Of a DNA stretch of 64,000 nt, positions 1-64,000 are shown one piece after another. The notes under the pieces are model-generated. The model made no database searches and had not been told where the DNA came from. It saw nothing but the letters and a program-made list of their open reading frames with translations. The stretch lies in contig JAXSPP010000001.1 in the NCBI GenBank assembly GCA_037927135.1, positions 256,001 through 320,000 of the forward strand. The letters run 5' to 3'. Both the position numbers and the translations under genes were made by a program. Origin of the DNA: Candidatus Pampinifervens sinense (GTDB lineage: Bacteria > Aquificota > Aquificia > Aquificales > Aquificaceae). Position 1 is the stretch's first letter. Each line of letters starts with the position of its first letter.

Positions 1-293
1 ATTATGCCGTCCAGATACCTTGATAAGGTTCTGGCCGTGTCCTTTAGGTCCTCTCCCCTTGCCACCTGTAGACTCTCCTCTTGTAAAAAGATGGCGTGGC
101 CTCCAAGCTGGCATATGGCCACCTCAAAGGAAACCCTCGTCCTTGTAGAAGGCTTGGTAAAGTATAGGGCTAAGGTCCTTCCCTGTAGGTATTTTTCTTT
201 ATCTCTTCCCTCCTTTATCTCCTTTGCCCATCTTATTATTTCCCAACCTTCCTCTGGGCTTATGTCCCAAAGGTCCACAAAGCTCCTTTTCAT
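1..293 (-). CDS. argF: Ornithine carbamoyltransferase, 5' part; runs off the window start
   Basis: Manual translation from ATG at 293: MKRSFVDLWDISPEE...LYFTKPSTRTRVSFEVAICQLGGHAIFL...GEDLKDTARTLSRYLDGI, with the STRT carbamoyl-phosphate motif. Absent from the ORF track because there is no stop in the window. Confidence 0.93.
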   Translation of the reverse strand, partial: MKRSFVDLWDISPEEGWEIIRWAKEIKEGRDKEKYLQGRTLALYFTKPSTRTRVSFEVAICQLGGHAIFLQEESLQVARGEDLKDTARTLSRYLDGI

Positions 294-298
294 CTTAT

Positions 299-718
299 CT
301 ATTTTAGCATAGTGTAGTATTTTTTGTAATTTCTAAACACCCTCTCCACATAGGCACCATGGCCCTTGGCCTTGTTCCCTTTGTTGTAGCAATCTACGGC
401 TACGGCTATGTTTGGGCTTTGGTCCAAGCATTTCCTTAACACCATGGCTCCAAAGTGTATGTTGTAGCAAGGCTCAAAGATCCACTCCTTTGGTATTTTG
501 TACCTTTCAAGCCAGTAAGAGTTTATCTGCATGATGCCATAGTCCTTTGTGCCGTTTTTGTTCGTGTTTATGGCCTTTGGGTTAAAGCCACTTTCGCTCT
601 TGGCTATGGCTATGAGAAGCAAAGGGTCCACCTTGTACCTTTCTCCCGCATCAAAAAAGCAATGATAAAAGGAAAAGGCATGAGAGGTAAGCAAAAGCAA
701 GAAGATCAAAAATATCAT
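299..718 (-). CDS. Small SLT-family lytic transglycosylase with signal peptide
   Basis: AIAKSES (catalytic E), YGIMQIN and YNKG motifs; hydrophobic N-terminus. Confidence 0.9.
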   Translation of the reverse strand: MIFLIFLLLLTSHAFSFYHCFFDAGERYKVDPLLLIAIAKSESGFNPKAINTNKNGTKDYGIMQINSYWLERYKIPKEWIFEPCYNIHFGAMVLRKCLDQSPNIAVAVDCYNKGNKAKGHGAYVERVFRNYKKYYTMLK

Positions 719-751
719 ATAATAATCATATCCTTTCTTTGGAGGTTCAAG

Positions 752-1786
752 ATGGAGAAAAACTGGAATGTGGGCACCGTTTATCTCAACGATAGGACAA
801 GGATACTTGTTATGGGTATCACTGGAAGGGAGGCCTCACAGGTGGTGGCCGAGTCGGAGGCTCTATACCCGGGCTTTATAGTGGCTGGTGTGACACCGGG
901 TAAGGGTGGCTCTGAAGTGGCGGGAAAGCCTGTGTATAACACGGTAAGGGAGGCCCTTGAGAAGCATCCGGAGATAAACACTGGATTGGTGTATGTGCCA
1001 CCGGCATCTGTGAAGGATGCGGTCATTGAACTTGTAGATGCAGGCATAAAGCTCATATACATAATCACCGAACATGTGCCCATAAGGGACACAGTTTATT
1101 TTTACCACTACGCAAAGGAAAGGGGTGTTATCATAGTAGGCCCCACATCCCTTGGTTGCATGATGCCTTGGATACCAGCAAGGATAGGGGCCATAGGCGG
1201 AAAGAACCCATCCATAGCCTACGAAAAAGGTGGCCTTGTAATCCTCTCCAAGTCTGGTGGCCTTACCACTACCACTGCGGAGATGTTCAAAAGAAGGGGT
1301 TGGGGCGTTTATATGGCCCTTGCCTTGGGTGGTGACGTGATCTCTTGTACCACCTTTGCGGATGCCTTAGAAAACATTGCAGATGATCCCAATGTAAAAG
1401 GTGTGATAATACAAGGTGAGGTGGGCGGTTCCTACGAGGAGAAGGCTGCGGAGACCATCTTGAGGCTTTGGAAAGAAGGAAGGTGGAACAAGCCAGTGGC
1501 TGCCTTTGTGGCCGGAAGGTTCCAAGAGAAGCTTGAGGGTGTGGCCTTTGGACATGCAGGCGCCATAGTGGAAAGGGGTAAAGGAAAGGCAACAGACAAG
1601 ATAAGGGCCTTTAACGAAGTTGGAAAGATCACAGGCCTTGTAAAGGTGGCCGAGTTCTACCACGACCTTGTGCATTGCATAGAGGAACTTGGAGTCCCAA
1701 GGGACTTTGAAGACACCACACCGGAAGGAAGGGTAAAGCCCCTATATTCTACCATTGACGAAGAGACTTGCCAGTTTAAAGGCTAA
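752..1786 (+). CDS. ccsB: Citryl-CoA synthetase small subunit (SucD/AclA-like CoA-ligase alpha subunit)
   Basis: GGAGG SD then ATG at 752; 344 aa; GITGRE, GVTPGKGG, SKSGGLT, GEVGG and phospho-His motif FGHAGA; lies beside rTCA genes. The ORF-track start at 455 is an over-extension. Confidence 0.8.
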   Translation: MEKNWNVGTVYLNDRTRILVMGITGREASQVVAESEALYPGFIVAGVTPGKGGSEVAGKPVYNTVREALEKHPEINTGLVYVPPASVKDAVIELVDAGIKLIYIITEHVPIRDTVYFYHYAKERGVIIVGPTSLGCMMPWIPARIGAIGGKNPSIAYEKGGLVILSKSGGLTTTTAEMFKRRGWGVYMALALGGDVISCTTFADALENIADDPNVKGVIIQGEVGGSYEEKAAETILRLWKEGRWNKPVAAFVAGRFQEKLEGVAFGHAGAIVERGKGKATDKIRAFNEVGKITGLVKVAEFYHDLVHCIEELGVPRDFEDTTPEGRVKPLYSTIDEETCQFKG

Positions 1787-1820
1787 TAAAAAATAAGGGC
1801 TGGGCCTTCCCAGCCCAAAA
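1786..1820 (-). terminator. Intrinsic terminator between convergent ccsB and the OMP gene
   Basis: Perfect stem GGGCTGGG-cctt-CCCAGCCC (1797-1816); the preceding A-tract gives a U-tract on the minus strand. Confidence 0.8.
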
Positions 1821-1823
1821 GCT

Positions 1824-2561
1824 TTAAAACTCAAAGCCAGCCTCTACAAAAGGTCCTTTTAGCTTAACCTTAGATTTTACATCCGATACATCTATCTTAA
1901 GCTCTTGATACCTGTAGCCACCAGCCAAAAAGACATATTTTACAGGCTTTACCTTTAGCCTGCCGATTAGGTCATAATAGTGGTTGGAGCTATAGGCCAC
2001 ACCCCTTAGCTCACCCTCTATGCTAAGTAGATTGACAGGCCTTATCTGCAAGCCCGTGTATAGCATAGGGATTGGAACGGTCACACTTTTTGATTCTGAT
2101 TTATCATTCTGTTCTACCTTTGCATAAAGGTCCATGACCCTCACGTTTAGTCCAAGCTCTGCGGAAAGCACTCCATTTGTTAGCTTCTTTAGGCCGGGTA
2201 TTCCATAATAAAGGGCTATATCATAGTGGTCAAGCCTTGTTTTAGAGTAGAAATCTACACCCCCTTGAAATTGTTCACCACCAAAGGTAAATTCAACATC
2301 CTTTCTACCTATAGCCTCAAACCTGCTGGGTGTTGCCATAAGGTATATGTTGGGCAGAATAGAAGGCATATCAATCTTTAGCCTGCTCATGGGCCTTGTC
2401 TTTTTGCCATACCTTAGGTCGCCATCCACATCAATCCTGTCTCCCTTGTAGCTTATGTAGCCTCCCGGGTCTTGGTTCCACACTCCAATGCTGCCCTCCA
2501 CACCGATGGCAAAGCTAAAGGCAGGCAAAAGGACAGCTGAAGTTAAAAGGAGTTTTTTCAT
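1824..2561 (-). CDS. Outer-membrane beta-barrel protein (TIGR04219-like)
   Basis: Signal peptide MKKLLLTSAVLLPAFSFA, alternating beta-strand pattern, C-terminal VEAGFEF; GGGAGG SD supports ATG 2561. Confidence 0.8.
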   Translation of the reverse strand: MKKLLLTSAVLLPAFSFAIGVEGSIGVWNQDPGGYISYKGDRIDVDGDLRYGKKTRPMSRLKIDMPSILPNIYLMATPSRFEAIGRKDVEFTFGGEQFQGGVDFYSKTRLDHYDIALYYGIPGLKKLTNGVLSAELGLNVRVMDLYAKVEQNDKSESKSVTVPIPMLYTGLQIRPVNLLSIEGELRGVAYSSNHYYDLIGRLKVKPVKYVFLAGGYRYQELKIDVSDVKSKVKLKGPFVEAGFEF

Positions 2562-2600
2562 GGAACGCACCTCCCTAAATTTTTGTTGCCAGATATTATA

Positions 2601-2693
2601 TCAAAGCCTTTCCCGCATCAGCCTAAAAGCCAGACCGCTTAAGAAGATCACCGTTATGAGGCCTATAAAAGCCAATATGAGTATATACTTCAT
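2601..2693 (-). CDS. Unannotated 30-aa single-TM small protein MKYILILAFIGLITVIFLSGLAFRLMRERL
   Basis: ATG overlaps the fumarase stop (ATGA); it fills the intergenic gap; one hydrophobic helix followed by a basic tail. Confidence 0.6.
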   Translation of the reverse strand: MKYILILAFIGLITVIFLSGLAFRLMRERL

Positions 2694-3535
2694 AGCTCTA
2701 TCTCTGCATGTCTGTTGGCATGGCATTGAATGTTGACAGCTACCGGCAAGGAAGCTATATGACATGGGTATAGCTCCACCTTTACATCCACAGCGGTCAC
2801 CGTTCCTCCAAAGCCCATAGGACCCCAGCCTATCTTGTTTATCTCCTCTATCAGCTCCTCCTCTATCCTCCTTGCCACTGGATCTTTGCTCCTTTCTCCT
2901 ATAGGTCTTAACAGGGCCCTCTTGGCAAGAAGGGCGCAGTATTCAAAGGTTCCACCTATGCCCACACCCACCGTAAAAGGCGGGCAGGCATTGGGACCTG
3001 CCAGTTTTACCGTCTCAAGTATAAACCTCTTTACACCTTCCCAGCCATCCGCGGGCTTTAGCATGGCAAGGCGCGATGTGTTTTCTGATCCAGCACCCTT
3101 TGGTGCAAAGATAAGCCTTAGCTTGTCTCCCGGCACAACCCTGTAGTGTATAACTGCTGGCGTGTTGTCCTTTGTATTCTTCCTCTCAAAGACTGGGTCA
3201 TAGACCATAGAAGCCCTAAGGTAGCCCTCCGTGTATGCCCTTCTCACACCTTCGTTTATGGCATCCTCTAAGGAACCACCTACCACATGCACATCCTGAC
3301 CTATATCCACAAAGACCACAGCCACACCCGTATCCTGACAGTAGGCCATCTGTTCCTCTCTTGCAGCTTTTATGTTCAAAAGGATCTGCTGCAAGACTTC
3401 CCTTCCCAGTTCTGACTCCTCTCTTTTTAGGGCGCTCTGATAGGCAAGCTCCACATCCTCCGGAAGCTCATAGTTTGCCTTTATGGCTATTTTTTTTACT
3501 GCCTCTACTATCTGTTCATAGTGTATTTCTCGCAT
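2690..3535 (-). CDS. fumA: Class I Fe-S fumarate hydratase, alpha subunit
   Basis: CQDTG, KGAGSEN, GPNACPP, CHIASLPVAVNIQCHANR motifs. Confidence 0.92.
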   Translation of the reverse strand: MREIHYEQIVEAVKKIAIKANYELPEDVELAYQSALKREESELGREVLQQILLNIKAAREEQMAYCQDTGVAVVFVDIGQDVHVVGGSLEDAINEGVRRAYTEGYLRASMVYDPVFERKNTKDNTPAVIHYRVVPGDKLRLIFAPKGAGSENTSRLAMLKPADGWEGVKRFILETVKLAGPNACPPFTVGVGIGGTFEYCALLAKRALLRPIGERSKDPVARRIEEELIEEINKIGWGPMGFGGTVTAVDVKVELYPCHIASLPVAVNIQCHANRHAEIEL

Positions 3536-4520
3536 TTAAAAGCTCCTCCACAAGGGCTATGTTTTTTCTTACGGACTCTACAGACCTTTTCCACATCTGG
3601 CGTTCCTCTTCTATCATGGGTATTTTAATTATCTCCTCCACTCCGCAGTTTCCAAGCTTTACTGGCACACCTACACAAAGGCCCTCTGCCTCGTAGTATT
3701 GTCCCACCTCTCCTTCTAGATAGACCGAACATGGAAGTATTCTCTTGTTGTCTGTCACTATGGCCTCTACCATCTGCACTATGGAAGCGGCTGGGGCATG
3801 GTAGGCCGATGTGCCCATAAGGTCCACTATCTCTCCACCACCAAACTGGGTCCTCTTTATAAGCTCCTGTATTTTATCCTTTGGTAGCATATCCTTTAAA
3901 GGTATGCCTCCCACGTTGGAAATGGATATGAGCGGGACCATCTCATCACCATGACCACCTATCACATAGGCGTGTATATCCATGGGTGATACCTTAATCT
4001 CTCTTGATATAAAGGTCTTAAAACGGGCAGAGTCCAAAACGCCAGCCATACCCATTACTCTGTTCTTTTCAAAGCCCAAGATTCTATAGACCGCATAGGT
4101 CATAAGGTCCACAGGGTTTGTAACCACTATCACTATAGCCTCCGGCGCATATTCTTTTATCTTGTTTGCTATAAGAGAGAGGATGGACAGGTTCTTTTCA
4201 AGAAGGTCCTCTCTGGACATGCCCGGCCTTCTTGGAAAGCCAGCCGTTATCACCACTATATCGCTACCCTTTAGGGCCTCATAGCCCTCTCCCTCCGGGC
4301 TGACCGTATAGCCCTCCACCTTTCCATCAATGTTTAGTGCTGAAAGCATCTGTTGGATGTCAAGGGCTTTGCCCTTTACAGGTTCTATTATCCTTTCACC
4401 ATCCTTTTTGGGAAGGTCAAACATGCGTACATCCACAAGCCCCCTCAAGGCCAAAAGGCTGGCCGTATGCTCCCCCACGTTACCCGCACCTATTACAGAG
4501 ACCACTTTACGCATCTTCAT
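3516..4520 (-). CDS. mdh: LDH-like malate dehydrogenase
   Basis: GAGNVG, TAGFPRRPGMSREDL, VTNPVD, LDSARF, GGHGD motifs. Confidence 0.95.
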   Translation of the reverse strand: MKMRKVVSVIGAGNVGEHTASLLALRGLVDVRMFDLPKKDGERIIEPVKGKALDIQQMLSALNIDGKVEGYTVSPEGEGYEALKGSDIVVITAGFPRRPGMSREDLLEKNLSILSLIANKIKEYAPEAIVIVVTNPVDLMTYAVYRILGFEKNRVMGMAGVLDSARFKTFISREIKVSPMDIHAYVIGGHGDEMVPLISISNVGGIPLKDMLPKDKIQELIKRTQFGGGEIVDLMGTSAYHAPAASIVQMVEAIVTDNKRILPCSVYLEGEVGQYYEAEGLCVGVPVKLGNCGVEEIIKIPMIEEERQMWKRSVESVRKNIALVEELLNARNTL

Positions 4521-4523
4521 AGT

Positions 4524-6500
4524 TTATACCTCCACTTTTTGCTTCTTCTTTATCCAGTTCAAAAGACCACCAGCCAAAAGGACGGATATCTGCTTGGGAG
4601 TAAGGTTATACTTGCAAACTATCTCTTCCCCTGTGGTCTTGTTTATCACCACCACCTCCTTTCCAGCCTTTAGCCTTTCTATAATATCCGGTATCTCTAT
4701 CTCATCGCCCAAGGAGAACTTGTTGTAGTCCTCCTTATCCACAAACTCAAGGGGCACTATGCCAAAGTTTACAAGGTTGGCATGGTGAATTCGGGCAAAG
4801 GACTTGGCAATGACCGCACGCACACCGAGGAACCTTGGGGCCAAGGCCGCATGCTCCCTTGAAGAGCCTTGTCCATAGTTTTCACCACCTATGATGATGT
4901 TGGCCTTGCCCTTCTCATCCCTTATCCTTTTGGCCCTTGAGACAAAATCTGGATCCACATAGTGATAAACGTATTCGCTTATGGCGTAGATGTTGGACCT
5001 AAGGGGTAGGATTTTGGCTCCCGCTGGCATAATGTGGTCTGTAGTGATGTTATCGCCCACTATTAGGCTAACTTCTCCAGAGATGCTTTCTGGCAATTCG
5101 TCAAACTCGGGCAGGGGCCTTATGTTGGGACCTCTGTATATCTCCACCTTTTTCGCTTCTTCCTCCGGCAGCGGTGGTATAAAGGCCTCATCACCATATG
5201 GGAACCTTTCGGGCATCTCCACCTTTATCCACTTTATTCCTTCCCTCTCTGCCAGCTTCCTTGGGTCTATGATCTCTCCCGCTATGGCCGCGGCCACACA
5301 GACCTCTGGGGAGGCCAGGTAGACTTTGGCATCGGGTGTTCCAGACCTTCCTTCAAAGTTTCGGTTGAAGCTGCGCAAAGAGACACCACCGCTAGGTGGT
5401 GCAAAGCCCATGCCTATACAAGGCCCACAGGCGCTTTCAAGGATTCTGGCTCCAGCCTTCAAAAAGTCAAGCAAAATACCGTTCTGTGTTATAAGCTCTA
5501 GGGCCTGTTTTGAACCTGGTGCTACCGCAAAGATCACATCGGGATGCACCTTTTTACCTTTCAGCATGGTGCCCGCGCGTATGAGATCCACAAAGGAGGA
5601 GTTGGTGCAAGAGCCAATGACCACCTGATCCACCTTTATGCCCTCTACCTCTCTTACAGGCACCACATTGTCGGGAGAGTGGGGGCAGGCTATCAAAGGC
5701 TCAAGCTCAGAGAGGTTTATCTCAATGATCTCATCGTACTCCGCATCCGGGTCTGGAAGTAGCTCTATCCAATCCTCCTCCCTTCCCTGTGCCTTGAGGT
5801 ATGCCCTTGTTATCTCATCGGAAGGGAAGATAGAAGTGGTGGCTCCAAGCTCTGCACCCATGTTGGTTATGGTGGCCCTCTCTGGCACAGATAGCTCCTT
5901 TATACCTTCTCCAAAGTATTCAAATATCTTTCCTACACCACCCTTTACCGTTAGCCTTCTTAGAAGTTCAAGGATTATATCCTTTGCGGTCACCCATGGC
6001 GGAAGCTTGCCAGTTAGCTTTACACCCACTATCTTTGGCATCTTAAGGTAAAAAGGTTCTCCAGCCATTGCGGCGGCCACATCAAGGCCACCAGCTCCTA
6101 TGGCCAGCATGCCTATACCACCGGAGGTGGGTGTATGAGAATCGGAACCCAAAAGGGTCTTTCCGGGCTTTGCAAACCTTTCCAAATGCACCTGATGGCA
6201 TATACCATTGCCAGGCTTTGAAAGCCAAATGCCATACCTTTTGGCAATGCTCATAAGGTATTTATGATCATCGGGGTTTTTAAAGTCCGTTTGAAGCATG
6301 TTGTGGTCTATGTAGCTAACAGAGAGCTCCGTCTTTACCCTATCTACGCCCATGGCCTCAAACTGCAAATAGGCCATGGTTCCAGTGGCATCTTGGGTAA
6401 GGGTCTGGTCTATCTTTATGGCTATCTCCTCTCCTGGCACAAGCCTTCCGCTAACAAGATGCTCTTTAAGTATCTTATAAGCTACCGTTCCTTTTGCCAT
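4524..6500 (-). CDS. acn: Aconitate hydratase (Aquifex type, about 660 aa)
   Basis: DSHT, GSCTNS, CGPCIGMG, NRNFEGR, TTDHI, GSSREHA motifs. Confidence 0.93.
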   Translation of the reverse strand: MAKGTVAYKILKEHLVSGRLVPGEEIAIKIDQTLTQDATGTMAYLQFEAMGVDRVKTELSVSYIDHNMLQTDFKNPDDHKYLMSIAKRYGIWLSKPGNGICHQVHLERFAKPGKTLLGSDSHTPTSGGIGMLAIGAGGLDVAAAMAGEPFYLKMPKIVGVKLTGKLPPWVTAKDIILELLRRLTVKGGVGKIFEYFGEGIKELSVPERATITNMGAELGATTSIFPSDEITRAYLKAQGREEDWIELLPDPDAEYDEIIEINLSELEPLIACPHSPDNVVPVREVEGIKVDQVVIGSCTNSSFVDLIRAGTMLKGKKVHPDVIFAVAPGSKQALELITQNGILLDFLKAGARILESACGPCIGMGFAPPSGGVSLRSFNRNFEGRSGTPDAKVYLASPEVCVAAAIAGEIIDPRKLAEREGIKWIKVEMPERFPYGDEAFIPPLPEEEAKKVEIYRGPNIRPLPEFDELPESISGEVSLIVGDNITTDHIMPAGAKILPLRSNIYAISEYVYHYVDPDFVSRAKRIRDEKGKANIIIGGENYGQGSSREHAALAPRFLGVRAVIAKSFARIHHANLVNFGIVPLEFVDKEDYNKFSLGDEIEIPDIIERLKAGKEVVVINKTTGEEIVCKYNLTPKQISVLLAGGLLNWIKKKQKVEV

Positions 6501-6548
6501 GCGGACCTCCTTTCAAAAAGTTATGATTTATATTATAGCCTTAGGAAG

Positions 6549-6785
6549 ATGTTAAAAGAAAGGCTCAAAAGGATAGAAAGGTTGGCCCTTGACCCTTTTA
6601 ACCCGGAGGCCTTAAAGGTAGAACTGGAAAAGCTCATGGAAGATATTCCCTCCATGAAGAGGGAGGAGCTAGAGGAGCTAAGAGATTTCCTACACACTTT
6701 GAAAAAGAGGCTTGAGGAGAACTACACCATATGCTTTGGCTGGGTGGAAAAGGCTTTGAAAGAGGGCTTCAGAAGAGAAGCATGA
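6549..6785 (+). CDS. Hypothetical 78-aa helical protein
   Basis: MLKERLKRIERLALDPF...; host-like codon use; ATGA overlap with the next gene. Confidence 0.65.
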   Translation: MLKERLKRIERLALDPFNPEALKVELEKLMEDIPSMKREELEELRDFLHTLKKRLEENYTICFGWVEKALKEGFRREA

Positions 6786-7912
6786 TAGCCCTTTTTGTGC
6801 TCTTCCTTTTTAACCTTGTCTATGCTCTCAACGTGCCGCTTATAAACCAGCAGTCCTACGCTCTCATTGACCATATGAAAAGGATTGAAGACTTTCCCCA
6901 AGTGCTGGAGGGCAAAAGGGTAAAGGATTGGATAAGGGAGGATGAGCTACCTAAAGGGAAGCTTTTTATAAATGACAGGGAGCTTAAAAATGAGGACCTT
7001 TTGACCCTTATGGAAAAAACAAACCTTGAAAGCATACCAGACCTTGTGCCTGTAAAGTTTGGATGGACGCTAAAAAGGACCAACATGCGCATGTATCCAA
7101 GCCAAGACATTATCCACAAAGGGAACCCAGCCATAGACTACAACCAATACACCCTCCTTGAGCCCTTCACACCCCTTGCCATACTCCATAGTTCAAAGGA
7201 TGGAGAGTGGCTTTATGTGCATGCACCCTATATGAGGGGTTGGGTAAGGAAGGAAGATGTTCTTGTAAGAAGCAGGGAGGAACTTCTAAAAATCATAAGA
7301 ATGCCCTTCCTTGTGGTTGTGAAAAATAAAGTGGAGATAGGTGGCTTTGTCTTTGGCCTTGGCTCCAAAATACCCTATGTGGAGAAGGGGAAGGAAGGCT
7401 ACAAGGTGATGCTTCCAGATTTAAGAACCCTATGGATAAAAAAGGAAGAGGGCCTTTCAGAGGGCTTTTTAAACTTCAGCGAAGAGAGGGCAAGGTACAT
7501 TCTTGAAGGCCTTCTTGGCATACCTTACGACTGGGGTGGAAAGGAGGGAAGGTGGGACTGCTCTTCCCTTGTGCAAAGCCTTTATGCAGTCTTTGGCCTT
7601 GAACTTCCAAGAAACTCAGCTCAGCAGGCAAAGATAGGAAGAGTGGTGACCAAAAGCTTTTCCTCTTATGAGGAATTTAAAAGCCTTTTAAAAAGTCTTC
7701 CACCTTTTAGGACGCTTATATTCATGAAGGGCCATGTGATGATATACGGCGGTATGGAAGGGGGAGAACCTGTTATCTACCATGCGGTCCACAGCATCAC
7801 CCAAGAGGATGGCAAAAGGAATCATATAGGCGCCATAGCCAAGAACTACCTTGAAAGGCACAGGCTAAGAAATATTTACAGGTCTGTGGTGAGCGTGAAT
7901 GTGCTAGATTAG
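6782..7912 (+). CDS. Exported SH3-domain plus NlpC/P60 peptidoglycan endopeptidase
   Basis: Signal peptide from ATG 6782; YDWGG...DCSSLV, LPRNSAQQ, GHVMIY and YHA catalytic motifs. Confidence 0.88.
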   Translation: MIALFVLFLFNLVYALNVPLINQQSYALIDHMKRIEDFPQVLEGKRVKDWIREDELPKGKLFINDRELKNEDLLTLMEKTNLESIPDLVPVKFGWTLKRTNMRMYPSQDIIHKGNPAIDYNQYTLLEPFTPLAILHSSKDGEWLYVHAPYMRGWVRKEDVLVRSREELLKIIRMPFLVVVKNKVEIGGFVFGLGSKIPYVEKGKEGYKVMLPDLRTLWIKKEEGLSEGFLNFSEERARYILEGLLGIPYDWGGKEGRWDCSSLVQSLYAVFGLELPRNSAQQAKIGRVVTKSFSSYEEFKSLLKSLPPFRTLIFMKGHVMIYGGMEGGEPVIYHAVHSITQEDGKRNHIGAIAKNYLERHRLRNIYRSVVSVNVLD

Positions 7913-9291
7913 AACTCTATTACCTCTCCCTCCTCTGGTATGTGCCAATGGAGGCCAAGCTCATTCTTTATGGCCTCACCGAAAACCTTCATCTTCTCCT
8001 CCTCTCCATGTATGAGGAAGACCTTTTTGGGCCTTTGGGTAAAGGAGAGCCACTCTAAAAGGCCCCTTTGGTCCGCATGGGAAGAAAAGCCGTTTATGGT
8101 AAAGACTTTTGCCCTCACGTTTATCTCTTCCGAGAATATCCTTACCGTTTGAGCCCCTTCTATGATCTTCCTTCCGAGGGTGCCCTTTGGCTGGTAGCCC
8201 ACAAAGACTATGGAACACTCCTCCCTCCAGAGGTTGTATTTGAGATGATGTAAAACCCTCCCACCGTTTAGCATGCCAGACCCTGCGATTATTATGGCAC
8301 CAGAGCTTATGGAGTTTATGGCCTTTGACTCCTCTACATCCTTTGTATAGATAAGGTTTGGAAGTTCAAAGGGATTCTTCTCAAGGAAGACCCTATAGGT
8401 CTCTTCATCATAAAACTCTGGATGGGAAGTGAAAAGCCTTGTTATGCTTATGGCCAAGGGACTATCAAGGAATATTTGGCACCTGGGTAGCTTTCCCTCC
8501 TCATAAAACTCCCTCAAAACGTAGAGTATCTCTTGGGCCCTCTCAAGGGCGTAGGAGGGTATGATGAGGTTGCCACCCCTTCCTATGGTGTATCTTATGG
8601 CCTCAAGAAGCTCCTGCTTGGACTCTTCAAAGCTCTTGTGGTTCCTGTCTCCGTAAGTGCTCTCTATAAAGACATAGTCGGCAGGTGATGGACTTTCTGG
8701 ATCTCTCACTATGGGCTTGTTCTTGTTGCCAAGGTCTCCAGAGAAGATGACCCTTTTGGGCCTGTTGTCCTCGTATACATCAAGCTCCACAAAGGCAGAC
8801 CCTAATATATGCCCCGCATCCCTCAGCCTCAGCACCACGCCCTTTGAGAGCCTGTAGTCCTTGTTGTAAGGAAGCCTTATTTTGAAAAGCTCTGTGGCTT
8901 CAAGGACATCATACTCTTCGTAGAGTGGCTCCCTTGGCACCTTGCCCGTCCTTGCAAGCTTTTTCAAAAGGGTCTTGTAGTTTTCATACATAACCTTGCT
9001 TGCATCCAAAAGCATAAGTCTTGAGAGTTTGGCCGTAGGCTCTGTGCATATGATCTTCCCTTTAAAGCCCTCCCTTACAAGCAAGGGTATCCTTCCACAG
9101 TGGTCTATGTGGGCATGGGTAAGCACTAAGTAGTCTATCTTTTTGGGGTCAAAGGGAAAGGGCTCGTAGTTTTTCTCCTCGTCCTCCCCCTGAAACATGC
9201 CACAGTCTATAAGAAGCCTTACATCCCTCACCTCCACATAAAAACAGCTACCCGTCACCCTTTTGGCACCACCGTAGGGTATTACCTTCAT
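7909..9291 (-). CDS. MBL-fold beta-CASP ribonuclease
   Basis: [32 protein letters not shown] motifs. Confidence 0.92.
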
Positions 9292-10130
9292 GCCAAGGTT
9301 TCTAAATACATCTTTGCTATCCTTTGGGCCAAGGTGTTCATCCTCCTTATGTACCTTGCCCTCTCTTGCACCGATATTACACCCCTTGCATCAAGCAGGT
9401 TAAAGGTATGAGAACACTTAAGAAGATAGTCGTAAGCTGGTAGCACAAGCCCCTCCTCCAAAAGCCTCTTTGTCTCCTTTTCATACATCTCGTATAGTTC
9501 AAAGAGCATCTTGGGGTCTGACTTTTCAAAGTTATACACGCTCCACTGGTATTCTGAGACTTTGAAAACATCGCCGTAGGTTAGCCACTGGTTCCACTTT
9601 ATATCAAAGACGCTGTCCACATCTTGTAAATACATGGCTATCCTCTCAAGGCCGTAGGTGATCTCTACCGATATCTCCTCAAGGTCAAGGCCTCCGGCCT
9701 GCTGGAAGTAGGTAAACTGGGTTATCTCCATGCCGTCAAGCCAAACCTCCCACCCAAGACCCCAAGCACCAAGGGTAGGAGACTCCCAATCATCCTCCAC
9801 AAACCTGATATCATGCTCCCTTGGGTCTATGCCAAGGGCCTTAAGGCTCTCTAAGTATATCTCCTGAGGGTTTTCTGGTGCGGGCTTTAGGATCACCTGA
9901 AATTGAAAGTAGTGCTGTAGCCTGTTTGGGTTCTCCCCATACCTTCCATCCTTGGGCCTCCTTGATGGTTCCACGTAGGCCACATTCCAAGGCTTTTTCC
10001 CAAGCACCTTTAAAAAGGTGGCTGGGTTCATCGTTCCTGCGCCCGTCTCTATATCGTAGGGTTGCCAGATGGCACAGCCCCTCTCTGCCCAAAACTTGTG
10101 CAAGGCCATTATAAGGTCCTGGAAGTACAT
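9288..10130 (-). CDS. glyQ: Glycine-tRNA ligase alpha subunit
   Basis: [38 protein letters not shown] motifs. Confidence 0.98.
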
Positions 10131-10136
10131 GGAAAA

Positions 10137-10790
10137 CTATTTTAAACCCTTTCTTACCCTTTGAAGTATGTTGTGGGCAAGCCTTGTAGGCTCTGGTATT
10201 CGGTAAATACAGGTCTTTAAAACAAGGTCCATGGCAGTTTTTAGGCTTATAAGATGGCCAACGGAAACATAAATTGGGTCCGCCCCATCCTTTGTTCTGA
10301 GGGCCGCGCCCACTATATGGCCCCTGTAAGTCAAATAGGAGTAGCTTCCCCTTTTTTCTCCAAGGTTTTTGTAGTAGCCAAAGAGCCTTGTCTTTGCCAC
10401 ACCCACGCTTACGCTGTTTGTCTCCACGCCAAAATGGGAGGCTATGCCACAGCCCCTCGGATGGGCCACACCCTGACCGTCTATAAAAAAGACATGGGGC
10501 CTTACCTCCGCCTCTTGGTAGAGTTTTAGCATAAGAGGAAGCTCTCTGAAGGCCAAAAAAGTAGGTATGTAGGGAAAGTCCACCACACCTTCCACCACTT
10601 TATAATAGACAAGCCTCAGGTCTGAGAGCCTCACCACCGCAAGGCATGCCCAGGCACGTGTAGGGTTCTCTTCTATCCTTTCAAAGGTGAGGTCAATGCC
10701 CCCTATTAGCTCCACCTTTTCAAACCTGTCCTCTTGTATCACCCTCTTTGCACAATCAAGCTGTATGCTCTTTAGCCTCTCAAGGTCCAT
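10137..10790 (-). CDS. nfi: Endonuclease V
   Basis: [43 protein letters not shown] motifs. Confidence 0.96.
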
Positions 10791-10813
10791 GGGTTTATAA
10801 TTTTAGTTTAATA

Positions 10814-13600
10814 ATGTACAACTTTCCCCCCCAATGGTGGGCCAAGGCGGAAGAAAAGGTTTTCAACCTACCAAAGGCAAAGGAGGCCTTAGAGAAGCTC
10901 CTCAGCCTTCATCCAAACCCGCAGAGCCTTATAAACTATCTTAACGAGAGGAGGTTTATACTTCTCCTTGAACTCCTTGACAGGTCCGAGTGCATAAAGA
11001 AGTTCCTTATAAACCACCCGGAGGACTTTCAAAATACCATACCGGGCCTTTGGTATGTCTTCAAGGACAAAAAGGCTTACTTAAAGGAACTAAAAGAGCT
11101 TGTGCATGATGGCATGTCCGATGAAGATTTTTCAAAGACCTTGGCCTACTACAGGCACAGGGAGCTTATGAGGATAATGTCAAAGGAGATCCTTGGCACC
11201 GCCAAGCTTGAAGACATCCTTTATGAATACTCCCAGCTTCCCGATGCCATGCTGGAGCTGTGTTATGAGAGGGCCTATAAGGAAATGGTGGAAAAATATG
11301 GAGAGCCTGTAGGTGAGAACGGAAAACCAGCCACAGGATGCATAATAGCACTTGGAAAGCTTGGAAGCTATGAGCTAAACTACTACTCAGACATAGACAT
11401 AATGTTTTTGCACTCTACAGACAAGGGCCAGGCTGGCAAGCTAAACCTAAACGAGTTCTTTTCAAAGGTCTTTCAAAAGGTTTTCAAGCTCATGACTCAG
11501 GTAACACCAGAGGGAAAGCCCTATGAGGTGGACTTGGATCTTAGGCCCTTTGGAAAGTCTGGCCCAATAAGCATGTCTTTGAGGAGCGCAGAGCTCTATT
11601 ATGAATCTTATGGTAGGACTTGGGAGAGGTTTGCCCTTTTGAGGGCAAGATACTGCGCAGGAGATGAGGAGCTATATAGGGCCTTTGAGAGGGAGGTGAA
11701 AGAGCCCTTTGTCTTCAGAAGATCCATAGACTACAGGATCATTGAAGAGATAAGGCTTATGAAGGCTCAGATAGCCAGCGAGGCAAAGAAAAAGCTATTA
11801 AACAAGGAAAATGTAAAAACGGGTGAAGGCGGTATAAGAGAAGTGGAGTTTGCCGTTCAGGCCCTTGTTATACTTCTTGGTGGAAAGTTCCCCTTTTTAA
11901 AAGAGAGCAACACCTTTAGGGCCATATGGAAGCTAAACCAAAAGGGTATCTTCTCCAACGAGGAAGCCCTTTTATTGGAGAGAGCCTATGAATTTCTAAG
12001 ACGCTTGGAGCATGCCATTCAGGTCTATGGATGTATCCCCACACAGAGCTTCTCAGACTCAGAAGTAAAAAGACTTGCAAAGGTCTTAAACATGAAGGAG
12101 GAGGAGTTTATAAAGGCATACAAAGAATACACAAAGGGTGTAAGCCTTATCTTCTCTGGCATAATGCCCTCCCAAGAGGAGGAAGAGCTACATCCCATTC
12201 AAAGGGCCCTCCTCAATGAAGACGTAGAAGAGGCAAAAGAAATCCTAAAAAGCCTTGGCTTTAAAGAGCCAGTGAGAGCCTATAACATACTTTCTAGCTA
12301 TATAACAGGAAGGGAAGGTATAAAGCTTTCTACGCAAGAAAAGCAAAGCTTTATAAAGCTACTTCCAAGGCTTGTAGAGAGCATGTCCCAGACATCAGAC
12401 CCAGATGAAACCCTCGCCAACTTTGACAAGTTCTTCTCAAACCCTACAGGCAGAAAGATAGTCTTAAGCCCGGCAAAGGAGGATGTAAACAAGACCCTCT
12501 GTAGGATCTTTTCCCTCTCTTCTTACATCTCCACCCTCATAAGCAGGTATCCGGACCTTGTGGAAGATGTGCTAACCCTGTATCAGGACTTTCCAACCTT
12601 GGAAGACCTTAAAGAAGAGTTTGAAAAGTACAGAAGCACCCTCGGCCTTAGCCTGGAGGACCTATACAGAAGGTTCAAAAGGGTTTGGGAGATAAGGATA
12701 ACACTCGTTTACCTTATGAAGAAGGATGAAAGGTATAAAAAGCTCTTTGAATTCTTCCAAAAGCTCTCCGAGCTTTCCGACTTTCTCCTTCAAAGGCTGT
12801 GGGAGGACCTCAAGATAAAAGACATGCTTCTTATAGCCTTGGGCAAATATGGAAGCAGAGAGCTAAACATAGGATCAGACCTTGACCTTGTCTTTGCATG
12901 CAGGTCAGCAAGCGTAGAAAACACAAAGAAGGCCCAAGAGTTTATAGCCTTTTTGACCAAGCACACCTCAGAGGGCTACCTATACAAGGTAGACTTTAGG
13001 CTCAGGCCCATGGGAAGGGCTGGAGAGATAGCACCTTCCATAGACTTTTACAGAGATTATTTCCAGGCTCAGGCAAGGACTTGGGAAAGGATAGCTTGGA
13101 CAAGGTGTAGGTATGTGGCCGGTGAAGAGAGTCTTATAGAAGAGTTTGAAAGGCTATTAGAAGACTTTCTTTTTAACAAGCCCATTGGTCCTAAAGAGAG
13201 GAAAGAGATAAGGGATATGAGGCTTGCCCTTGAGGGCAACGCCAAAAGGGTAAAAGGATACATTGACCTTAAATTTTCACCGGGAGGGCTAATAGATGCG
13301 GAGTTTCTCATTCAATACTATATCCTACTGGAAAGGCTAGGAGAACCTTCCATGATCAAGGCCTGTGAAGCCCTTATGCAAAAATATAGCACACTAAAAG
13401 AGGTTTATGAAAACTACCTATTTTTGAGGCTTGTGGAGACAAGGCTTAGGCTTTCTAAGGAGTCTGCTGGGTCCTTGATCTCTCCCCAAGATATGAAAAG
13501 GCTTGCAAGCTCTTTGGGTATGCAAAAAGAGGAGTTAGAAGAAAGGATAAAGGAGAGCATGAAAAGGTTAAGGGAGGTGTTCCTTGAGGTTTTTGATTAA
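10814..13600 (+). CDS. glnE: Glutamine synthetase adenylyltransferase/adenylyl-removing enzyme
   Basis: Two nucleotidyltransferase motifs (GKLGSYELNYYSDID, GKYGSRELNIGSDLD) and two DLRP/RLRP-WER motifs; ATG 10814 preferred over TTG 10748. Confidence 0.93.
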   Translation: MYNFPPQWWAKAEEKVFNLPKAKEALEKLLSLHPNPQSLINYLNERRFILLLELLDRSECIKKFLINHPEDFQNTIPGLWYVFKDKKAYLKELKELVHDGMSDEDFSKTLAYYRHRELMRIMSKEILGTAKLEDILYEYSQLPDAMLELCYERAYKEMVEKYGEPVGENGKPATGCIIALGKLGSYELNYYSDIDIMFLHSTDKGQAGKLNLNEFFSKVFQKVFKLMTQVTPEGKPYEVDLDLRPFGKSGPISMSLRSAELYYESYGRTWERFALLRARYCAGDEELYRAFEREVKEPFVFRRSIDYRIIEEIRLMKAQIASEAKKKLLNKENVKTGEGGIREVEFAVQALVILLGGKFPFLKESNTFRAIWKLNQKGIFSNEEALLLERAYEFLRRLEHAIQVYGCIPTQSFSDSEVKRLAKVLNMKEEEFIKAYKEYTKGVSLIFSGIMPSQEEEELHPIQRALLNEDVEEAKEILKSLGFKEPVRAYNILSSYITGREGIKLSTQEKQSFIKLLPRLVESMSQTSDPDETLANFDKFFSNPTGRKIVLSPAKEDVNKTLCRIFSLSSYISTLISRYPDLVEDVLTLYQDFPTLEDLKEEFEKYRSTLGLSLEDLYRRFKRVWEIRITLVYLMKKDERYKKLFEFFQKLSELSDFLLQRLWEDLKIKDMLLIALGKYGSRELNIGSDLDLVFACRSASVENTKKAQEFIAFLTKHTSEGYLYKVDFRLRPMGRAGEIAPSIDFYRDYFQAQARTWERIAWTRCRYVAGEESLIEEFERLLEDFLFNKPIGPKERKEIRDMRLALEGNAKRVKGYIDLKFSPGGLIDAEFLIQYYILLERLGEPSMIKACEALMQKYSTLKEVYENYLFLRLVETRLRLSKESAGSLISPQDMKRLASSLGMQKEELEERIKESMKRLREVFLEVFD

Positions 13601-15000
13601 AGCTCCAAAGCCCTTAAAATCCTCTTAATCACCCTCTCCTTTGGCAAGACATCACAGAGTATATCCACACCCACGCCTTCCAGCTCTCCCGTAAGGGAAG
13701 CCCTCAAAGCATGCCACACATCCTTAGCCTTAACATTTAACTCCCTTTGTATCTCTTTGGCTATGGCCTTTACCCTTTCTGCACTCAGGTCTGTGTCTTG
13801 TATCTTTTGTAGAAAGGCCTCAAGCACAGCCCTTGAGGTCTCATTCTCAAGCACGGACAAGGCTTCCTCCGAGTATTTTACCTCTTCCACAAAGAAGGGC
13901 TTTAGCCTTTCCACACCTTCCCTCAAGGTTTCAAAAGAGTCCCTTGTCCTTTCAAGCACCCTCTTTACATAGTCCCTTTCCGCTTTATAGCCAGCCTCCT
14001 CAAGGAAGGGCATGAACTCATCCACAAGCCTATCAAGGGAAAGTACCTCCCTTATATAAACACCGTTCATCCATCTTAGCTTCTCCTTGCTAAAGACTGC
14101 CGGTGAAGAGTTCACATCCTCAAGCCTAAAAATCCTTATCAGCTCCTCCTTTGAAAAGATCTCCCTTCCTTCTTCTGGAGGGCTCCATCCCAAAAGACAA
14201 AGGTAGTTAAACAAAGCCTCTGGAAGGTAGCCCTCTTCTCTGTAGTTTCTCACAGAGACAGCACCATGCCTTTTGGAGAGCTTGCTCCTGTCCTCTCCAA
14301 GTATTACAGGAAGATGGGCAAAGGCAGGCACCTTAAAGCCAAGGGCTTCGTATATGAGTATCTGCTTTGGCGTGTTCGGTATGTGGTCCTCACCCCTTAT
14401 CACATGGGTCACACCCATCAAAGCATCATCTACTACCACCGCAAAGTTGTATGTAGGCGTCCCATCGCTACGCACTATTACAAAGTCCCCAAATTCATCC
14501 ACGCTTATGGCTATGTGTCCTTTTATTAGGTCCTCAAAGACCACCACCCTGCCATCGGGCACCCTAAACCTTATAGTGTATGGCCTCCCAGACCTTATCA
14601 GCTCCTCCACCTCCTCCTTGCTCAAGGCCCTACACTTACCTGAATATCTATAAGGAACGCCTTTTTCTTCCGCTCTTTTCCTTTCTTCTTCCAGCTCCTC
14701 TACCGTGCAAAAGCATGGGTAGGCATGTCCGCTTTCCAAGAGCCTTTGGGCATATTCCCTGTATATATCAAACCTCTCCGACTGGCGATAAAGCTCGTCC
14801 CACTCAAGACCAAGCCATTTTAGGTCCTCAAGGAGCATCTCCTCAAACTCCTTTGTAGAACGCTCTTTGTCCGTGTCTTCTATCCTGAGGATGAACTTTC
14901 CGCCCATGTGTCTTGCAAAGAGGTAGCTGAAGATGGCCGTTCTGGCATTGCCAAGGTGCAGATAGCCCGTTGGACTTGGAGCAAAGCGTGAAACTACCAT
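13597..15000 (-). CDS. gltX: Glutamate-tRNA ligase
   Basis: RFAPSPTGYLHLGN, RIEDTD, KLSKRHG motifs. Confidence 0.97.
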   Translation of the reverse strand: MVVSRFAPSPTGYLHLGNARTAIFSYLFARHMGGKFILRIEDTDKERSTKEFEEMLLEDLKWLGLEWDELYRQSERFDIYREYAQRLLESGHAYPCFCTVEELEEERKRAEEKGVPYRYSGKCRALSKEEVEELIRSGRPYTIRFRVPDGRVVVFEDLIKGHIAISVDEFGDFVIVRSDGTPTYNFAVVVDDALMGVTHVIRGEDHIPNTPKQILIYEALGFKVPAFAHLPVILGEDRSKLSKRHGAVSVRNYREEGYLPEALFNYLCLLGWSPPEEGREIFSKEELIRIFRLEDVNSSPAVFSKEKLRWMNGVYIREVLSLDRLVDEFMPFLEEAGYKAERDYVKRVLERTRDSFETLREGVERLKPFFVEEVKYSEEALSVLENETSRAVLEAFLQKIQDTDLSAERVKAIAKEIQRELNVKAKDVWHALRASLTGELEGVGVDILCDVLPKERVIKRILRALEL

Positions 15001-15037
15001 GACTGAATATTATAAAGGTTTGTTATAATCTTTAAGC

Positions 15038-15955
15038 ATGGAGTACGCCTTCTTTGAAGGAAAGTTTGTTCCAATAGAAGAGGCAAAGATCCACATAAAG
15101 ACCAATTCTTTCCATTATGGGACTGCTGTCTTTGAAGGCATAAGGGCCTATTGGAACGAGGAGCAAAAACAGCTATATATCCTCTTTGCCAAAGAGCATT
15201 ATCAAAGGCTTCTGAAAAACTGCAAGGCCATGTTTATGGAACTTCCTTACACTGTGGAGGACCTGGTGAACATAACGGTGGAGCTTTTAAGAAGAAATCA
15301 AGTAAAAGAAGATGTTTACATAAGGCCCATAGTTTATTTTAAAGACCTAAAGCTCACACCCAAGCTCATTGATTACACACCGGAGATAGCCATATATACT
15401 TATAACTTTGGCAGGTATTTGGATACCTCCAAGGGCATAAGGGTTAAGGTCTCCTCCTGGAGAAGGAACGACGATAACTCCATTCCCTCAAGATGGAAGG
15501 TGGCAGGAGCCTATGTGAACAGCGCCTTGGCAAAAACGGAGGCCATACTCTCCGGCTACGATGAGGCCATTATGCTAAATCAACACGGCTTTGTGGCCGA
15601 AGGCTCTGGGGAGAACATATTCCTCATAAGGGACGGCAAGGCCATAACACCCTCCTATTCTGAGCACATACTGGAAGGCATCACAAGGGCTGCGGTTAAA
15701 AAGCTTTTAAAGAACGAGCTTGTAATAGAGGTAGAGGAGAGGCCTGTGGCCCGTAGCGAGCTTTACGTGGCCGATGAGATATTTATGACGGGTACTGCGG
15801 CTGAGATAACACCTGTGGTAGAAGTGGACAATAGAAAGATAGGAAAGGGTGAGGTGGGGCCTATAACAAAAGAGCTCCAAGAGATATACTTCCGTGCGGT
15901 GAGGGGCATGATAGACAGGTACATGGGATGGCTTACACCCGTTTATGAAAAGTGA
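15038..15955 (+). CDS. ilvE: Branched-chain amino acid aminotransferase
   Basis: HYGTAVFEGIR, EGSGENIF, LEGITR, GTAAEITPV motifs. Confidence 0.96.
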   Translation: MEYAFFEGKFVPIEEAKIHIKTNSFHYGTAVFEGIRAYWNEEQKQLYILFAKEHYQRLLKNCKAMFMELPYTVEDLVNITVELLRRNQVKEDVYIRPIVYFKDLKLTPKLIDYTPEIAIYTYNFGRYLDTSKGIRVKVSSWRRNDDNSIPSRWKVAGAYVNSALAKTEAILSGYDEAIMLNQHGFVAEGSGENIFLIRDGKAITPSYSEHILEGITRAAVKKLLKNELVIEVEERPVARSELYVADEIFMTGTAAEITPVVEVDNRKIGKGEVGPITKELQEIYFRAVRGMIDRYMGWLTPVYEK

Positions 15956-17027
15956 AAGGTTGGACCTTTTTCAAGAGATAGTTTATCAAGTGGCATGTCT
16001 CAATAGGTTGGTTGGAACAGATGGACACAGAAGAGTTCATAAGCTTATAGAATCCTTCTTTGAATACCTCTCCATACCTTATGTGAAGGAAGTTTTCCAT
16101 TTTAGCAAGTTTATACCTAAGGAGGCTTGGATAGAAGTGGAGGGCAAAAGGATAGAAGCTGTAGCCTTTCTGGGAAGTAAGGGAATAGAGGTGGAAGCAT
16201 ATGTGAAAAGGGATTATCTAGAGGGTGATATAGCTCTTATTCCAAATGTCACTAGAGAAAAGGCCATTGAGGCCCAAAGGAGGGGGGCCCTCGCCATAAT
16301 AACTTACATGGATAAGATGGCCGACGGTTACCTGTATGGAGAATACATGGGCCTTGACTTACCTATAGTAAGCCTGCAAAGGGATCATGTAAACAAGGTG
16401 GAAGATTACAAGGTGAAGCTTTGTGTGAAGTCTAAGGAAGAGAGGCTAAGGGGGCAAAACTGGTTGCTGGAGTTGGGGAAGGGTCCTGTCATATACCTTG
16501 TGGCCCATATGGATACGGTGCACAGGGTCTACGGTGCCATATCAAACGCCGTAAGCTTTCTCCTGCTTATCTTTCTCTACGATGAGCTGAGGGAAGGCTA
16601 CCGCACTCCTTACAGGCTTAGATTTCTAATAAGCGATGGAAGAGAGTTAGGCTTGGAAGGAGTAAGGTTTCATCTGAAAAGGGAACCAAAGCATGTTTTT
16701 TACTGCATAAACCTTGAGGGGTTAGGCTGGCATAATCCCTGCGTCATATACGAAGATTCAGCGGGCTACAACGGAGAGAGGATCAACGAGCTTTTTTATA
16801 AACACGTAAACGAGCTAAAGGTGCTTATAGAGTTTAAAAAGGCCAAAGAGAGGGATGGAGACCATGTGCCCTTTAAAGAGAGGGGAATTCAGGCACTTTT
16901 CCTTAGTTCCTATCCCTTTACCTTGAGGCATACCATGTATGACAACTACGATGCCATAAGTTGGGACAAAGTTCTCATGTGGTATGAGGTTATACTATCT
17001 TTTCTTAGGAGGTTTCACAGACTATGA
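15945..17027 (+). CDS. M28 peptidase-family protein with PA-like insert and divergent active site
   Basis: AHMD, GAISNAVS, GRELGLEG, INLEG, DGDHVPF, RHTMYD align by eye to M28 motifs. Confidence 0.72.
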   Translation: MKSERLDLFQEIVYQVACLNRLVGTDGHRRVHKLIESFFEYLSIPYVKEVFHFSKFIPKEAWIEVEGKRIEAVAFLGSKGIEVEAYVKRDYLEGDIALIPNVTREKAIEAQRRGALAIITYMDKMADGYLYGEYMGLDLPIVSLQRDHVNKVEDYKVKLCVKSKEERLRGQNWLLELGKGPVIYLVAHMDTVHRVYGAISNAVSFLLLIFLYDELREGYRTPYRLRFLISDGRELGLEGVRFHLKREPKHVFYCINLEGLGWHNPCVIYEDSAGYNGERINELFYKHVNELKVLIEFKKAKERDGDHVPFKERGIQALFLSSYPFTLRHTMYDNYDAISWDKVLMWYEVILSFLRRFHRL

Positions 17028-17632
17028 GAAGTATAGTTTTGCTTTTGCTTTTAATATTCTCCCTATCCTTCTCCCAGTCCTTTGAAGAGCTCCAAAAGAG
17101 GTTGGAAAGTATAAGGACTGTAAAGGTGGTCTTTATACAAAAGGTTCAGTATCCATGGCAGAATAACCCGGAGGTTTCAAAGGGCATATTCTATGCCCAA
17201 AGGGGAGGAAAGTTTAGGATAGAGTATGAGCACCCAAACAGAACGCTTATAGTTTCCGATGGCAGGAGGGTGCTTGTGTATTCTCCCAAGGACAAAACGG
17301 CCTTTATTGAAAGCGTAGATAAAAACAGGTCTCCTGTAGTTGAAGCCCTCTTTCTCGTATCAAGGCCCATAGGAGAGGTCTTTCAGCTGGTGGGTGAGGT
17401 AGAAAGGCCTGAAGGTAAGATATTTATCCTAAAGCCTAAGGTAAAGGATGAGTATTTTTCCAGAGTCTTTCTAGAGGTTTCCATCAGGGGAGAAATAAAG
17501 AGTATAAGGGTTGAGGAGAAGGAGGGTATAAGCACCACGGTAGAGTTCATAAAGGTGTCCTATAACTTTTTACCTTCGGAGGACCTTTTTAGTCTAAGGG
17601 TTCCTGAAGGGGTTAAGCTTCTTAAACCATGA
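17024..17632 (+). CDS. lolA: Outer-membrane lipoprotein carrier protein
   Basis: Signal peptide; GKFRIEY and LIVSDGRRVLVYSP motifs; C-terminal F.L.VPEGV. Confidence 0.88.
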   Translation: MRSIVLLLLLIFSLSFSQSFEELQKRLESIRTVKVVFIQKVQYPWQNNPEVSKGIFYAQRGGKFRIEYEHPNRTLIVSDGRRVLVYSPKDKTAFIESVDKNRSPVVEALFLVSRPIGEVFQLVGEVERPEGKIFILKPKVKDEYFSRVFLEVSIRGEIKSIRVEEKEGISTTVEFIKVSYNFLPSEDLFSLRVPEGVKLLKP

Positions 17633-18090
17633 GGATACGCAGGGCAGAAAACGGAGATATAAAAGAGCTCATTGACGTTTATTTACAAGGCTATAAAGGG
17701 CTGGAAGAATACTCCTATACACATCCCGAGGATGTGCAGGCCTATTTAAACTGGCTTTTCAGAAGGGATGTGGCGGGCATATGGGTGGCAGAGGATGAGG
17801 ATGGTAAAATAGTGGGTTTTGTGGCAAGCGATGGAAACTGGTTTAGCAAAAGGGAAGGAAAGGTGGTGGGAGCTTTACATGAGCTTGTGGTCCTTCCAGA
17901 ATATAGGAACAAGGGTATAGGTAGGGCCCTTATAGAAAAGGCCTTGGAGTATTTTAAAAGCAGGGGGCTTGACACAGCGGAGCTTTGGGTAGGGGATCAA
18001 AACACACAGGCCATTGAGTTCTATAAAAAGCTAGGCTTTGAGGAAAAGGATAGGTTCAACTATTGGATAAGAATGACCAAGTCCCTATAA
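17629..18090 (+). CDS. GNAT family N-acetyltransferase
   Basis: VLPEYRNKGIGRAL and NTQAIEFYKKLGF motifs. Confidence 0.92.
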   Translation: MRIRRAENGDIKELIDVYLQGYKGLEEYSYTHPEDVQAYLNWLFRRDVAGIWVAEDEDGKIVGFVASDGNWFSKREGKVVGALHELVVLPEYRNKGIGRALIEKALEYFKSRGLDTAELWVGDQNTQAIEFYKKLGFEEKDRFNYWIRMTKSL

Positions 18091-18864
18091 GAAGAATACC
18101 TTTACCATACTCTTTGCCTTTTCTTTATACCTTCTGTAAATATCCCTTGCAAGGGCCAAGCTTTCCAAAGAGGAGCCTTTGGGTAGGCCTTTATCCCTTA
18201 GCCACTCTAAAAACCTAGCCCTTGCAAGAACGCTGGCCGTAGCCACCGCCACATTCTCTTCCCCTTTGTGTTCAAAGACCACTCCCTTACCAAAGGGGCT
18301 TCTCTTTGAATAGGCATCCACAAAAACCTCGGCAGTAGGATAAGCCTTTTTAATCTCCCTTAATATCTCAAGGTAAAGTCTGTCAAGTATCCTATTTAGG
18401 TTCTTTATCTCTTCATACATCTGGTTTAGCTCAACTGGTTCAACCACCCTGCATATGAACTCCCCAAAGCTTTCAAAAGCCTTAGCCTTTTTTATTACCT
18501 CCTCATCTCTCATCTTCTTACAGTCCCTTAGGTTTAGCTCAAGGACCCTTTTGTAATACTCTGGCCTTATGATGGCACAGCATAGCACAAGGGGGCCAAA
18601 AACGTCCCCCTTACCCGACTCATCACAGCCCACAAGTATTTTCTCGCTTGGAGTAAGAAGGGACAGTATAAACTCCCTCAGCTCCTGCGTTCCTTTTCCC
18701 TGCAAAAGAAGTGTGCCAGAAGGATAAAAGTGTATGTAAGTTTGTCCGTTGCTCAAAGACCAAAGGGTATTGGGAGAACTTATCTCGTAAAAGCCTCTGT
18801 TTAAAAGCTCTACTTTTAATCTATCTGAGTCTTCCTTGGGAACTTTAACCGTTAGATTTGTCAT
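18085..18864 (-). CDS. rnhC: Ribonuclease HIII
   Basis: N-terminal TBP-like segment (YPSGTLLLQG), GCDESGKGDVFGPL, VATASVLAR. Confidence 0.9.
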   Translation of the reverse strand: MTNLTVKVPKEDSDRLKVELLNRGFYEISSPNTLWSLSNGQTYIHFYPSGTLLLQGKGTQELREFILSLLTPSEKILVGCDESGKGDVFGPLVLCCAIIRPEYYKRVLELNLRDCKKMRDEEVIKKAKAFESFGEFICRVVEPVELNQMYEEIKNLNRILDRLYLEILREIKKAYPTAEVFVDAYSKRSPFGKGVVFEHKGEENVAVATASVLARARFLEWLRDKGLPKGSSLESLALARDIYRRYKEKAKSMVKVFFL

Positions 18865-18882
18865 GCTATACTATAATTTATA

Positions 18883-18969
18883 GCGGGTGTGGCGGAACTG
18901 GCAGACGCGCTGGACTCAGGATCCAGTGGGCTTACGCCCGTGAGGGTTCAACTCCCTCCACCCGCACCA
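18883..18969 (+). tRNA. tRNA-Leu(CAG), long variable arm, encoded CCA
   Basis: GCGGGTG...CACCCGC-ACCA acceptor stem; anticodon arm CTGGA-CTCAGGA-TCCAG; GGTTCAA T-loop. Confidence 0.97.
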
Positions 18970-18976
18970 TAAAGCC

Positions 18977-19777
18977 ATGAAAGTGCTCATCTTTGGAGAC
19001 ATCATAGGAAAGCCAGGTAGAAAGGCCCTAAGGTATTTTCTTGCGGGCTACAGGGACCTTGTGGATGTGGTGCTTGTAAACGTGGAAAACTCTGCTGGAG
19101 GCTTTGGTATAACCAAAAAGGTCTATGAAGAACTCCTCCATATGGGTGTGGACGTGATGACCTCGGGAAACCACATATGGGACAAAAAGGAGGTCTATGA
19201 GTTTATAGATCAGTGTGATAACCTTTTGAGGCCAGCCAACTACCCGCCGGGAGTTCCAGGAAGAGGCTACGGCATATACGAGAAGAAAGGCATAAGGTTT
19301 GCCGTTATAAACCTTATGGGAAGGTCCCTTCTGGATTCAAACCTTGAAAACCCCTTTTTACTCTTTGACAGACTATATGAAGAGCTCTACAAAGAAACCC
19401 CAATAATCTTGGTGGACTTTCATGCGGAGACCACCTCAGAGAAGTGGGCCTTTGGCATATATGCGGACGGAAGGGCAAGCGTAGTCTATGGCACCCACAC
19501 CCATGTGCCTACAGCGGACCAGATAATTCTTAAGAAAGGCACGGCCTATGTGAGCGATGTGGGCATGACGGGATGCTGGTATTCCGTTATAGGCATGAAG
19601 TCAGAGCAAGCCATAGGGAGGTTTACAAAGGGCTTGCCTCAAAAGTATGAAGTGGAAGAAAAGGAGGATTTGGTGGTAAACGCTGTGATTGTAGAAGTTG
19701 ATGAATCAAGCGGAAGGGCAAAAAGTATAGAAAGATTACAGCAATATATAACGAGAGAAGAGCTAAGGGAAGCCTAA
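18977..19777 (+). CDS. ymdB: YmdB/TIGR00282 metallophosphoesterase
   Basis: GDIIG, NVENSAGG, SGNHIWD, RPANYP, DFHAETTSEK, GTHTHV motifs. Confidence 0.93.
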   Translation: MKVLIFGDIIGKPGRKALRYFLAGYRDLVDVVLVNVENSAGGFGITKKVYEELLHMGVDVMTSGNHIWDKKEVYEFIDQCDNLLRPANYPPGVPGRGYGIYEKKGIRFAVINLMGRSLLDSNLENPFLLFDRLYEELYKETPIILVDFHAETTSEKWAFGIYADGRASVVYGTHTHVPTADQIILKKGTAYVSDVGMTGCWYSVIGMKSEQAIGRFTKGLPQKYEVEEKEDLVVNAVIVEVDESSGRAKSIERLQQYITREELREA

Positions 19778-19786
19778 ATTTATAGT

Positions 19787-20665
19787 ATGCAGGAAGTTAA
19801 AAAGAGACCCAAGATAAGCCTTATAGTGGAAAGCCTAAGCCAGCTGGAAAAGGCCTATGTGGATCTAAAGAAAAACTTAAGCCTTGGAAAGGAGGAGTTC
19901 ATATCCAACAGGCTAATTCAGGACAAGGTAAGGGTGGATTTTAACCTTGCCTTTGAGAGCTGTATGAGGGTATGCAGGCACCTTTCGGCTGTATACAATG
20001 TGAAGACCACATCAAAGGACTGTCTTCAGAAGATAGGCGAGCTTGTGGGCATAAAAGAGATAGAGGCCCTTGGAGAGCTTACAAGCTTTTATATAAAGCA
20101 TAGGGATCTGAGGGAGAGCCTTCCGGCGGAAGAGCTATATGAATTTTTGAGCAAAAACCTATACCTTTTCAAAGAGTATGCAAGGGCAGTGGTAGAGTTT
20201 GTAAAGAAGGAAACCAACAACCCACTCCTTATAGACTTTGACCTTCTTAACGAAAAGGCTGGAAGGATAAAGGAGTCTCTAAAGAAGATAAACTTTGTGT
20301 TATCTCAGGGAGAGGAGGAGTTTTGCAAAACCCCCATGTATTACGACAGGGTAAAGTATTTTTATCAGGTGGCCTATGATAGCCTTTTTGATATATGCAA
20401 GCACCTGGCGCCCAAGTTTGGCATAAAGAAGTTTGGAGATGATTGTCTTTCAAAGATGGTGGAGGTGGGTGTCATCCCCCAAGAGTACTATATGGATGTT
20501 TTTAAGATGACCAACTTGAAGAACAAGCTTATAAGCACTTGGGAGGTGGAGCCAAGGGAGCTATACAGAAGCCTCTTGGAGCTAAAGGATAAGATAGAGC
20601 CTGTGATGAAGGAGATAGCCAACAGTTTAAGAAGGCTTTTGAAGGAAAAGGCCGGTCAAGGATAA
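19787..20665 (+). CDS. Tandem DUF86/HepT-like HEPN-domain protein with degenerate RxxxxH motifs
   Basis: Two internally similar halves (FESCMRVCRHL / YDSLFDICKHL; KDCLQKI / DDCLSKM; EELYEFL / RELYRSL). Confidence 0.72.
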   Translation: MQEVKKRPKISLIVESLSQLEKAYVDLKKNLSLGKEEFISNRLIQDKVRVDFNLAFESCMRVCRHLSAVYNVKTTSKDCLQKIGELVGIKEIEALGELTSFYIKHRDLRESLPAEELYEFLSKNLYLFKEYARAVVEFVKKETNNPLLIDFDLLNEKAGRIKESLKKINFVLSQGEEEFCKTPMYYDRVKYFYQVAYDSLFDICKHLAPKFGIKKFGDDCLSKMVEVGVIPQEYYMDVFKMTNLKNKLISTWEVEPRELYRSLLELKDKIEPVMKEIANSLRRLLKEKAGQG

Positions 20666-21768
20666 ATGGCCACTGGCCTGTAAAAGGTGTCCCTCTCTAC
20701 CGGTATTTTGCCAGCGTCCCTTATAAGCTTTATAAGCCTCTCCTTTGTGTGGCCCAAGGCGGACTTTGCCCCCGCCGAATGGACTATCCTTTCCTCTTGG
20801 ATGGTTCCATCAAGGTCATCAGCACCCATGTTTAAGGCCACCTGCGCCACCCTTTCACCCAAGGTGACCCAATAGGCCTTTATGTGTTCAAAGTTATCAA
20901 GGAAGATCCTTGATATGGCTATGGTTTTGAGGTCATCCACAGAAGAGGTCCTCTTGCCACCAATCCTTGTGCCCTCAGGCCAGTAGGCCAAGGGTATAAA
21001 AACCTGAAAGCCCCCCGTCTCATCCTGCAGATCCCTTAGCCTTTCCATGTGTTCTACCCTCTCTTCGTAGGTCTCCAAGTGTCCATAAAGCATGGTAGCA
21101 TTGGTAGGAATGCCAAGCCTGTGGGCCGTTCTGTGCACCTCAAGGTATTCTTCTGCGTTGGCCTTGTAAGGTGCGATTATCTTCCTTACCCTCTCGGAGA
21201 AGATTTCCGCCCCACCACCAGGTATGGCATCAAGGCCAACGGCCTTTAGGTCCAGCAATACTTCTTCGTAGCTTTTACCAGATATCTTGCTCATATGGTG
21301 TATCTCTATGGCCGTCCAGGCCTTTACAACCATGTCTGGAAAGGCACTCTTTATTTCCCTTACCAAGTTTATATAATCCTCATACCTCCAATGGGGTGGT
21401 ATACCACCCACTATATGCACCTCCCTACCACCCATCTTATAAGTCTCTTCCACCTTTTTGAGCACTTCATCTAGGCTCATCTCATAGGCCCTTGGGTCCG
21501 ACTTTAGCACGCCAAAGCTGCAGAAGTTGCACTGGTATATGCATATGTTGGTGGGGTTTATCTGCCTGTTTACGATAAAGTAGGCAAACATGCCGTTCTT
21601 CTTCCTGTTTATGTATTCCGCTAGGGCTCCCACATAGGTAAGGTCCGCCTCGTAGAACAGCTTTACAGCCTCCTTGAAGCTTATTCTCCTTCCTTCTATT
21701 ACCTTCTCACCTATCTCCCTTAAACTCCTATCCCTTACCCTTTCCACAAGCTTCTCTACCTGAAGCAT
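20656..21768 (-). CDS. mqnE: Aminofutalosine synthase (radical SAM, CofH/MqnE family)
   Basis: NPTNICIYQCNFC, PGGGAEIF, NATMLYGH, HIKAYWV motifs. Confidence 0.85.
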   Translation of the reverse strand: MLQVEKLVERVRDRSLREIGEKVIEGRRISFKEAVKLFYEADLTYVGALAEYINRKKNGMFAYFIVNRQINPTNICIYQCNFCSFGVLKSDPRAYEMSLDEVLKKVEETYKMGGREVHIVGGIPPHWRYEDYINLVREIKSAFPDMVVKAWTAIEIHHMSKISGKSYEEVLLDLKAVGLDAIPGGGAEIFSERVRKIIAPYKANAEEYLEVHRTAHRLGIPTNATMLYGHLETYEERVEHMERLRDLQDETGGFQVFIPLAYWPEGTRIGGKRTSSVDDLKTIAISRIFLDNFEHIKAYWVTLGERVAQVALNMGADDLDGTIQEERIVHSAGAKSALGHTKERLIKLIRDAGKIPVERDTFYRPVAIYP

Positions 21769-21777
21769 GTTTATATT

Positions 21778-23523
21778 TTATACCCTACTTAGCATCATCT
21801 TCCTTTTGTGCATTACAAACTCCCTCACACCCTTCACATCCCTTGTGTTTAGCACAAGCTCTGGCACAGCCCAGCCCCTTCTGGCAAGGCCCACGCCAAG
21901 CTCCATATAAGACAGATGCTTGGTAGAGTGGGCATCGGTAACAATGGCTATCATCACCCCCACTTCCATACACCTCCTTATGTTCTCTGGAGAGAGGTCC
22001 GCTCTGTAAGTGTTTAGCTCCAAGGCCGTGTTCGTTTCCTTTGCCATCTGTATTATCCTCTCCATATCCAAAGGATAGCCCTGCCTTGTGCCGTAGGCCT
22101 TTCCCGTAGGATGTCCTATGAGGTTTACAAAGGGGTTTTCCATGGCCTTTAGTATTCTGTAGGTGTTGTCCTGGTTAAACCTTGAGTGGATGGATGCTAC
22201 CACAAAGTCAAACTCCTCAAGCAGGCTGTCTGGCAAATCAAGGCTTCCGTCGGGCAGTATATCCACCTCACAACCCCTTAGTATATAAAAGCCCTTTGAA
22301 TTGTAGTATTGATTTAGCCTTTCAATAAGCTTAAACTGTTCTTTGTACCTTGCTGGGTCAAGGCCGTTGGCCACCCTAGCAGACTGGGAGTGGTCTCCTA
22401 TGACCATGTACTCATAGCCCAGCTGGTAGCAGGCCTCAGCCATCTCCTCCAAGGTGTTTAGGCCATCGCTCCAGTTGGAATGCATATGAAAGTCTCCCTT
22501 TATGTCCTTTAGCTCCACAAGCCTTGGCAGGGCCCTTTGCATGGCAAGCTCTATCTCCCCCGTGTTCTCCCTCAATTCTGGCGGTATCCACTCCATACCA
22601 AGAAGCTCATATATCTCCTCTTCCGTTGACCCCCCTATGCGCTCTTCCGTGTCCGCCTTAAAAAGACCATATTCACTCAGCTTTAGGCCCATGGCCTTGG
22701 CAATATCCCTTAGCCTCACGTTATGTTCCTTTGACCCTGTAAAGTATTGGAGTGCAGCCCCCCACTGGTGAGGTTCTACCGTCCTTAAATCCACCTGCCT
22801 TCCCTCTTGCAAGACCACGCTTGACTTGGTCTCACCGCTTAATAAAACCTCCTTGACGCCAGCATAAGTTATAAAGTGTTGGTGTAGCTTGGGCCAGTTT
22901 TCTCTCTTTGCTGAGATAAGTATGTCTATGTCTCCTATGGTTTCCTTCCTCCTCCTTAGGCTTCCGGCCAGCTCTATGTTCTCATAAAGGCCCTTTAGGG
23001 CCTCAAAGTGTTTGAGGATGGACCTTCCTATCTCATAAGCCTCCAAAAGGGTCATCCTTTCCTTGCTCTTCTCCCAAAGCTCAAGGCCTCTTAGGATGTT
23101 CTGAATCTTCTTCTCTCCCATTCCAGGCAAAAAGGCAAGCTTACCGCTCTTTACGGCATTTATAAAGTCCTCCTTTGTCCTCACCTTTAGCCTGTCATAA
23201 GCAAGCTTTAGGGTCTTTACGCCTATGCCTGGCACTTCAAGGAGTTCTAAGAGGTCCTCTGGCACCTTTTGTTTTAGCTCCTCATAGGCGCTCACCTTTC
23301 CGGTCCTTAGGTATTCCAATATCTTCTCTATGCTGGATTGGCCTATGCCATGTATATGGTATATCTTTCCTGTGCGCACAAGCTCTTCCACATCCTCTCC
23401 CAATTCTGATAATACTTCGGCCACCCTCCTGTAGGTGTTTATGCGGTAGGGGTTGTCGCCGAGGAACTCAAGCATATCTGCCATCCTCTCAAAGATACGG
23501 GCAAGCTCCTTGTTCTTCTCCAT
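21778..23523 (-). CDS. polX: DNA polymerase X with PHP domain
   Basis: GSLRR, GDIDI, VDLR, YFTGSKEHN; PHP motifs HMHSNWSDG, DHS and TDAH. Confidence 0.95.
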   Translation of the reverse strand: MEKNKELARIFERMADMLEFLGDNPYRINTYRRVAEVLSELGEDVEELVRTGKIYHIHGIGQSSIEKILEYLRTGKVSAYEELKQKVPEDLLELLEVPGIGVKTLKLAYDRLKVRTKEDFINAVKSGKLAFLPGMGEKKIQNILRGLELWEKSKERMTLLEAYEIGRSILKHFEALKGLYENIELAGSLRRRKETIGDIDILISAKRENWPKLHQHFITYAGVKEVLLSGETKSSVVLQEGRQVDLRTVEPHQWGAALQYFTGSKEHNVRLRDIAKAMGLKLSEYGLFKADTEERIGGSTEEEIYELLGMEWIPPELRENTGEIELAMQRALPRLVELKDIKGDFHMHSNWSDGLNTLEEMAEACYQLGYEYMVIGDHSQSARVANGLDPARYKEQFKLIERLNQYYNSKGFYILRGCEVDILPDGSLDLPDSLLEEFDFVVASIHSRFNQDNTYRILKAMENPFVNLIGHPTGKAYGTRQGYPLDMERIIQMAKETNTALELNTYRADLSPENIRRCMEVGVMIAIVTDAHSTKHLSYMELGVGLARRGWAVPELVLNTRDVKGVREFVMHKRKMMLSRV

Positions 23524-23539
23524 AGAGTAAAATTTAGGT

Positions 23540-24361
23540 ATGGACCTTCTTTCTTACAGCCTATTTTTGGAAGGCTTCCTCTCTGCCTTTTTTATAGCCC
23601 TTTCCACAGCCCTCATTGGCCTTTTCCTTCTTATAAAAAGGCTTGCCATGCTTGGTGCAGGACTCTCTCACGCCGCCTTTGGTGGCATAGCTCTTGCCTT
23701 AGTTTTAAACATAGACCCAATGATATTTACCCTCTTTTACACAGTAGTGCTTGGCCTTTTAGTTCAGTTTTTGGTAGATAAAAAGTCCTTGCCTGCGGAC
23801 ACGGTTGTGGCCCTCTTTTTCTCCTTGGGTGTGGCCCTTGCCATAATCATACTAGGCATAACAGACAACCTTGGCACCAACGTCTTTTCTTACCTCTTTG
23901 GAAGCATGCTAACTGCTTCAAAGACAGACCTTATAATATCCTTTACCATCTTCCTTATAACCCTCTCCTTTATCCTTTTAAACTACAGGGGCCTTCTCTT
24001 TGTGTGTTTTAACGAAGAACTGGGTAAGCTAAGGGGCATAAGGGTAAAGGCTTTAAACTATGCCCTAATTGCCTTAGCTTCTGCCAACATAGTCCTCTCC
24101 ATAAAGGCTGTAGGCCTTGTGCTTTCGGCCAGCTTTATATCCATCCCAGCCATGACCTCCCTTATGGTCTCTAGCTCCTTCCTTCAAAGCCTTCTGTTTT
24201 CTGCTGGCTTTTCCTTTATTTCTCTCTTCTTTGGCATAGCCCTTTCCCTCCTTTTTGACCTTCCTCCCAGCGGTGCGGTGGTGGTCTGCATGGTTATAAT
24301 CTTCCTTACAACAGCCTTCAGTAAGATGGTGTTTAAAGGGCTTCAGAGGCTTTTAAGCTAA
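23540..24361 (+). CDS. Zn/Mn ABC transporter permease (ZnuB-like)
   Basis: GLSHAAFGG, SYLFGS, PSGAVVV motifs; multiple TM segments. Confidence 0.9.
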   Translation: MDLLSYSLFLEGFLSAFFIALSTALIGLFLLIKRLAMLGAGLSHAAFGGIALALVLNIDPMIFTLFYTVVLGLLVQFLVDKKSLPADTVVALFFSLGVALAIIILGITDNLGTNVFSYLFGSMLTASKTDLIISFTIFLITLSFILLNYRGLLFVCFNEELGKLRGIRVKALNYALIALASANIVLSIKAVGLVLSASFISIPAMTSLMVSSSFLQSLLFSAGFSFISLFFGIALSLLFDLPPSGAVVVCMVIIFLTTAFSKMVFKGLQRLLS

Positions 24362-25241
24362 GCTTTTCCTTGAGCCTACATATGGAGCAAACCTCAGCGC
24401 TTGTAGGCTCACCGCATATCTTACAGGGTCTTAGCTGGGCCTTCCTTGATTGAAGTAGTGGATGTATCTTCCTCAAAAAGTCCATGTAGAACCTTAGCTT
24501 TGTGCCCGGGCTTTTCTCCTCTATCTCAGATAGTATCTTCTTGTACTCAATGGAGCTGGCACCTTCGGAAAAAGGACATTCCTCTTCCACAAACTCAATA
24601 CCGGACAGAAAGGCATAAAGGGCATTCTCCTTCTCTGTAAACTTAAACAGGGGCTTTACCTTACGCACAAAGCCTTCCTCCTCCCAAAGGACGGGGAACT
24701 GCCTTGAGAGGTAGTCCATATTCCAACTTAGCACGTTGGAAAGGAGAGTGGCGCTCTCATCGTCCAGGTTGTGCCCTGTGGCCACCACCCTATAGCCCTC
24801 CCTTTTGGCCACATGGTTCATATAATACCTCTTTATCTGACCACAGAAAGAACAAGCTGGCCTGCTTTCCCTCTCCTTTATCTCCGGTATGGTAGCTATC
24901 TCCTTGCCTAGCTCAACCACATGAAGCTTTAAGGACCTCTCTTTGGCAAACCTTTCACACACCTCCCTTGAACGCCTTGAATAGTCCCCTATACCAAGGT
25001 CTATATAAAGGCCATCGGCCTCGTAGCCAAGCCTGCACAAGGCATCCCACAGGGAAAGGCTGTCCTTTCCACCAGAGACGGCCACAAGCACCCTCTCCCC
25101 CTTCCTTATCATCCTAAACTCCCTTATGGTCTCCTTTACCCTCTTTAAATACCACTCAAGGTAATGCTCCTTGCAAAAAGCTATCCTGTATTGCCTCAGG
25201 TATACTACCGCCTTCTGGCCACACTTATAGCACCTTCTCAT
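24333..25241 (-). CDS. ttuA: tRNA 2-thiolation protein TtuA (TIGR00269)
   Basis: N- and C-terminal Zn-finger cysteines, SGGKDS PP-loop, CSFC, TGHNLDDE; ATG 25241. Confidence 0.85.
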   Translation of the reverse strand: MRRCYKCGQKAVVYLRQYRIAFCKEHYLEWYLKRVKETIREFRMIRKGERVLVAVSGGKDSLSLWDALCRLGYEADGLYIDLGIGDYSRRSREVCERFAKERSLKLHVVELGKEIATIPEIKERESRPACSFCGQIKRYYMNHVAKREGYRVVATGHNLDDESATLLSNVLSWNMDYLSRQFPVLWEEEGFVRKVKPLFKFTEKENALYAFLSGIEFVEEECPFSEGASSIEYKKILSEIEEKSPGTKLRFYMDFLRKIHPLLQSRKAQLRPCKICGEPTSAEVCSICRLKEKLSLKASEAL

Positions 25242-25257
25242 AGATATTAAAGATACT

Positions 25258-25983
25258 TCAGAGGCCAAAGATCACCTGCTTTCCACCTTGCACCTTCAAG
25301 GGTGTGGTATGCCTCAAAAGGTTTATGGAAAACTCCAGATTATCATAAAGGGTTATAGAATAGTTGTCCCAGAAGACGCAAGTGCCAGCCAGGCAGAAGT
25401 AGCCTCCGCTTGTGGGTGCCAGCTGTTCCGCTATCAAAAGGGTGTAGTTGCCCATGTTGGACTGGGCTGTGTCTTCAGCCCTTACCACCACCTTTATATC
25501 GGGCATGAGGGGCTTTATGGAGGCACTGCATGCAAGCATTATACGGTTTACATTCACCTCATTCTTCTCATTCTTGTTATACCTTCTTATCTTTGAAGTG
25601 ACCACAAAGTACTTGTCCCCTTGGTGGTTGTTTACCTCATCGGTCACCTCGTCGGGGTTTAGCTCCATGCCAAACCTTCTTGCAAGGCTGTTGCATGTGT
25701 CCGCTATGTGATCCTCATTCTTATAGTATCCCAAAAGGATCACCTTTTTGCCTTCTTCCCAAACCCACTTTTCTACTTCCTCCGCCTCCTTTTCACTAAA
25801 AGGCACCTCTGGATAGTTAAAGACTATAGTGTCATACTCTGGAAGCTTTTCCCACTTGTCCACCTCATGTATTATGAGGCCTCTCTTTTCTGCCTCCCTT
25901 TGGAGGATGGAAAAGTAGTAGTAGTCCGTTATGGTAAACTCTTGGTGTGTTATGCTCCAAGCCACTCTTGTTTGTCTGAGCAT
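25258..25983 (-). CDS. Hypothetical protein, GATase1-like/GIFT (GldG/IFT52)-like fold
   Basis: H.E near the N-terminus and an N.L...FG..LN.D.V.D pattern; no signal peptide. Confidence 0.5.
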   Translation of the reverse strand: MLRQTRVAWSITHQEFTITDYYYFSILQREAEKRGLIIHEVDKWEKLPEYDTIVFNYPEVPFSEKEAEEVEKWVWEEGKKVILLGYYKNEDHIADTCNSLARRFGMELNPDEVTDEVNNHQGDKYFVVTSKIRRYNKNEKNEVNVNRIMLACSASIKPLMPDIKVVVRAEDTAQSNMGNYTLLIAEQLAPTSGGYFCLAGTCVFWDNYSITLYDNLEFSINLLRHTTPLKVQGGKQVIFGL

Positions 25984-25990
25984 AGCTTAA

Positions 25991-27961
25991 TTATACCACA
26001 GGCTTTAAAAAGGCTGTGTGTATGCTCTTTTTGCCCGATGGGAACTCCACAAGAGCCTTTGAATCCTCAAGGCTTAGAATGAGGCCCTCTCCAAAGACCT
26101 CATGCCACACCCTATCACCCACCTTGAACCTATGAAGGCTTTTTAGCTCTGGCATGTAGGTGGTCTTCTTCTTTACAAAGGCCGAAAGGTCAAGGAGGTT
26201 TTTGGGTATGTAAGATAGGAACCTGCTGGGCTTTGAATCCCTTGTGTAGCTCATAAAGAGTAGGTCCTTTGCCCTCGTTATGGCCACATAGAAAAGCCTT
26301 AGCTCCTCCTCAAGCTCCTCCTCGCTCTCCAAGGCCTTCTCATGGGGCAGTATGCCCTCTTCTAGCCTTGGAAGGAAGACCACATCAAACTCCAAGCCCT
26401 TGCTGGCATGTATGGTCATTATCCTCACCGCTCCCTCTTCCTCCTCCTGCTCCAAAAGAAAGTCTATCTCTTTGAAGACCTCCTCCAAGCTATAGCCCTC
26501 CTCTCTTTTCTGCCTTAAATACCTTATTAGCTCCCTCACATTCTCCTTTCTTTCCTCGCTGTCCTTGTATTCCTCCTCCAGGTAGGACCAAAAGCCTACC
26601 CTTTCAAGGAACTCTTCAAAGGATTTTGCATAGTCCTCAAGGCCCTTCTTCAAAAGGGATAGGTTTTTCAAAAGGCCATAGAGCTCTATGGCCTTACTTT
26701 GAGGAAGTTCTTTTAAGGCAAGCCTTGAGCCCTCCAAACAGTTGCCCTTGCCAAGCTCCACTATAAGCTCTAAGCTCTTTTCCCCTATACCCCTTGTGGC
26801 CACCCTTACAGCCCTCTCAAAGCTAAACCTATCGTAAGGGTTTACAAGAAGCTTTAAAAAACTCAAGGCATCCTTTATCTCAGCCCTTTCAAAGAACCTT
26901 ATGGCACCCACCACCTTATAGGGTATCTTAAAGCTATAAAGGGCCCTCTCAATAGCCTCCGTAATGTAGCCCACCCTAACAAGGATGGCTATCTGGGAGT
27001 GTTTGTAGTGGTTTAAAAGCTCTTTTACCTTTGAGGCTATCCATAGGGCTTCTTCTTCTGGTTTTTCAAACCTTCTTACCACAGGCCTCTCTTCCCCCTG
27101 CCTTATGGGCCTAAGGGTTGGCACAAGATCCTTCCATTGGGCCTTGGAAGCCTGAAGTATGGAATTGGCCACATACAGTATGTAGGGCTTTGAACGGTAG
27201 TTATACTCCAGCTTTATCACATCTGGGTTAAAGTCCTCCATAAAGCGCAGAATGTTGTCCGGCCTTGCATACCTCCACTCATAGATACACTGGTTTGGGT
27301 CCCCTATCACGCATACATTCTTGTCCGCAATGAGCCTTAGGACCTCATACTGCACCGTGTTCGTATCCTGAAATTCATCCACTAAAACAAAGTCAAAGTC
27401 TTCCCTTATGCTCGGCCTTAACTTCAAGAGTTTTAGAAGGTAGAGCATGATAAGGCTAAAATCAAGAAGGTTCATCTCCTTTGCAATGGTCAAATACTCT
27501 TTGAAGGCCATCTCAAGCCTCTCACTTCCCCCCGGCTCCTTTAGGTCCTCTATCCTGCGCAAAATGTAGGCCTTTAGGTCCTCCGGGTTTAGGTTTTTTA
27601 GCTGGGCTATCTTTTTGATAAGCTTGTTCCTGTCCTCTTCTGAGAGTAAAGTAAAGTCAGGCCTTAGCCCTATTTCCCTTCCCCTCTCCTTCAAAAGCCT
27701 TAGAGCTACAGAGTGAAAGGTGCCAGCCCAAGGAAGCTCCACTCCAGTCACCTTTTTCACCCTTTCCCTTATCTCCCTGCTTGCTTTGTTGGTAAAGGTG
27801 ATGGCCAAGATCCTTGAAGGGTCTATGGCCTTTTCCCTTATGAGAAACTCCACCTTGTGGGCCAAGGTCTTGGTCTTTCCAGAGCCAGCACCCGCTATAA
27901 CAAGAAGGGGCCTTCCAAAGTGTCTTACCGCCTCCTCCTGAGATGGGTTTAGCCTCTCCAT
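25991..27961 (-). CDS. uvrD: UvrD/PcrA/Rep superfamily 1 DNA helicase
   Basis: LNPSQ, AGAGSGKT, VDEFQDTN, GDPNQCIY, NYRS, TIHASKGLEF, YVAITRA motifs. Confidence 0.94.
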   Translation of the reverse strand: MERLNPSQEEAVRHFGRPLLVIAGAGSGKTKTLAHKVEFLIREKAIDPSRILAITFTNKASREIRERVKKVTGVELPWAGTFHSVALRLLKERGREIGLRPDFTLLSEEDRNKLIKKIAQLKNLNPEDLKAYILRRIEDLKEPGGSERLEMAFKEYLTIAKEMNLLDFSLIMLYLLKLLKLRPSIREDFDFVLVDEFQDTNTVQYEVLRLIADKNVCVIGDPNQCIYEWRYARPDNILRFMEDFNPDVIKLEYNYRSKPYILYVANSILQASKAQWKDLVPTLRPIRQGEERPVVRRFEKPEEEALWIASKVKELLNHYKHSQIAILVRVGYITEAIERALYSFKIPYKVVGAIRFFERAEIKDALSFLKLLVNPYDRFSFERAVRVATRGIGEKSLELIVELGKGNCLEGSRLALKELPQSKAIELYGLLKNLSLLKKGLEDYAKSFEEFLERVGFWSYLEEEYKDSEERKENVRELIRYLRQKREEGYSLEEVFKEIDFLLEQEEEEGAVRIMTIHASKGLEFDVVFLPRLEEGILPHEKALESEEELEEELRLFYVAITRAKDLLFMSYTRDSKPSRFLSYIPKNLLDLSAFVKKKTTYMPELKSLHRFKVGDRVWHEVFGEGLILSLEDSKALVEFPSGKKSIHTAFLKPVV

Positions 27962-28026
27962 GGAAGGTTTAAAAATATGCTACCACAAGTTTATGTAAGC
28001 AAGCATAAACTGATATAATATTCACC

Positions 28027-28581
28027 ATGCGACGCAAAGGAACAAAGGAGAAGATATTAGAGGCTTCCCTTAGGCTCTTTTCTGAAAAGGGAATAAGGGA
28101 GACCACCATTAAAGACATAGCCAAGGAGGTGGGCATAACAGAGGGAGCCATATACAGGCATTTCAAAAGCAAAGAGGAGATAGTGCTGGGGCTTTTTGGG
28201 TCCTACTCTGAAGAGCTTTATAATAGGCTAATCTCTGTAGTCAAGGAGGAAGCACCTTATAAGGAACGCTTTTACAAAGCTGTAGAGACCTTTCTCTCCT
28301 TTGCCTTTGAAAACCCTTCCGCCTTTAGATATCTAAACATCTTCCACTACCTTAGGGCTGAGGATATAAAAGGCTTTGAAAGGCTTCCAAAGGATGCCCT
28401 GCTTGAACTCATTGAAAGGGGCATAGAGGAAGGCCTCATAAAAATAAGAAAAGAGTATGCCCTTGCGGTCTTTGTGGGAACCTTAGAAAGGATCTTCCTT
28501 TTGGTGGAGGCGGGAGTATTAGGAAGAGAAGAAGTAAAAGGAGAGGAGATAGCCAACATAATATGGAAGGCCTTAGTATGA
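28027..28581 (+). CDS. TetR/AcrR transcriptional regulator
   Basis: TTIKDIAKEVGITEGAIYRHFKSKEEI helix-turn-helix. Confidence 0.95.
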   Translation: MRRKGTKEKILEASLRLFSEKGIRETTIKDIAKEVGITEGAIYRHFKSKEEIVLGLFGSYSEELYNRLISVVKEEAPYKERFYKAVETFLSFAFENPSAFRYLNIFHYLRAEDIKGFERLPKDALLELIERGIEEGLIKIRKEYALAVFVGTLERIFLLVEAGVLGREEVKGEEIANIIWKALV

Positions 28582-28582
28582 G

Positions 28583-28662
28583 GACCCCGCACCCGAGACG
28601 GCGGGCCTACCGTTGCTCCCTTTCGGGCCTGGCGGGGTTCAACCCTGTCCCGTTGCGGGGCT
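28583..28662 (-). ncRNA. ffs: Bacterial small SRP RNA (4.5S)
   Basis: Minus strand AGCCCCGCA...CCAGGCCCGAAAGGGAGCAACGG...TGCGGGGTC: GC-rich long hairpin with a GNRA helix-8 loop and CAGG/AGCA internal loop; TATAAT just upstream. Ends are approximate. Confidence 0.92.
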
Positions 28663-29982
28663 ATTTATAATTATATCCTCATTGGCCTCCTTTGACCACT
28701 CTTGCATGGCCCTTAGGGCCCTCTCTGCCAAAAGCTTTTTCCTCTCTTGCTTGTCCTTTACCTTTACATCCAAAGGTGGCAAAAGGCCAAGCACTGGGGA
28801 CATGGGCTGAAGCGTTCCTTCTTTTGTGGTTATATACTTCACCAAAGCTCCAAGCATGGTTTCCTCTGGAGCCATAAGTAGCTTCTTTCCCTTTATAAGC
28901 CTTCCTGCGTTTATGCCAGCCAATATGCCCGTGGCTGCGGAGGCCACATAGCCTTCCACGCCCGTTATCTGCCCAGCAAAGAAGATGTTTTCATACTTTC
29001 TCATGTTCAAAAAGGGCGTTAGCACCCTGTTGGACTGTATGAAAGTATTCCTATGCATGGAGCCAAGCTTTACAAAGACAGCATTCCTCAAGCAGGGTAT
29101 TAGCCTTAGGACCCTCTTTTGCTCCGAGTAGGTCATCCTGGTCTGAAAGCCCACCAAGGAAAGAAGAGTTCCTTCCTTGTTTTCCTTTCTTAGCTGGACC
29201 ACCGCAAAGGGTTGTTTTCCAGTCCTTGGGTCCACAAGGCCCACGGGCTTCATAGGCCCAAAGAGCAAGGTCTTATAGCCCCTTTCGGCCATCTCCTCTA
29301 TGGGCATACAGCCCTCAAAACAAACAAGGTTTTCAAATTCCTTTGGCTTTATCTTCTCAGCCTTCAAAAGCTCCTCATAAAAGACCCTATACTCCTCCTC
29401 TGTAAGCACGCAGTTAAAGTAATCATCCCCACCCTTCCCATAACGGGAAGCCCAAAAGCCCTTTGAAAAGTCCACGCTGTCGGCCTCCACTATGGGAGCT
29501 ATGGCATCGTAAAAGTAAAGGTAATCAAAGCCTACCAGCTCCTTTATGTCTTCCGCCAGAGCTTCGGAGGTAAGGGGCCCAGAGGCCACTATCACCACCC
29601 TATCCCTTGGAACCTTCTTTACCTCTTCCCTTACAAGCCTTATGTTGGGATGATCTTGTATCTTCTTTGTTATATAATCGGAAAAGATTTCTCTGTCCAC
29701 CGCCAAGGCAGTGCCCGCAGGCACATAGGCATACCTGCCAGCGGAGACCACAAGAGAATCAAGCATCTCCATCTCAGCCTTAAGAAGCCCTGCACCGGAA
29801 GTGATTTCCATACTACCAAGGGTGTTGCTACATACAAGCTCGGCAAGCTTATCCGTCCTGTGAGCTGGCGTGGGCCTTTGAGGCCTCATCTCATAAAGAA
29901 GCACCCTTATGCCCATGTTGGCCAGCCTGTAGCTGGCCTCCACACCCGCCAAACCACCACCTATTACAATCACCTCTTCCAT
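28639..29982 (-). CDS. trmFO: Folate-dependent tRNA m5U54 methyltransferase
   Basis: GGGLAGVE, AELVCSN, FYDAIAP, HRNTFI, FAGQITGVEGY motifs; ATG 29982. Confidence 0.95.
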   Translation of the reverse strand: MEEVIVIGGGLAGVEASYRLANMGIRVLLYEMRPQRPTPAHRTDKLAELVCSNTLGSMEITSGAGLLKAEMEMLDSLVVSAGRYAYVPAGTALAVDREIFSDYITKKIQDHPNIRLVREEVKKVPRDRVVIVASGPLTSEALAEDIKELVGFDYLYFYDAIAPIVEADSVDFSKGFWASRYGKGGDDYFNCVLTEEEYRVFYEELLKAEKIKPKEFENLVCFEGCMPIEEMAERGYKTLLFGPMKPVGLVDPRTGKQPFAVVQLRKENKEGTLLSLVGFQTRMTYSEQKRVLRLIPCLRNAVFVKLGSMHRNTFIQSNRVLTPFLNMRKYENIFFAGQITGVEGYVASAATGILAGINAGRLIKGKKLLMAPEETMLGALVKYITTKEGTLQPMSPVLGLLPPLDVKVKDKQERKKLLAERALRAMQEWSKEANEDIIINSPATGQG

Positions 29983-30011
29983 AAGCTTTATTTTATAATA
30001 ATACGCTGGGG

Positions 30012-31050
30012 GTGGCACTTTTGAAAGAGCTTTGGCTTTTTATTGCTTCATTCCTTCTCTCTTTTACAGCCTGCTATCTTTTCATAAGGTTTAACCCCTT
30101 TGGCAGTTGGGCCTATGACCCTACCTCCGGTGGCCCTCAGAAGTTTCACACCAAGCCTGTGCCAAGGGTGGGAGGCCTTGCCATATTTATAACACTTTTG
30201 TTCTTCTCCCTCTTCGAAGGTTCCTATTGGACCCTTGTCCTATGCACTCTTCCTGCCTTTTTGGGTGGCCTTTTGGAGGACCTTACCAAAAGGGTGGGAG
30301 TAAGAGAGCGCTTTTTCCTTACCATGCTTTCCGGCGCCCTTGGCTACTTTCTCCTTGATGCCTACATAAACCGTGTGGACCTTCCCATCTTTGACCACCT
30401 TTTGAGCCTCTCCCTTGCATCCTTTGCCTTTACAGTCTTTGCAGTAGGTGGAGTGGCCAACGCCATAAACATAATAGATGGCTACAACGGCCTTGCCAGC
30501 GGCGTATCCCTCCTTAGCCTCTTGGCCCTTGGCTATGTGTCTTATTTGGTGGGGGACTATCATCTTGCCAAGCTGTGCCTCCTTTTATGCTGTGCCATCT
30601 TAGGCTTTTTCCTTTGGAACTACCCTTCCGGAAGTATCTTTTTAGGCGACGGTGGAGCCTACCTCCTTGGCTTCCTGATAGCGGAAGTGAGCGTGCTTTT
30701 GGTTCAAAGGAACCCAGAGGTCTCCCCATGGTTCCCCTTGCTTGTGGTAGCCTACCCGGTGGTGGAAACACTTTTTTCTATTTATAGGAGAAAAATTCTA
30801 AGAGATATTAGCCCAGGAGAGCCAGATAGACTACATTTACACTCTCTCATATACAAAAGGCTGGTAAAGGTGGAAGACAAGCTTCTAAGAAACTCCATGA
30901 CCTCCCCCTACCTATGGACCCTAAGCCTCCTAAGCATAATTCCCGCCGTGATCTTTTGGAGGAATACTTTAACTTATAGCACTTTTCCTTTGCTTTGTGT
31001 GGGTTTATGTGGTTTTTTATAGAAGGTTGGTGAGGTTTGGGAGGGTATGA
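30012..31050 (+). CDS. WecA/MraY-family undecaprenyl-phosphate sugar-phosphate transferase; apparent frameshift near 30970
   Basis: PRVGG, NAINIIDGYNGL, IFLGDGGAY, PDRLHLH motifs; a natural TM-plus-basic C-terminus (LIALFLCFVWVYVVFYRRLVRFGRV*) lies in another frame ending at 31050. Confidence 0.85.
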
Positions 31051-31065
31051 AGGAGGTAATTTTAT

Positions 31066-32599
31066 ATGAGTGCTGAGTCAAAAGTCTCTAAGAATTATCC
31101 TACAAAATTGATCCTTGCTCGGAACACAATTTTCAATTTTATTGGACAGGCTATTCCTCTTATAGCAGGTATAATAACTTTACCATTTATAATTAAAGGC
31201 TTAGGTACACAACGTTTTGGCCTTCTATCCTTAGCTCTGGTTATTTTAGGGTATTTTGCGGTATTTGATTTAGGACTGGGACGAGCTACAACCAAATTCG
31301 TAGCCGAGTCTGTTGGCAAAGGTGAAAAAGAAAAAATTTCTATAATAGTTTGGACTTCCGTTACTATTCAGTTTATCTTTGGCATGATAGGAACCTTTAT
31401 ATTTTTAGCTATAGTTCCTGTATTAGCTACAAAACTATTGAATATTCCCCCAGAGCTTCAAACAGAAGCAAAATCTACCTTCTATATGCTTGCTTTTACT
31501 TTACCTATTCTTTTAATTTCAAGCTCCTTTAGAGGAGTTTTAGAAGCTTTTCAGAGATTTGATCTTGTAAATATAATAACAATTCCATCCAATAGTATGA
31601 CTTTTATTTTGCCATTAATTGGCATTCACTTAGGATTAAGCCTACCATGGATAGTGGGATTAATTTTAGTTACACGTGTTATGACTTTGTTAACATATTT
31701 GTTTTTCTGTATTCATCTAGTGCCAAGCTTAAAACAATATTCCTATTCCATTGAACTTTTTAAACATCTTTTTTCTTTTGGTTTCTGGATAATGATATCA
31801 AATATAGTCGGTCCAATTTTAGTATACTTAGATAGATTCCTAATAGGTGTTTTTTCCTCTCTTTCTCAAGTTGCATACTATACAGCCCCTTATGAAGCTA
31901 TAACACGTATATGGATAATTCCTTTTAGTCTTGTTTCTACACTCTTTCCCACATTTAGCTCGTTGAGTGCTATAAAAGATATAGAGAAAATAAAATCTCT
32001 CTTTTTTCGCTCTATTAAATATCTCCTAATAATACTTGGACCTATTATAATTTTCATACATAATAGTTTTTGCCCAAGAGCTTCTTATGGTGTGGTTAGG
32101 AAAAGATTTTGCTGAAAATAGTAAAGAAGTGGTTAGGATTTTAGCTTTTGGAGTACTAATAAATTCCTTGGCACATATCCCATATGCTTTATTACAAAGC
32201 TCTGGGAGACCAAATCTAACTGCTAAATTTCATATTATTGAGCTACCCATTTATTTTTTCCTAGCTCTCATATTAGTAAGTAAGTGGGGAATAAATGGTG
32301 CAGCAACTGTTTGGACACTTCGTGTAATTCTTGACACAGCTCTTCTTTATGGTGCTACTTTTAAAATCTATAAATTCTCTTTTAACCTTTTTTCTTCTTA
32401 CAAAATAACCAAAACCCTTTATACGTTGCTAATCTTTGGAAGCTTATTATACACAATAAAGATTTTAAGCTTTTTATTGCATTTCATAATTTTGCTTGTT
32501 TCATTTATAATATGTCTTTTGATTTTTCTTTGGTTTATTTGGTCAAAGGTGCTTGACCAATCTGAAAAGGAGATTATTTTAGGAGGGTTAAGGCTATGA
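31066..32599 (+). pseudogene. wzx: Wzx O-antigen flippase split by a 4-bp CATA duplication
   Basis: DLGLGRATTK and YLDRFLIG motifs; removing one CATA at 32055-32062 fuses ORFs 31066-32115 and 32087-32599. Confidence 0.85.
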
Positions 32600-33639
32600 A
32601 TCTTGAGGAGAGCATTCTTGTAGAGGAAGTAGAGACTTGTCCATTATGTGGAAAAAAGGGAAAATTGATATACAAAGACCTTAGAGACCGCCTCTTTAAT
32701 GCTCCAGGTACATGGTCTCTTATGTACTGTCCAGAATGTGATTTCATGTGGCTTAATCCACGACCTATAGAGAGTGAGATAGGGAAGTTATATCAAAACT
32801 ATTTTACTCACGAACCGGTAAAGCCGAGTAAAAAGAAAGCTGCAAGCTTTCGCAAAGCATTAAAAGCTAAGATTTTGAATGACACTCTTGGATACGCCTT
32901 GGATGCGGAGTATAAAAACAAAGGTTTGGCCTTTTTAATCTGGCTTTTATCCAAGATAGGACCTTTAAAGGAATTGGTTAGTGGAAGTTTAATGTGGCTT
33001 AGAGCAGAAGAAAGAGGAAAACTTTTAGATATTGGCTGTGGAAATGGTTATTTTTTAGCTCAAATGAGAGATTTAGGCTGGGATGTGGTTGGAGTGGAAC
33101 CAGATCCTAATGCTGTAAAAGTAGCAAAAGAAGAGTATGATTTAAATGTATTTTGTGGAGCCATAGAGGAAATAAAATTCCCAGAAAACAGTTTTGATGT
33201 TATTACTATGAACCATGTAATAGAACATGTGCTTGATCCAATTACACTTTTATCAGAGTGTAAAAGAATCCTAAAACCTAATGGTAAATTGATAGTAATA
33301 ACTCCAAATATTAAGAGTTTGGACCACAGATTTTTTAAACAAGATTGGAGAGGCTTAGAACCACCGCGCCATATATATCTTTTTTCATCGAGGTCTTTAA
33401 TAACTTCTGCTGAAAAAGCAGGTTTAAAAGTAAAAAAGGTTTTTACTCCATCTAAGGGAGCTTACTTTATTTGGCTTGCAAGCAGATTAATTAGAAAAAA
33501 TGGCAATCTTCCTGGAGGAACTCCGGAGAGAGTAAATAAAAGTTATAAGCTTGAGGGCTTACTTTTTTGGGGACTTGAATACTTATTAACCAAGTTTTGG
33601 CATGTAGGAGAGGAAATTGTTATGGAGGCTGGGAAGTGA
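32596..33639 (+). CDS. Class I SAM-dependent methyltransferase with N-terminal Zn-ribbon
   Basis: CPLC...CPEC, LLDIGCGNG, HVIEHV, PPRHIYLF motifs. Confidence 0.9.
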   Translation: MNLEESILVEEVETCPLCGKKGKLIYKDLRDRLFNAPGTWSLMYCPECDFMWLNPRPIESEIGKLYQNYFTHEPVKPSKKKAASFRKALKAKILNDTLGYALDAEYKNKGLAFLIWLLSKIGPLKELVSGSLMWLRAEERGKLLDIGCGNGYFLAQMRDLGWDVVGVEPDPNAVKVAKEEYDLNVFCGAIEEIKFPENSFDVITMNHVIEHVLDPITLLSECKRILKPNGKLIVITPNIKSLDHRFFKQDWRGLEPPRHIYLFSSRSLITSAEKAGLKVKKVFTPSKGAYFIWLASRLIRKNGNLPGGTPERVNKSYKLEGLLFWGLEYLLTKFWHVGEEIVMEAGK

Positions 33640-34903
33640 AAAAGAGGTTAAAGATAGATATTAAAAGTTTTATAACAACCCCTTATGGAGCCACGATTTT
33701 CCCAATAGTTCTCCTATTTATATCTTTTTTCTTGCCACCTGAGGTATATGAATACTATGTAAAAGAGCCTAATTATATGTTTATGAATTTTTCTATGTTT
33801 TCTTTTGTCCTGATATGTGTTTTATACTATTACATTGGAGTTTTTATTTTTAGATTTAAACCAATTTTGAATTTAGATCCGCTAAGTAAAGTTCAAATTC
33901 CACCAGCTTTTATCAAATTCATAGCTTTAATAAACATTCTACTATGCTTTTTATATCTATTTTTGATATTCTATTATCTTTCACAATATCTACAAATATC
34001 ACCTATTGATATAGTTAAAGGGAAAGGACAATATATAAAGGATTATCTTGGATCAGCAGTAATCATCCCTTATGGATTGGGTGGCTTGCTAAACTTAAGT
34101 TTAGTTTTACAGATTTTTGTTTGTTATTACTATTATTACGCATTTTATCTTGGAATAAACACACTGACGAAATATTTCTATGTTTCTTCAGCTGTTTTTA
34201 TTATAACATCCATATTATCTGTAAATAGACCAGTTTTATTTATTTATCTAATAAGCTGGTTTTTGATATATACTTTTTTTAAGAATAGAGTGGATTTAAT
34301 TAAGAATTTGACCGGCCTATTTTTGGTTATTATTGTACTGTTTATTATAATATCTTTAATTAGAGAGGGTAAGATAAATCTAACTTTTCTTCTGGATAGA
34401 TTATCTGGCTATACCATAGCGGCATACAACAGACTGGCTTTGATCTTAAGTGGGGATTTGAGTTATGTTAAAGCGGGTATACCAGCTAATTTTTATTTAC
34501 TCCCAGTGCTTAAAATTCCTTTGACGGATTTAGTTTTTCATGATTTCCGTGAATATTCAAGAATTTCATTAGAAACAGTTGGTTCAGCAGGACTAAATTC
34601 CTCCTATAATATGGCTACTTTATTCGGCGGAATTTATCAAGCTGTTGGAATTGCAACTCCATTATATTTCTTCTTTCTGGGAGTTATTGGTAGTAGGTTG
34701 TATATAGCTTTTAAAAGAAGACACCCTTTTGGAATTTTGTTTTACCCCATCTTTTATGCCTCTGTAGCATTTTGGATGATAGATGTTAATGTGTTTTTTT
34801 GTTTTTCTCTCATTTTATAATATCATATATAGCTTTTGCAGTTATCCTTATTTTATATAAAATAATCGCTTCACTAACAAACGAAAGGGTTGAGCTAAAA
34901 TGA
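33636..34903 (+). CDS. Probable Wzy O-antigen polymerase; frameshift in the T7 run at 34794-34800
   Basis: About 10 TM segments within an O-antigen locus; GTGA overlap start; adding one T extends the ORF to an ATGA overlap at 34900-34903. Confidence 0.65.
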
Positions 34904-35775
34904 AAACTATGGCAATATATGTAACCTACAACCCGGATATTGAGCTTTTAGCTAAATCTATTGAAAGTATATATCACCAAGTTGACAAGATTTATGTTGT
35001 TGATAATACACCTGGTGGTTGTAAAGAATTGGAAAGGTTTGCAAAATTAGAAAATATAGAAGTAATTTATCTTCTGGATAATTTTGGTATTGCATATGCT
35101 CAAAATGTGGGGATTAAAAAAGCTTTGGAAGAAGGTGCAGACTATATTATGCTCTCCGACCAAGATACAGTATATCCTGAGAACTATATAAAAGAGATGT
35201 TGAAGGGTTTTTCCTATGATGAAAAAGTTGCAGCTGTTGCTCCAAGGTTTGTGGATATAAATAAAGGTGCGGATTCTTTCTTTATAAGACCGGACTCATG
35301 CTTATTTAAGAAGTTTTATCCAAAAGATGGACTCCATGAAATCATGTTTGCCATAGCCTCTGGTAAAATTATTAAAAGTGAGCTTTTAAAAGATATAGGA
35401 TTAATGATGGAAGAGCTTTTTATAGATTGGGTAGATGTAGAGTGGTGTTTGAGGGCAAGAAAAAAAGGCTATAAAATTATTGGAAACGCTGATGTTATTA
35501 TATACCATGGACACGGCTCAGGTTTTAAAAAAGTTTTATTTAGAAAAATTACATTAAAAAGCCCTTTAAGACAGTACTATTATGTCAGAAATGCTTTTTA
35601 TCTAGGATTATACTCTAACAATCTAAGCTTTGTATGCAGGTTGGTTCACCTTTTAAAGTCTATAAGATATATGATAGCTTACCCCCTTTTAGCCAAACCG
35701 CATCTTACCAATCTTAAATATTGTCTCCTTGGCTTTTGGCACGGAATTACAAAGAGATTAGGAAGGTTAGAATGA
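34900..35775 (+). CDS. GT2 rhamnosyltransferase-like glycosyltransferase
   Basis: VTYNPD, VVDN, NFGIAYAQNVG, DQD, LFIDWVDVEWCLRA, YYYVRN motifs. Confidence 0.88.
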   Translation: MKTMAIYVTYNPDIELLAKSIESIYHQVDKIYVVDNTPGGCKELERFAKLENIEVIYLLDNFGIAYAQNVGIKKALEEGADYIMLSDQDTVYPENYIKEMLKGFSYDEKVAAVAPRFVDINKGADSFFIRPDSCLFKKFYPKDGLHEIMFAIASGKIIKSELLKDIGLMMEELFIDWVDVEWCLRARKKGYKIIGNADVIIYHGHGSGFKKVLFRKITLKSPLRQYYYVRNAFYLGLYSNNLSFVCRLVHLLKSIRYMIAYPLLAKPHLTNLKYCLLGFWHGITKRLGRLE

Positions 35776-36607
35776 CCCACCTTTACGGCTCTATTGTACT
35801 TTATCACAACAAAAAAGAGCAAGTGTTAAAGGCTATAAATAGCTTTCTTAATACTGAGCTAAAGGTTAAGCTATTTTTAGTAGATAACTCCTCTGATGAT
35901 AGTTTGGAAGATCTTAAAAAAAATAGACCCAAGAATAGAATACATCTTTAACAACGCAAACCTTGGCTACGGGAAAGCTCATAATATAGCTATTAGGAGG
36001 TCCATAGAGGATAATGTGCCATACCATCTTGTGCTAAATCCTGATGTTTATTTTGAAAAGGGAGTTTTGGAAAAGCTTTATGAATATATGGAAAATCATC
36101 CAGATGTGGGGAATGTTATGCCAAAAGTGGTTTGCCCAGATGGGTCTATCCAGTATTTATGCAAGCTTCTCCCAACGCCAATAGACCTATTTGTTAGAAG
36201 ATTTATTCCTTTCAAATCCATAAAAGAAAAATTAAACTATAACTATGAACTTAGATGGACAGGATATAACATAGAGATGAATGTACCATTTCTCTCAGGC
36301 TGTTTTATGTTTTTAAGAGTTTCTGTGCTAAAAGAAGTGGGTCTTTTTGATGAGAGATTTTTATGTATGGAGAGGATACGGATTTAAATAGAAGAATACA
36401 CAGGAAATATAAAACTATGTTTTATCCTTACTGCACTGTGGTACATGAACATGGTAGAGAATCTTATAAAAGCTTTAAAATGCTTAAAATTCATGTAATT
36501 AATATGGCAAAATACTTCAATAAATGGGGATGGTTTTTGACAAAGAAAGAGATAGAATAAACAAAAAGGCCATAGAGGAGATAAAAAGGTCCTTAGGTAT
36601 TACGTAA
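35772..36607 (+). pseudogene. GT2 glycosyltransferase broken by three homopolymer indels
   Basis: VDNSS, NLGYGKAHN, LNPD, SGCFMF and FDERF-MYGED motifs are split across three ORFs; indels at A8 35916-23, T5 36358-62 and T5 36534-38. Confidence 0.85.
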
Positions 36608-37442
36608 GATCTAAACAAACCCTTTCTAACTCCTCTCTCCACTCTCTAATCTCTATATCCAGCTCTTTGCTTATCTTTTCATTGCTCATAGCTGACCATC
36701 TTGGCCTTTTGGCTGGTAGGTTAAAGTCCGATTGGTATGCTGGGTAGATAAACTTGTTTATGCCCTTTAATTTGAAAAACTCTTTGGCCCACTCATACCT
36801 TGAGGCATAGCCAGAGTTGGTAAGGTGATAAAGGCCCGTTAGCTCCTTTGAAATAGCCTTTAGGGAGACCTCCACTATGGTGGTAGTAGAAGTAGGCACA
36901 GAAAACTCATCGCAAGCTACCTTTAAAATGTCATTATTTTTGGACCACTCAAGGAGTTTATAGAGGAAGTTTTGGCTTCCGCTTCCGTAGACCCAGCTAA
37001 CTCTAAGGATAAGATAGTCTTCAAGAGTGTTTCTTATGACCTCTTCTCCCAATAGTTTGGAAAGAGCATATTTATTCAAAGGGTTTGGAGTGTCCTCTTC
37101 TGTGTATAGGCCTTCCTTTTTTCCATCAAAAACATAGTCGGTAGAATAATGAACAAGCTTTGCCTTCACTTCCAAAGATGCCAAGGCAAGGTTATAAACT
37201 CCCTGCACATTTACCTTGTAAGCACTATGAAAGTCTGTTTCAGCCTTATCCACATAATTGTAGGCTGCACAGTTTAAAATCACGTGGGGCTTGTATTCTC
37301 TTACCACCTTTATAACTTCCCAAAAATTGGAAATGTCCAAAGTATTCCTATCAAGGGCAAGAAAGTCTGCCTTTACACTTCCTAAGGCTTTTATAAACTC
37401 CTTGGCAAGCTGCCCTTTGGCACCTGTGATTAGGTACTTCAA
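36600..37442 (-). CDS. rfbD: dTDP-4-dehydrorhamnose reductase
   Basis: TGAKGQL, NCAAY, STDYVFDG, YALSK motifs. Confidence 0.95.
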   Translation of the reverse strand: MKYLITGAKGQLAKEFIKALGSVKADFLALDRNTLDISNFWEVIKVVREYKPHVILNCAAYNYVDKAETDFHSAYKVNVQGVYNLALASLEVKAKLVHYSTDYVFDGKKEGLYTEEDTPNPLNKYALSKLLGEEVIRNTLEDYLILRVSWVYGSGSQNFLYKLLEWSKNNDILKVACDEFSVPTSTTTIVEVSLKAISKELTGLYHLTNSGYASRYEWAKEFFKLKGINKFIYPAYQSDFNLPAKRPRWSAMSNEKISKELDIEIREWREELERVCLDLT

Positions 37443-38434
37443 GAGTACACCTTCCTCCAGAGGTTTTTAAGCTCCTCTTCCTTCTCTTGGACCCAGTCTA
37501 AGTGATTTAGATAAAAATCTACGGTAAGCCTTAGGCCTTCTTCAAAGTCTGTTTTTATGCTAAAACCGAGCTCTCTTTTTATCTTTTGGCTGCTCATCCT
37601 GTACCTAAAATCATGCCCTGGCCTGTCCTTTACAAAGGAAATAAGGTCCTCTGGCTTTCCAAGGATCCTTAGAATGGCCTTTACCACCTCTAAGTTTTCC
37701 TTTTCTATGCCGCTACCAAGGTTATAAACCTCTCCTACCTTTCCCTTTTCCATAACAGTCAAAACACCTTCCGCACAATCTTTTACATAAAGCCATTCCC
37801 TTCTATTCTTCCCTGTGCCATATACTGGTATAGGTTCGTTCCTTATGGCCTTTAGGATTACCACTGGTATAAGCTTTTCTGGATACTGCCATGGTCCATA
37901 ATTGTTGGAAGGCCTAACTGTAATAACCGGTAGGTTATAGGTTCGGTAGTAGGCTCTTCCAAGCATGTCTGCAGAGGCTTTGGAGGCAGAGTAGGGTGAG
38001 TTAGGCCTAAGGCAAGAATCTTCCGTAAACTCGCCTTCCAAATCTTCCAGCTCTCCATAGACCTCATCGGTAGATATGTTTATAAACCTTTCCACTTCAA
38101 ACTTTTTTGAAAGGTCAAGTAAGTTAAAGGTGCCTTCCACGTTGGTTTTTATAAAGGATAATGGGTCTAAGATGCTTCTGTCTACATGACTTTCTGCCGC
38201 AAAATGCACCACCATATCTGGCTTTTCTTCCCTAAAGACCTTTTCCAAACTCTCCCTGTCTGTTATATCCACCTGAAAAAACTTTATATGTTTTATCACA
38301 TCTTCAAGCCTTCTTAGGTCTCCTGCATAAGTTAGCTTATCCAAAGCCAAGATATCATATCCCTTCTCCAAGGCCACCTTTACAAAATGACTTCCAATAA
38401 AGCCTGCTGCTCCTGTAATAAGCACTTTTTTCAA
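37439..38434 (-). CDS. rfbB: dTDP-glucose 4,6-dehydratase
   Basis: GAAGFIGS, AAESHVDRS, STDEVYG, YSASK, DRPGHDFRY motifs. Confidence 0.96.
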   Translation of the reverse strand: MKKVLITGAAGFIGSHFVKVALEKGYDILALDKLTYAGDLRRLEDVIKHIKFFQVDITDRESLEKVFREEKPDMVVHFAAESHVDRSILDPLSFIKTNVEGTFNLLDLSKKFEVERFINISTDEVYGELEDLEGEFTEDSCLRPNSPYSASKASADMLGRAYYRTYNLPVITVRPSNNYGPWQYPEKLIPVVILKAIRNEPIPVYGTGKNRREWLYVKDCAEGVLTVMEKGKVGEVYNLGSGIEKENLEVVKAILRILGKPEDLISFVKDRPGHDFRYRMSSQKIKRELGFSIKTDFEEGLRLTVDFYLNHLDWVQEKEEELKNLWRKVYS

Positions 38435-38997
38435 AGTAGGTCCTCCTCTTTTAAGTCTTTAAGATAGGGCAATCTCTTGTCCTTCTCCGAAAGGATCAAA
38501 AGGTTTGGGTCCTTTATGGGCCAATCTATGGCAAGGTCTGGGTCATCAAACCTTATGCCTGCATCATGCCCGGGAGAGTATTCTGAGTGGGAGACCTTAT
38601 AGATAACCTCTGCATAATCGGATAGGACCAAAAAGCCATGGGCAAAGCCTGGGGGTATCCAAAGCATAAGCTGGTTTTCTTCCGAAAGCCTAATGCCAAA
38701 CCACTTCCCAAAGGTTTTGCTTCCCTTTCTAATATCCACAGCCACGTCAAATATCTCACCTTTAACACACCTTACCAGCTTTCCTTGAACCTTTGGCTTC
38801 TTTTGATAGTGTAGCCCTCTTAAGGTACCTTTAACAGAGGCTGAATGATTATCTTGTAAAAACTCCACCTCTATTCCATTTTTGTAAAACTCTGACCTTT
38901 TGTAAAACTCCAAGAAAAAGCCTCTCTCATCCCTAAAGACCTTTGGCCTTATTAAAACCAAGCCCTCAAGTTCAAGCCTCTCAAACTCAAAGGGCAT
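38431..38997 (-). CDS. rfbC: dTDP-4-dehydrorhamnose 3,5-epimerase
   Basis: [25 protein letters not shown] motifs; ATG 38997. Confidence 0.96.
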
Positions 38998-39877
38998 GCT
39001 CTTCCTCCACAAGCTTTATAAGATATCTTCCATAATCTGTTTTTGAGAGAGGTTTTGCAAGCTCAAGAAGCTCCTCTTTACTAATCCATCCGTTCCTGTA
39101 GGCTATTTCTTCCAAGCAACCTATCATAAGCCCCGTTTTGTTTTCAATGGTGGAAACAAAGTGGCTTGCTTCCAAAAAGCTATCATAAGTTCCTGCATCA
39201 AACCAAGCAAAGCCCCTTCCAAGGGTCTTAACCTTTAGCTCTCCTATGTTTATGTATTCCTGAAGAACAGAGGTTATCTCAAGCTCTCCCCTCTCGGAAG
39301 GCTTTACCCTTTTGGCAAACTCTACAACCTTTTTGTCAAAGAAGTAAATGCCTATAACCGCAAAATGGGATTTGGGATGCTTTGGCTTTTCTTCTATGCT
39401 TATAACCCTTCCCTTTTCATCAAACTCCACAATACCAAACCTGTGAGGGTCTTTTACATAATACCCAAAGGTATAGGCACCAGTCTTGCCCTCTTCCACC
39501 TCCCTTTTTGCCTGATCAAGCTCCTTCCATACATTGTGTCCATACAAAAGGTTATCACCAAGTAAATACATAACATTGGAGTCTTTTATAAAATCCTCTG
39601 TAAGGATCAAACCCTCTGCAAGGCCGTTAGGCTTTTCTTGAAAAACATAGCTCACATTTAACCCAAGCCTTTGAAGAACTTCAAAAAGCTTTAAAAACAT
39701 AGGCTCATCTTCCGGGTTTATCACAAAGACAATATCCCTAATCTTTAAAAGCATAACTAAGGAAATGGGATAATAGATCATGGGCTTGTTGTAAATGGGA
39801 AGAAAATGCTTGTTTATAAGCTTTGTGGTTGGATATAGCCTTGTGCCACTTCCCCCTGCAAGGATAACAGCTTTCAT
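38987..39877 (-). CDS. rfbA: Glucose-1-phosphate thymidylyltransferase
   Basis: [29 protein letters not shown] motifs; ATG 39877. Confidence 0.96.
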
Positions 39878-39888
39878 ATCATACCCCA

Positions 39889-40575
39889 CTATTTTTCTGT
39901 TTTAAGCCAATCATAAAACAAAGATATAAATATGCTTAAAAGAAAGGCGGAAAAAGTGGAAAGAAAGACTATTTTAAACCTTTTGGGAGAATATGGCTCG
40001 TAGGGCGTTTCTGGCATGCTGGTGATTATAAGATAGTTAATATCTTTGCCCGGTGAGTAAAGCTGGTTGATTCTATTGTTTACTTCTTTTATGAGGGCAA
40101 GGTTAAACTTGGCTGCAACCTCGGGAGAAGAGTGAATTACTTCAATCTTTATGCTTCCATCCTTTTTATCAACATCTGCTTTTATCTTAAATTCTTTTTC
40201 AAGTTGCTCTAAAGGCGATTTATACTTGAAAGAATTATAAAGGCCTAAGGATTTTAAAACAGAGATGGCTACATCTTCACTGTTGAAGTAGGGTAGTATA
40301 ATGTTTGTATTGACTTCAACGTTAAGGTTTATAATAGTGTTATTGCTATATTCTTTAAGGATGTCTTTTAGCCTACTTATTCCCACCTTTTTAAACTCCA
40401 TTAAATTTGGAACCACACTTGACTGAGATTTGTATTTGGGTTTAATCATATTTACCACCACCGTAGAAGCTATGAAAGCAAAGACGGTAAAAATTAATAT
40501 AAAGGCCTTATACTTCCAAAGCTTTAATAAGAGTTCTCTTAGGTCTATCTCTTCGTTTAGGTTTTTTCCCTCCAT
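39889..40575 (-). CDS. wzz: Wzz-family polysaccharide chain-length determinant
   Basis: [17 protein letters not shown]-terminus, two TM segments, Pro-rich PYEPYSPKR before TM2. Confidence 0.82.
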
Positions 40576-40620
40576 GGTTGATAGATATTATAAAGCACTC
40601 CTACCTTATAATTTTACTCC

Positions 40621-42399
40621 ATGTGTGGAATAATAGGCTATGTGGGGTCCAATCCTGCCCTTTTGGTGCTACTGCAGGGGCTTGAGAGGCTTGAGTATAG
40701 AGGGTATGATTCTGCCGGTGTGGCTCTCATAGAGAACGGGAGCCTCTATGTGGAGAAGAAGGTGGGAAAGATAAGGGAGCTGGTGAGAAGCCTGTGGGGG
40801 AAGGAGCTGAAGGCTGTGGCTGGCATAGGGCATACCAGATGGGCTACCCATGGTGAGGTCTGCGAGCTAAACGCTCATCCTCACACAGATAATAGGGGGG
40901 AGTTTGCCGTTGTACACAACGGCATTATAGAAAACTACAGAGAGCTAAAGGAGGAGTTAGAAAGGCAAGGTGTGGAGTATAGGTCCCAGACGGACACGGA
41001 GGCCATAGTGCATCTTATAGCCCTAAATTACGATGGGGACCTCCTTAGGACGGTTTTAAAAGTTATAAAAAGGCTAAAGGGAGCTTACGCCTTTGCCGTC
41101 ATATCCACAAAGGAGCCAAACAGGATTGTGGCCGTAAGGTATGGAAGCCCTCTGGTGGTGGGTGTGGGAAAGGGTGAAAACTTTATAGCCTCGGACATAC
41201 CAGCCCTCTTGCCCTTTACAAGGACCGTTATACCCTTGGGGGATGGTGAGGTGGTAGATTTAAGGCCCGATGGCTTCTTTATATACGATTTTGAGGGGAA
41301 CCTACTTACAAAGGAAGTCATGCATATCGCTTGGGATGTTATCTCTGCAGAGAAGGGAGGCTTTAAGCATTTTATGCTAAAGGAGATCTTTGAACAGCCA
41401 AGGACCTTAGGAGATACCATAAAAGGCTACATATCCAGAGATTATGAGATGCCCATAAACCTTAAGGATTTTAGGCGTGTGCTTGTGGTGGCCTGCGGCA
41501 CCTCCTACCATGCGGGCCTTGTAGGAAAGTATTGGATTGAGAAGTATGCCAAGGTGCCGGTGGAGGTGGTTTATGCCTCTGAACTAAGATACTCGGACAG
41601 CCCTGTGGACGAGAGGGACTTAGTGCTTGCCATATCTCAGTCGGGTGAGACTGCGGACACGAGGTTTTCTGCCCTTGCCATGAAGGAAAGGGGTGCCACT
41701 CTTTTGTCCATAGTGAACGTGATAGGGAGCGCCCTTGACAGGGAGTCGGATTACACCCTTTATACCCATGCTGGTCCAGAGATAGGCGTGGCGGCTACAA
41801 AGACCTTTACGGCCCAGTTGGCCGTGCTTTATGCCCTTGCCATAAGCCACTCGGAAGAAAGACAAAGCCTGATGGACGGCCTTTTAAAGGTGCCACACCT
41901 TGTGGAAGAGGTGCTATCCGATGCGGAGGCAATAAGAAGCTTAGCTCTAAAGTATGCCGATTACAAGAATGTGCTTTATCTGGGTAGGTATTTGAGCTAT
42001 CCCGTTGCCCTTGAGGGGGCTTTAAAGCTCAAAGAGATCTCCTACATACACGCTGAGGGCTACCCTGCGGGGGAGATGAAGCATGGGCCCATAGCCCTTA
42101 TAGATGAAAAGACTCCTACGGTAGCTGTGGCACCAAAGGACAGGGTCTATGAAAAGATCCTTTCCAACATAGAGGAGGTTTTGGCAAGAAAGGGGAAGGT
42201 CTTGGGAGTGGGCTTTAAGGGTGATGAAAACCTCAAAAGGCTTTGCACAGACATCATAGAAGTTCCTCCCATTGAAGAGGATCTCACTCCCTTCTTGACC
42301 GTAGTGCCTCTGCAACTCTTTGCTTACTACATAGCGGACTACCTTGGCCTTGATGTGGACCAGCCAAGGAACTTGGCAAAGACGGTCACCGTTGAGTAA
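40621..42399 (+). CDS. glmS: Glutamine-fructose-6-phosphate aminotransferase
   Basis: MCGIIG, GHTRWATHG, SQSGETAD, PRNLAKTVTVE motifs. Confidence 0.98.
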   Translation: MCGIIGYVGSNPALLVLLQGLERLEYRGYDSAGVALIENGSLYVEKKVGKIRELVRSLWGKELKAVAGIGHTRWATHGEVCELNAHPHTDNRGEFAVVHNGIIENYRELKEELERQGVEYRSQTDTEAIVHLIALNYDGDLLRTVLKVIKRLKGAYAFAVISTKEPNRIVAVRYGSPLVVGVGKGENFIASDIPALLPFTRTVIPLGDGEVVDLRPDGFFIYDFEGNLLTKEVMHIAWDVISAEKGGFKHFMLKEIFEQPRTLGDTIKGYISRDYEMPINLKDFRRVLVVACGTSYHAGLVGKYWIEKYAKVPVEVVYASELRYSDSPVDERDLVLAISQSGETADTRFSALAMKERGATLLSIVNVIGSALDRESDYTLYTHAGPEIGVAATKTFTAQLAVLYALAISHSEERQSLMDGLLKVPHLVEEVLSDAEAIRSLALKYADYKNVLYLGRYLSYPVALEGALKLKEISYIHAEGYPAGEMKHGPIALIDEKTPTVAVAPKDRVYEKILSNIEEVLARKGKVLGVGFKGDENLKRLCTDIIEVPPIEEDLTPFLTVVPLQLFAYYIADYLGLDVDQPRNLAKTVTVE

Positions 42400-42401
42400 A
42401 T

Positions 42402-42827
42402 CTAAGGAACATAGAGGCCCGGGTAGGATCCTATTAGCTTTCCCTTCTCGTCAAAGAGGTAGGTGGAAGGCAAAAAGGTTATGGGAAAGTGGTCGTTGAA
42501 GCGCACCTCCGTATCAATAAGCGTGATAAACTTTGGCTCAATCCCTATGTCCTTGTAGCTCTTTATCACATCCTCTCTTTCCATGGCTACAGCGTAGGAG
42601 ATGATGGTGTAATCTTTCTTCTCTTCTGTAATCTGGTTTAGCCTTCTTAGATCCTTTGAGTGGCCGGCGCAGGTCCTACTCCACACATAAAGGAGCACCT
42701 TTTTGCCCTTATAGTCCGAAAGGTAGACCTTTTTGCCCTCAAGGGTCTTCACCTCTATTTTGGGAAGAGTGTCCTTGGAACAAGATATAAAAAGGAGGGA
42801 GAGGAGAAGGAGCAAATACTTAAACAC
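42402..42827 (-). CDS. TlpA/ResA-like thioredoxin-fold lipoprotein with CxxH motif
   Basis: Lipobox FISC, LSDYKGKKVLLYVWSRTCAGH, cis-Pro motif LPSTYLFD; likely GTG start at 42827. Confidence 0.8.
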   Translation of the reverse strand: MFKYLLLLLSLLFISCSKDTLPKIEVKTLEGKKVYLSDYKGKKVLLYVWSRTCAGHSKDLRRLNQITEEKKDYTIISYAVAMEREDVIKSYKDIGIEPKFITLIDTEVRFNDHFPITFLPSTYLFDEKGKLIGSYPGLYVP

Positions 42828-44049
42828 GGGCAAGGATCTTTTCTTTGAAGTCTGCAAGGGTTGGCTTTATGTGAATGGTCTCCTTAAGGTGGTTGTCTAA
42901 GACCTCCATGGTTTTGTAGCCGTTGCCTGTAATGTAGACTACCACCACCTCATCCCTTCTGAAGGCACCCCTTTGAGCAAGCTTTTTAAGCACCGCAATG
43001 GTGGTGCCACCTGCTGTTTCTGTAAATATGCCTTCCGTCTCCGCAAGGAGCTTTATGCCTTCTATGATCTCCTCATCGGTGGCCGTCTCCCAATCTCCTT
43101 TGCTTTCCTTTGTTGCTTGAAGGGCGTATATGCCGTCGGCCGGATTTCCTATGGCTATGGACTTGGCTATGGTGTTGGGCTTTACAGGCTTTATAAAGTC
43201 CCTTCCTTCCTTCCATGCCTGAGCTATGGGAGAGCATCCCTCCGCCTGGGCACCGTAGACCCTTGTCTTTACCTCATCTATTAGGCCCACCATGGCCATC
43301 TCCTTTAGGCCCTTCCATATTTTGGTGATAAGAGAGCCTGAAGCTGCTGGTGCTACCACCGCATCCGGTGCTCTCCAACCTAGCTGTTCCACCACCTCAA
43401 AGGCTAGGGTTTTTGAACCTTCCGCATAGAAGGGCCTTATGTTTATGTTGACAAAGGCCCAAGGAAGCTCATTGGCTATCTCTGAGCATAGCCTGTTTAC
43501 ATCGTCGTAAGTGCCTTCCACAGCCACCACGGTGGGAGCAAAAACTAAGCTTCCGTATATCTTTTGGGACTCAAGGTTTGCTGGGATAAAGACAAAGCAG
43601 TTCAGACCTGCCTGTGCGGAGAGGCTTGCTACCGAGTTGGCAAGGTTTCCAGTGGATGCACATGCTGTAGTATCAAAACCAAACTCTATGGCCTTGGATA
43701 TGGCAACGGAGACTACCCTGTCTTTGAAAGAGAGGGTGGGATGGTTTACCGAATCGTCCTTTATGTAAAGGTTTTCAAGGCCCAAAAGCTTTCCAAGGTT
43801 TTCCGCCTTTTTCAGCGGTGTAAAGCCCGCGTGAAAGCCCACCCTTGGCTCTTCCACGGGTAAAAGGTCTATATACCGCCATAGGCTCTTTGGACCTTCC
43901 TCTATCTTCTTCCTGCTTATGTTCTTCTTTATCTCCTCATAGTCGTACTTGACCTCAAGAGGGCCAAAGCAGTATTCACATACATGGATAGGCTCTATGG
44001 GGTACTCTCTTCCGCACTCCCTACACTTGAGAGCCAGGGCCTTTGCCAT
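42820..44049 (-). CDS. thrC: Threonine synthase (PLP-dependent) with N-terminal Zn-ribbon
   Basis: PTLSFKDR, ASTGNLA, EGSKTL, ITGNGYK motifs. Confidence 0.85.
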   Translation of the reverse strand: MAKALALKCRECGREYPIEPIHVCEYCFGPLEVKYDYEEIKKNISRKKIEEGPKSLWRYIDLLPVEEPRVGFHAGFTPLKKAENLGKLLGLENLYIKDDSVNHPTLSFKDRVVSVAISKAIEFGFDTTACASTGNLANSVASLSAQAGLNCFVFIPANLESQKIYGSLVFAPTVVAVEGTYDDVNRLCSEIANELPWAFVNINIRPFYAEGSKTLAFEVVEQLGWRAPDAVVAPAASGSLITKIWKGLKEMAMVGLIDEVKTRVYGAQAEGCSPIAQAWKEGRDFIKPVKPNTIAKSIAIGNPADGIYALQATKESKGDWETATDEEIIEGIKLLAETEGIFTETAGGTTIAVLKKLAQRGAFRRDEVVVVYITGNGYKTMEVLDNHLKETIHIKPTLADFKEKILARV

Positions 44050-44100
44050 TCTACCACCTCCAAAAGAATCTGGAAAGAATTAAGATTATAATATATGCCA

Positions 44101-44505
44101 CTACTTAATAAGTCCAAAAAGCTTTGCTATAAACTCCAGGGTCTCCTTGTTTAAAAAGATTATGGCAAATAGGAGGATTAAAAACAAGATGGTGAATTTT
44201 CTGTCAAGCTTAAGGATTTCATTTTCTATCTTTGCTTCAAGCTCTGTTTTTAAGGTCCTCATCTCCTGCCTTAAGGCCTCTATTTCTTGCTTTATTAGCC
44301 TTATCTCTCCATAAAACTCCGCCTTTGTTATAAGCTCTTTCGTAAGCTCCTCTTTTAACTCTAACTTTTTCTGTATTGCTACTTCTTTGGCTTTATCTTC
44401 TATACTTTCCAAAGCAATCTCAATGGCCTCTGCCACTTTTTTAGCTTCTTCCTTTCCAAGTTTTTCTTCCAACAGCTGTAATACTTCAACGGTCAAGTGT
44501 GGCAT
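44101..44505 (-). CDS. Membrane-anchored coiled-coil protein (CCDC90/DUF1640-like), copy A
   Basis: Head, ITKAEF neck, heptad stalk, C-terminal TM; ATG 44505. Confidence 0.72.
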   Translation of the reverse strand: MPHLTVEVLQLLEEKLGKEEAKKVAEAIEIALESIEDKAKEVAIQKKLELKEELTKELITKAEFYGEIRLIKQEIEALRQEMRTLKTELEAKIENEILKLDRKFTILFLILLFAIIFLNKETLEFIAKLFGLIK

Positions 44506-44568
44506 AGTTAAAATTTTAGACAAAAAACCTATTAATGGCAAGGAATAGCGGTTTATAATATATGCTAA

Positions 44569-45843
44569 ATGAAAAACAGGGAACTCTTTGAGAAGGCAAG
44601 GTCTCTTATGCCGGGGGGCGTCAGCTCCCCTGTGAGAGCCTTTAAGGCTGTAGGTGGGGACCCTATCATAGTCTCAAGGGCAAAAGGCTCAAGGCTTTGG
44701 GATGTGGAAGGAAAGGAATATATAGACTTTCTCATGTCTTGGGGCCCTCTCATCTTAGGCCATGCCCATCCCAAAGTTGTGGAAGCGGTAAAAGAACAAT
44801 CTCAAAAGGGGCTTTCCTATGGCCTTACAAATCCTTATGAGATAGAGCTTGCGGAGCTTGTGGCCTCTTGCATGCCCTCTGTGGAGATGGTAAGGTTTGT
44901 CTCTTCTGGCACGGAGGCCACCATGTCCGCCATAAGACTGGCAAGGGGCTATACGGGCAAAAAATATGTGGTGAAGTTTGAAGGCTGTTATCATGGGCAT
45001 GGTGATGCCCTTTTGGTGAGTGCTGGGTCTGGTGTGGCCACCCTTGGCATTCCGGGAACTCCGGGAGTGCCGGAAGAGGTAGCAAGGCTCACTCTTGTGA
45101 TACCCTATAACAACACAGAGGCCTTAGAAGAGGTCTTTAAAAGGTATGGGGAAGATATAGCCTGCGTGATAGTGGAGCCTGTGGCTGGGAATATGGGTGT
45201 GGTCCTTCCAAAGCCGGGCTTTTTGGAGGCCATAAGGGACCTAACTAAAAGGTATGGTGCTCTATTTATCTGCGATGAGGTCATTACCAACTTTAGGCTT
45301 TCTAAGGGTGGGGCCCAAGAGGTTTTTAACGTAGAGCCGGATATTACATGTATGGGGAAAATACTTGGTGGTGGTATGCCCTTGGGAGCATACGGTGGAA
45401 GAAGGGAGATTATGGAGAAGGTGGCACCAGAGGGGCCTATCTATCAGGCAGGGACACTTTCGGGCAATCCCCTTTCCATGGTGGCTGGCCTTGCCACCAT
45501 AAGGGAGCTTCTAAGCCTTGACCCATACCAAGAGCTAGAAAGGCTAACAAGGAAGCTCACAGATGGCATCTCCAAAATATTATCGGACAAAGGCATAGCC
45601 CACCGCATAAACCAGATAGCCTCCATGTTTACAGTCTTCTTTACAGACAGAGAGGTCTATGACTATGAAAGTGCAAAAAGCTCAAATACAGAGCTCTTTG
45701 GAAGGTTCTTTAGGGCCCTGCTGAAGGAAGGTGTTCTCATACCACCCTCTCAGTTTGAGGCATGGTTTTTAAGCACGGCTCACCAAGAGGAAGATATTGA
45801 CCTTACCCTTGAGAGGATAGATAGGGCAATAAGGTCACTTTAA
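44569..45843 (+). CDS. hemL: Glutamate-1-semialdehyde 2,1-aminomutase
   Basis: PGGVSSPVRAF, SGTEATM, GCYHGH, DEVIT, GKILGGG, GTLSGNP motifs. Confidence 0.97.
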   Translation: MKNRELFEKARSLMPGGVSSPVRAFKAVGGDPIIVSRAKGSRLWDVEGKEYIDFLMSWGPLILGHAHPKVVEAVKEQSQKGLSYGLTNPYEIELAELVASCMPSVEMVRFVSSGTEATMSAIRLARGYTGKKYVVKFEGCYHGHGDALLVSAGSGVATLGIPGTPGVPEEVARLTLVIPYNNTEALEEVFKRYGEDIACVIVEPVAGNMGVVLPKPGFLEAIRDLTKRYGALFICDEVITNFRLSKGGAQEVFNVEPDITCMGKILGGGMPLGAYGGRREIMEKVAPEGPIYQAGTLSGNPLSMVAGLATIRELLSLDPYQELERLTRKLTDGISKILSDKGIAHRINQIASMFTVFFTDREVYDYESAKSSNTELFGRFFRALLKEGVLIPPSQFEAWFLSTAHQEEDIDLTLERIDRAIRSL

Positions 45844-47487
45844 TAGCTCAGAATAGACATAGTAGTTGTAAAGCACCCTCTTCACATAGTTTCTAGTTTC
45901 CGCTATTGGCACCGTTTCTATAAAGAGATAGACATCTTCTGTGCTGTTCCAGTCTTTCACCCTTGTGGGGCCGGCGTTGTAGCTGGCAAGGGCCCTAACT
46001 AAGTCTCCATTCCACATATCAAGCAGATATCTAAGGTAGGCCACTCCTAAAAGTATGTTGGTCTCCGGATGAAAGAGGTTTTTTATCCTTATTCCCTCCC
46101 TTCTTGCCACATACTGGGCTGTGCCATCTAGGAGTTGCATAAGGCCCTTGGCGCCCGCGACGGAGATTGCATAGGTGTCAAAGAGGCTCTCCTGCCTCAT
46201 AACCGCGTATATTAAAGCTGGACTAATGCCGTAGGTGTTAGAAGCCCTTTCTACTATATCCCAATAGGGCTTTGGAAAGGCTACCGCACTGTATACAAGG
46301 CTGCCATAGCCGTATTTTCTAGTGGCAAGCCTGATGGCAAGGTAGGTGTCAAGCTTTGATAGGGCAAGGATATCGGAGGAGGTCATCTCCCTTATCCTTT
46401 TGAAGGCCTCAAGCCTTGCATACTCTGGAAAGCCGGCAAGCCATATTGCCCTTATAATACTCGCAGTTTTTGGAAAGCTCTCATCCTCCATCACCACCCT
46501 CATGGCCTTGCTGGCTACAGGAAGGCCAAGCATGGCGCTGGATACCGCATAGTAAAAGCCATTTCCATTGGATGCCTTTATAAGATACTCGTTGGCTCTC
46601 TCTTTGTCTATCATAAAGGCGCTCTTGTAGGCCCAAAAGTAGCTGGCAGACCTCTCTTCCTTATCCCTTGTGTATTCCAAGGATCTAAGGAAGCTCTCAA
46701 GGGCTTTTGAATAGTCCCCTAAGGCATAGTAAGAAAGCCCTAAGTTAAACTCCCTCCTATAAGATGGTTCCATGCGAGAAAGGTAATCAATAGCACACCC
46801 ATAGTTCTCCCTTGTCAAACACTGCCTACCCATTCTAAAAAGGGCATCGGACAAAAGCCTTTTATCTTGAAGTGTAGAAAGTATCCTTTCGCTTTGATCT
46901 TTTTGGCCTAGCTCAAAGTAGAGGACCGCAAGGTCCGCCTTTGCCCTTTCATCTTCACATCTTTCAAAGACCTCTAAAGCCTTCTCCCTTTCCCTAAGAG
47001 ATAGATAAGACCTTCCAAGCATGTAGCATACTTTACTCAATTCCAAAGGCTCTAAAAGGCTTATCACTTCTTTGTAATACCTTCTTCTGAAGAGCTCTTC
47101 CGAGGCACTTAGGGCCTCCTCTGGGTTAAGCCTTAGCTGTGGTATAAACTCTCTGAAAAGCACAGGGTGCTTTAAAAAGCCCTCCCTTGGGTCAAGGCCA
47201 AACTCCTTCCAAAGATTGATATATTCTTCTCTGTATTGTGGGCTCAAATTCTTCGGATTTATATCCTTAATTAGCCTTTTGGCCTCTTCCTCCCTTCCCT
47301 TAGACTTTTCCAGCTTTGCCAAAAGGAGCATAAGGTCATCTTTAAAGACTGCATCGGGGTAATCCTTTAGTATCCTGTAGGCTATGGAAGGGTCTGAGGT
47401 CTGTTTGAATTGAATAAGAAACTCATACTCTTTTGGAAGTTGGGCCAAAGCGTAAAGGAAGGCAAAGAGTAAAAGCAGTATGGACAT
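45835..47487 (-). CDS. Slt70-like soluble lytic transglycosylase with TPR region
   Basis: RQES, GLMQL, SYNAG, ETRNYVKRV motifs; signal peptide. Confidence 0.92.
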   Translation of the reverse strand: MSILLLLFAFLYALAQLPKEYEFLIQFKQTSDPSIAYRILKDYPDAVFKDDLMLLLAKLEKSKGREEEAKRLIKDINPKNLSPQYREEYINLWKEFGLDPREGFLKHPVLFREFIPQLRLNPEEALSASEELFRRRYYKEVISLLEPLELSKVCYMLGRSYLSLREREKALEVFERCEDERAKADLAVLYFELGQKDQSERILSTLQDKRLLSDALFRMGRQCLTRENYGCAIDYLSRMEPSYRREFNLGLSYYALGDYSKALESFLRSLEYTRDKEERSASYFWAYKSAFMIDKERANEYLIKASNGNGFYYAVSSAMLGLPVASKAMRVVMEDESFPKTASIIRAIWLAGFPEYARLEAFKRIREMTSSDILALSKLDTYLAIRLATRKYGYGSLVYSAVAFPKPYWDIVERASNTYGISPALIYAVMRQESLFDTYAISVAGAKGLMQLLDGTAQYVARREGIRIKNLFHPETNILLGVAYLRYLLDMWNGDLVRALASYNAGPTRVKDWNSTEDVYLFIETVPIAETRNYVKRVLYNYYVYSELLK

Positions 47488-47488
47488 G

Positions 47489-47896
47489 CTATCTTATGTA
47501 GATGATTATGAGGAGTATGAGGATGCTCAAAAGCAGGTTTATGCCTATGAGGTTGGGAATGTGGGAAAGCTTACCTCTTCTAAATAGGAGAAAGTAAATG
47601 TAGGAAAAGACTATAACCATAAGGCCAAAGAGGAAAAGCTTTATGTGAAAGAGAGGATTGTCCGAAAAATCCTTTCTGTAGCCATGCCATAGGCCCATGC
47701 CGGTGAGGAAAAGCACAAGTATGGAAAGCCAAACGGCCAGGAAAAACCTATGGAATACCTGTTTTAAAAACTTACCTCTTTGCTCTTCTTGTGTTATCTC
47801 TTTTAAAGAAGGCCTCAAAAAGAGCAGGCTGTATATCATTCCCCCTATCCACACTATAGCAAAGAAAAGGTGCAGGAAAAGAAGGCTCTTAATCAT
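47489..47896 (-). CDS. CopD/DUF4149-like four-TM membrane protein
   Basis: LHLFFAIVWIGGMIY and HIKL motifs; ATG 47896. Confidence 0.7.
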   Translation of the reverse strand: MIKSLLFLHLFFAIVWIGGMIYSLLFLRPSLKEITQEEQRGKFLKQVFHRFFLAVWLSILVLFLTGMGLWHGYRKDFSDNPLFHIKLFLFGLMVIVFSYIYFLLFRRGKLSHIPNLIGINLLLSILILLIIIYIR

Positions 47897-48119
47897 TGTT
47901 TGCACTCTTTTTAATCTTTATAACTTGCACCTTACCTTGGGCTATGTCTTCTATGGCTTGGAAGGTCTTTTTTATTAGCTCACCTCTTGCTCTGTCTCTG
48001 ATGAATATATCATCTCCCCTTTCAAGGAGCTGTTTTACCCTCTTTGCCGCCGCATGCACAAGCTCATACCTAGAAGATACCTTTTTAAGAGCCTCTTCTA
48101 TATTTGGCCTCCTGCTCAT
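47889..48119 (-). CDS. rpoZ: RNA polymerase omega subunit
   Basis: SRYELVHAAAKRVKQL...AIEDIAQGK; strong SD. Confidence 0.93.
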   Translation of the reverse strand: MSRRPNIEEALKKVSSRYELVHAAAKRVKQLLERGDDIFIRDRARGELIKKTFQAIEDIAQGKVQVIKIKKSANND

Positions 48120-48135
48120 ACCAAGACCTCCTCTA

Positions 48136-49395
48136 TTATATTATAAGCACCTTGTATTCTGCCTTCTCATGTAAAGATTTTAACCTCTCAGGAAGCCTTG
48201 AGAGCTCCTCCATAAACACTTCTCTTATCTCCTTAAGGCTTGGGAGCCTCTTTATAAGGCTTCCTTCCTTGCATACCATCTCCACAAGGCCCCCTTCCCT
48301 GTAAGGCACCACCTCATCGTAGGCCATAAGGCCATCCTGGTAGTGTCTTATTACCTGTCTCTTGTATGGAAAGGTGGCCTTTCCTGGGCTTAGCTTAAAC
48401 TTGGGCTTTCCCTCATACTCTACAAGCTTGTAGGCTATGTCCAGATAGGGTGCGTCTGAAGAGGTCAAAAGCTTTGTGCCTACACCAAAGGCATCTATGG
48501 GCGCAGACCTGGAGAGCCACCTGTCTATATCCATCTCATCCACCCCTCCGCTGACAAGGATCTTCACATCCCTAAAGCCTTCCCTATCAAAAATCTCCCT
48601 CACCTCTTTGCTTAGCTCCTCCACATCCCCGCTGTCAATGCGTACACCAACTACTTTTATGCCTTCCTTCATAAGCCTTAGGGCCTTCTTTGCCCCCTCA
48701 ATGGTGTTATAGGTATCTATGAGAAGCACCGTCCTGTCTGGAAAGCTCTTGGCAAAGGCCCTAAAGGCCTCTTCCTCCTCTTCAAAGACCATGACAAAGG
48801 AGTGGGCCATGGTTCCAAAGACTGGGATGGAGTACTTCATGCCCGCAAAGAGGTTGGAAGTGCCAGAAAAGCCCGTTATGTAGGTTGCCCTTGCCGCATA
48901 AAGGCCCGCATCAAGGCCATGGGCCCTCCTCAGACCAAAGTCCACAAGGCCCTTCCCCCTTCCAGCTATATAGCATCTTGCTGCCTTTGAAGCTACAAGA
49001 GTGTTGTAGTGTATAAGGTTTATAACAATGGTCTCAAGTATCTGCACATCGGGCAAAGAACCCTCCAGCTGAACTATAGGTTCATTCTGGAATATGATCC
49101 TTCCTTCGCCTATTGCGTAGAGGTTTGACCTAAAGCTATACTCTTTTAAATAGTCTAAAAACCAATCTTTGAAGATGCCAAGGGATTTGAGGTATTTTAG
49201 CTCTTCATCGCCAAAGCGAAACTCTGATAGGGCTTCAAGGAGAGGTTCAAGCCCGCAGGAGACCAAAAAGTTCCTGTTTTCTGGAAGCTTTCTGACAAAG
49301 AGGCTAAAGACTGCCCTGCCAGTCTTTCCTATCTCAAGGTATGTTTGGGCCATGGTAAGCTCGTAGAGGTCTGTAAAAAGGGACTTAAAGGGCAT
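48136..49395 (-). CDS. pncB: Nicotinate phosphoribosyltransferase
   Basis: TDLYELTM, DFGLRR, GTMAHS, LIDTY, RIDSGD, FGVGT motifs. Confidence 0.95.
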   Translation of the reverse strand: MPFKSLFTDLYELTMAQTYLEIGKTGRAVFSLFVRKLPENRNFLVSCGLEPLLEALSEFRFGDEELKYLKSLGIFKDWFLDYLKEYSFRSNLYAIGEGRIIFQNEPIVQLEGSLPDVQILETIVINLIHYNTLVASKAARCYIAGRGKGLVDFGLRRAHGLDAGLYAARATYITGFSGTSNLFAGMKYSIPVFGTMAHSFVMVFEEEEEAFRAFAKSFPDRTVLLIDTYNTIEGAKKALRLMKEGIKVVGVRIDSGDVEELSKEVREIFDREGFRDVKILVSGGVDEMDIDRWLSRSAPIDAFGVGTKLLTSSDAPYLDIAYKLVEYEGKPKFKLSPGKATFPYKRQVIRHYQDGLMAYDEVVPYREGGLVEMVCKEGSLIKRLPSLKEIREVFMEELSRLPERLKSLHEKAEYKVLII

Positions 49396-49405
49396 GAATA
49401 CTATT

Positions 49406-49726
49406 TTACTTGATTAAACCCAAAAGCCTTGCTATGAATTCTAAAGCATCCTTGTTCAAAAGGACCAAGGCTGAAAGCAGGATTATAAAAAGTATGGTGA
49501 ATTTTCTATCAAGCCTTAGTATCTCCTTTTCCAACCTCAAAATCTCTTTTTCCAGCCTTAGTATTTCCCTTTCTATCTTTGCTTCAAGCTCTGCTCTCAA
49601 AAGTTGTATATCCGCTTTTGTTGCCAGCTCCTTAGTTAATTCTTCCTTCAGCTCTAACTTCTTCTGTAGTGCTATATCTTTGGCCTTTTCTTCTATTTCG
49701 CCTAAGGCCACAGTTAGATGAGGCAT
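49406..49726 (-). CDS. Membrane-anchored coiled-coil protein (CCDC90/DUF1640-like), copy B, head-deleted
   Basis: Shares MPHLTV, QKKLELKEELTKEL and LDRKFTILF...GLIK with copy A; ATKADI neck. Confidence 0.72.
   Translation of the reverse strand: MPHLTVALGEIEEKAKDIALQKKLELKEELTKELATKADIQLLRAELEAKIEREILRLEKEILRLEKEILRLDRKFTILFIILLSALVLLNKDALEFIARLLGLIK
49512..49574 (-). repeat. Three imperfect 21-bp tandem repeats encoding E(R/K)EILRL heptads
   Basis: agccttagtatctccttttcc / aacctcaaaatctctttttcc / agccttagtatttccctttct. Confidence 0.8.
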
Positions 49727-49745
49727 ACCTAAATTATAATCTAAG

Positions 49746-51776
49746 CTATACAGAAAAATCCAAAAGCCTCAGAGTCTCTCCAGATAACCTATCCCTGTTT
49801 TCCCATGCCCAGTTTTGAAGCTCCCAAAGGCTTACCATAAGCTCCATCCTGCCCACAGACCTGTTATACTCTTTTACAAGGCTTGCAAGCCTTTTTGCCT
49901 CCTCTTCCGAAAGACCCAAATTGACCTTTCTGCTAATATACTCTTCAAGCCAAAACTTTAACCTCTCATCGCCAAGGTTTATTCCAAGGCCTTCCGCCTT
50001 CTTTAACAGCTCTTCCACTTTCTCCAAAGGTGCCACCTCTTTTAGCAAAAGGTAAAGCCTTAGCTTAAGGTAGTCCTTTACCCTTGACTTTAAAAGATTA
50101 TCGCATTCAAAGGGGCTTCCCTTGGCATAAAGGATCAGGTTTTCAAATAGATGTTCGTAGCTCTCTTCAAACTCCACATCCTCTTTAAAGTATTCCATGG
50201 CCCAGCCCTTTAGTAGCCAGCCAAGCAAAGGCTGTGGAATCCTATCGGTGCTAAAATCTTTGAGGTCCTCCTCCTCATAAAACTCTTCTTCTGTCTCCTC
50301 ATCCTTTAAAAAGACCCTCCAAGGCTCAAAGCCCTCCACCTTGTAATAAAACTTTCCAAGCCTTCCCTCCTGTGGTATAAGGTCGGAAAGCTCAAGGATC
50401 ACTATGGACCTTATTAGGTCCCTCTCTGATACCACATGAGGTAAGACAAGCTTTTGCCAAACACCAAAGCCGTTGCCATAGACCTGCACGTTGCTTGGTG
50501 CATCAGAAAGGATGTCTAAAAAAGCTTTTTCTACAGACCTGTCGCCAAGTAGGTCTATGGCCCTTTTGGCAAAAAGAAGGTTTTTTACCGCCTCTATGCC
50601 CGATATGTCTGCAAAGAACCAGCCATCGGAAGAAAAAGCATAGCTCACATACTTGTAAGCGTAGAGTAGTCTAAGAAGCTTCCTCTTTTCCTCCGGGCTT
50701 ACATGGCCCTTAAGATGCCTTTTGAAATAATCTTCCTTTGACCCTCCCATTAGGACCTCTACAAAGTCAAAGAGGGCCTCCTTTGGGTCAAGGGTGTGTT
50801 GAGAAAGAACATCAAAAAGCCTTTCCTTTACCTTGGACCTTAGGACTTCAAGGGCTTCCCTTAAAGGCTTTCTCCACTTTTGGTGCCAGCCTGGCTCTCC
50901 TCCCGTAGAACATCCACAGTCAGACCTCCACCTTTCCACACCGTGGGCACAGCTCCAAGAGGTGTATTCGTTTATATCCGCCTCACCCTCTGGATGTAGG
51001 CTTTCATAGACCTTTTCAAGGGTGCTAATGTTTGGATGGTTTTCCAAAAGGTAGGCAAGGCCCATCTCTCCAAACTTTTTGTGGTGGCCAAAGGTTTCAC
51101 CATCAAGGGCTATAAGGGTTATGCCCTTCCTGTCCCTTGTTCTCCTTATTACCTCATCCATATGGTTTATCAGCTCTCCAAAGGCTATGCCATGGGACAG
51201 CTCTCCATCGTAGACAAAGATGTCTATGTGGCCCTCCGGAAGGTGGTGCCTCAGATAGTTGCCCTTTGTCTTTACCTGATGGGGTGCAAGGATGGTGTAT
51301 TTTATGCCGTGTTTTACAAGGAGGGATAGGGTCCTTTTGTCTACCGCTAGCTCTGGAAGCCAAAAGCCTTTTGGCCTTCTTCCAAAGACCTTTTCAAAGG
51401 CCCTTATGCCCCAAACTATCTGAACCTCCCTGTCTTCCTCCGGGTCAAGGGGCAGTATGGTGTGGTTAAAACCGCTGGCTATTGCATTTTGGCCTGCCCT
51501 TTTTAGCCTTTCCACAAACCAAGGCCTTTCCTTCAAAAGCCAAGAGAGTAAGCTGTAGGTGAAGTCAAAGCTTATGCCCTGGTAGTTGTTGACCACCTTT
51601 AGGACCTTTCCATCCCTTGTATAATGGGCGTACATGTTGGGAAGGTAGGACTCTCTAAAGATCCTTTCGTTCCAGTTTTCAAAGGGCATGGCGGATGGCT
51701 CTGTAGGAACTAAGCCAAGGTATGGGTTTTCCCTAGGTGGCTGATGAAAATGGCAATGAACGCAGAAGAAGTTCAT
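49746..51776 (-). CDS. Glycoside hydrolase family 57 (DUF3536-type)
   Basis: HCHFHQPPRENP, GFWLPE, DGETFGHH, SWSCAHGVERW motifs. Confidence 0.9.
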   Translation of the reverse strand: MNFFCVHCHFHQPPRENPYLGLVPTEPSAMPFENWNERIFRESYLPNMYAHYTRDGKVLKVVNNYQGISFDFTYSLLSWLLKERPWFVERLKRAGQNAIASGFNHTILPLDPEEDREVQIVWGIRAFEKVFGRRPKGFWLPELAVDKRTLSLLVKHGIKYTILAPHQVKTKGNYLRHHLPEGHIDIFVYDGELSHGIAFGELINHMDEVIRRTRDRKGITLIALDGETFGHHKKFGEMGLAYLLENHPNISTLEKVYESLHPEGEADINEYTSWSCAHGVERWRSDCGCSTGGEPGWHQKWRKPLREALEVLRSKVKERLFDVLSQHTLDPKEALFDFVEVLMGGSKEDYFKRHLKGHVSPEEKRKLLRLLYAYKYVSYAFSSDGWFFADISGIEAVKNLLFAKRAIDLLGDRSVEKAFLDILSDAPSNVQVYGNGFGVWQKLVLPHVVSERDLIRSIVILELSDLIPQEGRLGKFYYKVEGFEPWRVFLKDEETEEEFYEEEDLKDFSTDRIPQPLLGWLLKGWAMEYFKEDVEFEESYEHLFENLILYAKGSPFECDNLLKSRVKDYLKLRLYLLLKEVAPLEKVEELLKKAEGLGINLGDERLKFWLEEYISRKVNLGLSEEEAKRLASLVKEYNRSVGRMELMVSLWELQNWAWENRDRLSGETLRLLDFSV

Positions 51777-52723
51777 ACCTCCACAAAGGCTCCCATCTTT
51801 TCAAACTTTTTTATCCTATCTTCCACAATTTCCTCCGGCTTTAATCTCAAGAGGTCCCTTAGGTGCCTCCTTAAGAAGAACTTTAAAATCCTTGCGCTCC
51901 TTCTGTGGTCCCAATGGGAGGCTCCAAAGGGCTCGGGAATTATCTGGTCTATCACTCCAAGCTTTAAAAGGTCTTGGGCTGTAAGCTTTAGGGCTTTTGA
52001 GGCCTCCTTTACCTTGCTTTGGTCCTTCCAGAGGATGGCCGCACAGCCTTCTGGCGAGATAACAGAGTATATGGCATTCTCCAGCATTAGAACTCTGTTG
52101 GCCACCCCCAAGGCAAGGGCTCCGCCAGACCCACCTTCACCTATGATAACCGCTATGGTAGGAACTTTTAAGTAGCCAAAGATATACAGGCTTTGGGCTA
52201 TGGCTCTTGATTGCCCCCTCTCTTCCGCACCTATGCCCGGGTATGCCCCCGGCGTATCTATAAAGGTTATTATGGGCATGCCGTATTTTTCCGCCAGCTC
52301 TGCCACCCTTATGGCCTTCCTATAGCCTTCTGGGTGTGGCATGCCAAAGTTTCTCTCCATCTTTTCCTTTGTTGTCCTTCCCTTTTCTTGTCCTATTAGG
52401 GCCACAGGCATGTGGTCAAAGTAGGCAAAGCCGGCCATTATGGCCTTGTCATCCCCAAAACATCTGTCTCCGTGGAGTTCTATAAAGTTTTTGAAGATAA
52501 GGTTTATGTAGTCTATGGTGTGGGGCCTTTGGGGGTGCCTTGCAAGGAGAACCCTCTCCCAAGGGTCAAGCTTAGAATAGACCTCTTTTGCTTTCTTCTT
52601 AAACTCCCTTTGTAGCTTTCTTAGCTCCTTCTCCTTTTCTTTTTCTCCAAGGTCATAGAGCCTTTTTAGCTGTTCTATTTTTTGATAGAGCTCCTGGAGG
52701 TCCTTTTCAAAGTCTAAGAACAT
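51773..52723 (-). CDS. accA: Acetyl-CoA carboxylase carboxyltransferase alpha subunit
   Basis: ELHGDR, FGMPHPEGYRKA, DTPGAYPG, GEGGSGGAL, SPEGCAAIL motifs; ATG 52723. Confidence 0.97.
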   Translation of the reverse strand: MFLDFEKDLQELYQKIEQLKRLYDLGEKEKEKELRKLQREFKKKAKEVYSKLDPWERVLLARHPQRPHTIDYINLIFKNFIELHGDRCFGDDKAIMAGFAYFDHMPVALIGQEKGRTTKEKMERNFGMPHPEGYRKAIRVAELAEKYGMPIITFIDTPGAYPGIGAEERGQSRAIAQSLYIFGYLKVPTIAVIIGEGGSGGALALGVANRVLMLENAIYSVISPEGCAAILWKDQSKVKEASKALKLTAQDLLKLGVIDQIIPEPFGASHWDHRRSARILKFFLRRHLRDLLRLKPEEIVEDRIKKFEKMGAFVEV

Positions 52724-52739
52724 CAAAAAAATTATACCA

Positions 52740-52815
52740 TGGTAGGCGCGGGCGGATTTGAACCGCCGACCTCTGGCGTGTCGGGCCAGCGCTCTGCCAG
52801 CTGAGCTACGCGCCT
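52740..52815 (-). tRNA. tRNA-Val(GAC), 76 nt, encoded CCA, C33
   Basis: AGGCGCGTAGCTCAGCTGGCAGAGCG-CTGGC-CCGACAC-GCCAG-AGGTCGGCGGTTCAAATCCGCCCGCGCCTACCA. Confidence 0.96.
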
Positions 52816-52820
52816 TTAGA

Positions 52821-52834
52821 GTTATAATTATAAC
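52821..52834. promoter_or_regulatory. Palindromic bidirectional -10 element for tRNA-Val and gmk
   Basis: GTTATAATTATAAC is a perfect palindrome with TATAAT on both strands. Confidence 0.7.
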
Positions 52835-53470
52835 ATGCTATTCGTACTTTCTGCACCTTCCGGAACGGGCAAGACCACTGTGGCAGAAAGGTTGCTTAAA
52901 AGCTGTCCCGGTGTAAGAAGAATAATAACGGCCACCACAAGGTCCAAAAGGGAAGGGGAAGTGCATGGAGTGGATTACCTTTTTATAAGCTATGAGGAGT
53001 TTAAAGAGAAGATAGAGGAAGGCTACTTTTTGGAGTATGCGGAGGTTTACGGCCACTACTATGGCACTCCAAAGGACCAGGTGATAAGGAACGAAGAAGA
53101 AGGCGTAGACTCTCTTTTGGTCATAGATGTGCAAGGGGCAAAGAAGGTAAGGGAAACTTACAAGGATTCTATCCTCATCTTTTTGATGCCACCGAGCCTT
53201 GAAGAACTAAGAAGAAGACTGCTTACAAGGGGCTACGGCACAGAGAACTTGGAAAAGAGGCTAAGGAAGGCAGAAGAAGAAATAGCCTGTGCCAAGTACT
53301 TTGATTATATAGTGGTGAACGAGTTTATAGACAAGACGGTGGAAGCCCTGTGCCACATAATCAAGGCACAAAGGCATAAAAAGGAAAACTTCTTTAAAAG
53401 GCCTACCCTTTTGGATGAAGAGATTCTTAGAATTATAAAAGAGGGCCAGTGCCACACCTTTGAAAGATGA
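52835..53470 (+). CDS. gmk: Guanylate kinase
   Basis: APSGTGKT, TTRSKREGEVHGVDYLF, YYGT, IDVQGA motifs. Confidence 0.96.
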   Translation: MLFVLSAPSGTGKTTVAERLLKSCPGVRRIITATTRSKREGEVHGVDYLFISYEEFKEKIEEGYFLEYAEVYGHYYGTPKDQVIRNEEEGVDSLLVIDVQGAKKVRETYKDSILIFLMPPSLEELRRRLLTRGYGTENLEKRLRKAEEEIACAKYFDYIVVNEFIDKTVEALCHIIKAQRHKKENFFKRPTLLDEEILRIIKEGQCHTFER

Positions 53471-53736
53471 TGGACATTGAAAAGGCTAAAGAGAAGCTAA
53501 GGGCTATGGGCTATGAAGGCATATACCTCTGGCAGGACCCACCGGGCACTTACTATGATTGGCACACTCACCCAGAGGACGAGGTGCGATACATTCTGGA
53601 GGGTGAGATGACCATAGGGACTGAGGAAGGGGTTTATCATCTAAAGGCTGGGGACCTATTAGAAGTGAAGGCTGGCACAAGGCATTGGGCAAAGACGGAG
53701 AAGGGAGTGAAGTATCTTTGTGGGAGTAGGAGATAA
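53467..53736 (+). CDS. Small cupin protein
   Basis: WHTHPEDEVRYILEG...GDLLEVKAGTRH cupin motifs. Confidence 0.88.
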   Translation: MMDIEKAKEKLRAMGYEGIYLWQDPPGTYYDWHTHPEDEVRYILEGEMTIGTEEGVYHLKAGDLLEVKAGTRHWAKTEKGVKYLCGSRR

Positions 53737-53746
53737 TTAAAACCTT

Positions 53747-55324
53747 TTAGCCATATTTCTCCAGCCTTCCGTAGGTATAAACAAACTCTGCATCCACTTC
53801 CTTAGGCGCATCCTTTCTGTATTTGTTGACCGTATATACTATTACTCTGGCCCTATCTCTATTTAGATTAAGCACAGAATAGCCCCAGTTTTTCATATTG
53901 AGATGTTTTATCCAAGGGTTTTGTAGCATTTCTGCCCTTTCTACCTCTTCTATAGAAGTATAATTTGGCCAGTTTCTTTTCCACCAACCCATCTCTTTTG
54001 AATTAACAGAAGATATGGCTGGCGTCATAAACTCTGCACCAAGCACTTCCTTTGGCTCTTGATAGCTGTCTGGAATCTCCGCTATAAATGTAGCATGTCT
54101 GTCTCCGGTTGAGATTAGTAAGTTTTTCATGCCTTCCCTCTTTAAAAAGTCCAGTATTTTTTGCCTTTCGCCCGCATAACCATCCCAAGCATCCAAAGAA
54201 CCAAACTTGCCATCCACAAGGCTTTGAGAAAACTGCACATCATTGCCCCAAACCTTCCAAACAAACTTATCTTCTTTTAACTTTTTCAAGAACCATCTTA
54301 GTTGGTCTTGGCCAAGCATGGTAGTCCTATACTGTTCTGCACAGCCGGGTGCACCATACTTTCCTCTGCAAGGCTGTTTGTCTCTGTAGCTTCTTCCATC
54401 GGTCATTATAAGATGGGCCAAGCTTCCTATTTTAAAGTCGCGGTAGATGGTTATCCATAGTAAGGGGTCTCTGTTTTGAAAGTTTGTCTTTACTCTGGCT
54501 GGTATATACTCAAGCCAAGCCTTTATGGAATCCAGCCTAAGCTGTAGCAATTTTTCCCTTTCTCTGATGGGATAGTCTCCAATCCAGTATTCCCTTTGGT
54601 AATTGTAGTAGTAGTCGTTTAGAAACTCATGGTCATCCCAAGTGTGCACAAAGGTATGCATGGCTCTGGCAAGTCTGATGTCTGGGTCGGAAAGGTAGGT
54701 TCTGTATAAGTATCTATAATCTTCCAAGTTTTGGACTATGTTTGACCCTGACGGAAGCTCCAAAAGCCTGCCCGCCACCCTTGGTGGGCCGTATATCTTT
54801 TCGTATATAAAGTCTCCCAGATGAACCACCAATTGAAGGTCCTCTTGGGCCATATGCCTGTAGGCTGTAAAGTAGCCATCGGCGTAGTTCTGGCATGTGG
54901 CAAAGGCTATGCTTATATCTTGTGCCTCCTCTGGAAGAGTTTTTAACCTTCCTATCATAGAAGGCACATCTGCATAAACAAACCTGTAGTAATAGGTTCT
55001 TCCGGGTTGCAATTTTCCTTCCAGGTCTATCCTTACCGTGTGGTCATCTTTGGATGATATGCGGTCCCATGGTAGTCTTCCAGAAAATACAAGCCTTTTG
55101 AAGTCCATATCTTCCGATATTTGTAGGATTAGGTCCTTTTTCATCCTTTCATGCACCTTTGGGTTTATACGGGTCCAAAGGATGGCGCCGGTGTGCGTGG
55201 GGTCTGCGCTTGCCACACCTTGAGGGAATACCTCCTCCGTATCCATGGAAAAGCTAAGGCGGTTCAAGGACAAAAGCATTAGGGTGGCAAGGCTACCTTC
55301 CAAGAACTCCCTTCTTGTGATCAT
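53747..55324 (-). CDS. phoD: Tat-exported alkaline phosphatase D
   Basis: TRREFL twin-arginine signal; FPQGVASADP, HLGDFIYE, WDDHE, DAWDGY, TGDRH motifs. Confidence 0.93.
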   Translation of the reverse strand: MITRREFLEGSLATLMLLSLNRLSFSMDTEEVFPQGVASADPTHTGAILWTRINPKVHERMKKDLILQISEDMDFKRLVFSGRLPWDRISSKDDHTVRIDLEGKLQPGRTYYYRFVYADVPSMIGRLKTLPEEAQDISIAFATCQNYADGYFTAYRHMAQEDLQLVVHLGDFIYEKIYGPPRVAGRLLELPSGSNIVQNLEDYRYLYRTYLSDPDIRLARAMHTFVHTWDDHEFLNDYYYNYQREYWIGDYPIREREKLLQLRLDSIKAWLEYIPARVKTNFQNRDPLLWITIYRDFKIGSLAHLIMTDGRSYRDKQPCRGKYGAPGCAEQYRTTMLGQDQLRWFLKKLKEDKFVWKVWGNDVQFSQSLVDGKFGSLDAWDGYAGERQKILDFLKREGMKNLLISTGDRHATFIAEIPDSYQEPKEVLGAEFMTPAISSVNSKEMGWWKRNWPNYTSIEEVERAEMLQNPWIKHLNMKNWGYSVLNLNRDRARVIVYTVNKYRKDAPKEVDAEFVYTYGRLEKYG

Positions 55325-55326
55325 AT

Positions 55327-56076
55327 CTATCCTCCTCCAAGGCGGTAGTCTATTTCTATTTCAAGCTCCAAGGGGGCCTTTGGGGGTGGTGGAAGCTTGG
55401 CAAGGGACCTTAACATTCTTATGGTTCCTTCGTCCAAATACCTGCTTTGACTGCTCTTTATTATCCTTATATCTTCTATCCTTCCTTCCGAGTTTATCCT
55501 TAGCCTTACCACAAGAGTGCCTTCCTCACCCCTTCTTTTTGCCTCCTCTGGGTATCTTTTATTCCTCTCAATTATGGCCTTTACTTGACTGTAGTAGGCT
55601 ATCATTTGGTCCTTAGACTCTTCCTTTTTGGCCGTTGGTAGCTCCCTTTTGACCTGTGGCCTCTCTACCTGCGCTTCTTTTTGAGGCTTCTCTTGGCTTG
55701 TTTCCTTCTCTTTATTTGAAGTGTCTTCTTTTGTTTCTTCTCTGGCTGTAATTTGTGTTTGGGCCTTTTCTGCTATGGGTATGGCCTCCTTTGGTGGTGC
55801 CACAGGCTCTTGTCTTACTTCCTGCTTTTGGGGAACATTTTTTATAACCTTTTTAACCTCCTGCCTTTTGGGTGGTGTTTTTTGAGGTCTTGATTCTTTT
55901 GGGTTTGTAGTCTCCTGTGTGGGTGGTAGGGTGAGGATGATCTCTACGGGCTTGGATCCACCACTTGGAAAGGTCATTTTGCTAACAGACATAAGCCAAG
56001 AGATAACAAAGGAAGAGAGGAGGGAAAGGCTTATGGAAAGAGCAAGGGCTTTGGGCCTGTCTTCTCTGAGGATCAT
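55327..56076 (-). CDS. tonB: TonB energy transducer
   Basis: N-terminal TM, P/K/E-rich linker, YPEEAKRRGEEG and SSQSRYLD C-domain. Confidence 0.9.
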   Translation of the reverse strand: MILREDRPKALALSISLSLLSSFVISWLMSVSKMTFPSGGSKPVEIILTLPPTQETTNPKESRPQKTPPKRQEVKKVIKNVPQKQEVRQEPVAPPKEAIPIAEKAQTQITAREETKEDTSNKEKETSQEKPQKEAQVERPQVKRELPTAKKEESKDQMIAYYSQVKAIIERNKRYPEEAKRRGEEGTLVVRLRINSEGRIEDIRIIKSSQSRYLDEGTIRMLRSLAKLPPPPKAPLELEIEIDYRLGGG

Positions 56077-56495
56077 TTATTGTCGCCCACGATGCCTATG
56101 TTGTATATGCCCGATTCCTTTATGGCATCTATAACCTCTATAACTTTTTGCAGGTTCACTTCCTTATCTCCCACTATTAGAACGGTGGCCTTTTCTTTAT
56201 CTTGCACATTCCTTAGGTAGTTTTTGAGGGCCTGTAGACCCTCCTCCCTGTTTTCCAGAAGGACTCTTCCATCTTTGGATATATACACTTTGATAGGTTC
56301 TCTGAGGTCCTTCCTCTGCACCGTGGAAGAGGTAGGCACTTTTATCTCTTGTAGCATCATGGGAAAAACGTTTAGGGTATAGACCATGAAAAAGACCAAC
56401 AAAAACAGCATTACGTCTATCATAGGTATTATTTGTATTTCTTCCTTCTGATGTTCCTCCTCCATAAGCAGTAAAAGTAAAGCCTTTTTATTCAT
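56073..56495 (-). CDS. exbD: ExbD/TolR biopolymer transport protein
   Basis: IIPMIDVMLFLLVFFMV TM with the conserved Asp; GDKEV motif. Confidence 0.92.
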   Translation of the reverse strand: MNKKALLLLLMEEEHQKEEIQIIPMIDVMLFLLVFFMVYTLNVFPMMLQEIKVPTSSTVQRKDLREPIKVYISKDGRVLLENREEGLQALKNYLRNVQDKEKATVLIVGDKEVNLQKVIEVIDAIKESGIYNIGIVGDNK

Positions 56496-56931
56496 TGCCT
56501 TCCTCCAAAAGGGACCTTAGAAGCTCAAGCTTTACTTCCTCTTTTATGGAAGATACTTTGGAATGGAAGAACTTGAAGAAGAAGTAAAACCAGAGGGACA
56601 TGGCTATACCGAGGGCTGTGGCCCAAAGGGCTGTGCCTATGGCTGCGCTTATCTCACCTGCACCGCTCACACCTTTTGCGGCAAGCTGTTGAAAGGCTAT
56701 TATAAGGGCCAATACGGTGCCCAAAAGGCCCACTATGGGAGAGACGGTGGCTGCAAAGTCCAAAAACCATAGCCTCCTTCTTATAGACTCTGCATGCTCA
56801 AGCCTTTTGTCCGCTGGACTGTTGGGCCTTCTTTTAAGCTGGAAGAAGTTCATAGCCACTAAATAGTTGCCAAAGGTGAAGATCAAAAGCATCAGTCCAA
56901 AAACTCCCTTATGGATAAGATCCAGCAACAT
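56488..56931 (-). CDS. exbB: Short ExbB/TolQ/MotA proton-channel protein
   Basis: SPIVGLLGTV and AIGTALWATALG motifs. Confidence 0.9.
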   Translation of the reverse strand: MLLDLIHKGVFGLMLLIFTFGNYLVAMNFFQLKRRPNSPADKRLEHAESIRRRLWFLDFAATVSPIVGLLGTVLALIIAFQQLAAKGVSGAGEISAAIGTALWATALGIAMSLWFYFFFKFFHSKVSSIKEEVKLELLRSLLEEGNE

Positions 56932-56933
56932 GC

Positions 56934-59192
56934 TTAAAACCTCCCTCTTAGTCCTACAGAAAAGGTGAAGGGAGCGCCCACATAGTAGGTTCCAGAGGTT
57001 TCACCCGGCGATATCCTGCCTATGTACTTTTTATCCGTTAGGTTTATCACATCAAAGCAGAGGGTGAAGTTCTTTGTTATTCTTCTGTCCACAGAAAGGT
57101 TTATAAGGGTGTAAGAGCTAACCTTTTGTTTGTTGTCTACCGTTCCATACCTTGAGCCTATGTACTGCAAAGAAGGCCTTATATTAAAGCCAAATATTCT
57201 GTAATCTATGCCAAGCTTAAACATATGTTTTGGTGTGTCTGGAACTTGGTTGCCGCTTATACCACACACAGGATTGCCAGTAGAAAGGGTGGTGCAATCA
57301 TCTTTGAATTCTGCCACGTTGTAGGAGTAAGAGCCATAAAGGCTTAGGTCTTTGAAGGGTTTTGCACCCACTTCCAGTTCAAAGCCGTAGGCCTTTACCT
57401 TTCCTGCATTCCTAAGGTAGACCAAGTTCGGGTCGTTGGGGTCTGCAATCCTTATAAGCCTGTTTTTGTAATCGGTGTAATAGATGGCTGGCACCACATA
57501 AAGCTTGTCAAAGTCAAAACGCACGCCAAGGTCGTAGTTAACCGACTCTTCCGGCTTTAGCTGGTTTATAACAAACTGGGCATCTACATTGTTTGGTATG
57601 GTGCCTATAAAGTTGGGTGGCACTCTGAAGTTTTGGGAGAAGGCAAAATATGGGTATATGTGGTCGGTGAGTTTGTAACCTACTCCAAAGTTAAACAACA
57701 CCTTCCTGTAGGTTTTTGAGTAGGAAAGTCTTGGGTCCTTGGTGAGGTTTGGATGGTCAAATATATCATCCTCGGGCATGTAGGGAAGGCCTGTAGTGTT
57801 GTAGTTGGTAAATTCTCTCTTTACCTGTGCAAACCTTATGCCTGCGTTTATGTCAAGCCTGCCCAAAAGCTCGGGGGCTTCATAGAAGATGAAGGGTGTG
57901 TTAGTGGTGGTTATGGTCTTTTGGATATAGTTGTACCTAAAGCTGGGCGTGCCTAAGGTATTAATAAGCAGAGTGTAAGAGCCGTCGGGCTGTACCCTCA
58001 CTGGGAAGGAGGGTTGCCACTGTTTTAGCTCTGCCCTCTCATACCAATAGCCCAAGGTAAACTCACCATAAGAACTTTTAAAGTTTAGGTTTAGGATGGC
58101 TCCGGGCCTGTCGGTGTAGTTAAAGGATTCTCTGAAGGCTATGTAGGTGTTGCCACCGCTTGTGAAAGTTGTGGCGCTTGTTCCACTTCCTCTTCCTATC
58201 CACATGTAGGGCTTAAAGGTAAGCTTTAGCCAGTTGGTTATATCAAGCTCTACGTTGGCCCTTAGCTGTTGGTTGTCGTAAGGGTTTTTGTAGAACTTGT
58301 AATAGGCTACGTTGTTGTCTCTTATGGTCTGGTTATTATGCACAAGGCCGTTTCCTCCGGGGAATATAAGGCTTGGGCTGTAATCAAACCTTCTGAACTG
58401 GTCCAAGTTTTGGGCCTGCTGGTAGTTTAGCCCTCTGTAGAAGTAGTTTAGCTGGGTGTTTTTGTCGTAGTAGAACTCCCAAAAGAGCCTGCCCAAGTTT
58501 TGGGTAATGCCTATGGTATAGTGGTCTCTAAAGTCTGGATGCTTGCCCGGCCCTTTCCACTTGTCCGCCTCCGTATGGGAGTAGGAGCCAAAGGCCCTAA
58601 TACCAAAGGGTAGCCTACCCGTATCCACCCTGAAGAAATACTTTCTAAACTCGTTGGTGCCAAACTTTGGGAAGATGGTAATACCAAACTCGTTGGCGGG
58701 TGGCTTTGTCCTTATCCTTATGGCTCCTCCCACCTCTGTATAGAAGGGGCTCTTTTTGCTGACCGCACCCCTCTCTATGGTAATGCTCTCTAAGTTTTCT
58801 ACGTCCGCATACTCGTGTGGGTATATGGCAAAGTTTCCAGAATCGTTTAGTGGCATATCATCTATGCTTATGCCTATCTGGGTGTTATCAAAGCCTCTGA
58901 GCCTAACGGAACCACCACCAAGGCCGTAGGCATCGTCCGTTTGAACGTTCAAGGAAGGTGTTAGCTCTATAGCTCTAAACACATTCACTCCGCCTGCGCC
59001 AGTACCCCTTTGAAGCTACTTTTCCTTTACCGTTGTCTCCGTCTTTGGCTTTGCCTTTTTCCTTTCCACTGGTATTTCAGGAGCCTCCCTTTCCTTTTCC
59101 TCTTGCACCTGTATTTTTATCCTTGGAGCCTCTTGAGCAATGGCCACACCCACACAGAAGATACCGCTCAGAAGCACAATCCTTTTTGTCAT
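56934..59192 (-). pseudogene. TonB-dependent receptor with an in-frame TAG at codon 59
   Basis: Strong SD (AAGGAGGT) and signal peptide from ATG 59192; TAG at 59016-59018 is in frame with the 684-aa ORF; plug motif VRLRGF, KPEES, NLTDKKY, C-terminal Phe. Confidence 0.88.
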
Positions 59193-59541
59193 GGCAATCT
59201 ACCTCCTTGTTGAAAGTTATTGTTTCTTCCCACATTAACCGAGCTTGGACTTAGGCCTATCATACAAGGGCTTCCGTCTTCTCTCTCAAGGCTTAGGGCC
59301 ACATTTCCGCTAAAACCAAACTGGGGAGTGATGGTTAGGGTGGTGTTTGTACTTTGTCCTGCTTGCACACTCAAAGTGTTGGGGTTTAGGCTTATGCTAA
59401 AGTCTGGCTTGGGGTTCTCCAAAAGGGAGGAGCTCACTCCGCCAAAGCCTCCCCCACAGGAAGATACGAGCAAAGCAACGGTCAGAATAAACAAACTGTA
59501 TATTACTCTAACCTAAACAAACTGTATATTACTCTAACCAT
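59189..59541 (-). pseudogene. Lipoprotein with an Ig-like beta-rich domain, frameshifted by a 26-bp duplication
   Basis: AGGAGG SD then ATG 59541; removing the duplication gives MVRVIYSLFILTVALLVSSCGGG (lipobox), then DFSISLNPNTLSVQAGQSTNTTLTITP. Confidence 0.78.
59488..59539. repeat. Perfect 26-bp tandem duplication
   Basis: taaacaaactgtatattactctaacc occurs at 59488-59513 and 59514-59539. Confidence 0.97.
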
Positions 59542-59565
59542 GGCACACCTCCTACCTTTACCATA

Positions 59566-59620
59566 AGCATATCAACCTTTTGTTAAGACTGGGTTAAGGT
59601 TTGGTTAAGATTTTGTTAAG
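59566..59620 (-). promoter_or_regulatory. Pho-box-like array (4 x CTTAAC at 11-bp period) with a TATGCT -10
   Basis: GTTAAG starts at 59582, 59593, 59604 and 59615; the -10 candidate is at 59566-59571; the operon ends in phoD. Confidence 0.78.
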
Positions 59621-59646
59621 AGGCTTTTTGGTATAATTGAGCTTAT

Positions 59647-60531
59647 ATGCTTATAAAAAACCTTGACCTATGGCCCTACACCACCATACGCATAGGGGGC
59701 AAGGCTCTGTATTTTTGTGAGCCAAAGGACCTTGAAGAACTGAAGTATGCCATCTTTTTTGCCTTGGATAAATCCTTACCCATCTTTATCCTTGGCAGGG
59801 GTTCTAACACCATCTTTGGTGATTTTGAAGGTCTGGTTATAAGCATGAGAAGGTTTGAAGGCTTTGAGGTAAGGAGGGAAGGGGACCTTTTTTATATTAC
59901 AGCCCAGGCTGGAGTGCTTCTTTCCAAGCTTGTGTCCTTTTCTTTGAAAGAAGGCCTTGAAGGCTTCTATAGGCTTGTGGGCTTTCCCGCCACCGTTGGT
60001 GGTGCCATAGCCATGAACGCAGGAGCCTTTGGCTATGAAATAAGCAAACATCTCAAAGAGGTGGTCTTTTTGGATTGGGAAGGGAGGCTTCAGAGGGCAA
60101 GGAAAGAAGAGCTTAGCTTTTCTTACAGGTCCTCTCCCTTTCCAGAGCTTGGGGTCGTCCTTGCTGGGACTTTTGTGGTGTCAAAGGCAAGGGGGAATAT
60201 AGTGGAGGAATATAAGGCCATAAGGGAGAAGAGGGCAAGCAAACAGCCCTTAAACCTTCCCACCTGCGGGTCTACCTTTAAGAACCCGCCAGGGCACTTT
60301 GCCGGCAGGCTTTTAGAAGAGGTGGGGATGAAGGGCTACAGGGTGGGGGATGTGGCCTTCTCAGAAAAGCATGCCAACTTTTTGGTAAACCTTGGAAGGG
60401 GCACCTACCAGGAGGTGCTTAAAATAATCCAAGAGGCAAAGAGAAGGGTTTTTGAAAGCTTTGGTATAAGCTTGGAAGAGGAGGTAAGGCTAATTGAAAG
60501 TGGTTGTGCTTATGGGAGGAAGGTCCAGTGA
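59647..60531 (+). CDS. murB: UDP-N-acetylmuramate dehydrogenase
   Basis: RIGGKA, GRGSN, GGAIAMNAGA, CGSTFKNP, KHANF, LEEEV motifs. Confidence 0.96.
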   Translation: MLIKNLDLWPYTTIRIGGKALYFCEPKDLEELKYAIFFALDKSLPIFILGRGSNTIFGDFEGLVISMRRFEGFEVRREGDLFYITAQAGVLLSKLVSFSLKEGLEGFYRLVGFPATVGGAIAMNAGAFGYEISKHLKEVVFLDWEGRLQRARKEELSFSYRSSPFPELGVVLAGTFVVSKARGNIVEEYKAIREKRASKQPLNLPTCGSTFKNPPGHFAGRLLEEVGMKGYRVGDVAFSEKHANFLVNLGRGTYQEVLKIIQEAKRRVFESFGISLEEEVRLIESGCAYGRKVQ

Positions 60532-61363
60532 AAGGGAGATCTCCTTAAAGAGCGGTCAGGCAGTCTTGCGGGCCTTGCAAGAACTGGGACATGAGGCCAT
60601 AGCCTTGGACTTAGAAGAGGACCTTTGTGAAAAGTTAAAGGCCATAAGGCCGGACAAGGTCTTTATAGCCCTTCATGGCACCTACGGAGAAGACGGCAGG
60701 GTGCAAGGCCTTTTGGACCTTTTGGGCATTCCCTATGTGGGTTCTGGTGTGCTGGGAAGCGCCTTGGCCATGGACAAGGATATAACAAAGAAGGTCCTTT
60801 CCTTTCATGGCATTAAGGTGCCAAAATGGATATGCCTTAGGTCTCCGGAGGAAGGCTTTGAATGGAACACCTATCCTGCCGTTGTAAAGCCTGCAGACCA
60901 AGGATCAAGCGTGGGGCTTTTTGTGGTAAAGGATCAAAAGGAGCTAAAGGAAGCCATAGGTGAGTGCTTTAAACTGTCAAAAAAGGTGATGGTGGAAGAG
61001 TTCATTGAAGGTAGGGATTTTACCGTGGGCATCTTAAAGGGCCAAGCTTTGCCACCCATTGAGATAAGGCCTAAAAAAGGTATATATGACTACGAGAGCA
61101 AATATACAAAAGGCATGACGGAGTATATCTTCTCCGAGGAGGAGGAGCTAAACAGGGAGCTACAAGATATAGCCCTAAAAGCCCACCTTTACCTTGAGCT
61201 CAAGGACTTTTCAAGGGTGGATTTTAGGGTCTCAAGGGAAGGCACACCATACCTTTTGGAGGTAAACACCATTCCTGGCATGACAGAGCTTAGCCTCTTT
61301 CCTATGGCATGCCAAAGGGCGGGGATAGACTTTAAGAGGATGGTGGAAATGCTTCTATCTTAA
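60494..61363 (+). CDS. ddl: D-alanine-D-alanine ligase
   Basis: GGRSSEREISLKSG, LHGTYGEDG, GSSVG, YDYESKY, EVNTIPGMT motifs; TTG start. Confidence 0.96.
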   Translation: MKVVVLMGGRSSEREISLKSGQAVLRALQELGHEAIALDLEEDLCEKLKAIRPDKVFIALHGTYGEDGRVQGLLDLLGIPYVGSGVLGSALAMDKDITKKVLSFHGIKVPKWICLRSPEEGFEWNTYPAVVKPADQGSSVGLFVVKDQKELKEAIGECFKLSKKVMVEEFIEGRDFTVGILKGQALPPIEIRPKKGIYDYESKYTKGMTEYIFSEEEELNRELQDIALKAHLYLELKDFSRVDFRVSREGTPYLLEVNTIPGMTELSLFPMACQRAGIDFKRMVEMLLS

Positions 61364-61375
61364 AGAAAAAGTGCT

Positions 61376-64000
61376 ATGCGATTGATAGGTTATCTAATAC
61401 TTTTAGTGCTTGCTTTGTATTTTATCTTCCTAAAGCCCTATCTTTTGGCAAAAAGGATTCAATGGGAGGTAGAAGGCCTAAGCTTTAGCTTTGAAAGGGG
61501 TCTTACCTTCAAAAGCCTTCTTTTCTATTTCCCTTCTGGGGACATCACATTGCATCTTTTTATAAAAGAGGCAAGCTTTAGACCCTGGCAGTTTTACATA
61601 GGGGAGTTTAGCCTAATAGAAGTTTCAAAAACAGTTCCCGAAAAGCCCTTCGATTACGATTTTACAAACCTTATCAGGCTTGCAAAAAGGATAAATTTAA
61701 GGGTAGACAATCTTTATATTTCCACCAACTCCATACCTTACAGCGAGAGCTTGACCCTTTTTATACCAAGGACGGAGATAAGGTCGGGTAATGTCTTTTC
61801 TCAAGGTTGGACAAAGGCCTATTGGATGCACTCTCAAGACATTCATAGCCTTGAGGTGTATTTGGAAAAGGCCCATGTGGAAGGAGACAAGTTTATAGTT
61901 GATAGGGCAAAGGTTAAAAGCCATCTTTATTCCTTTGACCTTAAGGGCTTTTGGGAAGGGAAAAGAGGAGGCTTTAAGGCTTGGGGAAGGATAGATCCTG
62001 TAGAAGGAGAAAGCTACTCTGTGGGTGGTATAAAGCTTGACTTAGAAGGTCAAGTGGAATACACAAGGTTGAAGGTGGCCTTTTCTGGAAGGGTGGAAGG
62101 GCTTTTGGTAAAAAACAGAAGGGAGTATAGGGACCTTGGAATAGAAGGAGAATACCTTTGGAGTTGGAGGAAGGAAAATGCCTTGAAAGGTAGGCTTTGG
62201 AAGGCAAACACATGGCTTAGCTTTGACTATTCTTTGAAGGATAAAACCTTTGAGGGAAGCTTTGGTGGCATTGAGCTTGACGGCAAGCTTTTAAACGTAA
62301 AAAGGAATATCTTCTCTGTGGTAGGCGGTAGCATAAGGGCCAATCTGGAAAAGAAACATCTAAACTTGCAAGCTTATGCACCCCTTTTGAGGGTAGACCA
62401 GCATGCACTAAACAACTGCACCTTAAAGCTTGACCTTGACTACGGCAATTCACCAAAGGGAAGCTTTGATTTTTTGGCGCTACAGCCCTTTTACCTTAGC
62501 ATAGGTGGTAGCTTTTCAAAAGGTGGTGTGGTGGGAGAGGTGGCCCTATTGGACTATCCTTTGCAGGTAGAGAGCCTTTCTTCCAAGCTTTCATACAAAG
62601 GGTCCTTATACATAAAGGATGGAAGGCTTTTTACAGAAGGAGATGGAAGGCTTTTGAACTTAACCTATAGAGACATAGACCTTGGGCCAGCAAGCTACCA
62701 CCTTAAGCTTGATGGGGATAGCTACAGCCTTGATTTAAAAGGGGAGGCCTTTTCCCTTTCTGGTGGTGGGTCCTTAGAAGAAAAAAGCTTTTCTGGAAGG
62801 CTTTCTTTTATGGGCATGGACCTTTCATACAAAGACCTTTCGGTCAAGTCTTTGAACGGTCATATGGATATAAGGGCTGACAAGAACTCTCTTAAACTTG
62901 TGGGAAACCTTAGCGCTTTCCTCTCAAGAGATATGCTCTCTTCCCATGTGCTTTTAAGCCTTGATGTGACAAAGAAGGGGGAGGAAGTCTTTGGAAGCTT
63001 TGAGGGAAGCCTTAAGGATGTAAGGGCCTTTGACCTTGTTTATGAGAAGGGAAGCTTTTCTGGAAAGGTGCAGAAGGAAAGGGTTTACTTTTCCTTTGAC
63101 CTTGACCAAAGGCTAAGGGGCGGTGGTCAATACAGCTTAAAAGAAGGCTCTTATGGCTTGACGGGGTCTGTAAAGGATACCATCATGGGGCTTTTTGTGG
63201 ATGGAGGCTATAGCATAAGGGGTATAAGGGAGGGCCTTGAGGCTTCCTTTGGGGGAGAGGGAAGATATAGAGATTTTTCCTTTCCTATAAAGGGGTCTCT
63301 TAGCCTAAGGGGGAATAGATTGAAGGTCTCTTTGGAAGGCTTTAGTACAAAAGATGGTCTTATAAGCATAAGAAGCGGTGGAGCGGAGGTCTATGGGGAC
63401 AAAGATGGTGGAATTTTGGAAATAAAGCCCATAGGGCTTTTTGTAGGTCAAGACCTTCTTTCAAGGCTTGAGTTTGAAAAAGGAACGTACAGAGGAAAAT
63501 CCCTTAGCATAAAGGGAAAGATAAGCGGTGCTGTGGAGGGCAATATTGGGGTAAGCTACCATAATACTCTTAGCCTTACTTCTGCTGGAACTGTGGACCT
63601 TGCAAAGCTTTTCTCCCTTGTAAAAAGCAGGATTTTGGCCGATGGTGAGGGGAGGGTTTCCTATAGCCTTTCTTATCATGGTGGAAGCTTGAGCCTTTTT
63701 GCGGAATCTAACAGGCTAATCCTTAGGTCAAGGTATGTGGCCCTGCCTTTGGAAGGAGGATTGAGGCTAAGCTTAAAGGAAGATAGGCTTTCTGGAAGTC
63801 TTAGCCTTAGGGGAAATAATAAGGCCTTTGTGCTTGCCAACTTTACAGGCGATGGAAAGCTTGCAAAGGTAGATTTTGACCTTTCTGGTTTGCCTGTCCT
63901 CCTTAGAGAACAGAGCATGAGGGCAAGCCTCCTTTTGTCTGGAAAGGGGAATCTTATCTGGGATTACAAAAGCCTTTCCATAGGTGGTAGGTTTTACACC
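61376..64000 (+). CDS. Large TamB/AsmA-like beta-rich protein, partial; runs off the window end
   Basis: ATG 61376, N-terminal TM anchor MRLIGYLILLVLALYFIFL, Gly-rich amphipathic beta strands; the same frame is still open at the window end (ends checked, interior not read codon by codon). Confidence 0.65.
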   Translation, partial: MRLIGYLILLVLALYFIFLKPYLLAKRIQWEVEGLSFSFERGLTFKSLLFYFPSGDITLHLFIKEASFRPWQFYIGEFSLIEVSKTVPEKPFDYDFTNLIRLAKRINLRVDNLYISTNSIPYSESLTLFIPRTEIRSGNVFSQGWTKAYWMHSQDIHSLEVYLEKAHVEGDKFIVDRAKVKSHLYSFDLKGFWEGKRGGFKAWGRIDPVEGESYSVGGIKLDLEGQVEYTRLKVAFSGRVEGLLVKNRREYRDLGIEGEYLWSWRKENALKGRLWKANTWLSFDYSLKDKTFEGSFGGIELDGKLLNVKRNIFSVVGGSIRANLEKKHLNLQAYAPLLRVDQHALNNCTLKLDLDYGNSPKGSFDFLALQPFYLSIGGSFSKGGVVGEVALLDYPLQVESLSSKLSYKGSLYIKDGRLFTEGDGRLLNLTYRDIDLGPASYHLKLDGDSYSLDLKGEAFSLSGGGSLEEKSFSGRLSFMGMDLSYKDLSVKSLNGHMDIRADKNSLKLVGNLSAFLSRDMLSSHVLLSLDVTKKGEEVFGSFEGSLKDVRAFDLVYEKGSFSGKVQKERVYFSFDLDQRLRGGGQYSLKEGSYGLTGSVKDTIMGLFVDGGYSIRGIREGLEASFGGEGRYRDFSFPIKGSLSLRGNRLKVSLEGFSTKDGLISIRSGGAEVYGDKDGGILEIKPIGLFVGQDLLSRLEFEKGTYRGKSLSIKGKISGAVEGNIGVSYHNTLSLTSAGTVDLAKLFSLVKSRILADGEGRVSYSLSYHGGSLSLFAESNRLILRSRYVALPLEGGLRLSLKEDRLSGSLSLRGNNKAFVLANFTGDGKLAKVDFDLSGLPVLLREQSMRASLLLSGKGNLIWDYKSLSIGGRFYT

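Follow-up and report, generated by a model that had tools for sequence, protein, structure and literature searches.

A TonB-dependent receptor and PhoD operon under a candidate Pho box in Candidatus Pampinifervens sinense, with an interrupted receptor gene

Genes of the locus and their lesions

Between a cupin gene and murB, the minus strand of the window (by which we mean the whole 64,000-nt stretch analysed, whose numbering is used throughout) carries six ORFs, for a lipoprotein, a TonB-dependent receptor (TBDR), ExbB, ExbD, TonB and PhoD (Table 1). The lipoprotein and receptor genes overlap by 4 nt (ATGA), 2 nt separate the receptor gene from exbB, exbB and exbD overlap by 8 nt, exbD and tonB by 4 nt, and a further gap of 2 nt precedes phoD; the six tightly coupled genes (2-nt gaps or overlaps) of the first-pass annotation were thus borne out by the ORF coordinates. 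Its family assignments survived for the PhoD, TonB_C, ExbD, MotA_ExbB and TBDR matches, which Pfam recovered, but the receptor gene proved to be interrupted and the lipoprotein gene to be a remnant.

Table 1. Features of the locus, with coordinates in the window.
Feature	Coordinates	Strand	Evidence or remark
Cupin gene	53467-53736	+	Flank of six-gene block
PhoD-family phosphatase/phosphodiesterase, 525 aa, Tat signal MITRREFL	53747..55324	-	PF09423 + PF16655
TonB, 249 aa	55327..56076	-	PF03544 E 1.7e-18; TIGR01352 67.2 bits (cut-off 27.1)
ExbD, 140 aa	56073..56495	-	PF02472 E 9.6e-28
ExbB, 147 aa, short form	56488..56931	-	PF01618 E 2.6e-19; 100% identical to G015
TonB-dependent receptor gene, 752 codons, TAG at codon 59	56934..59192	-	Translation; Plug + barrel
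Premature TAG (GAG, Glu, in relatives)	59016..59018	-	Translation; contig comparison
Lipoprotein remnant, 101 aa, TTG start, lipobox LVSSC, Ig-like N-terminal part	59189..59494	-	Match to P0122
Original lipoprotein ATG (59539-59541) and 26-nt tandem duplication (59514-59539, 59488-59513)	59488..59541	-	Comparison with G015
Promoter-proximal leader, RBS GGAGGTG before original lipoprotein ATG	59542..59581	-	Sequence; one base differs from G015
Pho-box-like array, CTTAAC x4 at 11-bp period (CTTAACAAAATCTTAACCAAACCTTAACCCAGTCTTAAC)	59582..59620	-	Exact match
murB	59647-60531	+	Other flank of six-gene block

The ExbB, ExbD and TonB families are mutually adjacent, with scores that fall short of the equivalog cut-offs, and TonB has the expected build of an N-terminal membrane anchor, a Pro/Lys/Glu-rich spacer and a TonB_C domain. 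A second ExbBD-TonB set lies on contig 6, together with a TBDR and a Fer4_5 membrane protein. PhoD, the only one found by a genome-wide profile search, is strongly supported by its catalytic domain (PF09423, E 3.2e-81, 273.6 bits, cut-off 27), its PhoD_N domain (PF16655, 70.8 bits, cut-off 30) and its match to Bacillus subtilis PhoD (2YEQ, E 3.9e-61 over residues 33-439), in which the stretches FA(T/S)CQ, HLGD(F/Y)IYE, TWDDHE, WDGY and TGDxHA align. The twin-arginine signal was read by eye from the translation, whose N-terminus is MITRREFLEGSLATLMLLSL. The B. subtilis enzyme is therefore a homologue with the same two Pfam domains, a Tat signal and a place in a Pho regulon; the predicted enzyme here differs in that its gene is translationally coupled to that of TonB, and its score against the NF058638 equivalog (265.7, cut-off 1000) shows that it is not the Bacillus equivalog itself. 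Since the host is diderm, PhoD should stay in the periplasm.

By Pfam the receptor consists of a Plug (PF07715) and a barrel (PF00593), preceded by a signal peptide, a Lys/Glu-rich linker and a conserved TETTVKE stretch that is a putative TonB box. The TAG at codon 59 lies past the signal peptide/TonB-box region and ahead of the plug, and the longest uninterrupted ORF (56934-58988) has a GTG start and lacks a signal peptide. Genome G015, locus L040 and other orthologues have GAG at this codon, and the encoded E59 is invariant in 4/4 orthologues; G015, L040 and others have the gene uninterrupted, signal peptide and TonB box included, unlike this genome, where it is flagged ‘1 TAG’.

The lipoprotein gene carries two lesions. 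The 26-nt duplication, directly 3' of the ATG, puts the gene out of frame, so that a stop follows after 12 codons, and what remains matches residues 8-102 of a full-length 443-aa protein (P0122), residues 103-443 having been lost at a junction at about 59209-59212. Profile searches with P0122 returned DUF6242 (34.6 bits), a weak match to PSII_BNR, and a Ycf48-like relationship. The G015 allele is another deletion form, without residues 77-245. In total, the lipoprotein was found in this species only, in three allelic forms, and is absent from most orthologous loci; in the loci compared, this component of the system drawn in the first-pass annotation lies outside the conserved module.

Public sequencing runs, all of those found being DNA contigs, placed these lesions in a population. 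In the best-matching run (X1) the plus strand has A at 59018 at a depth of 233.9, and both lesions appear in its contigs, as does the deletion junction at 59209, with depths near 234, 221 and 214. Runs from three other studies (X2, X5 and X8) have C at 59018, i.e., the GAG codon, and carry the 26-mer only once, the 26 nt at 59488 being absent; G015 likewise has one copy. An X8 contig and a minor X1 contig (32x vs 214x) hold about 1014 nt more at 59209. Intact copies are common (X2, X5, X8, G015, G013 and L040-L046). As the lesions recur in the X1 contigs, the uptake part probably no longer works here, and uptake function has most probably been lost in the TAG-bearing population. The system as first drawn, with a working receptor and lipoprotein, is thus probably not operating in this genome, and with the receptor broken it would be wrong to annotate this strain as able to use it.

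A repeat array and a candidate Pho regulon

When the window was shuffled 100 times with dinucleotides preserved, the fourfold CTTAAC array upstream of the operon had no match, even at 3 mismatches, and chance is not expected to account for it. Arrays scoring at least 20/24 occur at only three loci in the 1.55-Mb genome: here, 5' of phoX (identified by PF05787, E 3.3e-150), and upstream of an operon of DUF2334 and two GT4 glycosyltransferases. An exact match to the two-repeat form is found at 8 genome positions, one of them 60 nt upstream of pstS in pstSCAB (consensus CTTAACCAAATCTTAACAA), and the unit CTTAAC-N5-CTTAAC is common to the pstSCAB and phoX upstream regions. PhoP/PhoB sites are described as 11-nt direct repeats in the available text of PMC2275107. 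Judged by these sequence matches, the array is very probably the Pho box of Candidatus Pampinifervens sinense, and the Pho-box-like control proposed in the first-pass annotation gained in silico support from the recurrence of the repeat upstream of pstSCAB and phoX.

The genome encodes a PhoB-like regulator, whose scores lie under the equivalog cut-offs (229.8 vs 270; 225.4 vs 296.2), and PhoU adjoins a HAMP-HisKA kinase. On this reading, the operon would be induced by phosphate limitation through PhoR-PhoB. A sigma-70 consensus scan listed no site in the leader, as might be expected of an activator-dependent promoter. In lipoprotein-free relatives, TTAAC repeats with 11-bp spacing lie directly 5' of the receptor gene (four in L041 and L042, three in L047, two in L043 and L044), as they do in 9/16 metagenome rows of the PhoD clade. 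A stand-alone phoD in genome G003 is also preceded by TTAAC repeats, and that in G011 by a CTTAAT variant. These analyses yield a candidate Pho box and a first candidate Pho regulon for this group; our literature search found no paper on the subject. Candidate members are pstSCAB, phoX and phoD, together with the glycosyltransferase operon (of glycolipid type), an EAL-GGDEF cluster and a P-type ATPase. The Pho-box-linked P-type ATPase gene carries a TAG in this genome and is intact in G015, G006 and G003.

Conservation of the module and relatives of the receptor

Wherever an Aquificota locus extends far enough, the order TBDR-ExbB-ExbD-TonB-PhoD is kept. An orthologue of the receptor is present in 6/41 relatives, with PhoD adjacent every time; the named loci with downstream DNA all have the receptor followed by ExbB-ExbD-TonB-PhoD (7/7), and so do 15/22 metagenome loci of at least 54% identity, the other 7 ending before that place. 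The synteny that the first-pass annotation had proposed for comparison across genomes is therefore conserved. Comparison of the loci showed that the module includes neither a periplasmic binding protein nor a permease or transporter of the inner membrane. In the sister receptor clade (40-46% identity), an unrelated phosphoesterase (PF04185) lies beside the receptor at three loci (L072, L074 and L077), whose further neighbours include a GT4 pair, a protein of the EAL-GGDEF kind, and a P-type ATPase with small ORFs, the same kinds of genes that carry Pho boxes in this genome.

Conservation of order does not extend to the integrity of every copy. One gene is interrupted in 3/6 module-holding genomes (the TBDR here, PhoD by a frameshift in G006 and by a TAA in G038), and PhoD in G016 is a fragment; such frequent damage argues for a dispensable function, and the lack of the receptor in 8/14 PhoD-holding relatives indicates that PhoD can do without it. 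Between 49754 and 59212 the sequence shares 98.9% identity with G015, compared with 90-97% in the flanks, which fits a recent exchange. A reading in which the operon is a dispensable, recently exchanged and decaying accessory locus, its gene order historical and at most PhoD still at work here, would draw on that exchange, on the receptor nonsense codon and the two lipoprotein lesions, on the deletion form of the lipoprotein in G015 and the PhoD damage elsewhere, and on the TAG in the Pho-box-linked ATPase. It would account for this genome, but not for an order conserved across two Aquificota families; intact copies are common among relatives and runs, and in this genome ExbB, ExbD, TonB and PhoD are undamaged, sharing 99-100% identity with those of G015. 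We regard it as improbable.

What the receptor carries is a separate question, and the receptor models invite a metal. Its best family scores are siderophore-type (TIGR01783, 159.3 vs a cut-off of 223.5, over the C-terminal half only), and among solved structures its best matches are to siderophore or PQQ receptors, over the last 200-odd residues only. The first-pass annotation had named siderophore or B12 receptor membership and Fur or riboswitch control among its grounds for refutation: every siderophore, haem (TIGR01785, 75.2 vs 316.85) and B12 (TIGR01779, 40.3 vs 599.7) model lay below its curated cut-off, and no riboswitch family reached its gathering score in 53000-60200, two chance-level matches (E 0.65 and 0.78) lying elsewhere. 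As far as sequence evidence reaches, none of the three refuting observations listed in the first-pass annotation was made. The genome encodes two Fur-family genes. The best match in the locus to the 19-mer Fur consensus of E. coli had 8 mismatches, and this consensus may not be that of the host; because the other two TBDR loci also lack a match (7-8 mismatches), the scan is uninformative. In the receptor tree, a metal-linked clade (SH-aLRT 91, unstarred), and not a 5'-nucleotidase-linked one, forms the sister group of the PhoD-linked clade, with the alternative grouping not rejected (p-AU 0.118). The metal-linked relatives carry FecCD, Peripla_BP_2 and ABC genes, and also DUF4198/CbiK and FmdE/ZnuA.

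PhoD is an iron- and calcium-dependent enzyme, and PhoX and PhoD, both preceded here by the box, are both metal-dependent, so that metal supply is a coherent rival: in phosphate starvation the receptor may import iron, another metal or a ferric-phosphate complex, metallating PhoD/PhoX or taking up phosphate-chelated Fe(III). The tree and the siderophore-type matches suit such a role, and a similarly composed Acidithiobacillus cluster has been interpreted in this way in the text available of Osorio et al. 2008 (PMC2631029). The module, however, includes neither a metal transporter of the inner membrane nor a binding protein, unlike the metal-linked clade. The metal-cofactor alternative of the first-pass annotation is weakened, although the nearest other receptor clade is metal-linked (at unstarred support). 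In addition, the Tat signal implies folded export, given established Tat biology, so that metal delivered to the periplasm only would not load PhoD; the replacement of PhoD by PF04185 in the sister clade keeps a theme of phosphoester hydrolysis and not a PhoD-specific cofactor need; and the contig 6 TBDR, with its own ExbBD-TonB and Fer4_5 membrane protein, is the better candidate for iron. Metal import is, on balance, unlikely.

The receptor family shares the motif S-[YFL]-S-[HY]-x-x-A-[DN]-K-W, and two of its three clades adjoin periplasmic phosphoesterases from three unrelated families (PhoD, PF04185 or 5'-nucleotidase) with no inner-membrane transporter, often with PPK1, PhoX and PstS nearby. 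We tentatively suggest, at somewhat less than an even chance, that the family consists of TonB-dependent importers of nucleotide/phosphoester (or condensed phosphate) substrates; if true, it would be the first such importer family defined outside the SusCD type.

A proposed mechanism and its precedents

The observed gene content, coupling, common repeat motif and synteny lead us to lean, by a little, towards Pho-controlled, TonB-energised import of a phosphorus-bearing substrate that is hydrolysed by periplasmic PhoD. Under phosphate limitation, a PhoB-like response regulator would bind the four CTTAAC repeats and turn on a single transcript for the surface lipoprotein (in this species only), the TBDR, its own ExbB-ExbD-TonB energiser and the Tat-exported PhoD. 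With proton-motive force relayed by TonB, the receptor would draw a scarce substrate into the periplasm, perhaps nucleotides/oligonucleotides, phosphodiesters or condensed phosphate, from which PhoD would free orthophosphate for entry via PstSCAB, under the same box. Against this reading, two Burkholderia TBDRs are depleted, not induced, under Pi limitation in the available text of PMC13700237.

The absence of precedent noted in the first-pass annotation did not stand, as this architecture has been described in silico in Acidithiobacilli and Pi-induced clusters of receptors and phosphatases, the phosphate utilisation systems (PUS), are known in Flavobacterium. The Acidithiobacillus ‘FecA3’ cluster, known there from comparative genomics only (Osorio et al. 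2008, BMC Microbiol 8:203; PMC2631029), likewise combines a TBDR and its dedicated ExbBD-TonB with PhoD and an additional surface(-layer) protein, with PhoB-type regulators nearby; it belongs to another phylum, and the likeness is one of parts list. Whereas its authors, in that text, read it as uptake of phosphate-chelated Fe(III) under Fur and PhoB, the array here is common to pstS and phoX and the PF04185 swap points to phosphoester use. In the Flavobacterium PUS, as presented in the text available (Lidbury et al. 2020, ISME J; PMC8115612), outer-membrane TBDTs and lipoproteins are induced by Pi depletion, both are co-localised with periplasmic phosphomono-/diesterases, and import followed by periplasmic hydrolysis is proposed; it differs in its SusC/SusD-type pairs and ECF sigma/FecR regulators, and that text describes no dedicated ExbBD-TonB. 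The Aquificota module has instead a classical 22-strand-type TBDR without SusD; its energiser is encoded within the operon, the box is of PhoB type and the hydrolase is PhoD. Pfam found no SusD or carboxypeptidase-regulatory-like domain in the operon proteins, and without a SusD-type partner the proposed system would resemble a PUS in its workings without belonging to that class.

A third related system is that of ElpS in Caulobacter crescentus, a phosphate-starvation-induced lipoprotein whose gene adjoins that of the TBDR CC0171 (Le Blastier et al. 2010; PMC2996285). In the parts of that paper available, lipoprotein and TBDR co-occur across genomes and a link to alkaline phosphatase activity is described, although the TBDR is constitutive and the cluster is without PhoD and ExbBD-TonB; the likeness lies in gene arrangement, and the lipoprotein here, by comparison, is species-specific and decaying. 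The same text discusses ElpS and CC0171 as a possible sensing/activation pair, which would favour a receptor that senses phosphate status, or aids PhoD or the lipoprotein in reaching the cell surface, and imports no nutrient. We consider this very improbable: an N-terminal signalling domain is missing from the receptor (Pfam recovered just Plug and barrel, and the linker is short and Lys/Glu-rich), the operon has no anti-sigma or ECF sigma genes, and most orthologous loci have no lipoprotein.

The Aquificota module thus joins a known, poorly characterised kind of receptor-phosphatase system. The induction or linkage established in Flavobacterium and Caulobacter raises the question of what starvation-induced TBDRs carry, and the module bears on that point. 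It is about as compact as possible, with receptor, energiser and hydrolase in one translationally coupled transcript under a readable box, in host genomes that are small and have three receptors only, and its proteins, being thermostable, are suited to biochemistry and structural work. Should the receptor family prove to be such importers, the hot-spring populations that differ by one GAG/TAG codon would constitute a natural knock-out pair.

Composition and conservation of the operon

The first-pass annotation had read this locus as a candidate phosphate-starvation operon in which a lipoprotein, a TonB-dependent receptor (TBDR), ExbB/ExbD/TonB and a Tat-exported PhoD scavenge organophosphate, and as a hypothesis that reading is largely right: the operon is real, but its receptor and lipoprotein genes are broken here and its architecture has precedents. 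The tight coupling of six minus-strand genes between a cupin gene and murB was borne out by the coordinates, the junctions being 2-nt gaps or 4-8-nt overlaps, and the genes are thus translationally coupled. Pfam searches confirmed the families of all six ORFs except the lipoprotein; in NCBIfam, none of the six proteins reached a curated equivalog, and the receptor scored below threshold in the models for siderophore, haem and B12 receptors. PhoD begins with the twin-arginine motif MITRREFL; its match to the PhoD of Bacillus subtilis (2YEQ) has an E of 3.9e-61, and the conserved stretches of the two line up. Scans of the operon for sigma-70 promoters (6 matches versus 7.9 in shuffles) and terminators (9 versus 9.4) gave no support for an internal promoter or terminator, and Rfam, at E up to 1, returned two chance-level matches and nothing else. 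Against the E. coli Fur consensus, the best match at the operon had 8 mismatches, compared with 7-8 at the other two TBDR loci, and this consensus may not apply to the genome. The 1.55-Mb genome (G000) encodes a single PhoD and three TBDRs. On its contig 6 there is a second TonB set in the order ExbB-ExbD-TBDR-TonB, a candidate iron system for which no box was found.

Features of the operon, of loci linked to its upstream repeat and of the second TonB set (window coordinates unless a locus or contig of the host genome is named)
Feature	Coordinates	Strand	Length or remark
Cupin gene (small)	53467-53736	+	flanks operon
PhoD	53747-55324	-	525 aa
TonB	55327-56076	-	249 aa
ExbD	56073-56495	-	140 aa
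ExbB	56488-56931	-	147 aa
TonB-dependent receptor	56934-59192	-	752 codons
Small lipoprotein ORF	59189-59494	-	101 aa
CTTAAC x4 array	59582-59620		11-bp period
murB	59647-60531	+	flanks operon
phoX	L034:3178-5007		array 5' of gene
DUF2334 + two GT4 genes	L035:1014-5044		array 5' of operon
Roadblock/GTPase/HEAT/EAL-GGDEF cluster + pstS	L038:749-6174		
Two-repeat unit			60 nt upstream of pstSCAB
Two-repeat unit			upstream of roadblock/GTPase/EAL-GGDEF cluster leading into pstS
Two-repeat unit			upstream of two small ORFs + P-type ATPase
Two-repeat unit	C2:152014		within 3' end of second glycosyltransferase ORF
Two-repeat unit	C4:100665		near OmpR-family regulator gene
Contig 6 TonB set	L036:7608-13217		ExbB 141 aa, ExbD 128 aa, TBDR 704 aa, Fer4_5 membrane protein 468 aa, TonB 250 aa

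Among 41 related genomes, a receptor orthologue (E up to 1e-100) was present in six, always adjoining PhoD, and PhoD in 14, eight of them without the receptor. The same gene order was found at all seven named loci with downstream DNA, an eighth being cut by a contig end; these records comprise Aquificaceae MAGs, Ca. Pampinifervens, Hydrogenobacter, Thermocrinis and Sulfurihydrogenibium yellowstonense (SS-5 among them). A search of genome contigs with a four-sequence alignment reached the Aquificota only (8 loci), and the wider picture comes from a metagenome scan, in which ExbB-ExbD-TonB-PhoD accompanies receptors of at least 54% identity at 15 of 22 loci, the other seven ending before the place of PhoD. 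The linkage to phoD on which the original reading leaned is thus kept in both sets, and the conserved unit is TBDR-ExbB-ExbD-TonB-PhoD.

A candidate Pho regulon

The array over the operon consists of four CTTAAC repeats at an 11-bp period, and the Pho boxes of E. coli and Bacillus likewise have the format of 11-nt direct repeats. Shuffles of the window yielded zero matches to it even with three mismatches allowed, and in a scan of the whole genome just three loci scored at least 20 of 24: the array itself (24/24), a site 5' of a gene for PhoX (PF05787, E 3.3e-150) and a site 5' of the DUF2334-GT4-GT4 operon, for which synthesis of a phosphorus-sparing, possibly phosphorus-free, glycolipid is plausible. 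The exact two-repeat unit occurs at eight positions genome-wide, three of which are overlapping registers of the array (the others are in the table). The genome also encodes a PhoB-like regulator (contig 2, 121079-121750), for which PhoB models score best at 229.8 and 225.4 bits, both under their cut-offs. A gene for PhoU is present too, with a HAMP-HisKA kinase gene after it.

Direct repeats of 11 nt are reported as a known format of PhoP/PhoB sites (PMC2275107). In relatives with no lipoprotein gene, TTAAC repeats at 11-bp spacing stand immediately 5' of the receptor gene, with four copies in loci L041 and L042, three in L047 and two in L043 and L044, and they recur at -53/-42 in 9 of 16 metagenome rows of the PhoD clade; AT-rich Hydrogenothermaceae-type loci, in which the motif is degenerate (TTAAA/TTAAC), were left out of the box count. 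Of the stand-alone phoD genes, that of G003 has two repeats at -39/-28 and that of G011 a CTTAAT pair and then TATAAT. The box is kept at the sites where a Pho box would be expected. What had been called a Pho-box-like array proved to be exact, beyond shuffle expectation and common to the upstream regions of pstSCAB and phoX. As far as sequence can show, it is the Pho box of this organism, and its 11-bp repeat would define a candidate Pho regulon including phoX, the glycosyltransferase operon, pstSCAB and the EAL-GGDEF signalling cluster.

The likely cargo of the receptor

A sister receptor clade (40-46% identity, on low-GC contigs) carries a different hydrolase. In locus L072, TBDR-ExbB-ExbD-TonB is followed by an 869-aa PF04185 phosphoesterase; a PF04185 protein lies ~1 kb downstream of the receptor in L074 and upstream of it in L077, and L075 and L081 stop after a second TBDR and ExbBD-TonB. 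Neighbours in L072 and L074 (a GT4 pair, an EAL-GGDEF protein, and two small ORFs with an HMA_2 P-type ATPase) are the kinds of gene that have Pho boxes in G000. The exchange of PhoD for PF04185 speaks for phosphoester use. When 50 more distant relatives (26-31% identity) were sorted by tblastn with neighbour probes, 16 adjoined 5'-nucleotidase-family genes or PPK1 (one of them, L123, also with PhoX, PhoD and PstS), 13 adjoined metal-type genes (FecCD/Peripla_BP_2/ABC, DUF4198/CbiK, FmdE/ZnuA), three lay near Porin_O_P and molybdate-type binding proteins, and 18 were unlabelled. The 5'-nucleotidase-linked clade appears to be another pairing of receptor and phosphoesterase, located outside the Aquificota. 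Sel1-repeat proteins and PPK1 are often near its members L087, L089, L092, L097, L103, L122 and L123.

From 65 receptors, a quick LG+G4 maximum-likelihood analysis with very long outgroup branches recovered clades linked to 5'-nucleotidase (23 rows, support 100), to PhoD/PF04185 (20 rows, support 99) and to metal genes (20 rows, support 100), and these clades place the receptor outside the siderophore and B12 groups. The PhoD clade came out as sister to the metal clade (support 91, unstarred), but holding the two phosphoesterase-linked clades together was not rejected (p-AU 0.118). The tree and the receptor's partial matches, which are siderophore-like, keep in play the main rival explanation, that the receptor imports a metal or iron-phosphate. 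Such import was proposed for an Acidithiobacilli cluster with the same gene content (PMC2631029). We regard this rival as rather unlikely. Receptors of the metal-linked clade come with a binding protein and a permease of their own; both are always missing from the PhoD-linked module, and their absence fits a substrate consumed in the periplasm.

On balance we lean, with modest assurance, towards Pho-controlled, TonB-energised import of a phosphorus compound with hydrolysis by periplasmic PhoD, a proposal built on parts, coupling, a shared box, a conserved order and a hydrolase swap that were all directly observed. At low phosphate, a PhoB-like activator would switch on one transcript; the receptor, powered by its own ExbBD-TonB, would import a scarce phosphorus compound; and Tat-exported PhoD would release phosphate for PstSCAB. 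The pairing of receptor and phosphatase is a concept established experimentally in Flavobacterium, at the level of induction, in that the 'PUS' reported there couples Pi-starvation-induced outer-membrane TonB-dependent transporters to co-localised periplasmic phosphoesterases (PMC8115612). The Aquificota locus, which has no counterpart of the SusCD pair described for PUS, is therefore not a PUS member; it belongs to the same functional kind as a compact form built around PhoD and supplied with its own energiser. Caulobacter ElpS and CC0171 are described as a related case (PMC2996285), and an in-silico description from Acidithiobacillus already has precisely these parts (PMC2631029). A literature search found no published Aquificota case of such a receptor-PhoD system, and a poorly characterised kind, itself already known, gains an Aquificota member.

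Interrupted alleles and a possible recent exchange

In G000 the receptor gene is broken by an in-frame TAG at 59016-59018, codon 59, directly past a conserved TETTVKE stretch. Four aligned orthologues all have Glu at this position, and the codon reads GAG in G015, a near-identical complete genome, as well as in L040 and more distant orthologues. The open remainder past the TAG has a GTG start and no signal peptide; the receptor is almost certainly null in G000, and a stop this early may also reduce expression of the downstream genes. Amber recoding or readthrough, an idea prompted by a second in-frame TAG in the Pho-box-linked P-type ATPase, was rejected as unsupported, since relatives have GAG and in-frame junctions of long open segments show no genome-wide TAG excess (32/112 versus 561/2115 in the background).

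The lipoprotein gene sits in the operon as annotated, but it is a broken remnant lying outside the conserved module and, in the named records and metagenome loci searched, is restricted to the host species. After its original ATG (59539-59541), a 26-nt tandem duplication makes the frame stop after 12 codons, and the remaining ORF corresponds to residues 8-102 of the full-length 443-aa sequence (P0122; 23 member sequences, 13 contigs), residues 103-443 being lost. When complete, the protein combines a lipobox and an Ig-like domain with a proline linker and a propeller resembling Ycf48 (DUF6242, 34.6 bits). Three alleles occur in public data: this full-length form, the G015 allele (L017:3169-3993), which lacks residues 77-245 through an in-frame deletion, and the allele without residues 103-443, seen in the window and in sequencing run X2. 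In an assembly with a near-identical operon (L040:1-5240), the 5' part of the lipoprotein gene has given way to duplicated fragments resembling a transposase, a 602-aa ORF and pieces of an ATPase-like gene, and only the last 49 codons remain.

Of the words sampled from 58850-59650, at least half occur in each of eighteen public runs from 11 studies, and four of these runs were compared over that stretch. Contigs of X1, the best match to the stretch, contain the TAG at depth 233.9, the duplication at 221.4 and, in a 59-nt contig, the deletion junction at 213.8; a minor contig at depth 32.1 has ~1014 extra nt at 59209, giving a population of short (~214x) and longer (~32x) lipoprotein forms. Assembly or sequencing error was rejected for the TAG and duplication because X1 contigs carry both, ~234 and ~221 deep, and the lesions are thus features of one population; X1 may be the source sample, in which case its reads back the lesions and independent confirmation is not implied. 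Runs X2, X5 and X8, from three other studies, are free of the 26-nt duplication and read GAG at the receptor codon (C at position 59018 of the + strand). Intact alleles of the receptor are in circulation elsewhere. A single X2 contig covers the whole stretch and carries the short form of the lipoprotein gene, X8 has a form ~1014 nt longer, and a loose end of X5 at 59209 matches the lipoprotein 3' end of G015.

The 9.5 kb at 49754-59212 (GH57-like gene, accA, gmk, cupin, phoD to TBDR) are 98.9% identical to G015, against 90-97% in the flanks and 83-97% over neighbouring stretches of the window, and the high-identity boundary is the deletion junction within the lipoprotein gene, which suggests that the locus was recently exchanged, by recombination or transfer, between lineages. 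One module gene is interrupted in three of the six holder genomes (the TBDR in G000, PhoD in G006 and G038) and PhoD often stands alone, which argues against a strong selective need for the module. The G006 PhoD (L025 1596-3169) is frameshifted near residue 375, that of G038 (contig 1, 767286-768839) has one in-frame TAA, and G016 (contig 1, 686172-686780) retains a C-terminal 209-aa fragment only.

Across 1120 ORFs that could be compared with the whole of G015, G000 has about four nonsense codons and five frameshifts at internal positions, as judged with a crude ORF caller and end-proximal matches filtered by eye. Two nonsense codons and the lipoprotein, among these ~9 internal breaks, fall in Pho-box operons; the pattern was spotted post hoc, and the enrichment is suggestive and not claimed as a result. 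The P-type ATPase (E1-E2_ATPase + Hydrolase; L035:6109-8184, or contig 2, 153108-155183) is preceded by two small ORFs and an exact CTTAAC-N5-CTTAAC box, and its in-frame TAG (L035:6937-6939) falls after codon 415; the gene is open, at 702-704 aa, in G015, G006 and G003. In G015, ~760 bp (L017:584-1345) between ddl and the next gene are absent from the window at 61364-61372.
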